NCBI RefSeq assembly: GCF_009914755.1
Contig: NC_060935.1
DNA length: 64,000 nucleotides
Origin: the human T2T-CHM13v2.0 reference genome, Homo sapiens
Reading direction: 5' to 3' (one strand)
In this document: piece after piece, positions 1 through 64,000 of the stretch
How positions within the stretch are numbered: the first letter of the stretch is position 1
Layout: each line of letters begins with the position of its first letter
Notes under the pieces: model-generated
The model's input: only the letters and a program-made list of their open reading frames with translations
Told to the model about the DNA's origin: nothing
Databases searched by the model: none
Translations under genes and position numbers: made by a program

Positions 1-591
1 GATTTAAGTGGAAAGAAATGGGAAAAGTGTCCAGGACAATCGCCCTTCCAGCACCTAGTGTCCAGACAGGAAACTTGATTGGAGACTAGAGGTTTATGTT
101 GCTGTGAGGACATTTCTCAAAGTCACAGGGGTTCTCAGGCAAGGTGAGGAGGCTTTATCATAGCACAGGAGAATACATCAGCTAAACCCCTCATCAGAGA
201 AGCCGGGCCCCTCAGCCACAGTGCCACATGAGAAAACAACTCCTCTGTTGCCTTCCCACCTCCTTTCATTCAGTTTTCTCCTGCGGTGCCTGGCCCAGCC
301 AAGGCCTTCTTAATAGGGCACTGTTTTTCCAACTGTGCTCTGGGTATTTCCCAAAGTTGTCTCCATGGCCACAGGAGTGACAGTTGAAGGCAGAGAGGAG
401 CCAACATGGCCCAGCCAACACCTATAGCTCAACAGAGACACTCCATTCCTTTGGTTTACATATTATGGGCTTTGGTCTAAGGTTTTGTTGGAGGAAAGCC
501 TTTTATTATCCAACATTCCCCACCAACAGTAAATCTAGACCAATAATGTGTGTTTTTTCTGCCTTTCTTAGGGCCTGATACATAGCAGATA

Positions 592-918
592 CAGTCATGC
601 ACCGCATAATGATGTTTTAGTCAAAAATGGACCACATATACAATGGTGGTCCCGTAAGATTATAATGCCGTGCTTTTACTGAATGTTTTCTATGTTTAGA
701 TACACAAATACTTACCATTGTGTTACAATTGCGTACAATATTCAATTAAGTAACATGCTTGTAGTCTAGGAGCAGTAGACTATCCCATGTAGCCTGGCTG
801 TGTAGTAGGCTATACCATCTACATTTGTGTAAGTACAGTGTATGATGTTCACACAATGAGGAAGTCACCTAATGATGCATCTCTTGGAACGTATCCTGGT
901 TGTTAACTGACATGACTG
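592..918 (+). mobile_element. Tigger3a/MER7-type Tc1-mariner non-autonomous DNA transposon
   Basis: Terminal inverted repeats CAGTCATG...CATGACTG flanked by TA at 590-591 and 919-920; body matches the Tigger3 (Golem) consensus. Confidence 0.9.
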
Positions 919-1232
919 TACTTGCTAAATAGTAGCCATCATTAATAGTAGTGCTGCATGACATCTACCCTCAAGGAGCTTACAGATGTCAGAGGGTACA
1001 GATGTATTCCTCTTGTTCTTTCATGAGAAGCCATGCTAGGCCGTGTTTGCTCCTTGCACTCTTTATTCTCCTTCCAGAAGTTGTAATTCATCTCTGCTTG
1101 CCCTCTGTAATCTGGAATCCAAATGGAGGCTCTCCTATTCAAGTAACAGACAGCCTGTGATAAGATAATGGTGAGACCATGGATGGTAAAGTGCTTGGTG
1201 AATTGTAAAAGGCTGTAAAAATATTTGATGTT

Positions 1233-1530
1233 GGCCCAGCGCCATGGCTCATGCCTGTAATCCCAGCACTTTGGGAGGTGGAAGCAGGCAGATCATGAGG
1301 TCGGGAGTTCGAGACCAGACTGATCAACATGATGAAACCCTGTCTCTACTAAAAATACAAAAATTAGCCAGGCATGGTGGTGTGCACCTGTAATCCCAGC
1401 TACTCAGGAGGCTGAGGCAGGAGAATTGCTTGACCCTGGGAAGCGGAGGCTGCATTGAGCCAAAATCGCACCACTGCATTCCAGTCTGGGCAACAGGGCA
1501 AGACTCCATCTCAAAAACAAAAAAACAAAA
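1233..1530 (+). mobile_element. Full-length AluS SINE
   Basis: Two monomers, central TACTAAAAATACAAAA linker, A-rich tail, degenerate TSD (aaaa..ttgatgt). Confidence 0.95.
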
Positions 1531-1718
1531 ATTGATGTCGTTACCCTTATTGTATTTTCAAGAGGAAACTGAGTCACAGTGAACACTCCTAGTGGAAATT
1601 TGGAAGAATTCCTTGGAACAGATGGACTGTAGTCCTCAAAAGCAGCACCTGTTCCTCAAGCATTTAGTCTGGGACACTGATGAGAAGTCGGTGTGGTGAG
1701 GTCTTTGCCTAAAGGGGG

Positions 1719-2140
1719 TGTATTAGTTTGTTCTTTCATTGCTGTAAAAAATACCTGAGACTGGATAATTAATAAAGAAAAAAGGTTTAACTGGCTCATG
1801 ATACTGCAGTATCTAAAGGAAGCATAGTTGCTTCTGCTTCTGGGGAGGCTTCAGGAGGCTTCCAATCACGGCAGAAGGCAAAGGGGGAGCAAGTGTCTTA
1901 CATGGCAGGAGGAGGAGCAAGAGAGAGAGAGCAGGAGGGAGGAAGTACTACACAAGTTTACATGACCAGTTCTTACAAGAACTCACTCACCATCACAGGA
2001 AGAGCACCGAGGGGATGGTGCTAAGCCATTCATGAGAATCCGCTCCCGTGATCCGGTCACCTCCCACCAGGCCCCATCTTCAACACTGGGGATTATAATT
2101 TGACATGAAATTTGGGGGGACACAGATCCAAATCATATCA
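1719..2140 (-). mobile_element. MSTA/MSTB MaLR solo LTR
   Basis: TG...CA ends; minus strand begins TGATATGATTTGGATCTGTGTCCCC; 5-bp TSD ggggg/gggag. Confidence 0.9.
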
Positions 2141-2739
2141 GGGAGCTTGCCATGAAGCCTTAAATCACCCAACCCTACTTGCTCATGGCTTCAACTCAGT
2201 AGAATGACTTCTTTTTCTTCCCTCTCATACTTCTATGGGAAAGATAAATGGCAAAAGACAACATTGTATCAAATATTTATGTATTATTTTCATTTTTGCA
2301 AGCATTTATTTTTCAAGGGTAGTTTTAGGATATACCTCATGACAGTTCATTCAGTACACATTTATGAGATGGTGCCAGCTTCTCTCCAGGCCATAGGATG
2401 GATGCTGGAGGAAGATGAAAGGGGAAAGTCAACTCAGACCCAGGCACTGTTGTAGGAGCAACCACAAACATATAGGAAGATGACTCCAGTGCAAAGGGAT
2501 GGCCAGGGACACATGGGAAGTACAGAGCTCCCAGGGAAGCTGGAGGAAGCGGCTGACTGAAACATATTTTCACTAGTAGCAGTTGCAGCCCCAGGCAAAA
2601 TTGTGAGATAAGTTTTTGTTTTTTTTTTAAATCCCTTTCCCTTCCCTCTTTTTCATTTCTTACAAATGCCAGTGCCCTTGTGCTTTTTGTACATTCCCCT
2701 GTAACTCAAAGATACTCTGAGGTCCTTTGGGCACATGCC

Positions 2740-3260
2740 ATTTATTTATTAATTAAATCAACAACCATCAAGGGCCTGCTCTGTGCTGGGTATTGGGCAC
2801 TGTTCTCACCCACCATGTAGGAAACAGCAGTGAATGTGATAAACAGGTTTCTCTGCCTACTTGAAATGTATCCCCCAGGAGAGTGAGATAGAAAATAAAC
2901 TAATAAAAAAAACCAAATTAAATTGCATGCTAAACATTTTTAAGTAGGAGTAAAGGCCATGCTGAGCATGACTGCAGGATGTTGTAGCATTGAGAGATGA
3001 AATGACCACCTCAGACAGAATGGTCAGGAAAGGCCTCTCTGAAGAGGGAACATTTGAGCAAACACCTGAATACAAGGATCCAGGAACCCAGTGTTCTAGA
3101 AACAGAAAGTGTATAAGGACTCCGAGGCAGAAGTGAGTTTTGTGTTTGAGGAATAGAAAAAAAGACAATGTGTTACAGAGAGAGGAAGCACAAAGGGATG
3201 AAGTTAGAGAGGCAGAGAGTAATTTGAATGTGATAAAGTGCGTGAAAAGCCATTGGAGGG
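2740..3260 (-). mobile_element. L2 LINE 3' fragment
   Basis: Degenerate L2 3' motifs (tgtgctgggtattgggcactg; ggaaaggcctctctgaagagggaacatttgagc). Confidence 0.65.
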
Positions 3261-4231
3261 TTCAATGCCCGCAGCAGTGCAGTGTTTCCCCTTTTAGGAC
3301 ATTTGCCTTTATGTATTTTACTTGCTAAACAAAGTGTGCCTGAGTACTTTTTGAATGCTACCGCAGATTCCCGTACAGTGCCAGGCAGATAGCAAATGCT
3401 CAGTGAATAGTTGTTCATCGATTGAGCAAGGATCAAACCAAAAACTAAAGCCACAGATGCCTGATGGTAGAATATCAGGCATTTCACCCAAGATAGAATA
3501 CCTGGGGGGATTGTAGTCCTTCAGGCTTCAGTAGTACAGTAGCCTGTACTACTTCAGATTGTAGTCTCAGGGGGCACACTGTGAACGGCCATTGCCCATG
3601 GATCACAAAAGCCTGGCTCTCATTTCCTTTTTCACAGGCCTTAGGCATTCAGCCTTCTCTTTGTTCTCTTTCTAGCTTCCCCCCATCATTTGGGCCCCCC
3701 TGTCCCGGCATCCCTGGCTACAGAGTCTCCCCTGCTCCTCGTAATTCTGCTGACCCCATAGAAAGACATAGGCCTGCCTCATTGAATAGTAGAACTATTA
3801 AGAACTGAAAGGAAAACAACACAAACAGCAAAGATGGGAACATGTTGTGAGGAGTCTTTCCAAAATGTTTCTTCTCATTTCTCTTGGTAGATTTGGGGAG
3901 CCTGTCTTCATTTATTCCTTCTGCAATTGTCCTGGTTACACAAGGGTAATAAACTGGGGAAACCTTCATCTTTTTAATTCAAATGCTATTTTTCATTAAA
4001 TTGTCCCTGAAGGAGATTGACAAAGGGCTTAGGCTGTTCTTGACCCTGTGTTCTGTAGACTTTGGCTAAATATGCTGCAAAAGCTTGCCTGCCATGTGAT
4101 TACATGAGAACAATTCATTCTTTCCTTCCTCAAAACCAGAGAAAGCTCAACCTTCCATCTGGATTCTAAACAGTTGTCAAAAATTCACTCTTCAATTCTC
4201 CTGTTTTTGTCAGCAGGAAAATGGTGGGAAG

Positions 4232-4660
4232 TATTGAAGAAATATTAAAAACACAATCTGAACCCAACACAGAAAACCTTTTCACAAAAGTAGAAGATAA
4301 ATAAAAGTTTTATTATTGAATAAGCATTAGCACAAAAAGTGATGCACACCAGAGGCAATCTGCTGAAGAGATTACAGAGGCAGAAAGAAATCTCACTGTT
4401 TTATACAGCCAAATGGGTACAACCATTCCATTTATGTTTTCAAGATAAATTTGCTAATTTTCTCCTATGTTTATAACTGCAGGTAGGTTGTGCGATTAGG
4501 AGTCAGTTGACAACTGAAGTTAGGTCTATCTTCTTCCAGAAAAACTGAGACATAGGGCATTTTTCTTGATGATTATATTTCAAAGAGATGGCTCTCATGT
4601 CTTTGAAGAAACTTGTCTGAGTTGTAAGATTGGCAAGAACTTTATTTAACATTTGCCTTA
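4232..4660 (-). mobile_element. ERV1-class LTR, MER34/MER39-like (partial)
   Basis: tttcaaagagatggctc...ttgtaagattggcaaga and aagttttattattgaataagcatta; antiparallel homology to 49600-50136. Confidence 0.7.
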
Positions 4661-5044
4661 TAATAGGCATTTGGGATCCTTTTGAGGCCAGTTTTGCTAG
4701 GTTAAAGAGTAGGTCCCTTAGACATATTCCAGAATTGGGTGCTAGCTCAAACATGTGACCTTTCTACCTTGCCAGAAGTTCAAAATTTTAGTGCTCTCAC
4801 AGAGCTCTTACTACAAGTATCCCAGTCAGTCACACACAATCCCTTTTAGAACTATTTCTAGAAAATATATTGAAAAGCAATATTTGCTCAATTTGCTGAA
4901 ATAAAGATGACAAAATCTCTTTCCTTATCATATCTCTCCTCCAACTTAGGAGAGTAATCCGAGGACAGTTTCTCCCAGGAAGTTTCCTTCTTCCAACTAT
5001 ACAGGACTAAACAGATAAACAGGACTCTGAATCTCAGCTGGGAA

Positions 5045-5180
5045 TCCCTGAGTGCTTGGACTTCCGAGGATGAAGATCTGGATCTGAATCCCAACTCTTC
5101 CCTCACCATTAGAATAATAATTAATATGTCGGGGCTTCACTTGTATCATCTGTCAAAGGAGGATAATAATTGTTGTGCCC
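5045..5180 (+). mobile_element. MIR SINE fragment
   Basis: ctggatctgaatcccaactct...gcttcacttgtatcatctgtcaaaggaggataataat resembles the MIR core. Confidence 0.6.
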
Positions 5181-6689
5181 CTCACATGTTTTCCATCTTT
5201 GCCCAGACAATTTCCCTTCTTTGTATGGGTTTCCACTGAATGCTTTCTTTTATAATACTTTACACTTCATTTTAAGCTCATTGTGCCTATAGCTGTTAAC
5301 TTGCCTGTCTTGCCATACTGTTAGGACAGGGGACTTATTTATTGCTTATTTTTCAGGGCTCCTTATAAATGGGATTTAAAGAACTTGTGAAAGCTTGAAT
5401 GAATCTGCTTGTTTGTGTGATCATAAGATGGAACATTATACCCAAGTAAAGTTCCTGGCACACATGGTGCCTCCTCTGCCTTTCTTTGGAGCTAAGACCT
5501 TTTGAGCTGTGCTTCTTTCCTCTACAAAAACATCTTTGAGCATTTCCTTACCCACCACTGGTGCTCTTATTCCTTAGACTACAAATACCCTAAGATGAAG
5601 TAGGTTCTTCCAAAACAGTCATTATTGATTCAAATGCCATTTGCAGCCAGGAAATTAGCCTATCCTCTTCCAGAAGGTTTTCTTTCAGCCAGGAGCTTGA
5701 ATAAATAGGTTTTCCTGCTTATTTATCTATTAACAAAACAATCAAATTAATATCTTATTTCAGGAACATTTCATTTAGTCAAAATATTAAGTTAGTTTGG
5801 AAAAGGAGAAAAAAAAAACACGAGGAAAGAGAGTTTGGGTAAGTTATTTTCTCAGTCTGCAAGCTTTCCCTGGATGGGATTTTTCCATATCACTGGCTTG
5901 CTTGGGGCAGTGGAGAGGAAGGCTCAGTGAGGTGATGCTGACACTTGCAAGGCCCAAGAGAACCATATTTCCACCATGAGATTTGCTGTTTGGAAATACA
6001 GTTACTGATCATTCTGATATTGTAAATACTGTTTGCTAGCTTCTTCCTGAACTACAGGTAAGTGCACACTTACTTTAAACATTAGTAGGAATATTTAAGA
6101 GGTTCTGGTCCCACAGGATGTTCAAGAATTCAAAGGAACAGATGAGCATTTGCATAATCTTCCATGTAGAAGACAGCAGTCAGAGTTAATTTTTAATTTA
6201 TTTCCCTCCAGAGAAAATATCTCCTGATAACTCTTGATTAGCAGACAATGAGGTTCAGTAAAATCATTTAGAAGTTTGGAGCAAAAAAAAAAAAAAAAAA
6301 AATCCAAAGTTTCTGATGATAAAGGGAAAGTAAACATCCAAGAAATGACCTTTTTAAAAAAATTCCAAACTTGGGTGAATGAGTGGTATAGAAATACAAG
6401 GTTTGCATTGTAGACATCACCAAATAGCGCATTTGAATTTGCGGAACTGTCTCTCCTGCTTTGGTATAACCCTGTTCTACAGCTCATTAAATTAAAAAAT
6501 GCAAGAATAGGTCTTTAATTACTTGAGAAGATATTGCTGGTGATTTTTTCCTATCTCTAGTTATAGGAATTCTTTCATATTTTAAAAATAGAATAAATTA
6601 ATCATAAGACTATTCCACGATTTTGGCTGCTGTGCCTGTGCAAATGACTATTTTGGAGAAAAGCAATTAAACTCTAGCCTTTTTCTTTC

Positions 6690-7015
6690 TTTTAAAAATA
6701 TTTTTTGTGTGTATATTTGAGATTTACCAACATGATGTTACAGGATACATATAGTCAAATGGTTACTATAGAGAAGCAAATTAACTTATCCATCATCTCA
6801 CATAGTTACTTTTTGTTGTGGCGAGAACAGCTAAAATCTACTTATTTAACAAAAGTTCCTAATATGATGTGATATTTATTAGCCCTCTTCCTCATGTTGT
6901 ACATTAAATCTCTAGACTTGTTCATCTAAACAGAGAGAGCAGATAAATCGGTGGTTACCAGGGGTGAGGAAATGAGTGGACAGGAAATGGGAAGATGTAG
7001 TTCAAAGGATATCAT
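6690..7015 (-). mobile_element. L1MA8-10-like 3'UTR insertion with a 5' inverted segment (6928-7015 on +)
   Basis: 6690-6927 is a minus-strand L1MA 3' end; 6928-7015 is the adjacent upstream 3'UTR (aaacagagagag..ggtggttaccagggg..caaagga) in the opposite orientation. Confidence 0.75.
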
Positions 7016-7618
7016 AGCTTTTATCCTAGAAAATTTCAGTCTCCTATTACCTCACTCCCTATAGAAGAACAAGCCTTGTCAACAGGACCATGCAAATATT
7101 AGCAACTAATACTTGCAGAATGTTTTATCATTTAGAATATATATTTATATGCTTATCTTACCTAGCCCTCTCAGCAGCACTGTAAGAAACATATTATTAC
7201 ATATTGAGGGATTAATAATAGTAATGATAATAACAACCAGAAGAAAATAAGAAGATAATAATTTGCCCAAAGTCACATACCCATGGGGAGAGCTGGGCTG
7301 TAAACCCCTTCTTAATGTTCTTTCCATTGTGTGTATTTTTTTTAGAGTTAAGGACAAATGGGTGAGACTAATCCAATAGGGAAACTTTCAGAATTCTGAA
7401 TTTCAGAGTTGTAAGGAAATTTATAGATCACTATCCAAAACTATCTTAGAAAGCTAAAGATAAAAATAATTGCTACATCCACATAGACTGTTAATGGAAT
7501 AGCCTGGCCTTTAAGCAAAAAGTCCTGTCATCTGATTTCCTGTTGTTTCTTAATATACCGATTCTCCTGCTCCAAATTTATGTGCATAGTAACATGTGGT
7601 GCATCTGTATGTGTTTAA

Positions 7619-7903
<285 letters not shown>

Positions 7904-9339
7904 TTTAATATTTATTTTTAATCTTGCAGTTGTACTTCTCCATCAGGAATATTCTAGGAAGCCAAAAGGACATTTTCCAATAGAAGAGAAAGCCTAGAAA
8001 ATTTGCACCTTACCTACTTAGAATGCTACAAACTTAAGTTTTATATTGATACAGACATCATTTTCCTATTTTGGCTAAAGAAATGAGGTGCCTGGGTTCT
8101 CAATATATTATACACACACTTTTCTCCTCCATCTTTGTTCCTGCTGCATCACTTCTCAACTTTTTAACTTGATTCTGCTGATGCTTTCAGTATTTTCACA
8201 TAAATTGTGCTGAGTGTCAGATGTGGGTCAGTGGATATTACTGTAAAAATAATATCTATATGAAAACTCCAATTTGTGGGGTAAACAAACAATGAAATGC
8301 TCTCATTTTTTTCCTTTTTTTTGGTGGTTGAGTCAGCTTGTATCCACTCCAGTACTGTCCCTGACCTTTTCCTAGCCAAGTGAATCCATAAATTAGTCAA
8401 GGGGGGAACACTGATTTATTGGTAGTGGATATGCTTCACAATCAGTTTGAATTTAGAAGGTGTTGCTGTCCTGTACTGTCACAAAACACACAGTATAAAT
8501 TATTAAGCTGGGTCCTGCAGAGGTTTGAAAGAGGCATAAGATGAGGCAGTGGTTTCTCCTAAAGGCTGTGGACCCTTGAGGTGCTGAAGAGTGATACAAA
8601 TCCTTAACATTTTCACAGACCGAAAAAAAAAAAAACAGTAGCCACACATTACAGAATGAATTCAAAATATATGCCTGCAGCTTTCCCCTACCCCAGCCTT
8701 TTCAGGTAAGAATTCTTTTATTTCAGGCAGTTGCTAACCCTGGGCCTCTGTGGTGCTGGTCAGAAAAGTGGGTAGAGCTATAGTCTGGAAGGGGGCAATT
8801 CAGAGAATGGGTGGAGGAAGGGAGACAGACAGAGACAGTGACAGTGATCCAGGGACAAAGAGAGAAACAGAAAGAGCACCTCAAGCTGAGTTTGGAGCAA
8901 GTGCAGGGGAGTTTACACAAGATTATATGTAGAGTTAAGACCACAGCAGGATATGAGGACACAAGCAGGACATGTTTTCTTCGGTGTGGAAAAAACTGAG
9001 GGGAATTTTAAGAAAGGCTTGCTGAGTGTTATCAATGACTTCTTTGACTCCACTTATGGAAATTTCATATAATATTTAAATTGTTTACAACATATTTTGG
9101 CTTTTTCCAGATATAATACTTATGTTTTGAATCTGGCATTGTTCTTAGATAGGCCACTAAATATATAGGTGATGAAACACCCAATCTGTTTTCAAAAGTA
9201 TGTAGATACTTTTGAAATTAATAAAATAAAATCCATGTAAAAGTGGTATTAAAATCATCACAGTTTTACATTATTATGTATCTGCTAAATTAATATATAA
9301 TGTATTTCTATCACGAGGAAAACTCAACAGTTTTTATTT

Positions 9340-10377
9340 TTAAAAATCTTTTTAAATTTTTATTTTAAGTCCTGGGGTACATGTGCAGGATGTGCAGGTT
9401 GGTTACATAGGTAAACGTGTGCCATGGTGGTTTGCTGCACCTATCAATCCATCATCTAGGTATTAAGCCCAACATACATTTGCTATTTTTCCTAATGCTC
9501 TCCCTCCCTCCATCACAACCTCTGACAGGCCCCAGTGTGTGTTCCCCTCCCTGTGTCCATGTGTTCTCATTGTTCAGCTCCCACTTATAAGTGAGAACAT
9601 GTGGTGTTTGGTTTTCTATTCCTGTATTAGTTTGCTAAGGATAATGGCTTCCAGCTTCATTTATGTCCCTGCAAAGGACGTGATCTCTTTCCTTTTTATG
9701 GCTGCATAGTAGTCCATGGTGTATCTGTAACACATTTTCTTTATTCAGTCTATCATTAATGGGCATCTGGGTGGATTCCATGTCTTTGCTATTGTGAATA
9801 GTGCTGCTATGAGCTTACGTGTGCATGTATCTTTGTAATAGATGATTTATATTCCTTTGGGCATGTATATACCCAGTAATTGGATTGCTGGGTCAAATGT
9901 TATTTCTGGTTCTAGATCTTTGAGGAATCATCACACGGTCTTCCACAATGGTTGAACTAATTTACATTCCCACTAACAGTGTAAAAGTGTTCTTATTTCT
10001 CTGCAACCTTGCCAGCATCTGTTGCTTCTTGACTTTTTAATAATTGCAATTTTGACTGGCATGAGATGGTATCTCATTGTGGCTTTGGTTTGCATTTCTC
10101 TGATGATCATTAATGTTGAGCTTTTTTTTCATATGTTTGTTGGCCGCATGAATGTCTTCTTTTGAGAAGTGTCTGTTTATGTCCTTAGCTCAGTTTTTAA
10201 TGGGGTCGTTTTTTTTTTTTCTTGTAAATTTGTTTAAGTTCTTTGTAGATTCTGGATATCAGACCTTTGTCAGATGGATAGATTGTGAAAATTTTCTCCT
10301 GCTCTGTAGGTTACCTACAGAGTGGCAGAAAATGATGATAGTTTTTTTTTTTTTTTTTTTTTTTTTGCTGTGCAGAG
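9340..10377 (-). mobile_element. L1PA8-L1PA10-like, 5'-truncated (~1 kb)
   Basis: L1PA 3'UTR (gggtacatgtgcaggatgtgcagg...) plus ORF2 C-terminus; TSD gtttttattt at 9330-9339 and 10378-10387. Confidence 0.9.
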
Positions 10378-10914
10378 GTTTTTATTTATGTTTGAAAAGA
10401 GCCCTCATACTCAAAAAGGGCTAAAAGCAACTGTGATATTGATTATGAAAAAAGTCTGTAAATCTGCAAAGCCCTGTGTAAATGCAAAGGCTTCTTACTA
10501 TCAGTCTTGACAACATGAGGCTTGCTTAGAGTAAATTCAAGTGACAGGATCTGTACTTAAGAAAAGTGGTCTCATTAATCCTAGAAAGCAAACAATAATT
10601 ACGGAATGGGAATAGAGTCCTAAGGAAGGAAACAATATTTCTGTGAGAGGTGGTCAGGGCTGCCTTTGGAGAGGATATGAACATGGAGTTTGGTCTTCAA
10701 GTATGTGGCAGACAAAGTGGGGGCAGTCTAGGAAGACAGGTGTGAGCAAAGGTGGAGAAATTTACACAGAAGGAGCATCGTTATTGCCATTTGGGTTACT
10801 TGTGCCTGAATAAAGATGCAACATCCTCAGCAGAAGTGATTGTCATAATGAGACCAACGTGGGTCTTTGCTCCTGAAAAATTGCAGCTCTCTGAAGTATA
10901 GCTTGGAGTTTTGG

Positions 10915-11820
<906 letters not shown>

Positions 11821-12039
11821 ATCAAATGATTATTAAAAATAAGTGGTCTTTTGTTTCTCAGTTTCACACATCTTTGTTTCTATTCCCTAGAGGCAACTGT
11901 GCTGAAATTATTTTGGTATTTGTGTCCATATTTTTAGATAACATGCTTTTACTACTTTTTTTTTTTTTAATAAATTTAGACATTGCCTATTGTCATCCTA
12001 ACTTTAGCCTCCAAGAGCAGCCTCCCACCCCATGTCTGC

Positions 12040-13800
12040 TCTCCCCATCCTTTTAAAATAGATCTCGCAATTTGGGATTAAATAAATATTGTGTTTGCTT
12101 TATTATGACCATATAAATATGTTTTATGGCTGAGTCCAGTACTATTTCTTGTGGAATACTATCTTTTTATTTCCCTATTTTTTATTTTCCCTGTAGTTAC
12201 TCATTGCATTACGTTTTCATTTACTGATTTTCTATATACCTATTGGTAATTTTCTCAGGTTTATAGAATGCCTGTTCAGAATTTTTTTTTTAAATGCTCT
12301 GACAGACAAAATAATCAGTTTCTTTATTTCCCTGGAGAGCCCCTCCTGCAAATCTATATCTTCCTGCTCCCATACAACTTACTGCCTCTTTAAGTCTGGT
12401 TTGTACTTCTCTTACGGGGGCCTTCCTCTGCCAAAAGTTTGTATTAGAACTTTTGTTTCCTGGATTCTCTGCCTTCCTTCCTCTATAATTATACTCCTGA
12501 TTTGGTAGAACAAATCTTTAATAGCTTCCTGAGAAAAGACACTTTGGAAGTAAAATTGCTGAGATCTTAGTCATTTGATTGATAGGTTGGCTGGATAGAG
12601 AATTCTAGTGGGAAATCATTTCCCTTTGAGTTTTTGAACTCATAGCTCAATAATATTAAAGTTTCCATGTTTATTGCTGAAATATCTGTTGCAATTTTGA
12701 TTTCTGATTTGTATCAGTATGAATTGTTTTTCTCTTCTGAAAGTTTTTAGGATCTGTTCCTTAGCCTTGGAGCTCTGAACTTTCTTAGTGATGTGAGTTA
12801 ATGGGAACACTTTTCCTTTATGTGTTGGGTGCTTTGGAACTCCTTCTGTTGTAGACAAGGAAAACTTTCTTGTATTAATTTTTTTTGATAAGTTTTTTTT
12901 CTTCATTTTTCTTGCCTTACTTTCTGGAACTCCTGTTGTTTGGATATTGGACAGCCTGGATAAATGCTCTGATTTTCTTTTTATTTCTATTGTAAATTAC
13001 TTTTAATTTTTTATATATTTAGTTTTTTATAAATTATTTTATATATATATTTTTTTCTATTGTATATTACTTTTACTTTTTTCTATTGTATATTACCTTT
13101 ACTTGTTTCTTCCAGGAGATTGTCTCAATTTTAATCTTCCAATACTTTTGTTGAATTGTTATTTCTAATATTATTATTATCATTTTAGTTCCATGAGGTG
13201 TCTTTTGTTCTCTGACAATTGTGGTATCTTTTACTTGAGGTAAAAGATGTAGTGTCTTATATCTCTGAGGAAAGCAATTTTTTCCATTCTTCCCATATTA
13301 TTTTCTTTTCCTATGATTTCACTATATTTTTCTTTTTTCCATTTAATTTTCATTTTAATGACTGCTGGTATCAGTGTTAATGTTTCTATTTTAGTGTGAG
13401 GTGTTCAAAGGCTAACAGTTCTCTGATGGAAGACTTGTTAACCAGTAGGCTTCACAAATGCAATGGTTGGATAGCAAGGCAGCCAGCTCAGTTGGAGGTC
13501 CCCAAATATAACTCTCTAGAGATCTTTTCCTTGGGATTGCACAGTTTCTGCACTCTCTTGCTTAGATGATATAGTCTGGTTTCAAACACCTGGGATGAGG
13601 ACATTGGAGGGGGCCATGTGTAGACTCTCATTTAATCCTCTGTTTCAGTCAATTGCTTCTTGCTTATGCCTGCAAGTCGAGTCACTGTGGTCCAGTTTCT
13701 CTGGACCCTAAGACCTGTTCCCCTTCTTGGTCTGGGATACTTATGTGCCTAGCTGAGTAAAGGTAGGAAGGGGTCCTATGTGTCTTGTTTTTAGGTTTAT
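12040..13800 (-). mobile_element. HAL1/old L1M ORF1-region fragment
   Basis: ttggctggatagagaattctagtgggaaatcatttccct; the ORF at 12640-12906 contains KAKEQILKTFRREKQ, similar to the ORF1p motif KEKILKAAREK. Confidence 0.65.
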
Positions 13801-13884
13801 GCCCTACCACAGGCCTTTGTTGGGATTTCTGGAGGGAAGGAGAGATCAATTCACATGTTGAATAGTAGATGTGAGTAGGGGTAG

Positions 13885-14068
13885 AGCAAGTTACCTAACC
13901 TCTCTTTTCCTCACTTTCCTCATCTGCAGGATAGGAGTAATAATGGTACCTGCCTCATAGAGTTATTGTGAGCATTAAATTAGTTATTACGTGTAAAGTG
14001 CTTATAACAGTGTTAGACTATGGAGAGTTCTCAGTAAGTGTTCCCCATTGTTATTTATTAATATTACT
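13885..14068 (+). mobile_element. MIR SINE
   Basis: gcaagttacctaacctctc..cctcactttcctcatctg..gtaataatggtacctgcctcatagagttattgtgag. Confidence 0.85.
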
Positions 14069-14760
14069 GTTCAGAATGCCAACAACTTTCTACTTGGCTT
14101 TTTGTACCTCTCTTGATTAAAAAATACAAAACAAAACAATACACTTTGGATCAGAGCACTGAGCAAGAAACTAGAACCATGTAAGACACAGAGTAGGTTC
14201 TCAATAAATGTTTCCTAATTTTTAATGTGTCCTTATTTTCTTTCCCCAAGTAGATTCCAAGCACCTCTGTATACCCTGAAGTTCTGATTTAGTGCTTATA
14301 CGTACTAGCTATTCTCACAAGTATATGGGTTGAACCAAACTGAATTTGTAGTGGGACTTCTTTTAGAAAACAGAGATATACTACAAATCTTGATTTAAAT
14401 GTCAATAAATTCAGTTAAAATATATAATTATTGACCAAAATTTTAGCAGTGGTTCTTCAAGATAAAAATATTTTGAAGGATCTTTTCTTTTTATTACTTT
14501 TTCCCCCTTCTGTGAATGCCATAAAAGAGTTCAGTGAGCAAATATTGCATTGTGTATGCTGTGGTTCTTCAGGTTTCATGCATTTCTTGAATGCATAAAA
14601 CGTAATGAATTTGTTTTAGTGGTGCCTGCTCATCAGGATGCTGAATTTTCTTTCTTATATTTAACCTCCCTAGCAAATTTGAGTCTTTGATAATGTCAGA
14701 ATGTTTAAGTTTTCCCGATTTGAGATATTAAGTGAGAATTCATTCTTCACTTATTCTTAG

Positions 14761-14845
14761 GAAATGGATACTGTTTTCAATCCTGGCTCAGTACCTAGAA
14801 AGATGGTTATTTTGTTTTGAGTGTTTTGCAGACTAAGCCATGTAG
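14761..14845 (+). other. Candidate 85-nt exon, probably non-coding
   Basis: ttcttcacttattcttAG|G ... TAG|GTATGT in unique sequence. Confidence 0.25.
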
Positions 14846-17829
14846 GTATGTACGTAGAACTCAGCACTGGTAGGTAGCTTGATGCAGCCCAGGGGCAAGG
14901 TAGATCCTGCTTTGAAGACTCCTACCGGGAACCCTGTGACATAAGATTAGACAGCTCAAGGATATGGGCTCTGTAGTCTCAAGAACCCACAAAGGAATGG
15001 AATCTGAGACTGCGTGCCAGTGCATGTGGGGGTCTCCCTAGGGGAATCAGGGAAAGATCCTGGACTGAACACCATGCATGATTTGCATTTTGCTTTCTCA
15101 TTCCCATGTATGTAAAACATAAATCGAGAAATATAATTATATTTCTATAGTCAATTTCAAAACATTTGGACAAACTTGCACAGATAACTTTTCTCCCCTC
15201 AGCCCCCTGTTATCTTGTGGAACTGTATTTGGAGGTTATTTTAAATTACTTTAGGACATAATGTTCTTGTCTTGACTGCTTTTCAGGTCAAGTAAGGTTC
15301 AGGGCAGCTCAACTGATACTGCGAGGGCTCATATTTGGGAGAGAATTAAAGATTCTAGAGGCTAAATTTATTTAAATATCTCAATCCAGTCCTTATCCCA
15401 CCATCACTTGAAAGTTTTACCAAGCCATGTGTTCTCTGCTTTGTGGATGCTCTGTTTCTGTGCTTAAATCTGCCTGAGCAAACTGTCTGCATGAAATGAG
15501 AAACCAAGCCATCCTAGATAATTTTGGAACATATCTTTACGTGAATCCCCCTTTCTTCTACTCTAAGAGTACCTTTTGGCATGGAGCAAATAAATCTTGA
15601 AATTATTTAAAACATTGATCATTAGACTCTTTGGTCTAGGCAAGCCCATTCTTAGTTTAATAAAATAACTTAGGCTGATTTTACGTTAGAGGAGCTTAAT
15701 TTTTCTCACAAGTCCATAACACTTACCCACCCTGAATTGTAAACACTAGAAACTTCTTTCTTTGGCTTTGAGTTTCTGGAACCAATCTTGACTTTAGGAC
15801 ATGGTATCTGCTTTGTAGAGAGCTGGCAAAGAGTTAATGTGCTTGTAATTTTCTGGGCCTTTCCCTGGTGACTTGGCTGGCAACTTCAAGAAAGTAAACT
15901 AAAAACCTGAACAATGAAGCTAAATGGACGAACTCACAAAGTTATAAATGTTTATAGATGTTGGCAGTTATGCAAATGTTTGACACATACTTTTTCTACA
16001 ATAGACATAAACAATAAGTCATGCCACTTCTAAAAAGCCATGCTTCCATATGACACTAACAATGGGGTGGAGATGGCACACAAGAAGACACTTCTATCCA
16101 TCATGAAGGCAACTGACTATAAGTGGCAGAGCTCATATGCCCAAAGGGAAGGCTGGCCTACTTTATTTTTGCTGAGAGTGAAAGATTATTACCTTTTGCA
16201 GATGCAAGTTTGAAGGGAGTAATAGACCTAGTTATGGAGGCAGAGGCAACATTTCCCAACCTCAGTAAAGGACAAAGCCAAATGTACCCTCATTTATTTT
16301 CTGACTTTGCTTTCTCCAATGATTAGATGTCCTTAAAATTACAAATTAACTTAATAGTCTTAAACGAAGTTAAGAATTACTGGCATGCGAGACTTACATA
16401 TATTTTCTTATCATCTAAAGGAGTTGAGCACTCCATGTTAAGTACAAACTACTAAAAAATAAGAGAATTATCCAAACAATATAATGTCTAAGGGGGAATA
16501 TCCACTGCATTTCAGATTAAAATTGAGGTCTGTGCAACCAATTTATAGGCCTGCAATATTTTAGAGTCCCTTTCAATGCTAAGTAATTCCCCACTCTCTA
16601 GAATATCTGAACTTTCTTCTTATTTACCATGTTTTCAGTAAGAAGTACTTTATTCTTCATGCTTCAAAAAATCATTGATGGTTATGGAAAAAAAAGACAT
16701 TCTTTGGATTTCTATTGATGAGAAGTTTAATCTGTAACTCAAACAAAGGCAAGCCACATTGTTCTTCCTCTGAAAAGGTTTTTTAATGCCAATGTCCAAA
16801 GATTACTCAGTGATTCCGTGGGCACTCCAAGCACTAGAAGCATATGTACATCCGCTCAATATCCCTGATCAATGTGACACTTGAATTAAGCTAATTTATT
16901 CAGTGCAAACTTGACCTTGAATTGTAGAGTACTGTTTTAAAGTTATATTAAGGAACTTTACCTACTAGGAAGAATTCTAATTAGTGTATGATGAGAAAAG
17001 GCACTTAATTTGGCTCATCGACTTGTCATTGTTCAGAAAATGATGACATTGTTTGGAAGTCACATAGAGGGTTTCACACTAAATACTCATTTGGATAAAT
17101 GGATAACCAGGTATACTTTGCAGTGGAAGTATTGAGGGCTGAAATTCCTAGTTGTCTTGCTCATCCATGAATGAAATTAAACAATGCTGAAGATTTAAAT
17201 GCACCCTATACTTGAAAGCACATCTCTGATAGAAGTCCAAATTATTTCCATTTTTTTTCCTCTGTCATCTGGACATTTGCCTGCCATAAGCAGCTATTTA
17301 AAAAGAAGTCCAATAGTCTCACTGTTAATTTTCATCCATCCATCTATATATTCAAAAACATTTATTTAGAATCTACCAATGGCTTGGTGGGGTTTGGTGT
17401 TTGAAACATAGAAGTTAATAGGGCATACTTCTGTTTTCTAGAGGCTCTTAGACTGACATATAAACAGGAAATTAAAATGTAGTGTTGCAACTGGGATGAC
17501 AGGTAAGCCACAGTTCTCAGTGCATCCCAAATGAGGTAAAGTAGTGTATCCAAGGTTATTACAAATATCTCATTTATTGCATTTTTTATAATTGTAAAGC
17601 TATGCTTATTATAGAATATAATGTAAATATAAGAACACATTGGCACTATTGTAACTATAGATAACTTATGCAAATTCAACTGTCTATTTTTAACATTCCT
17701 ATTAATAGTCACAGATATTTTCTTTGACTTCTAATCTAAGGAGGGAGAAGAAAGACCCTCTTCAAAGAGTCCCACTTGCAACACTCATGACTCTTCTTCA
17801 GAGTTCTTGTTACTAAGACAATTCCACAT

Positions 17830-18025
17830 TAGTCTGTGAGATTATTTGATTAATGTTTGTCCCCACACTATGTTATAAACTCTTATCAGGTCGGAGACCT
17901 AGTCTCTTTCTAATTCATTTTTGCATCGAGAGCACCTTGCAGAATGCTCTTCTCACAGCAGATACTTAATACATTTTTGTTGGATGGATGGATGGATGGA
18001 TGGGTAAATGAAAGGATGAATACAG
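17830..18025 (+). mobile_element. L2 3' end with (TGGA)n tail
   Basis: agcaccttgcagaatgc...atacttaatacatttttgttggatggatgg. Confidence 0.65.
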
Positions 18026-18420
18026 AAAAACTGGAATACTAGGAGGTAGAACTCTCTTGCAGAAGTGATGTGGCCTGGATAGGGAATGACACTGGGGCTA
18101 CAGAAATAAGAGATAGGAAAGTAAAGCAGGACTTGCTTTTGATGAAGTTTCTGAAGTGAGGGAGAAAAAGGCGACAAGGATGACACCCAGATATATGGTC
18201 TCAAGAATGGTAATGCCCTTCCTTGAGACAGACTGATAAATTGTATCCTAGTACAATAAAAGGACTTACAGAGGTAAAGAGCAATGGTCAGTAACTGGCA
18301 AGAAATGAAAGAGAATGAGAAAGGCTCTAAAACATGGGGATCAGATGTGTTCCGAAGAGCCTTCAGGAGAATTACTAAGAAACTGCACCTTGATTTAGTG
18401 AGGCATTTAGCAAATCCATT

Positions 18421-19212
18421 TGTATTAGTTTCCTATGATTGTTATAACAAATTTCCAGAAACTTAGTGGCTTAAAACAACAACTCTTTCCAACGTTCTAG
18501 AGGCTAGAAGTCTGAAATCAAGGTGTTGGCAGGACCACACTCACTCTGATGGCTCTAAGAAAGAATACTTCCTTACCTCTTCCCGCTCCTGGTGCCTCCT
18601 GGTATTCCTTGATCATGGCAGAATAATTCCAGTCTTTGCTTCCATCTTTATATACAGATAATCTTTGACTTAAAATGAAATTACTTTAAAATAATCTCAT
18701 TACAAATGGAAAATATTGTCAGTTAGAATGCATTTTATACATTTAACCTACTGAATATCATAGCTTAGTCTTGCCTACCTTAAATGTGCTCAGAGTACTT
18801 ATGGTGGCCTACAGTTGGGCAAAATAATCTATCAAAAACATGTATTATAGTAAAGTATTGAATGTTTCATGTAATTTGTTGAATACCATTCTGAAAGTGA
18901 AAAACAGAGTGGTTGTATGGGTACACAAAGTACAATTTCTACTGAATGTGTATTGCTTTTCCATCCCTGTAAACTTGAAAACTTGTTAAGTTGAACCATT
19001 TTGAGTCGGAGACCATCTGTAAAGTCTCCTTTTATTGCTGTGTCATCTTCTTATAAGGACACCAGTCATTGGATTTTGTGCCGATCCTAATTCAGTATGA
19101 CTTTATTTTAACTTAATTACATCTGCAAAGACCCTATTTCCAAATAAGGTCACATTCAGAGGTTTTGGGTCGAAATGAATTTTTTGGGGGGGACCTTGTT
19201 GAACCCACTATA
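18421..19212 (-). mobile_element. MLT1B-like MaLR LTR (split by MER47A)
   Basis: tgtattagtttccta...tacatctgcaaagaccctatttccaaataaggtcacattc; TSD ccatt/ctatt. Confidence 0.85.
18655..19019 (+). mobile_element. MER47A Tigger-family DNA transposon
   Basis: CAGAT...CATCTG ends, TA TSDs, 365 bp, internal cctacagttgggcaaaat and gaaagtgaaaaacaga. Confidence 0.9.
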
Positions 19213-20324
19213 CTATTTACCATATTCTTGTGAACAAGATGGAAAAGTATGAGCTGAATGAAAAGCTTTACCAAAAGTTTTGACTGATGGATGCGTGTCA
19301 GGTGTTTTGTAATGAAATTTTGAAGAGCTTTTGGACCACTATTGTACATATTTCATCTTTGACTTGGATGTGGAGAAATAATTCATACAGCAGAAAGTAA
19401 GGAAACCCCTTTAGAGTCCTGACTCAGCCAGTTACTGGCTATGTGGCTTGAGCAAGACACACATCCATGTTTCAGACTAGGTAATTCTAAATCTCTGGGT
19501 TCAACTACCAAGTGATTCTGACTTAAATGTAAGATACTTCCTTTTAACTACATAGTTGAATTAATAAACACAGTAAGTTGTGAGGGGCCAAAAATGAAGA
19601 GGGAAGTTCATAGAGGTTTAACATGTGAACTTAGGAGTCCAAGATATGACTGACTGGGGATTGAGTGAAACAGGTATCAGTCTTGGTAACTGGAGGGCTT
19701 GGAGACAAGATGAGGTACTGTGAGGCAGAGCATTGGAACTGAGTCCTTTCCCTAGCCACACACATCTCAGGCCGTCAGAGCTATTACACCTTAAGTAAAA
19801 AGATGGATCAAAAAAATCTCCCAACAGGGAAGCTGGTCTCATACCCTTAGGGAGCCCACTCCTCTGTACATATCATTCAGCCCCCACACAGCAGAGTGTA
19901 GCATGAAGGATTCAGCATGGCTCAATGCTGGAGTAGAAGTGTGACTTCTCTCACCTAAGTCTCTGGTGAGAAAGAAACCTTCCTCTGAATTCACAATAAT
20001 GACCCTTAATCTTTTACAGATTTGGAATGATCTGAGAGACTGACACAAAAATGGTGAGTGATTTCTCCGAGCTACCTAGAAGAAGCAATGTAAAAACCAT
20101 TCTGGAGTGACACTATTTCAACACAGGCTGTAAAAAAGACCCTGATATAAAGTCTTAGTGAAAATAAACTCATAATAAAAAATGTAAAGCTCCCCCCAAA
20201 ACAATCTACTATGAACAAGAATTAATAGGCAAACATACACATACAAATGGCAGTATTAGATTCCTAAACCCTTTAGATAATGACACAATGCAATGGAAGC
20301 TATAAAATATGTATTTTATAAATA

Positions 20325-20870
20325 GTGTTTTTATTTAAAAACAATATTAGATTTACAGAAAAATTGTAACTATAGTACAGAGAGTTTATCTAAACCCACA
20401 CTCAGTTTCTTCTATTATTAACAATTTGCTATAATTAATGAACCAATCTGTCTATATTATTACTATTAGCATTATTAAGTAAAGTTGATACTTTGTTCAG
20501 ATTTTCTTAGTTTTTACCTAATGTCTTTTTGTGTTCGAGGATCTCACCCAAGATACCACATTACATTTGGTTGTCATATCTCCTTAACCTCCTCTTGGCT
20601 GTGACAGTTTCTCAGGCTTTCCTTGTTTTTGATGACCTTGACAGGTTTTTAGATATACCGGTCAGGTATTTTATAGAATGTCCCTAGGATTTGTCAGATG
20701 TTTGTCTCATGATTAGATTGGGCTCATGTTTTTGGGGAGAACACTACAGAGGTAAAGTACATTTTCATCACATCATACCAGGGGCACATATTATCGTCAA
20801 CATCACTTATCAGTATTAATATTGACATTAATCACTGGGCTGAAGTAATGTTTGTCAGATTTGTACAACC

Positions 20871-20902
<32 letters not shown>

Positions 20903-21735
20903 ATACTGTACTCCCTGAAGCACACCTGTATGCACAGACTGCATTAAGGAGTGGGAAGGTATATTCCACTTCCCTTAGGACAGAGTATCTATAAAAACAT
21001 GTTGAGTTCATCTGCATGGAAAAATATGCCTGTTCTCCATTTATTTATTTAATCATTTATTCATATCAGCAACAATACATGGATATTTAATTTATACGAT
21101 AGATTACTAACCAGTACTGCTTTATTAATTTTGTTGCTGAAATTGTTCTAGCTTAGGCAATCAAAAGCTTTTTCAGCTGGCTTCTGTGTCTCTTTCTCGT
21201 GCCCTCATCATGTAGTTTTATTTGTTTTAATTTTTCTTAGCATATTTTTACTTTTTGGCATTGCAAGATGCTCCAGGCTTATCTTGTACATTTTCTGCTC
21301 TAGTTCTAAAATCACTCATTTCTCCAAGGGGCCATGGTTCTTTCTATTACAAATGGCATTAGAAACCAAGATCTTGGCACTAGGTGTGCTCATTGCTACA
21401 TGGTTATTATTGCTTCTTGTTCTTTCAGCTGACAGAGAAAAGAAATATATGTATCCACACTTACCCATGTATATAAATATTAATATAGATATTTACATAT
21501 GTAACATCTATATTTATATTATCCTAAGCATGAGTTTATACTAATGTCTACAACTCTAGTCCATTACCATATAGATCATTCTAGCCACCTCCTTTTGTTT
21601 GTAAGTAATTTCCATCTTCAACAATAAGAAACCTGGCTCCCACTATCCACCATCTTTAATCTTTCAATATATGGTGATATCAGAATTGTTAGCTATGGGA
21701 AACAACTTTATCAAATAAAGTACAGTGCTTACATA
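20325..21735 (-). mobile_element. L1MC/L1MD 3'UTR fragment
   Basis: gataccacattacattt..ctcctcttggctgtgacagtttctcag..; tagaaaccaagatct..gcactaggtgtgctcattgcta. Confidence 0.85.
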
Positions 21736-21739
21736 GGTT

Positions 21740-22885
21740 CTAGTAAAATACATATTGTTAAGAGATTGCATAAATAAATGACATTAAATATAGTAAATGA
21801 ACCCATTGAGTGGGCTAAAATGCATATTAAACTCAGAGAATTGGAATTTAAAAAACTGATCTCAGCAAATTTCTCAGAACATGTCTATCAGGGAGAAAGA
21901 AATGGAAAATGAAAGAAGATACATGACATCAAGGATAGAATAAGAAGGCTCAATATTTGTTTAATAGGGATTTCAGAAATAGAATAAAGTGAGAATGGGA
22001 AAGAAGAAATATTTTAAATCATGGTAAAGACTTTGTCCAGAATTTATAAAATAGGTGAATTCTCAGAAAATATAAGAAAAATTTCCAAGCAAAAGTCAGA
22101 GAAAGATATCCTCACCTTGATGTATATTGTCAAACTGACAAATACTGACAAATCCTAAATGCAATCAGAGAAAGATTGATTACCTAAGAAAGAATTAAAG
22201 TTTGTTTGTCAGCCAGCTTTTTCAACAGCAGTGTTAGAAATTAAGACTGCAAAAGATTTTCTATGTGCTGAGATAAATAACCATCAGCCTAAAACTCTAC
22301 ACTTTAAGTGCAAGGTCAAAATAAACACATTTTCAGATAAACACAAACTGAATTAGTTTACCACTAATAGATACTCACTGGAAATGATTCTACAGAGTTT
22401 ACTTCATGTGATAAATTTACAAAAATGCATACTTTTCCTCTTTCAGGAAGGAGAAAATTAAACCCAAAATGAAAAATTGTGAAGCAAAAATATTGACAAA
22501 CATGGAAATTTATAAAATAAGCATTAACTGTTTAAACAATATTAATAATGAATAAAGTTTAGAATAAGTAAGTTATAAAACATTAAACTACTGGATAACA
22601 ATAAGCTGTAAGGTGGAGGGTGATTGTGGTAAAGCATTCTAAGAATCTTAAATTTAGGGGAAGTGAATTTGATTTTTTTAAAGTTGAGAATACATGTTAA
22701 ACAGAAAAATAGATTATCTAACTTTCAAACAATGAGAGGACAAAAGAGGAATAAAATACATGTGATCAATAAAACAGATGAATAAGAAATAATAAGTAAA
22801 AAGGCACAAAATAAAAACCTAGAATTAAATCCAAGTACACAATGATAATACTATGATTAATCATACTTAAAATACCAATTAAAAG
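21740..22885 (+). mobile_element. Ancient L1M(E) ORF1/inter-ORF region; host of the nested stack, resuming at 28060-29120
   Basis: Degenerate ORF1-like sequence (aggatagaataagaaggctcaatatttgtttaataggg); the ORF2 EN start (ccaattaaaaga) continues after the L1PA tail at 28060. Confidence 0.65.
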
Positions 22886-23465
22886 ACATGCAGACCTTTC
22901 AGCAGAATCCCTACAAGCCAGAAGAGATTGGGGGCCAATTTTCAACATTCTTAAAAGAATTTTTAACCTAGAATTTCATATCTGGCCAAACTAAGCTTCA
23001 TAAGTGAAGAAGAAATAAAATCTTTTTCAGATAAGCAAATGCTAAGGGAATTTGTAATCTCCAGGCCTTGCAAGAGCTCCTGAAGGAAGCAGTAAATGTG
23101 GAAAAGAAAAAACTGTTACCAGCCACTACAAAAAACACACTGAAATATACAGATCAGTGACACTATGAAGCAAATTCATAAACAAGTCTGCAAAATAACC
23201 AACTAGCATCACGATGTCAGGATCAAATTCACACATAAGAATATTAACCTTAAACGTAAATGGGCTAAATGCCCCAAGTAAAAGACACAGAGTGGCAAGC
23301 TAGATAAAGAGTCAAAATCCATTGGTGTACTGTATTCAAGAGACCTATCTCACATGCAAGGACACACATAAGGTCAAAATAAAAGGATGAAGGAAATTTT
23401 ACCAAGCAAATTTAAAACAGAAAAAAGTAGGGGTTGTAATCCTAGTTTCTGACAAGATAGACTTT

Positions 23466-23989
23466 TATTGGGAATAGGCCCCCAAAATCTGGCCGTAAAC
23501 TGGCCCCCAAACTGGCCATAAACAAAATCTCTGCAGCACGGTGACATGTTCATGATGGCCATGACACCCACACTGGAAGGTTGTGGGTTTGCCAGAATGA
23601 GGGCAAGGAACACCTGACCCACCCAGGGAGGAAGACTGCTTAAAGGCATTCTTAAACCACAAACAAAAGCATGAGCGATCTGTGCCTTAAGGACATGCTC
23701 CTGCTGCGGATAACTAGTCAAACCCATCTCTTTATTTCGGCCCATCCTTTTGTTTCCCATAAGGAATACTTTTAGTTATACTTTTAGTTAATCTGTAATC
23801 TATAGAAACAATGCTTATCATTGGTTTGCTGTCAACAAATATGTGGGTAAATCTCTGTTCGAGGCTCTCAGCTCTGAAGGCTGTGAGACCCCTGATTTCC
23901 CACTCCACACCTAAATATTTCTGTGTGTGTGTCTTTAATTCCTCTAGTGCCACCAGGTCAGGGTCTTCTTGACCGAGCTTGTGTTGGTG
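23466..23989 (+). mobile_element. MER9 (HERV-K9/HML-3) solo LTR
   Basis: ggcccccaaaatctggcc..aaactggccataaacaaaatctctgcagcac...gaccgagct; perfect 6-bp TSD GACTTT at 23460-23465 and 23990-23995, inside the L1 EN domain. Confidence 0.92.
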
Positions 23990-26485
23990 GACTTTAAATC
24001 AACAAAGATAAAAAAAGACAAAGAAAGGCATTACATATTGGTAAAAGGGTCTATTCAACAAGAAGAGCTAACTATCCTAAATATATATGCATCCAATACA
24101 GGAGCACCCAGATTCATAAAACAAGTTCTTAATGACCTAAAAAGAGGCTTATACTCCCACACAATAATAGTGAGAGATTTTAACACCCCACTGTCAATAT
24201 TAGATCATTGAGACAGAAAATTAACAAAGATATACAGGACTTGAACTCAGCTCTGGACCAAGCTGATCCAACAGATACCTACAGATCTTTCCACCCCCAA
24301 ACAACAGAATATACATTCTTCTCAGTGCCACATGGCACTTACGCTAAAACTGATTACATAATTGGAAGTAAATCAGCCCTCAGCAAATGCAAAAGAACTG
24401 AAATCATAACAGTTTCTCAGACCACAGCACAATCAAATTAGAACTCAAGAGTAAGAAACTCACTCAAAATTACACAAATACATAGAAATTGATGAAAGTG
24501 ACCCTGGGTAAATCATGAAATTAAGAGAGAAATAAGAAGTTCCTTGAAACCAGTGAAAACAGGCAGGGTACCAGAAACTCTGGGATGCAGCTAAAGTGGT
24601 GTTAAGAGCAAATTTGACAGCACTAAAATGCCCAAATTAAAAAGCTCACAAGATCTCAAATTGACATCCCAGCATGACAACTAAAAGAACTAGAGAACCA
24701 AGAGCAAGCAAACCCCAAAGCTACAGAAGACAAGAAATAACCAAGATCAGAGCAGAACTGAAGGAGATAGAGACACAAAAAACCTTTCAAATAGCAATCC
24801 AAGAGCTGGTTTTTTGAAAAAATTAATAAAAAAGATGGACTGCTAGCTAGACTAATAAGAAAAGAGAGAAAAATAGGCAAAAATGGTCAAGGGGATATCA
24901 CCACTGACTGCCCAGAATTACAAACAACCATCAGAGAATACTTTAAACAGGTCTATGCAAAAATAAACTAGAAAATCTAGAAGAAATGAATCCATCCTGG
25001 ACACATACATCCCCCCAAGACTGAACCAGGAAGAAGTTAAATCCCCGAATAGACCAATGACAGCTTCTGAAATGGAGGCAGTAATAAATAGCCTACCAGC
25101 CAAAAAAAGCCCAGGACCAGATGGATTTACAACTGAATTCTACCAGAAATACAAAGAGAAGCTGATACCATTTCTTCTGAAACTATTTCAAACAATTGAA
25201 AAGGAGGGACTCCTCCCTAACTATGAGGACAGTATCATCTTGATACCAAAACCAGGCAGAGATACAACAACAACAAAAAAGAAAACTTGAGGCCAATATT
25301 CCTGATGAACATCAATGCAAAAATTCTCACTGGCAAACCAAATCCAGCTGCACATCAAAAAGCTTATCCACCACTATCAAGTTGGCTTCATTCCTGGGAT
25401 GCAAAGCTGGTTCAGCATACGTAAATCAATAAACGTAATTCATCACCTAAACAGAACCAAAGACAAAAACCACATGATTATCTCAATAGATGCAGAAAAG
25501 GTCTTTGATGAAATTCAACATCACTTCATGTTAAAAACTCCCAACAAATTAGGTATTGAAGGAACATACCTCAAAATAATAAGAGACATCTATGACAAAC
25601 CCACAGCCAATATCATACTGAATGGGCAAAAGCTAGAAGCAATCCCCTTGAAAACTGGCATAAGACAAGAATGCCCTCTCTCACCACTCCTATTCAACAT
25701 AGTATTGGAAGTTCTGGACAGGACAATCAGGCAAGAGGAAGAAATTAAAGGTATTCAAATAGGAAGGGAGGAAGTCAAATGTCTTTTTTCGCAGATGATA
25801 TGATTCTATATCTAGAAAGCCCCAGCATCTCAGCCCAAAAGCTTCTTAAGCTGATAAACAACTTCAGCAAAGTCTCATGATACAAAATCAATGTGCAGAA
25901 GTCAAAAGCACTCCTATACACTAACAGCAGGCAAGCAGAGAACCAAATCATGAATGAATTCCCATTCACAATTGCTGCAAAGAGAATAAAAAGAGTTAAC
26001 AGCTGGGGTAACAGGGATGTGAGAGACCTCTTCAAGGAGAACTACAAAACTCTTCTTAAGGGAGCCAGGGAGGAAGGACACAAACAAATGAAAACTATTC
26101 TATGCTAATGGATAAGAAGAATCAATATCCATGAAAATGGCCATGCTGCCCAAAGTAATTTATAGATTCAATGCTATTCCCATTAAACTACCATTGACAT
26201 TCATCACAGAATTAGAAAAAAACAATTTTAAAATTCATACGGAACCAAAAAAGAGCCTGTATAGCCAAGACAATCCTCAGCAAAAAGAACAAAGTTGGAG
26301 GTATCACCCTAACAGTATTCAAACTATACTGTAAGGCTACAATAACCAAAACAGTATGGGACTGGTACAAAAGCAGACACACAGACCAATGGAACAGAAT
26401 AGAGAACTCAGAAGTAAGATCGCACATCTACAACCATCTGATCTTTGACAAACCTGACCAAAAAAAGCAATGGGGGAAAGAATTC

Positions 26486-26816
<331 letters not shown>

Positions 26817-28399
26817 AGGATTTAATAAATGGTGCTGGGAGAACTTGCTATTCATTTGCTGAAAATTGAAACTGCACCCCTTCCTCACACCTTACACAAA
26901 AATTAACTCAAGATGGATTAAAGACTTAAATGTAAAACCAAAAACTATAAAAACTCTAGAAGAAAATTTAGGTACACACAAAGATTTCATGATGAAATCA
27001 CTACAAGCAATTGTGAAAAAGGTAAAAATTGACAAACAGGATCTAATTAAAGAGCTTCTGCACAGCAAAAGAAACTAACATCAGAGTGAACAGGCAACCT
27101 ACAGAGTAGGAGAAATATCTTTGCAATTTATCCATCTGACAAAGTTCTAATATCCGGAATATACAAGGAACACAAATTTACAAGAAAAAAAAACAACCCC
27201 ATTAAAAAGTGGGCAAAGGACATGAACAGACACTTCTCAAAAGAAGACATTCATGTGGCCAACAAACATATGAAAAAAAGCTGAACATCACTGATCGTTA
27301 GAGAAATGCAAATCAAAACCACAATGAGATACTATCTCATGCCAGCCAGAATGGCCATTATTAAAAAGCCAAGAAACAACAGATGATAGTGAGATTGCAG
27401 AGAAACAGGAGTGCTTTTACACTGTTGGTGAGAATGTAAATTAGTTTAACCGTTGTGGAAGATGGTATGGCGATTCCTCAAAGATCTAGAACCAGAAATA
27501 GCATTTGACCCAGCAATCCCATTACTGGTATATACCCAAAGGAATATAAATCGTTCTATTACAAAGATACATGCATGTGTATGTTCATTGTAGCATAATT
27601 CACAACTGCAAGGACACAGAATCAACCCAAATGTCCATCAGTGGTAGACTGGATAAAGAAAATGTAGTATGTGGTACATATACACCATAGAATACTATGC
27701 AGCCATGAAAAGGAATGAGATAATGTCCTTTGCAGGGACATGGATGAAGCTGGAAGCCATTATCTTCAGAAAACTAATGCAAGAACAGAAAATCAAACAC
27801 TGCATGTTCTCACTTATGAGTGAGAGCTGAACAATGAGATCACATGGACACAGGGAGGGGAAAAACACACACTGGGGCCTGTTTGGGGTGGGGTGTGGGG
27901 AGGGAGAGTATCAGGAAAAATAGCTAATGCATGCTGGGCTTAATACCTAGGTGATAGGTTGATAGGTACAGCAAACCACTATGGCACACATCTACCTATG
28001 TAACAAACCTGCACATCCTGCACATGTACCCTAAAACTAAAACTAAAGATTAAAAAATACATAAATTATCAAATTGAAATTAAAATACTGCTACATGCAG
28101 ATTATAAGAGATTCATGTAATTATAATGACACAGAAAAAAATTTTAAAGGATAGAAAATTATACTAGGCAAATACTATCCCAAAGAAAGCTGATACAACT
28201 ATATAAATATGACACAAAGTAGTGTTTACAGCAAAAAGAGAATATTCAAGATAAGGAGTGATAATATATCCCTTATCCTGTGCATAAGGAACACATCACT
28301 GGGAAGATAAAAACATTCCGATGTTATGTGTAGCTAATTAAAAAGAGTTAAATTTAGTAAATACACTATAACATTTGTAGATTTTACTCAATTTTTAAA

Positions 28400-28710
28400 A
28401 ACAGGTAACATTTATTGAGATTTTACTATAAGGTATACACGGTTTTAGTAGCTTAATATGCATCAACATATTTAACTGTCATAACAACTTTATAGATAGA
28501 TTTTATTATAATTGCCCCTTATAAGTATCAACTACTTTAAAATAAATAACAACTTTATACAATATATTATTATTTGCTTCACTTTGCAGATAAGGAAACT
28601 GAAGTATATAAGGGCTAAAAAGATTGCTCAAGGTCTCAGCTTGCATATGGTAGAACCAGGCTTGGAATGCAGCAAGTCTATACTGTAAACTACTATAGAA
28701 TAATGCCTCT
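28400..28710 (-). mobile_element. MIR within the old L1M fragment
   Basis: cactttgcagataaggaaactgaag..ttgctcaaggtc; internal repeat ataacaactttata occurs twice. Confidence 0.75.
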
Positions 28711-29149
28711 CAGTAAAAAAAGCAAACAAAAAATGATAAGGTTAAGGTTATATACATTTTGAGTAACATAGTCAATAGTTTGTTCTAATGAACATTTACT
28801 AACTTGGTACTCTAAAGAAAGAAATATTATTTCCAATTACACATGGTTCATTGATAAATATTGACTGTGTGCTAGGGCATAAAGTAAAACTTAATGAAAA
28901 CCAGACATCAATATCTTATAAACCATGTTTTATGATTGCAGTATATTTAAGTTAGAAATCAATAATTAAAAGCTAACTACCCTCAATAAAATAGATTTTT
29001 CAAATACATGTTGCTAAATAATATGTTGATTAAATAATGATTATTAAATTTAAAAATACTTAGATTGTAATGAAAATAAAATACTATAAAAATGTATACA
29101 GATACATTATATTTACTATTATATTTACAATCTAATCCTCAAAACGAAA

Positions 29150-32100
29150 TGCCATGTATACATATCACATTTTCTTTATCCACTCATTGGTTGTTGGGCT
29201 CTTAGGTTGATTTCATATCTTTGCAATTGTGAATTGTGCTGTGATAAACATGCACATGCAGGTATCTTTTTGATATAATAACTTTTTTCCTTTGGATAGA
29301 TACCCAGTAGTGTGTTTCTGAATCAAATGATGAATCTATTTTTAATTCTTTGAGAAATTTCCATATTGTTTTCCATGAGATTGCACTAGTTTACATGCCC
29401 TCCAGTAGTGTGTAAGTGTTCCCTTTTGACCATATCTGTGCCAGTATCTATTTGTTTCCTGACTTTTAATTAATGACCATTCTGGCTGAGGTAAGGTGGT
29501 ATCTCACTGTGGTTTTAATTTGCATTTCCCTGATGATTAGTGATGATGAGCATTTTTCATATGTTTTTTGGTCATTTGTGTATCTTCTTTTAAGAAATGT
29601 CTGTTCATGTCATTTGTCCACTTTTTAATGGGATTTGTTTTTCTTGCTCATTTGTTTGAGTTCCTTGTAGATTCTGAACACTAGTCCTTTGTCAGAGGCA
29701 TGGTTTGCAAGTATTTTTTTTCCATTCTGTAGATTGTCTATTCATTGATTATTGTTTTGCTATGCAAAAGGTTTCTTTTTTTTAAATTAGGTCCCATTTA
29801 CTTGTTTTTGTTACACTTGGTTTTGGGGTCTTAGTCGTAAATTTATTCCTAGGCCAATGTCTAGAATAGTTTTTCCTAGGGTTTCTTCTGGAATTTTTAT
29901 GGTTTCAGGTATTAGGCTAAATCTTTAATCCATCTTGAATTAATTTTGTGTATGGTGAAACTTATGGATCTAGTTTCATTCTTCTACATACAGCTAGCCA
30001 GTTATCCCAGTACCATTTATTGAATAGGGAGTCCTTTCCTCATGCTTGTTGTTGTCAAGAATCAGATGCTTGACAAAAACATCTGTCAAAGATCAGATAA
30101 CCTGTCAAAGATCAGATGGTTATAGGTGTGCAGCTTTATTTCTTGGTTCTCTGTGCTGTTCTGTTGGTATATGGGCCTGTTTTGTACCAGTACCATGCTG
30201 TTTTGGTTACTGTAGCCTTATAGTATAGTTTGAAGTTGGATAGTGTGATGGCTTTGACTTTGTTCTTTTTGCTTAGGGTTGCTCTGGCTATTAAGGCTCA
30301 TTTTTGGTTCCACATGAATTTTAGAATAGTTTTTTTCTAATTCTGTGAAGAATGACACTGGTAGCTTGATAGGAATAACATTGAATCTGTAAGTTGCTTT
30401 GCACAGTATGCTTATTTTAATAATACTGATTCTTCCAATACATGAGCATGGAATATTTTTCCATTTATTTGTGTCATTTCTGATTTTTACAGCAATTTTT
30501 TGTAGTTCTCTTTATAGTGATCTTTCACTTACTTGGTTAGATGTAGTCCTACATATTTCATTTTTTGGTGTGTTTATTTTAAATGGGATTGTGTTCTTAA
30601 TTTGACTTTCTGCTTGAACATTATTGGTGTATAGAAATGCTACTGATTTTCGTACATTGATTTTGTATACTGAAACTTTACTAAAGTTGTTAATAAGTTC
30701 TAGGAGCTTTTTGGAAGAGTCTTTAGGATTTTCTAAGTATAGAATCATATTGTCAGCAAAGACAGAAAGTTTGTTTTTCTTTTGTTATGTGCATGTCTTT
30801 TATTTATTTCTCTTGCTTGATTGCTCTGGGTAGGACTTCCAGTGCTATGTTGAATAAGAGTGGTGAGAGTTGCCATCTTTGTATTGTTCCAGTTCTCAAG
30901 GGGAATGGTTCCAGCTTTTGCCTATTCAGTATGATGTCAGCTGTGGGTTCTTCATAGATGGCTTTCATTGTTTTGGGGTGTATTCCCTTGGTGCTTAGTC
31001 TGTTGAGGCTTTTTATCATAAAGGGATGTTGTATTTTTATCAAAGGCTTTTTCTGCATTGAGATGATCATATAGTTTTGCTTTTAGTTCTGTTCTTGTGG
31101 TGAATCACATTTATTGACTTGCATGTGTTGAACCAGGCTTGGATCCCAGGAATGAAACCAATTTGATTGAGGTGAATTAACTTTTCTATGTGCTGCTGGA
31201 TTCAGTTTGCTAGTATTTTGTTGAGGATGTTTGCCTCTATGTTCATCAGGGATATTGGACTAAAGTTTCTTTTTTTTATTGTGTCTTTGCTAGATTTTGT
31301 TATCAATCTGATTCTGGCTTCATAGAAGCTGTTAGGGAGGAGGCCCTCCTCCTCAATATTTTGGAATAGTTTCAGTAGAATTAGTACCAGTACTTCTGTA
31401 TAGATCTTGTAGAATTTGGCTGTGATTCCATCTGGTTCAGAGCTTTTTTTGTTTTCTAGTTTTTTTTTTTAATTTATTACTGCTTCAGTTTTTAACTTAT
31501 AATTGGTCTGTTCAAGTTTTCACTTTCTTCCTGTTCCAATATTGGGAGGTCAAATGTTTCCAGGAATTTATCCATTTCCTCTAGATTTTCTAACTTGTGT
31601 GCATACAGTTGTTCATAATGGCCTCTGATGATATTTTGTATTGTTGTGCAGTCTGTTGTTATATCATTTTTGTAATTTCTGATTGTACTTATTTGGATAT
31701 TCTCTTTTTTTTCTGTGTTAATCTAGCTAATGGTCTATCAATTTTACTTATTATTTTGAAAAACAAAATTTTTGGTTTTATTGATCTTTTGTATGTATTT
31801 TTGTGTCTCAGTTTTATTTAGTTATTTATCTAATTTTAGTTAATTATTTTCTTCTGCTAGCTTTAGGGTTTATTTGTTCTTTTTTTTTCTCTAGATTGTA
31901 TAGGTGCAACATTAGCTTGTTAATTTTAGATCTTCCTAACTTCTTGATGAGGCATTTAGCATTACAAAACTTTCCTCTTAACACTGCTTTAGATGTATCC
32001 CCAATATTTTGTAAATTGTATCCTTATTTTCATTAATTTCAATTTAAAATAATTTCTGCTTAAATTTTATTGTTCACTCAGCAGCAAATTGTTTAATTTT

Positions 32101-34230
32101 CATGTATTTGTGTAGTTTTGAGAAAACTTTTTGATGTTGACTTTTATATTTAATATGCTGTGGTCTGAGAGTGTGCTTGGTATGATTTGAACTTTTTAGA
32201 ATTTATTGAGCCTTGCTTTATGACTGAGCATATGGTCATTCTTAGACAATGTTCCATGTGCAGGTGAGAAGAATGTATACTCTGTGGTTGTTGGGTGTAG
32301 TATTCTGTAGATGTCTATTAGGTCCGATTGGTCAAGTGTTGTGTTTAATTCCAGAATCTCTTTGTTAGTTTTCTTCTTTGATGACATGTCAAATGCTGTC
32401 AGGAGGTGTTAAAGTCTTCCACTATTATTGTTTGGCTGGCTAAATGTTTTCATAGGTGAAGAGGACTTGTTTTATGAATTGGGTGCCACATTGCTTGCAC
32501 ATTTTTATTTAGGATAGCCAAGCCTTCTTGTGAATGGAGCCCTTTATCATTATGTCATGTTCTTCTTTGTCCCTTCTGATTGTTGTTTTAAAGGCTGTTT
32601 TTTATCTGATATACTTCCAGTTGCATTATATAGTTCTTGTAATGAAGTTTTCAGTTCCAGAAGTTCAGCTGGGTTCTTTCTTAAAATGGCTATTTTGTGT
32701 TTGGCTTCAGATCATTTTGCTAGATTTTTTGGATTGGGTTTTAACTTTCTCCCTAATCTTGATGAGCTTTCTTACCATCCAGATTCTGATTTCTATGGCT
32801 GTTATTTCAATCATTTCAGTCTCATTAAGGATCTTTGCTGGGGAGCTAGTGGGTGCATTTGAAGGTAAGGGAACACTCTGGCATTTTGAATAGCTGGGGT
32901 TCTTGTGCTGAGTCTTTCTCATCTAGGAGGGCCGGTGTTCTTTTAATTGTGGTGTAATTTGAGTACAGTCAGTTGTATTCAATTCTAGATGCTTCCAGAG
33001 GGTCAAGGGTCTGTACAGGATTTTTATTCGTTACTGGATTCTTGCCCTTGGTTATCACAGGGTGCATATTAGCGGAGTATTTTCTGGTGGTGTAGTTTGA
33101 GCTTCCTTCCAGTACATGGCACTTAGGACTAATGGCCAATAGATAGGCTCTTAGCTTCGTGACTCTTGTATTTCCTCACATTCACAGGCATGCTTTGCAT
33201 TTGAGGTGGGAGTGAGTTGACCCTCTCACCAGTCTCCTGGGCCTTGGAGGAGAGCACACTGATTACTCGTGCTGCACCACATTTATTTTGTTAGGTGCTT
33301 TAGGCTGTGTGCTCCCTCAGGTGGAGGCCCTGGCAGAGAGATAGGGTACATCCTTTCTGGGCTGGCCCTGTGGATGGAGAAATGCCCACTCCCATCATGA
33401 GCCATGAACCCATTTATCTTACCCCTCTCAGTACTCTGAGAATGAGGGCTCCTCCTCTGCTCAAGTGTCAGCCGCAGATCTTGGCTTGGCACCCTTGAGC
33501 TGTACAACATAGCCCTGGGGTGCTGGGTCTGGCCTGCAGCTTAGGGTTGAGCTCCAGCTGTGCTGGGGCATCTAAAGTGCTCCCAGGTCACCAGGAAAGT
33601 ACTCAGATGGAGCAAAGCCTTCAGGCTGGGCAATGGAGGCTGCACTGTGCACAATGCTCCTGTGACGGCCAAGAGGGGGCCCCGGGATGGGCTGACAGGC
33701 AGAAGGGCCTATAGAACAGACATGCTTCAGTCCCATGGGGATGCTGATCCCACTGTCTCCTGGCCTGGCAGTCAGTTGGGGCTAGAGCTTCTTAGAGTGA
33801 GGGGGAAGCTCTGGGGGATGGGTGCTAATGATCGTACTTCCCCGAAGCTGTCCACATGCAAAAGTCCATGGGCTCTTTGCTGCCTGAAGCCTTGTCTCTG
33901 CCTATTCTCTGGGAAGATCTCCCTGCCAGCTCAGATGCCCATGGGGCATGTGGGGTCCCCCGTAGGTAGGATCTCAGAGGTCTGCAGTGAGAGTAGGCTG
34001 TGCCTCAGTTCCTTCACTCACCCCTTCCCCAGGAGCCATTCAGCTACCCTGTGCAGGATTCCCAGCTTCCTCTCTCTCTATTTTTAGAATCTGCATCATC
34101 TCACCATCCAATAAGTATTTTCTCTCTGAAGATCCGCTCAAGTAATTTTGGTTTACCTGATATTTTGTTCTCTCTCAGTGGGAGTGGCACTTCTTGGCTG
34201 TGTGTAGTTGGCCATCTTGTCCCCCTCTTC
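29150..34230 (-). mobile_element. L1PA15/16-L1PB-like LINE-1 with 5'UTR, an internal deletion at ~32613 and no 3' end
   Basis: ORF2 remnants (30512-30748, 30804-31070, 32196-32387), ORF1 N-terminus (32707-32922), 5' end GGGGACAAGATGGCCAACTA on the minus strand. Confidence 0.88.
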
Positions 34231-34360
34231 CATATATGGCTTTCATTATTTGATGTGTTTTCCTTCTGTGCCTAGTTTGTTGAGGGTTTTTATCATAAAA
34301 CGATGCTGGATTTTATCGAATGCTTATTCTGCATATATTGAAAATGATCATATGATTTTT
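34231..34360 (-). mobile_element. L1PB-like ORF2 (RT-region) fragment
   Basis: atggctttcattat..ttgagggtttttatcataaaacgatgctggattttatcgaatgc..gatcatatgatttttg. Confidence 0.75.
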
Positions 34361-34618
34361 GTTTTTTTTTTTTATTTTTTTTTATTTTTTTTTAAAATGT
34401 TTTCTTTTTTGTTATTATACTCTAAGTTTTAGGGTACATGTGCACATTGTGCAGGTTAGTTACATATGTATACATGTGCCATGCTGGTGCGCTGCACCCA
34501 CTAACGTGTCATCTAGCATTAGGTATATCTCCCAATGCTATCCCTCCCCCCTCCCCCGACCCCACCACAGTCCCCAGAGTGTGATATTCCCCTTCCTGTG
34601 TCCATGTGATCTCATTGT

Positions 34619-38433
<3,815 letters not shown>

Positions 38434-38496
38434 TATGATGTTAGCTGGATATTTTGCTTGTTAGTTGATGCAGTTTCTTCCTAGCATGGATGGTCT

Positions 38497-39495
38497 TTAC
38501 TATTTGGCATGTTTTTGCAGTGGCTGGTACTGGTTGTTCCTTTAGGAGCTCTTTTAGGGCAGGCCTGGTGGTGACAAAATCTCTCAGCATTTGCTTGTTC
38601 TATAAGGTATTTTATTTCTCCTTCGCTTGTGAAGCTTAGTTTGGCTGGATATGAAATTCTGGGTTGAAAATTCTTTTCTTTAGGAATATTGAATATTGGC
38701 CCCCACTCTCTTCTTCCTTGTAGAGTTTCTGCAAAAAGATCCTCTGTTAGTCTGATGGGCTTCCCTTTGTGGGTAACCCGACCTTTCTCTCTGGCTGCCC
38801 TTAACATTTTTTCCTTCATTTCAACTTTGGTGAATCTGACAATTATGTGTCTTGGAGTTGCTCTTCTCAAAGAGTATCTTTGTGGCGTTCTCTGTATTTC
38901 CTGAATTTGAATGTTGGCCTGCCTTGCTAGACTGGGGAAGTTCTCCTGGATAATAAACTGCAGAGTGTTTTCCAGCTTGATTCCACTCTCCCTGTCACTT
39001 TCAGGTACACCAATCAGATGTAGATTTGGTCTTTTCACATAGTCCCATATTTCTTGGAGACTTTATTCATTTCTTTTTATTCTTTTTTGTCTAAACTTCT
39101 CTTCTTGCTTCATTTCATTCATTTGATCTTCCATCACTGATACCCTTTCTTCCAGTTGATCAAATCGGCTACTGAGGCTTGTGCATTCGTCACGTAGTTC
39201 TCATGCTGTGGTTTTCAGCTCCATCAGGTCCTTTAAGGACTTCTCTGCATTGGTTATTCTACTTAGCCATTCATCTAATTTTTTTCAAGGTTTTTACCTT
39301 CTTTACCATGGGTTCGAACTTCCTCCTTTAGCTCAGAGTAGTTTGATCCTCTGACGCCTTCTTCTCTTAACTTGTCAAAGTCGTCCTCCATCCAGCTTTG
39401 TTCTGTTGCTGGTGAGGAGCTGCGTTCCTTTGGAGGAGGATAGGCGCTGTGATTTTTAGAGTTTCCAGTTTTTCTGCTCTGTTTTTTCCCCAAGT
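38497..39495 (-). pseudogene. L1 ORF1, disrupted (start codon lost, stops/frameshifts, ~20-bp deletion near the C-terminus)
   Basis: GKKQSRKTGNSK...; KRPNLHLIGVPE...RISYPAKLSF; ccacaaacttgggg in place of ccacaaagatgggg. Confidence 0.9.
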
Positions 39496-41884
39496 TTGTG
39501 GTTTTATCTACCTTTGGTCTTTGATGATGGTGGTGTACAGACAGGGTTTTGGTGTCAATGTCCTTTCTGTTTGTTAGTTTTCCTTCTAACAGGCAGGACA
39601 CTCAGCTGCAGGTCTGTTGGAGTTTGCTGGAGGTCCACTCCAGACCCTGCGTGCCTGGATATCAGCAGCGGAGGCTGCAGAATAGCAGATATTGGTGAGC
39701 AGCAAATGTTGCTGCCTGATCGTTCCTCTGGAAGTTTTGTCTCAGAGGAGTACCCAGCCATGTGAGGTATCAGTCTGCCCCTACTGGGGAGTGCCTCCCA
39801 GTTAGGCTACTCAGGTCTCAGGGACCCACTTGAGTAGGCAGTCTGTCCATTCTCAGATCTCCAGCTGAGTGCTGGGAGAACCACTACTCTCTTCAAAGCT
39901 GTCAGACAGGGTCATTTAAGTCTGCAGAGGTTTCTGCTGCCTTTTGTTTGGCTATGCCCTGCCACCAGAGGTGGAGTCTACAGAGGCAGGCAGGCCTCCT
40001 TGAGCTGCAGTGGGCTCCACCCAGTTCGAGCTTCCCGACCGCTTTGTTTACCTACTGAAGCCTCGGAAATGGCGGGCGCCCCTCTCGCAGCCTTGCTGCC
40101 CCTTGCAGTTTGATCTCAGACTGCTGTGCTAGCAATGAGCGAGGCTCCGTGGGTGTAGAACCCTCCGAGCCATGTGCGGGATATAATCTCCTGGTGTGCC
40201 GTTTGCTAAGACCATTGGAAAAGTGCAGTATTAGGGTGGGAGTGACCCAATTTTCCAGGTGGCATCTGTCACCTCTTTCTTTGACTAGGAAAGGGAATTC
40301 CCTGACCCCTTATGCTTCCTTGGTGAGGTGGTGCCTCGCCCTGCTTCAGCTCACACTCGGTGCACTGCACCCACTGTCCTGCACCCACTGTCTGACACTC
40401 CTCTGTGAGATGAACCCAGTTCCTCAGTTGGAAATGCAGAAATCACCCATCTTCTGTGCCGCTCATGCTGGGAGCTGTAGACTGGAGCTGTTCATATTCG
40501 GCCATCTTGGCTCCACCCATAATGTTTGTCTTTCTGCACCTGGCTTATTTCACTTAGCATACTGACCTCCATTTCCCCCCATGTTGTTGCAAATGACTGA
40601 GTCTTCTTTTTAAAATATTTTTTATGGTTGATTGGTACTCTATTCTGTGTAAGTACCATGTTTTCTTTATCCATTTATCTGTTTTTGGACACATAGTTTG
40701 CTTCCAAATCTTGGCCATTGTGAACAGGGGTACAATAAACATGGGAGTGCAGATATCTCTTTGATGTACTGATTTCCTTTCTTTGGGGTGTACCCAGCAA
40801 TAGGACTCCTGGATCATATGGTAGCTCTATTTTTAGCTTTTTAAGGAACCTCCAAACTGTTCTCCATAGTAGTTGTACTAACTTGCATTCCCACCAATAG
40901 TGTATGAGGGTCCCCTTTTCTCCACATTCTCACCAGCATTTGTTAAGCCATTTTAACTGGGGTGAGATTATATTTTATTGTAGTTTTGGTTTGTGTTTCT
41001 TTATTATTAATGATGTTGAGCAGATTTTTATAAGTCTATTTGCCATTTGTATGTCTTCTTTTGAGAAATGTCTATTGAAATTTTCTGTTCATTTTTTGAT
41101 CAGATGATTAGATTTTTTCCTGTAGAGCTATTTGAGCTCCTTATATGTTCTAGTTGTTAATCCCTTGTCAGAGGGATAGTTAGCAAATATTGTATCCTAT
41201 TCTGTGGGTTGTCTCTTCACTTTTTTGGTTGTTTCCTTTTCTGTGTAGAAGCTGTTTAATTTGAGGTGATCCCGTTTGTTCATTTTTGCTTTTGTTTCCT
41301 GTGATTGTGGGGTATTACTCAAGAAATCTTTGGCCAAACCAATATCCTGGAGAGTTTCCTCAATGTTTTATTGTAGTAGTTTCATAGTTTGAAATCAGAT
41401 TTATGTCTTTCATTCATTTTGATTTGATTTTTGTATATGGCAAGAGGTAGGGGTCTAGTCTTATTCTTTTTACCACTGTATGTTCTTGGTACCTTTGTTA
41501 AAAATGAGTTCATTGTAGGTGTGTGGATTTGTTTCTGGATTTTCTATTCTATTCCATTGTTCTATGTGTCTGTTTCTATGCCAGGACCAAGCTGCTTTTG
41601 TTATTATAGATTTGTAGCATAATTTGAAGTCAGGTAATGCAATTCCTCCAGTTTTGTTCTTTTTGCTTAACATAGCTTTGGCTATTCTGGGTCTCCTGTG
41701 GTTCCATATAAATTTTAGGATAGGTTTTTCTATTTTTGTGAGGAATGTTATTGGTATTTTGATAGGGATTGCATTGAATCTGTAGATTGCTTTGGGTACT
41801 ATGGGCATTTTAACAATGTGAATTATTCCAATCCATAAACATAAAATATCTATTTTTGGGTGTCATCTTCAATTTCTTTCATAG

Positions 41885-42286
<402 letters not shown>

Positions 42287-42393
42287 TACTTCTTCAGTTA
42301 ATTCCTAGATATATAATTTTATTGGTGGCTATTGTAAATGGGATTACTTTTTTTTTTTTACTTCTGTTTCAGATTGTTCACTGCTGGCATATA

Positions 42394-42467
42394 TTAGGTT
42401 GGTTCAAAAATAATTGTGGTTTTTGCCATTAACAGCAAAAATAGCAATTACTTTTGAAACAACCTAA
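42394..42467. mobile_element. MADE1 (Hsmar1-derived MITE)
   Basis: TTAGGTTGGT...AACAACCTAA palindrome with TA TSDs, inside L1 ORF2. Confidence 0.9.
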
Positions 42468-45082
42468 TAGAAATGCTAATGATTTTTGTATGTTGATTTT
42501 GTATCCTGGAACTTTACTGAGTTTATTATTAGTTCTAACAATTTATTTGTGGAGTATTTAGTTTTTCCTAAATGTAAGATTATATCATTTTAAAAATGGG
42601 TAATTTAACTTCTTCCTTTTCAGTTTGGATGCTGTTCATATCATTCTATTGTCAGTTTGCTCTAGCTAGGATTTTCAGTACTATGTTGAATAACAGTGGT
42701 GAAACTGGTCATCCTTGTCCTGTTCCACATCTTAAAGGAAAGGCTTTCAGGTCTTCTCCCTATTCAGCATGATGGCAGCTGTGGGTCTGTCATATATGGC
42801 TTTTATCATGTTGAAGTATGTTCCTTCTAGCCCCAGTTTTTTGAGAGTTGTTATTATGAAAGGATGTTGAATTTTATCAAATGACTTTTCAGCATCAATT
42901 GAAATGATCATATGGTTTTTGTCCTTCATTCTGTTGACATGATGTATTCCATTGATTGAGTTTTGTATGTTAAACCATCCTTGCATCACAGGGATGAATC
43001 CCATTTGGCCATGATGAATGATTTTTTTAATGTATTGTGGAATTTGGTTGGCTAATATTTTATGGAGAATGTTTGCATCAATATTCATCAGGGTTATTGG
43101 CTGATAGTTTTCTTTTTTTGATGTGTTTTTGCTTGGTGTTGTTATCAGGGTATTACTGGCCACATAGAATGAGTTTGGAAGTATTCACTCCTCTTTGAGT
43201 TTTTTTTTTTTTTTTTTTTTTTTTAGAATAGTTTGAGTAGGATTTGTATTAGTTTTTAACTGGTAGAATAATCAGCAGTGAAGCCATCAGGTCTCAGGCT
43301 TTTCTTTACTGGTAGAAGGTTTTTATTTATGGCTTCAATCTCATTACTTGTTATTAGTCTGTTCAGATTTTGTATTTCAACATGGTTCAATATTGGTACA
43401 TTGTATGTATCTAGAAATTTGTCCATCTTTTCTAGATTTTCCAATTTATTGGCATATAGTTGCTCACAGTAGCCACTAATGATCATTGGAATTTTTGTGG
43501 TGTCAATTTTAATGTTTCCTTTTTTATCTCTGATTGTATTTATTTGGATTTTCTCTCTCTTTTTCTTAGTTAATATGGCTAAAAGTTTGTCTATTTATTT
43601 TAACTTTTGAAAAAACTGACGTTGTTTCACTGACATTTTGTATTGTTTTCTTTATTTTAACTTCATTTATTTCTTCTCCAATCTTTACTATTTCTTTTCT
43701 TCTTCAAATTATGGGTTTGGTTTGCTCTTGCTTTTCTAGTTCTTTAAGATGCATTGTTAGGTTGTTTATTTGACGTTTTTCTTTTTTTTTGATGTAGGCA
43801 TTTATAGCTATAAACTTTCCTGTTAGTACTGCTTTTGCTGTATCCGGTAGCTTTGGTACGTTGTGTTTCCATTATTTATTTCAAGGAATTTTTCAATTTT
43901 CTTCAACTTCAATTTTTCAAGTTTCTTTATTGACCCATTGGTCATTCAGGAGCATATTATTTAATTTCCAAATATTTGTATAGCTTCAAAAATTCCTCTT
44001 ATTATTGATTTCTAGTTTAATCAATTGTGGTCAGAGGACATGCTTGTTATTGTTATTATTGAAATTTTTTCAATGTTTTAAGACTCATTTGTGACCTAAC
44101 ACATAGTCTATTCTTGAGAACGATCCATATGCAAAGAAGAAAGCTGTGTATTCTGCAGCTGTTGGATGAAATTCTCCATAAATATCTATTAGATCCATTT
44201 AGTTTATAGTGCAGATTAATTCCAATGTTTCTTTGTTGATTTTCTCTCTGGGAGATCTTTCCAATGCTGAAAGTGGAATGTTGAAGTCTCCAGCTGTTAT
44301 TGTATTGGAGTCTACCTCTCTCTTTAGCTCTAATAATATTTGTTTTATATATCTGAGTGCTCCATTGTTGGGTGCATATTTAAAATTGTTTTATCCTCTT
44401 GTTGAATTGACCCCTTTATAATTGTATAGTGACTTTCCTTGTCACCTCTTACGGTTTTTTGTCTTAAAGTCTATTTTGTCTAAGTATAGCTGCTCTTGTT
44501 CTTTTTTGGTTTCCATTGGCATGGAATATCTTTTTCCATCCCTTTATTTTTCATCCCTTTATTTTCCATCTGTGTATGTTTATAGGTGAAGTGTTTCTTG
44601 TAAGCCACAGATCAATGGGCGTTTTTTTTTTTAATTTTATCTATGCAGCCACTCTGTGTCTTTTGATTGGAGAGTTCAGTTTCTAACTGATCTGTTGTAG
44701 GCAACGAATCAATGGGTCTTGTGTTTTTTTCATCCTTTTAGCCACTCTATGTCTTTTAAATGAAGAGTTCAGTCCATTTATATTCAGTGTTATTGTTGAT
44801 AAGTGAAGACTTACTCCTGCCATATTGTTGTTTGTTTTCTGGTTGTTTTGTGGTCTTCTCTTCCTCCTTTCTTTCCTTCTTGTCTTCCTTTCAGTGAAGG
44901 TGATATTCTTTGGTAATATGATTTAGTTTCTTGCTTTTTATTTTTCATGTATCTGTTGTATGTTTTTTGGTTTGAAGTTACCATGAGGCTTCCAGATACT
45001 ATCTTATAAGTCATTATTTTAAGCTGATAACAACTTAACACTGTTTGCATAAAAAAATAAACTAATAAAGACCCTATTTCTT

Positions 45083-45275
45083 TTTTTTTTTTTTTTGACG
45101 GAGTCTTGCCCTGTTGCCCAGGCTGAAGTGCAGTGATGCGATCTCAGCTCACTTCAAGTTCCGCCTCCTGGGTTCATGCCATTCTCCTGCCTCAGCCTCC
45201 CAAGTAGCTGGGACTACAGGTGCCTGCCACCACACCCCACTAATTTTTTGTATTTTAATAGAGGTGGGGTTTCAC
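45083..45275 (-). mobile_element. AluY-like, heavily 5'-truncated
   Basis: Right monomer plus linker; TSD aagaccctatttctt (45068-45082) / aagactctatttctt (45276-45290). Confidence 0.9.
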
Positions 45276-48200
45276 AAGACTCTATTTCTTAACTTTTCCA
45301 CTCCTCAATATTTTAACTATTTGTTGTTACTATTTATATCTGAATGTACTGGCTATGTCTTGAAAAGTTATAGTCATTATTTTTGTTTGGTTCATCATTT
45401 CATCTTTCTTCTTAAGTCACAGTATTATAATATTTTGTGTTTTTCTGTGTACTTACTGTTAACAGTGAGTTTTGTACCTTCACATGATTTCTTACTGCTC
45501 ATTAATGTCCTTTTTTCTGATTAAAGTACTCTGTTTAGCATTTCTTGTAGGACAGGTCTGGTGCTGATGAAATCCCTCAGCTTTTGTTTGTCTAATGAAG
45601 TCTTTATTTCTCCATCATGTTTGAAGGACGATTTAGCCAGATATACCATTCTAGGGTAAAATTTTTTTTTCCCTTTAGCACTTTAAATGTGTCATGCCAC
45701 TCTCTCTTGTACTTTAAGGTTTTCACTGAAAGGTCTGCTACCAGATGTTTGGGATCTCCATTATATGCTATTTATTTATTTTCTCTTGCTGCTTTTAGGA
45801 TCCTTTCTTTATCCTTGACTTTTGGATGTTTGATTATTAAATGCCTTGAGGTACTCTTCTTTGGGTTACATCTGATTGGTGTTCTATAACCATTCTGTAC
45901 TTGGATATTTATTTCTTTCTCTATGTTTGGGAAGTCCTTTGTTATTATTCCTTTGAATAAATATTTTTACCTCTGTCTCTCTCTCTCCTCTCTCTTTAAA
46001 GGCAATAACTCTTACATTTGCCATTTTGAGGCTATTTTCTAGATCCTGTAAGCATGCTTCGTTGTTTTTTATTCTCTTTTCTTTTGTCTACTCTGACTGT
46101 GTGTTTTCAAATAGCCTGTCTTCATGCTCACTAATTCTTTCTTCTGCTTAATCAATTCTGCTATTAAGAGACTCTGATGCATCTTTCAGTATGCCAATTG
46201 CATTTCTCAACTTCAGAATTTTTGCTTGAGTATTTTTAATTATTTCAATTTCTTTGCTAAATTTATCTCATAAATTTCTGAACCCCTTCTCTCTTCTCTG
46301 AATTTCTTTGAATTTCCTCAAAACAACTAGTTTGAATTCTCTGTTTGAAGTCACATATCTCTGTTTCTCCAGGATTGGTCCCTGATGTCTTATTTAATTC
46401 ATTTGGTGAAGTCATGTTTTCATGGATTATCTTGATACTTGTAGATGTTCTTCAGAATTTGGGCATTGAAGAGTTAGGTATTCATTTTAGTTTTCACAGT
46501 CTGGGTTTGTTTTTGTCTATGCTTCTTGGGAAGGCTTTCCAGATATTTGAAAGGATTTTGATGTTGTGATCTAAGCTGTATCTGCTTTAAGAGGGTCACC
46601 AAGCCCAGCAATGCTGTATTTTTTGTAGATTCTCAGAGGTACCACCTTCATGGTCTTAGACAAGATACGAAAGCATTCTCTGGATTACTAGGCAGAGATT
46701 CTTGTGCTCGTCCCTTACTTTCTTCCAAACAAATAGAGTATCTCTCTCTGTTCTAAGCAACCTAAGCTGGGGGTGAAATGATGCAAAAATTCCTGTGGCC
46801 ACCACTTCTAGGACTGCACTGGATTAGATCTGGAGCCAGCACAGCTCTGGGTCTCACCAAAGGTCTGCTGTAATCACTCCCTGGCTATTGCATATGTTTG
46901 CTCAAAACCTGGGAGCTCTACAATTAGCAGATGGCAAAGCCAGCCAGGCCTATGCTTTTTCCTTTAGGGTGGCAAGTTCTCTCATGACCTGAGCAGATCC
47001 TAGTGCCCAGATGACATTTCTAAACATACCCTGGGCCAAAAGGGAACCTGCTGCCTTGAACGGAAGGATCCAGTCCTGACAGGATTTATCACCTGCTAAC
47101 TGAAGAGCCCTTGGGCCCTGAAAAACCAGCATCAATACCCAGGCATTATGTTAAGGGCCTTGGGTGAGCCTCTCAGACTTGCTGGTTTCGGGTGAGACTC
47201 AGCACATTCCCAGTTATGATGGCTATGGGACGAGACTACTTCTGCTTGAGAAAAGTGGAGGGAAAAGTAAAGGGAATTTGTCTTGCACCTTAGGTACCAG
47301 CCTGGGCACAGAAAGGTAGAGCAACAAGCAGGCTCTTGAGGTTCCCAATTCCAGGACTTGGTTCTTGCACAGCATTTTTGGACCGAGTGTAGTGTAAATG
47401 TTTCTTGTGCACACTGGGGAGTCATGAATAGCTTTGTAAATGAGGATCACAGAAAATGAACTTCAGATTCTTCAGTGCTATCCCAGGCTGGAGGGCCAAA
47501 TGGGAGCCTACTGCCCTGAAGGGTATGTCCCAGGCCAGGCAGCATTCACAAGCTGACTGAAGAGCCCTTGGGCCTTAATGGAATATCAGTAGTAGTCTGA
47601 CAGTACTCCCCACGAGCCTGGAGTGGCAGTGGCAATAGAGTGAGGTTCTCCTTCCTTTGGAAAGGGGAGGGAAGATTGGGAAGGGTTGCAATTTGTTGTT
47701 TGAGTGCCATCTCAGTGGCAATACAACAGAACACCGGGTAGACTTCTAAGGCTTTTGACTATAGTCCCTGACTCCCTCTGGACATGCTCAGGACATGACA
47801 GAAATTGCCACCCTGAAGGGAAGGGTGTAGGCCTGGCTGACTTTACCATCTGCTAAGAGCAATAAGCAGGCTCTTAAGGTCCCCAATTCCAGAACTTGGC
47901 TCTTGGAGAGCATTTCTAGACCGAGTCTAGTGTGAATGTTTCCTGCACACAGTGGGGAGTCATGAATACCTTTGTGAATGAGGATCAGAGAAACTGAACT
48001 ATAGTTTTTCCAGTGCTGTTCCAGGGTGGCGATCAGTCTGCCATTACATGTACTCCCTAGTCTGACACCAAATATGCAGGCAGTCCTGTACAATTGCACC
48101 ATTACGATCAGTAGATCCAAATAAGCAAAGCCATAGAAAGGGGCTGCCTGCAACCCTGACATTTCCTATAAAGCTGTGGCATCCTGTGGGGCCTTGGAAA

Positions 48201-49114
48201 GTAATCACACTGATGTTAATTGATGTCAAGTGGAGAGCATTTTTAGTGATTTTGAAGATCAAAAGAAAATCCTTTAATAGTAATTTTCAAGATCAGACCA
48301 CGTGGCAGCTGTAAGGAATGAAGAAGCCAGTGCCAGTGAACTCACTTATTACTGTAGGGGTCTACTGGTCACCAAGGTCATCTCCACTTGGATGTGCCCA
48401 GTCAGCAGGCAGATATAGCTTAATCATTGTCCCTCCAAGGGCAACTCCAAGTCTGAAGCCTGTCATAGGGAGACAGAGAATCAGAGAAGGCTAGTGCTGA
48501 TGAGTGCTCAGAAGCCATTATCTGTCCCTGCTTCTGGCAAATAGAGGATCAGAGCCACAGACTGCAAAGCAGAGAAGACTTAATCATGGAGCCCAGGAAC
48601 CAATGAAGACAGCTGAGCACTGTAAGGGACAGAGAATTGTAGCCTAAGGCTCTACGCTCTGTCACCATATTTTCCAAATAAAAAAGCCAGGGCATGTACT
48701 CTGACAAAGGATATATTCCTACTTGTGATTAATTTTCATGGAAAGGCAAAGGGAGAAAACATTTACAGTATAAACTGTCCTGGAAAATTCACATGGAAAA
48801 TGGATGCACAGTCTTACAGACAAACTGTAGGAGGACAGGGAATCAATTGGCTGCAGTGGTTTGGGAGGAAACCGTTCCAAGTTGCAGTTCTGTGTTTGAA
48901 AGGATAAAAGTGCCAGCCACAGCAGGAAAAAAGAGAGAAAGTGTGACATATCCTAAAGTATGCCTGTCATAGAGTATGCATTCAATAAATATTTATTACT
49001 GAATAAATGAATAAATAAATTGATAGCTACGAACTGCACAAGGAATATCATCTGTGCTAGAGGCAGATAAGCAATGATGTTCCCAGGCTATAGAAAGAAT
49101 TGCAGCCATTCCCC

Positions 49115-49280
49115 AGGCCTTCCTGTTCAAAGTATGGTCACTGAGCAGCAGCAGTGGCATCACCTGGGAACTTGTCAGAAATGCAAAAATTTGGAATCCA
49201 CTGTGACCTACTGAGTTAGAGCTTACATTTTAATCAGCTCTCCAGGTGATCAAGTCCACTTTAAAATTTGAGAAGCACTG
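49115..49280. mobile_element. MER5A hAT-Charlie MITE
   Basis: ggcatcacctgggaacttgtcagaaatgcaaa...ccaggtgat...aatttgagaagcactg. Confidence 0.85.
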
Positions 49281-49599
49281 CTTTAAAGGCATGCCCAGTA
49301 CAGGAAGTAAGAAAGACAGATGCATAGGAACCCGCCGTGTGTGGGAACAGTCTGAGTACTGGGTAATCCGAGACCTAAACAATCATAGTTTAAGAGCTGT
49401 GAGGAAAGGTAGTTAAAAATCACAGGTTTCCTTAAGGACAAACCCACAGAATGAAGTATAAACAGAAACAACCACAAGTTGAGAGAGGTGATTATAGTCA
49501 GATGTTGTGTAAGAAACAGACCAGGCACAGGAACAGAATAAATGAGAACTGTCTAATGTAAGGGTCTACACACATCTAAATAAATCAATAAAAATTGAA

Positions 49600-50136
49600 T
49601 TTAAAAATTTCCCTGGTGCCAAACATAAAAGAGAACTCCCTGCCACCTTTTTTTTTTTTTTTAGCATTCCTTTGGAGAACTTGGAATTATAAATGCTTTC
49701 TGTGACTGTTTGAGCTGCATGTAAATCTTTTTAAAAGCTAAATAAGCATCTTAACAGTTTTGCTTCCCAGGAATGCCTTTCTTGTGGGCATTAAAATGTG
49801 ACCATCAGGGAGGGTGCTGCCCTGTCTCCCTGCCTCTGAGGGAGTTTATCTTAGGTGCCAGCTCCAAGCTGGAACTAACTGCTCACCATAAAATTAAAGT
49901 CTTATTTTTCCATGGTTAGAAACAATTAACATGTATGTAATAGATTGTATCTGTCTAGAAACATAATTGGTGAGATTTCTTTGTGTTTTGCAATCTCTTC
50001 AGTGGACTGTCTGTGACCCACATCGCAGTCTGGTTTAATGCTTGATTATTAATAAGACTTCATTCATTTTTCCATTTTGTGATGATGATCATTTTGAGTT
50101 AGCAGGATGTTTTACTTTTAATTATTTCCCCAGCAG
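49600..50136 (+). mobile_element. ERV1-class LTR, MER34-like
   Basis: atgtaaatctttttaaaagctaaataagc..cccaggaatg; ends ttttaattatttccccagca. Confidence 0.7.
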
Positions 50137-50398
50137 CAATAATGGGGGTAAGAATTGGACAGTCTGTTATTGACTCTGTGTAGGTAAAATGATTCTCATT
50201 TCAACTGTTGAAGGACAGCAGAGTCAAAGAGGATGGTGGTTTGATTTGCATCTGAGAGTTCATGATATATAGTAATAGGTTTTCATTACATCTCTTAAAA
50301 TGGAATTAAAACTGTTTGATGGTATAAAAGCAGGAATTGCTTTTTAGGTAGAAGAGACACAGTTCTGAGAGTCTAAATCTCTTGAGAACCTTCCCTTC

Positions 50399-51022
50399 TG
50401 TGGGAACAAAGGTCCTAAAGGTTTGCTGAGAAAACACTGACATGATGCAGATTGATTAATAGGAGAAAAAGCATACAAATCTATTTAATGTGTATGCATG
50501 GGAACCTTCAGAATAAAGACCAAAAGATACAGAGGAAATTGTAAATTTTTATGCTTAGGTTCAAGAAAGCACGGACAGCCATGTGGGAAGCATGGCTGGG
50601 CAAAGAGGGTGTGATCTAATGTTAATAGACAGATTGGGGAAACTCAGCAAGGCCTGTATGTCTAGATTCTTCTTGGCCTTTCTGAGCATGCGTTCCTTCT
50701 TTCTGGGTATGGGGCAGGACCCTCTCTAGAATGGGGGCTTTATGACCTGCAGTCAAACAAGGTAGGTCAGATAATTTCCTTATGGCCAGTTTTTACACAG
50801 AAAGGCAGAAGAAAACTTAGAGCAATATTTTTAGGTTTTATGACTAGCTTTGGGAAAAAGGAGTTCCAGTTTCTATGACCTGCCTTAGGGATGACGGATT
50901 CTGGTTTCTATAGCTGCTTTAGGGGAGAATGGGACTGAGAGACAGAAGGCCAGAAGAAGGTCAGAGATAAACTTTTGCATCTGAGATTTTCATTTTGAGA
51001 TTTTGTTTTCTGAGCCCCAACA
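50399..51022 (-). mobile_element. ERV1-class solo LTR, LTR48/LTR49-like
   Basis: TG...CA ends; minus strand begins TGTTGGGGCTCAGAAAAC, then ctctgaccttc..ctgtctctcagtcccattctccc. Confidence 0.75.
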
Positions 51023-51254
51023 TCTCAAACTGGCAAGAATAGTGGTCTGTCTGGTTCTCAAAGTCATGATGATGGCCCTGTGGAAAGCAAGCCTGAGCAC
51101 CCTACCCTTGCCACCACAGGAACCCTGCCTCTGAGGGCCTGGACACAATCAGATGCCCTGGCTCACTGATTTTGCCCGAAGGGGTTATAGCCCAGAGCAG
51201 CAGGATTATCTTTGAAGCTGGTACCTCTCCTCCAGAAGATCCCCACAAGTGTTT

Positions 51255-51835
51255 GTTTGTTCCCTCAAATAGTTATTAAACATCCTGTGGTACCAGGGTC
51301 AGCACTAGGTACTGGTGGTATATACTAAATAAAGCTCAGGTCTTACTCTCAAAGAGCTCCTAGTTTCTCAAGGAAGAAGAACCTATCAATGATTATGGCA
51401 GAGGGTGGTAAGTGCCATTATGAGTTCTGCACAAAAAAATGGTAAAAGTTCTGAGGGAAACTGACAGCTTGGGGAAGGGTCAGGGAAGTCTTCTAAAAGG
51501 GAAGACAGCTGATCCCTGTCTTGCAGCTGGAAATCCAATCTCTCTAGCCTTGGCTCTCACATTTCTTCTCTGTGGCCTGGCTAGTTCCTAAGATCTAAAC
51601 TTTCTAAGTCTCAGCTTATGTAACCTCCACCAGGATGCCTTCAGTGGCCCTGCGAAGCTAGGATAGATGATGCTTTTGTATGCCTCATGAAGCCCTGCCA
51701 GTCAGCCTCACAATACATTGTGAGCTCCTTTAGGGCAGGGACGTTTTTGTACTCACCTCTGTATCTTCTGCGCCTAGCATGGTGCCTGGCATACAGGTAG
51801 TAAGTACTTAATACATACCTGTGAAATGACAGAAT
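51255..51835. mobile_element. Two L2 fragments (minus 51255-51530; plus 51570-51835)
   Basis: tgtgagctcctttagggcagggac...cctagcatggtgcctggcata L2 3' end. Confidence 0.7.
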
Positions 51836-53169
51836 GTTAGGTGAAAAGCAGTTATTGAGGTGTGTGAAAGAGGAGGTTTGGGAGGAAAGGGGCATTATTG
51901 ACATTATCAATAGAGGAAACAGCATGAACGTATGAATTCATAGAATACATGAAGTATTCTATGTAATGAATGACAAATACTTCCAAGTTGCCAGAGCATA
52001 CATTGCAAGGGAGAAAGTGGCAGGAGATACAACTGGGAAATTAAGCAGACAGTGTGCTTCAGTCTAATGGTAAATGGAGTCAAGTGCCCTCCTCCATTGA
52101 TCTCTGTTTCCCTTTGACAGTTTCTGGGAGGATTGTCCATTAAAATTGACATCTGCTTAATGTGTACATAGTACAGATGAGTCTCCCATGTGACCCACAG
52201 GGTTGCAATATTTCCAGAAGTGGAATTAGAAAACAAATACGCTGGTCTTAAGTGCAGCCCATTGTGAACCGCTGGGCAACCTTCCCCAGAAAGAGAGTAT
52301 TCATCTCAGAGGGGATCCTCATGCAAATTAGATTCAGGAATTTGGCACAACATGCAACCACAAATATATAATTAGCACCTAATATGTTGCAGAATGTCTG
52401 ACAAGACCCTGCTTGGCTAATAGGAGTTTTCATCACAAGTGTGTTTATGGACAAGGTCCATGGTGATGGAAGATACCCAGACATTAAATCATTTACAGCT
52501 TAGTATCTTTGTATCCTGATCTAACCCAGTTTTGAGACTTAGTACAGTATAATCATTAGTGGGACAAGAGCTGACCTCAGTAGTGATATTGGGAGGAACC
52601 AAGGAAATCAGGCAGGGTGGTGCATTGAGATAGATCTGGATGAGGTGTCAGAGGATCTGAATTCTGTTCCTTGCTCTGTCTGAAATGAGTTCTGTGTTCA
52701 CTGACAAGCCATATACCTGTCTGACTCCCACATGCCTTAACACGAAACAAGTTTTCACTGAGTTGTTTTGAGAATAAAATGAGATCTTGGATGTAGAACT
52801 CTAAAATAATAAACAATTGTGGCATTTTGTTACTAATAAAAAAATCAGTGCTGAAACTGACGAAGCAGTCACTATGAGAGTAGCCCAATGCCAGGGGAAG
52901 TAGGGGATACAGAGAAGTAAAGCTTCCTATTCCCACCTTCAAGATTTTGTTTTGTTTTACGTTGACAGTAAAGACAAAACCAACATGTACATCTAATAGA
53001 GAGCAATTAAGCACTGACATTTAATGAAATCTGAGTTCAAATAAGAGAGTAATTATTGAGAGATGGAGTTGCTAAGGAAGGCTGCAAGCTGAATGAGTTT
53101 ACCTTTTCTTTTTTCCTCCCTTATCTTTCTCTAATCTCACTTTGAGAAAAAAACTGTCACAAGTCTCCA

Positions 53170-54220
53170 CACTTAATCGTCATAAAAACTCCCAGCAAAC
53201 CAGAACTAGAAGGGAACTACCTTAATTTGACAAAATTTACTTATGGAAAAACCTACAACAAATGTAATATTTAATGATTACATTCAAGGCTGTCTGATCT
53301 CACACATTAATTTAACACTCTACTGGAGGCTCTGACAATCCAGTGAGGCATGAAAGGTTAATAAATGTCATTAAGTTCGGGAAAAAAATGTGCAGCTCTC
53401 TTATTGCAGGAAACATTACTGTCTATAGAAAATGCTAAGGAAACTACAAAGAAATTAATAGAACAATAGGTGAGTGTATCAAGGTTGCAAGATACAAAGT
53501 CAATATACAAAATTAATTGTAGTTTTGTATATTAGCAGAAAATTTCAAAAATAAAAATATTTACAGTATCTTCAAAAGATAAGCAGAGAACACTTAGGTA
53601 TAAATTCAATAAAATATGCTCAATACCTGTACACTTAAAACTACTAAAGTTTGCTAAGAGAAATTAAGAAGACCTCCTGAATAAATGCAAGATACACTAT
53701 GTTCATGAGTTGCAAGACTCAATGGAAAATTATCTTCAGATTATATAAAATTCTAGAGTAAGCCAAAGCAATCTAGAATTGAAAAAATTTATGACACTCC
53801 AGAGAAACAGAATTACTGATTGATCAAGGAATGAGCAGATACATGCATTTACCAAAACTCATGAAGTTTTATATCTAAGAATTTTATGTTTCATTGAATG
53901 TAAATTTTATCTAAGTAAAGAATATAAATCATATTGATCATCTATCTACGCCTCTATCTCTCCTCTCTATCTATCCATACATACATTTGTGTGGTTGTGT
54001 TTTAAATATACATATATTTTTTAGACATAATCATTGAGAGGGTCTAAAAGCTACGAGATACTAGCAGCAAAGAGCACATTTTGAGCCCAGATTTTGATTT
54101 CTAAATATCATTCTCTGGTATAAAGAACTAAATCTCCTTGGAGAAACGAATGACTCCAGAGCTGAGGCAGAGGAACTATGAGCTGATCTTGGGGCATTTT
54201 ATTGTTCTAGAAAGTAAGGA

Positions 54221-54262
<42 letters not shown>

Positions 54263-54620
54263 TCATAATAAAGCAAATGATCAAAATGTACATAAATGGT
54301 AAATCTGGGTAAAAGTTACATAAGATTTTCTTGTACTTTTCTTGCAATTTTTGCGTAAATTTGAAATTATATTACAGTAAAAATTATCAAAAAAGTTGAG
54401 GGCTAATTAAAACAAAAGTCAGAATGATGATAACACCTTTAAGGAAGAAAAGACAGAGGCTATGGGGAAAGGGCATATAGGAGCATATGAAGACTTCTGA
54501 GGTGCTTGGAAATTTTTATTACTTAATCTCAGTATTAAATACCTGATTATCTTATAATTATTACTGACACTCTCAATTTATACCTATTTCTATAGATATG
54601 ATTACTTTCATGAAACAAAA
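53170..54620 (+). mobile_element. Old L1M ORF2 plus L1MC/L1ME 3'UTR fragments
   Basis: caaggttgcaagatacaaagtcaatatacaaaa; gcccagattttgatttctaaata..ctccttggagaaa. Confidence 0.7.
54223..54261. repeat. (AC)19 microsatellite
   Basis: Uninterrupted AC run. Confidence 0.98.
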
Positions 54621-55472
54621 AGAGACACCAATGGGACAATAAGTTAGCATCCAAGATGACACTGTTTATTTGTGATGAAGTCAGGGCTAAAGCCCAAATC
54701 CATCAAGTCTGTTTCTCTGTCAGGTGATAATATTGGCGATGATAACAAAGTTAATATGCAGTTAGCCAGAGAACTCCAAATCCTGACCTCAACCATCCAT
54801 CTTTCTCTACATAGTCCTAAAGGGAAACACATGCACAGAAAAATGCCCTGTTGACTGAGAAGGCAAAACTTTAATACTGACCAGGTTCTTGATCCCTAAA
54901 TGAGTAAGCTAGGCAAAGTGTAGACTTTTTCTAGACTAGAGACGGGCAGGTCTGACAAACATAGAAAGCTAAATGGACTTCTCCATCCCAGTCTCCCTAA
55001 CTATACCAAATTTTTGGATTGTGTGTGATCCTAATGATGAAAAAAAATTTTCACCAGAGCTGCCCACTTGGCAAGAGAAACAAAAAGTCTCCGTCTGTCT
55101 AGGCTTATTTATATTCTGCTAAAGTTTTTTTCATTCCTTAGTAAAAGCTGCCCAATTAGGGTTCTTGCCCTCAACCAAGTAAAAATGATACTTACACTTG
55201 AGAATGGAGTAGAAAGTGAGTTGTGAGCTTGTTCTGGCCAGTAGACAGTATCATCTGTTTTTATTTATAAGCTATCCTAGGGACCAACAATGAGACCACA
55301 GAGGCAGGTATACAACTAGAGATTCACCAGTAGTGTAAATATGAAAAACTTCATATATTAGAGACTGTGGTATCTCATGAATAAGTCCAATCATAACATA
55401 ACATTTCTTTGCCTGCTTTCTTCTTATGTGACTATAAAACGATGTCAACAGTGCATTTAAATTTTCCTGCAG

Positions 55473-55499
55473 AGAGGAAATATGCAGATCACAATGAAG
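55473..55499 (+). other. Candidate 27-nt microexon
   Basis: ttttcctgcAG|agaggaaatatgcagatcacaatgaag|GTAAGA; length is a multiple of 3. Confidence 0.25.
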
Positions 55500-56319
55500 G
55501 TAAGAATATGCTCACAACCATATGTTTGTTCTCACAAAAATATGTGCCAATATAAGAAATGTTCCATTTTGAAGTTTTTGGCACCATGTGGTGGTGGTGG
55601 GTTGAAACTTCCATGGTGGGTTCTTTTGTTGTTTTTTTTCTCCTTTCATATTGTATCTTTACATTTTTCAGTCTAAAGGTTTCTTTACTACCACCTCCTC
55701 CCTTACCTCCTCCCTGCTCCCCAACCTTGATCCTTTGTATTGAGCACATTCCAAACAATGTCATATTTCATATACTTAGAGACAAAGAAAATGGTTGCTT
55801 AGCAACAAGGTCCTGGTAAAAATTTTAAGCATTCTTTTACTTTTACTTTCCATTTAGGGCAATGCTCAGGAAGCTGTTTTCAAGGAGATCCAGGACTAGG
55901 AGAAAAAGTCTTCAAAAAATATCTACCTAAAACAGAGGGAGGAGGGAGGAGGACATTAACTAAGGGCTTGTGGCCACAATGCAAGAGGCATTCTCAGTAA
56001 CAATGAGAATGGAGAGAAAGGATCGGAGAGACTTGGTCTAGGGTGGGACAGAGAGCTTCATCTTTCCATTTTCCGTCTCGTTCCTTTGACTTCTCCAAAG
56101 CTTAACGTGGGATTCAAATGAATTAGCTGAGAATGAAAGGCACAAAGGGAAGCCGGCCCACACTGTATCAGCCACTCAAAGTGATTTTGTTTTGAGAGTT
56201 TTAGGTATAGACTGGGAATGGCAGAAACTGAAAGCTTATTTTGTCTGTTATGAGACCTCCTTAAAATATCTATCTCACCTCTATAGGATGACTATTACTA
56301 TATTTCAACTGATTTTCTA

Positions 56320-58050
56320 TCAGGGACATTTTCCCACATTATTAAATATTACATGAAAATGTGTTTTTTCAGAAACTTATGCTATGGGTATCACAGGACT
56401 GACTTACCTATCCCTGATTGTACGTTTAGTTTATTCTGAGAAACTTGCTTCTCTTAATGTTACTTCTATTAATGTTACTTCTATGAATTTACTCTTATAC
56501 AACTCTCAGAAAATTTCCATAGAAGAGGCAGCCAATAGCAGAATTGATAGATCTGAAAAAGTCTTTTATTTCCAACTTTTAAAATATTCTTGATATATGT
56601 AGGCTAATTGCTTCCAGAAAACTTGTACTAATACACAAGTGAATATTTTCTGATTTGGTGGGAAATAACATGATGATTTATTTAGATATTATTTGGTTAC
56701 TAGTAAGATTGTATATATATTTGTTTGAGTCCATTTATTTTTTAATGAAGTTTCTGATCATGTTATTGCCCATTTAGTTTCCATTTGAGTATTTTTGTTG
56801 ATTTATAAAGCAATTACACAAACACACATTCACACGCACACTCAGGAAGTATTCTTTATACAATGACAAATGAAGTAAGAAGGTGGGGTCACAAGAGGAG
56901 GAGCTAATATAAAGGATATACATTTGTGGTGATATTTGTTGAAAATATTTTTCTCAATTTGTTATTTGCCTTTTACTTTATGGCTTTTATTCCATTTTAT
57001 TTTTGATGTGCAGATGTTTTGTGTGTTTTTATAGCAGATTAAAGAGCACAGTAGTGAAGAACAGAGACTCTGGCCTCTATGATGCATTTGACTCTTGGCT
57101 CTGACATCTCTGTGATGTGTGATTTTCATCAAATTACTTTAACTTTTTTCTGCCTTAGTTTTCTTCTCTATAAGATGAGCATCTTAATAGCTTATGGGGG
57201 ATGATGAGATTTCATCAAATTAAGACATATAGAAAGCATATAGCATGATGCCTGGCACACCACCAATGATACCTGGCACAACACACCAACCACTCAATAA
57301 GTTAAAGTAACTAGCATCATGTCGCAAATATACCAATCTATTCCATTGTGATTTCTCCCATAGCTTTTATGTTCAGAAAGTCCAAATCTCGAGAAAAACT
57401 ATAAAGTGTCTGTTAATCTCTTATTTTCTTCATAATCTACTTATTTATTTAGTTTATTTCTTTAATGCACCAGAATTAATGTTGGTCTATGGTAAGAAGT
57501 GAGTTAACTTTATTTTTCCCCAAAATGTAAAAAAAAAATTTTTTGTTAATTAAACTTCCACTTATCATTTGTTTGTATAATTTCTTTATCTTTTACAAGT
57601 TTTTACATACACTTGGATCTGTTTCTGAATTATCTGTTCTATTCTGTTGTTTTGCCTTTTGATTTCTATTCTAGTGGCATATTGGAAAAAATTAGTACAA
57701 GTTTTAATATTTAGCAGGTGAATTCTGATCTCATCGTTTTTAATATTCTCTTAGCTATTTTTAACTGTGAAATAGTTCAGGTGGTTACTTGAACCATTTT
57801 AATGTACTAAAAATATTATTGAGATTTTGAATAGGATTATTCTTATCTATTAATTGATTTAGGGAGACAGTTTTAAAATATTTTTTAAAAATTTAATTTT
57901 TTAGTTGCAAAATCCTCACTTATATCTCCCAATGGATTTTTTTAGTGTTTTCACAAAGCTTCCCACACATTTCTTGATATTATTAAAAGTTAATATTTTT
58001 TGCTAATTGTAAAAATAATTTTCTTTCTTTGTATATCTAACTAGATGTAG
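56320..58050 (-). mobile_element. Ancient L1ME fragments with a MIR inserted at ~57040-57310 (+)
   Basis: T-rich L1-like motifs (ttggatctgtttctgaattatctgttctattc); MIR core gccttagttttcttctctataagatg. Confidence 0.6.
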
Positions 58051-59123
58051 GAGGAAACAAGTTAAAAAGTTCTCTACTCAGTCTGAGTTTTCTTCACTTA
58101 CAGTGCCTTTGTGTGTTATTTTTGCAAGATGTTTGGATTCTGAATCAGGGAATACTTGCCAAATATCATTTAAACTTGAAATGAGGATACTCTTTCTAAA
58201 AAGTTATTTTTACTAATTAAACACATTTTTATTCTGTCTCAACTAAATGCTAGGCTTGCTTGTGAAGATATAAATGGTTCCTGCTCTACAGAGCTTACAT
58301 TAGAGAACTGATTTAATGACAGCTGTGGTAAATATTAGGGAGAATGGCTGGTGCACAAGTTGAGGGTCTAACTAGGGATCCAACCTCATGTAAGGTTAGA
58401 GCAGGTCTTCTCTAGGAAGATTTGACATTCAAAGTGAGCTCTGAGGGATTAATAGGAATTAACTAGGCAACCTGTGGATGTTCCTGACAGTGCAGTTGTT
58501 CAGAACGCAGGATGTTGAAGGAATCAAGACAGGGCCTTTGCAGCTGTAATGCAAAAATGGGGAGTGAGGAGGGATGTGGCATTGGGTGAGACAAGTCATT
58601 GGTGGGAGGGTCGTAGTAGGGTTTTTATCCTTAAAAGGAAAACAAAAGTCACCTTGAAAAAAGTTACAAATAGAGAAACTATCAAAGTATCTAGTACCAT
58701 TTATATATACGTATTTTTTTTTTTCTTGGAAACTGGGATGGTTCCCATGGTTATTTTGCCATGGTTCTTGAAGAAATAGTTCTGTGATAGCTAACTTTCT
58801 TTAGCCTAGAGGGAGGAAAGTCTAACTTCTCCAGATTTCTTGAAAGAGGAGTTTGCTGCACTAATCAAAGCCCAACCAGGCTGGTATCTGCCACGAGATG
58901 GAAAAGTATTGAAGGTACTACTGACTTACAGCCCTGTTTGCTCTTCTCTAGTCAGTACTATCGGGGGCAAATCACGGCTCCTTTTGTAAAAGTAGCTGTG
59001 AAACACAGTTCTTTCTGTAAGTTCATGGGTGATGAATCCCAAAAGGGCTTATAGAATGTCAAATCGCCAGCACAGCCCAAGGGACAGCACATTCTCTAAT
59101 TGAGGCAAGAGAATTAGTTAGGG

Positions 59124-59312
59124 TAAGGTTTCCCAACTTTGGCTTTTCGGGCCAAGTTATTCTTTATTGCGGGAGGCTGTCCCTTGCCTTGAAGGATGTT
59201 TAGCAGCAGCAGGTCTGGCCTATACCCACTAGATGGCAGTAGCACCCTCGCCCGGTTGTGGCAATCAACTTGCCCCCCAGGGAGAAAAATCACCATAGGC
59301 TGAGAAAAGCTG
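59124..59312 (-). mobile_element. MER20 hAT-Charlie DNA transposon
   Basis: ggatgtttagcagca..tggcctatacccactagatggcagtagcacc..ttgtggcaa..ttgccccccaggg. Confidence 0.85.
59226..59239 (+). promoter_or_regulatory. CTCF core motif within MER20
   Basis: CCACTAGATGGCAG fits CCASYAGRKGGCRS. Confidence 0.55.
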
Positions 59313-59783
59313 AGTTACAGATATTATAAAAGTTCTTTCTTTCACAATTAAAACAATTATACTCATTTTTTGCCATAAATTCACTTACACGCTGCAACAT
59401 TTAACAAATCAGATTCCTAATTATCAAGGCTAACTCTCCTACAGTGTACAAAGCACTGCCGTATGTGTCTGCTATCCATTTATTTATGTAAACATTTATT
59501 AAACACCTGTTTTATGTAGGCACTATGCTAGTTGCTAGGGTTACAATCAAATGAGACAGTATTGCAATATCTTCCCCTAAGCTACAGGGGGAGATAAAAA
59601 CATGAGTATATCATAGGGGTCTGATAGAAGTCTACTGAGAGGTGAAAGGAAGAAGAATGGTTAGAATCTTAGGGGTGGAGCTCCCAGGAAGTACAAGGTC
59701 CAAGTGAAGCTTGGTGTGGAAACCTGAAACACAGCCAAGTATTTTTCAGGCTGATAGATTTGGGGAGTGGTCAGGAAGCTTAA

Positions 59784-60236
<453 letters not shown>

Positions 60237-61249
60237 TAGCTTAGAGTCGCTTATCAAATACCAAAATTAACCTGTCAATTTAACTATTCCTTGGCTTAAC
60301 ATTGTTTGTCTTTTCCAGTGAAACTTAGTAGTAGAATAAGAAAAACTCAGGGAGTACTCTTAACAAATAATTTAAAAAGACAACCTCCAATGATAAAAAA
60401 AATTGCTTTCTTATATTTATATATTTCAAAAGGCACATTCACAGACATTCTCTCTTGTGATTCTTTTACAAACCCTATCAGGTAGAAAGGGGATGCATTA
60501 ACATCTCTGCTCCATGGAGAGAAAGAGCACTCTCAGGGAGTGTGTTTAGGTACAGTGCTCACAAGACATGCCTGCCTTTCTCAGCATGGATATATAGTTC
60601 CCAGAGGGCAATGCAATGGTTCCTTGTATTTTAGCTTGTCATTGTATTTTAGCCCAGGGTACTGCCATGATTTTCGTATCCTTGAAAGCAGTTCAATTTC
60701 TGCATTTAGAACTGAAATTATAGTGTCTCAAAGCTGAATTTAAAAGAACAATTTACTGCTGTCCCCATGAAGAAACAGAACCAATCAATGTAATAAAAAA
60801 AAATTTAAGATCATTCTGTACTTTGTACAGTTGCTCTTGTAGTCATGTGACTCATAGGGAGCAGCAAACTGCCTGTCATGGAATATTTAGAAAGCAGAAC
60901 AGTATTTAGTCTTAGGTAAGTATGCAAGAAATGCATGCTGGTTAGATGAATGGATAGAAAAGTGAGTGGAAGGATGGGAAGGAGGATGGAAGGTTGGTTG
61001 CCTCTAGGAATGACAGACAGTGACCTGTTTCTCAGCATCCTGCACCTTATTGCTTTCCTGTTTTCTGTCAAAAACAAGTTCCTTGTTATTGATTTCAACA
61101 GAGTTTCTAATTCCATTTATTACCTGAAAGAAGGACAAAAGCAGGTGGAAAATGCTGAAATGAACATTTTAGTTTAGAAATCTTCTTCCCGAGAGAGAGG
61201 TGCTCAAAACCCAATGTGTTTGCCATGGATACTCTTAATGATCAGAGTC

Positions 61250-62310
61250 ACACTTGGCCTCTCCCCCTTACTCTCCACCAGATTCAGTGGGTTAATCACT
61301 AAGTCCCATCACATCTCCCTCTAGGGAGGCATTTCAAAACTGTCCCTTAATTTCCCTGTCTGTTCTTGTTGCATTTGCTCAAACTCCCATCACCTCATCT
61401 CTGGCATAAGTGTCTCAACTAGTCTATTTTCTCCATGTCTTTCCATTATATCTTGAGCAGTATATTCAAACTAAAATTTAAAAACTTATTTTGTTTTTTC
61501 TTATGTCCTCCAAAGTTTTCAGTGGCTGTTCACAATAAAGGCTAAATTTCTCATTCTACTAACTAGGCCTTCCATGACGCAGCCCTTCATATTTATTTCT
61601 GCATAAATACAACTAAAAGCTGAATGATCTCTTCACTTTACCAAGAACAGATTTTACACATCACAATATCACATCCACCACTTATTCCTATGTCCAATAT
61701 TTATTGAGCACCTATTATGAAGGCTTTAAGCCAGACCGTGAGCATCAGAAAAAGACAGAATAGGAAAAGACAAACTCCTTTCCTCAGGGAGCTCAGTTTC
61801 CCAGAATCTACAGATAAGCTCTTTTACTACAGAGTAAATGTGCTGCAACTGGATAAGAAAAAGATAAGGGAGGAGCTCAACAGAGGGCACCCCCAGACTA
61901 AATTGAGTGCTTTCTTCCTTGGGTCACCTTTGTATCTCTAGCTCAGTACTACCTGTATTATAATTTTACACCTATCCTGTTTTGTAATTATTGATTAACC
62001 CTGAAGTCAGAGGTGGAGTCTTATTCAACTTTGGCTCTTAAAAGCCCAGTTCAATGCCAGACCAACACCCATCGACAGAGTGACACAGACCAACAGTGAG
62101 CAGTTGCTGGTTACTTACTGTATGAGAAGTGCCATGTTAAATGTTTATGTGCATTTTCCCAATTGATTTCCATAATGCAGTGGGCCTTATTAATGTATTA
62201 TTAGTAATATCTCTATTTTACATAGTGATATAAAATACCTTGACCAACAACTATTAAGTGGAAAAGCTAGAATTAGAAATCAGGTCAGTGTGATGCCAAA
62301 AATTGAATTC
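61250..62310. mobile_element. Cluster of L2 fragments (both strands) and a MIR (62095-62310, minus)
   Basis: caatatttattgagcacctatta; taaatttctca..aggccttccatg; gctagaattagaaatcaggtcagtgtga. Confidence 0.6.
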
Positions 62311-63084
62311 CTTCTATGAACATATGAATCATTTAGTGACAAATGAATGAAGTTTCTCTTTCTCTGTGGGTGCATTCTCTTTCCCTAGAACTTCATAAAG
62401 CCTTGGAAGAAGTCAGACACATTCAAAATTTATTTTTGCTTTAAAATGACATTTGTTCAAACTGAATTGATAGAAATGAAAATTAGTTATTTCAGAGAAG
62501 CCACAAGCTCCAGGCACATGCAAGGTGTTTGGACAGATAAGTGTGATGAGTACTGTATGTTGGTGTTGAAAGGGTTGGGAAGGGAGCCCACACACCTATG
62601 TAGAGGGAATCACACTATGTGTCTGGCTTCATGTGGCTGATAAAATAATGGAGCCAGGGGAAGGAGATAGTTCCTTTTGAAAGGGCTTCACCAAATTTCC
62701 TTCCTTCCCCCACTAGCCAATCAAGCTGCTTCTCTTTGTCCTCTGCTGAGAGGTGACTTTTCATTCTTCTCCAGGTGCAAGGTGTCAAAGAAATGGAATC
62801 ATAGGGGAAGAAGCTTGCCCCTGTAGAGGGAAAATGAGCTGCACTGGGTTTGGCAGGATTTGGTGGCTGTTTCATGTTGGCTATTGTAATAAGTTAAGGG
62901 AATGGGAATTATGCTAATGAACAATACTAGTCAGTTGCCTCATTCCTTTCCCCTCATCTGAATAAATTCTTGGGCTCAGTAAAGGTTTTGTAGCCTTGAG
63001 GGCTTTTTAAATCCTCTTATGATCCTGGCTCGGCTGAAGTAAACCTTGAAGATACGCTCGAGGTCAGAACTTTTCAGAAGAAGG

Positions 63085-63290
63085 AGCTATGATAAAGTTG
63101 AAAGAACATGGAATTTGACTACAGGAAGTTCAGGTTCTGACTGTGGCTTGGCCTCTTACCAGCTATGTGAACCTTCCTGAGATTTAGCTTATTGTTTGTA
63201 AATGGAGATAAAATACCTGCAAAGGGGTTTTGAGGATTCAAAAATATTTTACTTGTGAAGGAGTCTAAAACATGAGAGACATTTCATATG
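63085..63290 (+). mobile_element. MIR SINE
   Basis: caggttctgactgtggcttggcctcttaccagctatgtgaacctt..tgtaaatggagataaaatacct. Confidence 0.75.
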
Positions 63291-64000
63291 TTTTCTTGTC
63301 TAAATGTCCAAGGTGAAGACTCCTTCCACCCTCATTCCCGCCCCAGTGGATTTTAGTGAAAACTGATCTTTGCTGATTCATTGGAATAAGTGATTAGGGC
63401 TAAGACCCAAAACTAAATAGTTGTGTAAGAGAGGCCCAAACCATAAATGAGTAAATTATCTCTAGCTTCTTTCCTTGGGCACCAAAATAAATTCTGGCAT
63501 TTGCTGCTCTTCTGAGATTTGCTTGGTCAAATCTCTTTATAGGTCTGCAGATCTCCTGGAAATGACCAAATATTTAACATTTTTTTCTCTTTCTCTCATA
63601 ACTCTATAATTGTTATCTATTGTACTTATTTAACATACACTAAGAGCTGAAATCTTGTCTCAAACTAATAAGGGATATATAATGTATTATCAAAATACTA
63701 TGAGAATAGCCTCTGTCCAAAAACTGTTGGCTTTCTGTTTGAATAGAAGAAACTTGCGCATAGAATCTGCCTCAAATCAGCCAAGACATTTGCCATCTTA
63801 TTTTACCACAGTCCACCACTTGTGCCTAGGTGATATAATAAAAGACGGGGACTAAGCTTGCCTGAAGGCACATTTGTGCAGGTTACTAACTCTGGATGGA
63901 AGCAGCCTAGTGACCTGATGAGTAGAGTACAGGCCTGTACAAACAAATATCAGGGCAGAATTTTAACTTGAAGTCTTTCTCCAGTCATGTCCTCTTTTAT

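What the first reader, a model, noticed from the sequence alone, without database searches (positions are those of the whole stretch)
34340..40535. Chimeric L1: human-specific pre-Ta 3' end on an old L1PA4-like body, with mismatched flanks (probable L1-insertion-mediated deletion)
Seen: 34412 to ~35100 matches L1HS as I recall it, with CpGs intact. On the minus strand it reads GATGAC-ACG-TTAG (pre-Ta ACG, 34505-34507), CTTAGAG (G at 34422) and GGGGTCGGGG. From ~35106 onward, private substitutions, frameshifts and older diagnostics accumulate, and the 5'UTR keeps the 129-bp segment that L1PA2/L1HS lack. The 3' flank is an L1PB ORF2 fragment. The 5' flank is an L1MA 3'UTR whose distal part is absent, and there is no clean TSD. 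Established: ACA marks Ta, ACG pre-Ta and GAG older L1s; nascent L1 cDNA can anneal to a nearby genomic L1, producing chimeras with target-site deletion. Inference: an L1HS primed at the T-tract near 34360 and resolved into the resident L1PA4, deleting the DNA between them. The event would be human-specific and possibly polymorphic. The alternative is gene conversion of the 3' end plus an unrelated older deletion.
Basis: partly seen in the sequence, partly recalled or inferred. Interest (0 to 1): 0.85.

Follow-up and report, generated by a model that had tools for sequence, protein, structure and literature searches.

The report
Old L1 with young L1 end
An ancient, decayed L1 retrotransposon on human chromosome 11 has had its last ~700 bases and tail replaced by a pristine human-specific L1, most likely when a new L1 copy landed just downstream and fused into it, deleting the DNA between: a known kind of event, seen here as a clean natural example.

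Summary
On the minus strand, window 34414-35104 (691 bp) has no mismatch to 9 of 9 fetched young L1 copies that carry ACG/G in the 3'UTR. From 35105 upstream the element differs from every other genomic copy by 6-9%. It keeps a 128-bp 5'UTR block that young copies lack, has lost most CpGs and is full of stops.

The flanks do not match. The 5' flank is the start of an older L1's 3'UTR, and its distal part is absent from the window. The 3' flank is an ORF2 reverse-transcriptase fragment of another older L1. It starts exactly at a TT|AAAAA endonuclease site.

The poly(A) tail carries an A-run/G/CATT signature. That signature is shared with other young copies, so the tail came with the young L1. 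This argues against plain gene conversion.

Best reading (about 0.62): a pre-Ta L1 primed at that site and its cDNA resolved into the resident old L1, deleting the intervening DNA.

Rivals:
- recombination between two separate L1s;
- tail-end replacement plus an unrelated older deletion.

The decisive ape and pangenome comparison could not be run. The mechanism is already known, so interest is modest.

The parts
40519..41836 (-). 5' flank: end of ORF2 and start of the 3'UTR of an older L1. It continues upstream, with interruptions, to about 45668, and ends in ...AAAGACAAACATTATG.
   Evidence: 67% identity to L1 positions 4505-5800; relatives at 78-83% identity; 12 of 12 relatives continue past this point.
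35105..40518 (-). Old resident L1 body: 5'UTR, ORF1 remnants, and ORF2 endonuclease and reverse-transcriptase remnants. It is decayed, with many stops, and the ORF1 start codon position reads CTTG.
   Evidence: Pfam: Transposase_22 and Tnp_22_dsRBD in 38484-39062, Exo_endo_phos in 37828-38460, RVT_1 in 36189-36908.
39620..39747 (-). 5'UTR block of 128 alignment columns that young L1 copies lack (the '129-bp' ZNF93-site block).
   Evidence: absent in 4 of 4 alignable young copies, present in this element and in older copy L012. PMC7110667 passages.
35053..35104 (-). Interval that most likely holds the old/young switch.
   Evidence: The last old-type or private base is 35105. At 5.8% difference per base, a mismatch-free run longer than 52 bp has p < 0.05. 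By group-diagnostic columns alone the switch lies between 35111 and 34898.
34414..35104 (-). Young L1HS pre-Ta segment: end of ORF2 plus the whole 3'UTR. It has ACG at 34507-34505 and G at 34422.
   Evidence: ORF2p comparison with solved L1 ORF2 protein.
34367..34413 (-). Poly(A) tail: proximal A-run with C and G, then CATTTT, then A9-T-A9-T and a final A run. The final run cannot be separated from the AAAAA of the flank (about 13 A in all).
   Evidence: The tail is unique as a whole in the genome.
34231..34366 (-). 3' flank: ORF2 reverse-transcriptase fragment of another older L1, beginning AAAAACAAAAATCATATGATCA at a TT|AAAAA endonuclease site.
   Evidence: 84-88% identity to many ORF2 copies.; 22 of 22 identical to the majority of 17 relatives.
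29155..34228 (-). Context only: an older full-length-type L1 whose 5' end abuts the ORF2 fragment. Its 3' end stops abruptly at about 29155 against unique DNA.

Best explanation
An L1 insertion-mediated deletion produced a chimeric L1.

The proposed sequence of events is as follows.
1. An old L1 already sat in the 3'UTR of a still older L1. It keeps the 129-bp 5'UTR block, so it is early L1PA3 or older, and here it falls in the oldest class sampled.
2. Much later, probably within the last few million years, the endonuclease of a pre-Ta L1HS nicked the bottom strand. The nick was at a TT|AAAAA site inside an ORF2 fragment of another old L1, some distance downstream on the same strand.
3. Reverse transcription of the pre-Ta RNA copied the tail, the 3'UTR and about 640-690 nt in all.
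4. The growing cDNA then paired with the homologous resident L1, in the manner of synthesis-dependent strand annealing or single-strand annealing.
5. Repair joined the two in register.

Lost in this repair were the resident element's own 3' end, tail and 3' target-site duplication, the distal 3'UTR of the older L1, and all DNA up to the new target site.

Shown: the chimera, the switch point, the young tail signature, the endonuclease site and the mismatched flanks.

Inferred: that one event made both the chimera and the deletion, and that the event is human-specific.
For: (a) Sharp switch.
- There are 0 mismatches in 691 bp to 9 of 9 young copies, against 3-12 per 100 bp upstream.
- Private non-CpG load is 0 of 652 in the 3' part and 46 of 1441 in the body (p = 4e-8).
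- CpGs kept: 8 of 8 in the 3' part, against 12 of 48 in the rest.
- Against solved L1 ORF2p (9hdo_A), I count from the printed alignment 19 differences in residues 6-152 and 3 in residues 153-330 (p = 7e-5).

(b) The body is resident and old.
- No other copy exceeds 94% identity.
- The body has the older state at 14 of 14 columns that separate the young group from both older groups. It has the oldest-group state at 4 of 6 columns that separate that group.
- It sits among the oldest comparators on the tree, on the longest branch.
- It keeps the 128-column 5'UTR block.

(c) The young tract runs to the last base of the 3'UTR and on into the tail.
- The CATT interruption after an A run is found at 35 loci with the young ...TTAGAGTATAAT end. 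Five of these are among the 40 nearest copies.
- One young copy (L094) shares the ...AAAAAAGAAAACATT tail.
- None of 7 tails from 6 oldest-class copies, and none of 12 middle-class tails printed, has it.

(d) The tail abuts an ORF2 sequence that is 22 of 22 identical to the majority of 17 relatives. Those relatives have ..GAATT just before it, which makes a consensus L1 endonuclease site.

(e) The flanks come from different old L1s, and each is native up to the junction. The distal 3'UTR of the upstream one is missing.

(f) The mechanism is in print. ACG marks pre-Ta (PMC7026601 passages). [quoted passage not shown] Gilbert 2002, Symer 2002 and Han 2005 are recalled, not read.
Against: - No ancestral allele was seen, so the deletion is inferred from the flanks alone.
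- The last 16 nt of the 5' flank resemble the first 18 nt of the 3' flank: 14 matches with a 2-nt gap. Only 5 of 463 T|AAAA sites in the window reach that score. Under this model that is a 1% coincidence.
- The tail has two T interruptions plus a C and a G. That is more change than the zero seen in the adjacent 691 bp. Part of the tail could therefore be an older tail.
- The neighbourhood has at least one other old breakpoint, the abrupt end of the downstream L1 at about 29155. Independent deletions are thus not rare here.
- The young comparator group was retrieved by identity to this very stretch. Agreement with it in the 3' part is therefore partly by construction.
Confidence: 0.62

Rival explanations
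1. Two independent events. In the first, the old L1's 3' end and proximal tail were replaced without loss of flanking DNA. This could be a pre-Ta L1 priming in the old element's own tail and resolving by homology, or gene conversion from a pre-Ta donor that included its tail. In the second, unrelated event the flank mismatch arose. This could be a target-site deletion made by the old L1's own insertion, or a microhomology-mediated deletion between its 3' duplication and the look-alike ORF2 motif.
For: - The look-alike motifs at the two junctions would be explained by a microhomology-mediated deletion.
- The distal tail (A9-T-A9-T-A run) could be an older tail.
- Gene conversion of older L1s by the Ta subfamily is reported at a rate of about 2%. 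This comes from a PMC554112 passage citing Myers 2002; Myers 2002 itself is not held.
- Another old breakpoint lies nearby.
Against: - This needs two rare events at one element.
- Classical conversion would need homology beyond the tract. Yet the young tract reaches the last diagnostic base 9 nt (34422) from the 3'UTR end (34414) and runs on into the tail signature.
- The 3' flank is ORF2-native from the endonuclease site onward, 22 of 22. It is not a copy of the 5' flank motif, so the two flanks do not carry a real duplication.
Confidence: 0.22
2. Non-allelic homologous recombination. A pre-Ta L1 of at least 700 bp first inserted normally, with its own duplications, at the ORF2 site downstream. 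Later it recombined with the resident old L1 in the same orientation, deleting everything between them.
For: - It gives the same end product as the best explanation: a seamless in-register switch, the young tail and endonuclease site and mismatched flanks.
- 73 L1 recombination-associated deletions are reported for the human lineage (PMC3362811 passage citing Han 2008; Han 2008 is not held).
Against: - It needs an insertion and then a recombination within the short life of a segment that shows 0 changes in 691 bp. At an assumed 1e-9 per site per year, P(0) is 0.13 for 3 My and 0.016 for 6 My.
- The partners are only about 94% alike.
- By my own rough prior, which rests on recalled rates, this is several-fold less likely than one-step resolution.
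Confidence: 0.1
3. Assembly artefact: a collapse or mis-join between two L1 copies in the assembly.
For: No call bears on it directly. L1-rich DNA is a classic site for such errors.
Against: - The junction is in register and the flanks are unique, ordinary sequence.
- The body has no near-identical copy elsewhere from which it could have been mis-joined.
- The tail is unique in the genome.
Confidence: 0.03

Closest known systems
Chimeric L1s and L1 insertion-mediated deletions (cultured-cell work of Gilbert et al. 2002 and Symer et al. 2002; the human/chimpanzee survey of Han et al. 2005). All three are recalled; none is held in the library.
   Same: A new L1 3' end and tail at an endonuclease site, fused in register to a resident L1 upstream. 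There is no target-site duplication, and the flanks were not neighbours before.
   Different: Here the pre-insertion allele has not been seen. The size of the loss is therefore unknown, and the event is inferred rather than observed.
L1 recombination-associated deletions (Han et al. 2008; 73 human events, as cited in PMC3362811).
   Same: One chimeric L1 stands where two same-strand L1s stood, and the intervening DNA is lost.
   Different: Those events join two L1s that are both present in the chimpanzee. Here one partner would be a human-specific insertion, and the 3' partner shows 0 changes in 691 bp.
Gene conversion of pre-existing L1s by young L1s (Myers et al. 2002, cited in PMC554112), and Alu 'gene conversion with loss of 3' flank' (locus Ye5AH27 in PMC554112, where 142 bp were lost).
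   Same: An old element acquires the diagnostic 3' bases of a young subfamily. The Alu case also loses flanking DNA, which makes it the closest analogue.
   Different: The tract here runs through the end of the element into a lineage-specific tail. The flanks also come from different repeats, which plain conversion does not produce.

Membership tests
L1HS pre-Ta (3' segment) | ACG at the diagnostic 3'UTR trinucleotide (ACA in Ta, GAG in L1PA2 and older) | tested here: met
   ACG at 34507-34505. The rule is taken from PMC7026601 passages. Of the 26 older-group copies that have letters at these columns, 20 read GAG, 3 AAG, 1 GGG, 1 CAG and 1 is partly gapped (--G); two more copies are gapped at all three columns.
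L1HS pre-Ta (3' segment) | G rather than A at the second 3'UTR marker near the end of the element | tested here: met
   G at 34422. All 10 young copies have G. Of the 26 older-group copies that have a letter there, 25 have A. That this position is a named subfamily marker is recalled, not read.
L1HS pre-Ta (3' segment) | Near-identity to other members | tested here: met
   689 of 689 identical to 10 other loci. All 9 copies fetched carry ACG/G.
   A 128-column block is present here and absent in 4 of 4 alignable young copies. The rule is taken from PMC7110667 passages.
   The body has the older state at 14 of 14 columns and the oldest-group state at 4 of 6. Its load is 3.19%, above all 14 oldest-group copies (1.18-2.78%). 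The tree placement agrees.
   No Dfam or RepeatMasker library is on hand. The comparator groups were defined here by their distance in the 3' part.
L1 insertion-mediated deletion with chimeric L1 | The new L1's 3' end and poly(A) abut an L1 endonuclease site | tested here: met
   Relatives of the 3' flank read ..GAATT|AAAAACAAAAATC. The window has poly(A) up to that point and is then 22 of 22 identical.
L1 insertion-mediated deletion with chimeric L1 | No target-site duplication; the flanks were not contiguous before | tested here: met
   Each flank is native to a different old L1 up to the junction. The resemblance between them is 14 of 16 with a gap, at p of about 0.01. The distal 3'UTR is missing.
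L1 insertion-mediated deletion with chimeric L1 | A pre-insertion allele in an outgroup, or in other humans, holds the deleted DNA | not testable with these tools
   No primate or pangenome sequence is reachable. The papers listing such loci are not held.
Plain gene conversion between L1 copies | The converted tract lies inside sequence shared by donor and recipient, and the flanks are untouched | tested here: inconclusive
   The tract reaches the last marker at 34422 and the lineage-specific tail signature, which speaks against this. Untouched flanks cannot be tested without an outgroup.

The most novel reading that the evidence does not exclude
A human-specific, possibly still polymorphic, germline example of one-step chimeric L1 formation. 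A pre-Ta L1 cDNA primed at a canonical endonuclease site and resolved by homology into an old L1 upstream. This erased at least the old element's 3' end and the rest of the older L1's 3'UTR, and probably kilobases of ancestral DNA, within an intron of a predicted lncRNA near RAB38. Both L1 junctions lie in look-alike AAA(G/A)ACAAA.. motifs. If that is more than chance, it would hint that target motif or microhomology guides where such resolutions end.
Probability: 0.55. Interest if true: 0.4.

Novelty: new member of a known kind. Interest (0 to 1): 0.3.

Why it matters
Chimeric L1s with loss of target DNA were first seen in cultured cells. Well-resolved germline examples show that the same repair route shapes real human genomes and removes sequence. 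Such elements are also a practical trap. Subfamily callers and 3'-end-based L1HS profiling would score this locus as a young L1HS insertion, although 5.4 kb of it is ancient and dead. If the event is polymorphic, it is a deletion allele that short reads would miss. No gene, exon or annotated functional element is touched, so the biological consequence is probably nil.

Tried and rejected
(1) Recent insertion of an already chimeric RNA, or template switching onto an old L1 transcript. Rejected: the body has no copy above 94% identity anywhere in the genome.

(2) 3' transduction as the source of the odd tail. The 31-nt end-plus-tail string occurs only here, even with 2 mismatches allowed. The tail is instead a variant of a tail signature shared by young copies.

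(3) A real but decayed target-site duplication, which would mean untouched flanks. Rejected.
- The first 12 nt of the 5' copy, AAAGACAAACAT, read as in most of the 12 relatives of the upstream L1's 3'UTR.
- The 3' copy is 18 of 18 identical to the majority ORF2 motif of 17 relatives.
- They differ from each other exactly where the two native motifs differ.

(4) The 128-bp ORF2 fragment being part of the downstream old L1 (a 5' transduction or family feature). No genomic match spans the junction between them, among the 42 matches listed (40 of 3667 candidates scored). This stays open but does not change the reading.

(5) An in-register nested insertion of a truncated young L1 inside the old one. 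Rejected: the sequence after the tail is not the old element's own 3' end. It is an ORF2 reverse-transcriptase fragment only 72-74% like L1PA copies.

(6) Looking for the missing distal 3'UTR elsewhere in the window. The only hits are Alu sequences carried by two query loci, plus short homologous stretches in other L1s.

(8) Papers that list such loci or describe L1 conversion are not held: Han 2005, Han 2008 and Myers 2002. A search for 'gene conversion' + 'preTa' + 'LINE-1' found 0 papers. Whether this locus is already in print could therefore not be checked, and supplements of those papers could not be seen.
Full report
**What is there.** The element lies on the minus strand. It runs from its 5' end at about 40518 to the end of its poly(A) tail at about 34367. 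Pfam finds the expected L1 domains in the broken frames. These are the ORF1 RNA-binding domains in 38484-39062, the endonuclease in 37828-38460 and the reverse transcriptase in 36189-36908. Stop-to-stop frames show ORF1 and ORF2 split into many pieces. Only the last 330 codons of ORF2 (34619-35611) are open.

**The switch.**
- Window 34412-35100 was searched against the window's own genome. All 40 matches scored, of 872 candidates, are listed at 100% rounded identity. Ten other loci match all 689 bases perfectly.
- Against the nine copies fetched, there is no mismatch from 34414 to 35104 in 9 of 9. The first mismatches, at 35105, 35111 and 35120, are shared by 9 of 9. Upstream there are 3-12 mismatches per 100 bp in the copies that reach that far.
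- The body, 35106-40516, finds no copy better than 91-94% identity among 40 scored of 32,353 candidates. So it is not a recent copy of anything. It has sat here for a long time.

**Comparator groups.** I sorted 37 comparators by their distance to the element in the 3' part. The groups are young (10 copies: 9 ACG and 1 ACA, all with G), middle (13) and oldest (14). One further copy, L025, reaches only 38 bases of the 3' part; it was left out of the three groups and of the column counts and was added to the oldest group, making 15, only for the tree.
- In the body, the element has the older state at 14 of 14 columns that set the young group apart from both others. It has the oldest-group state at 4 of 6 columns that set that group apart.
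- In the 3' part, it has the non-oldest state at 13 of 13 columns and the young-only state at 5 of 5.
- The last count is partly by construction. Nine of the ten young copies were retrieved by identity to this very stretch. The body result is not circular.

**Mutation load, CpGs, tree and protein.**
- At columns where all three groups agree, the body has 46 of 1441 non-CpG differences (3.19%). That is more than any of the 14 oldest-group copies (1.18-2.78%). The 3' part has 0 of 652 (Fisher p = 4e-8).
- CpG sites of the young copies are kept at 8 of 8 in the 3' part, 1 of 10 in 35105-36595 and 11 of 38 in the 5'UTR (p = 9e-5).
- A tree of the body region puts the element among the oldest comparators, on the longest terminal branch.
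- An independent reference is the solved human L1 ORF2 protein, chain 9hdo_A. From the printed alignment I count 19 differences in residues 6-152 and 3 in residues 153-330 (p = 7e-5).

**Identity of the two parts.**
- ACG at 34507-34505 marks L1HS pre-Ta. ACA marks Ta, and GAG marks L1PA2 or older (PMC7026601, passages).
- The 5'UTR keeps a 128-column block (about 39620-39747). The block is absent from 4 of 4 alignable young full-length copies and present in one older copy. A fifth young copy has an inverted 5' end and did not align.
- A 129-bp deletion became fixed within L1PA3 and all later lineages (PMC7110667, passages). The body is therefore early L1PA3 or older.
- I cannot confirm the name L1PA4. 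By load and tree position it may be as old as L1PA5-6.

**Flanks.**
- A self-comparison maps an older L1 upstream on the same strand, from 45668 down to 40536, covering L1 positions about 1859-5800.
- Its last bases...CAGAAAGACAAACATTATG, belong to the start of its 3'UTR. Twelve of 12 relatives carry the same motif and run on for about 390 more bases.
- No match to that distal part lies next to the element. The only distal-part matches anywhere in the 64-kb window are 29-64-nt hits to its first 65 nt, inside other L1 copies; the rest of the hits are Alu sequences carried by two query loci.
- Downstream of the tail lies a 128-136-bp piece of the ORF2 reverse-transcriptase region of another older L1. 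It is 84-88% identical to many copies.
- Next comes the 5' end of yet another old L1. That one stops abruptly at about 29155 against unique DNA.

**The apparent duplication.**
- The 16 nt before the element (AAAGACAAACATTATG) and the 18 nt after the tail (AAAAACAAAAATCATATG) look alike: 14 matches with a 2-nt gap. Only 5 of 463 T|AAAA sites in the window score as well.
- Each copy is nevertheless native to its own context. The first 12 nt of the 5' copy, AAAGACAAACAT, read as in most of the 12 relatives of the upstream 3'UTR.
- The 3' copy, with the next four bases, is 22 of 22 identical to the majority of 17 relatives of the ORF2 fragment.
- The two copies differ exactly where the two native motifs differ. 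It is therefore not a true duplication.
- In the ORF2 relatives the motif is preceded by ..CAGAATT. The tail thus begins at a TT|AAAAA site, which is the consensus L1 endonuclease target (the consensus itself is established knowledge, recalled).

**The tail.**
- After ...AGTATAATAA the tail reads C, A6, G, A4, CATTTT, A9, T, A9, T and then a final A run that cannot be separated from the AAAAA of the flank. As a whole it is unique in the genome.
- An A run followed by CATT and more A's stands behind the young-type end (...TTAGAGTATAAT) at 35 distinct loci. These are 70 overlapping matches that I collapsed by hand. Two of the nine fetched young copies are among them, as are five of the 40 nearest copies.
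- It stands behind the older-type end (...TTAAAGTATAAT) at 14 loci, 10 of them with an uninterrupted A run.
- One young copy (L094) has two differences in the 691 bp and shares the G-interrupted form ...AAAAAAGAAAACATT.
- None of the 7 tails from 6 oldest-class copies, and none of the 12 middle-class tails printed, has CATT.
- The proximal tail therefore came in with the young L1.

**Mechanism.** The young tract runs from the switch (35104-35053, by the run-length argument) through the last marker at 34422 and into a lineage-specific tail. It then meets a consensus endonuclease site in DNA that was not the old element's neighbour.
- That is what target-primed reverse transcription of a pre-Ta RNA at this site would leave, if the cDNA paired with the resident homologous L1 upstream and repair removed what lay between.
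[quoted passage not shown] The original cell-culture papers are recalled, not read.
- Plain gene conversion is disfavoured. The tract leaves no homologous L1 sequence on its 3' side.

**What remains open.**
- Recombination between the old L1 and a separately inserted pre-Ta L1 gives the same product. I rate it lower on recalled rates only.
- A two-event history also fits: replacement of the 3' end by priming in the old element's own tail, plus an older deletion. It needs two rare events, but it could explain the look-alike motifs through microhomology. I give it about 0.2.

**Age.** Zero changes in 691 bp relative to the modal young sequence gives P(0) = 0.13 for 3 My and 0.016 for 6 My. This assumes 1e-9 substitutions per site per year, which is my assumption. 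The figures fit a human-specific event but do not prove one.

**What could not be done.** No ape or pangenome sequence is reachable. The papers with locus lists are not held. I therefore cannot say whether this locus is already described, whether it is polymorphic, or how much DNA was lost.

**Verdict.** This is a real and cleanly resolved chimeric L1. The kind of event is known, and nothing functional is touched.

Noticed in passing
window 29100-29200 (minus strand): The older L1 downstream of the finding stops abruptly inside the end of ORF2 at about 29155. It is joined to AT-rich unique DNA with no 3'UTR or tail. This is a second, old breakpoint in the same neighbourhood.
   Followed up: partly
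window 40519-40534 and 34349-34366: Both junctions of the chimeric L1 lie in look-alike AAA(G/A)ACAAA(C/A)AT..ATG motifs. The motifs belong to two different old L1 regions (3'UTR start and ORF2 RT). The chance of this is about 1% and the reason is unknown.
   Followed up: yes
own genome, 35 loci listed and 14: A heritable tail signature: an A run, then CATT, then an A run, directly behind the L1 3' end. It marks a lineage that spans older-type (A) and young-type (G) 3'UTR ends. Tails of this kind could serve as lineage markers for source elements.
   Followed up: partly
L076 (own genome, contig 14): A young L1 with the same 3' end has an inverted 5' portion. Antisense 5'UTR sequence is joined to sense ORF1, as expected from twin priming.
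   Followed up: no
L077 (own genome, contig 14): Another young full-length L1 sits inside an older L1's ORF2 reverse-transcriptase region. Its 5' end lies about 60 nt downstream of the same AAAGACAAAAACCACATGATCA motif.
   Followed up: no
window 39491-39494: At the position of the ORF1 start codon the old body reads CTTG, where 3 of the 4 aligned young copies have GATG and L073 has a gap, GAT-G.
   Followed up: no
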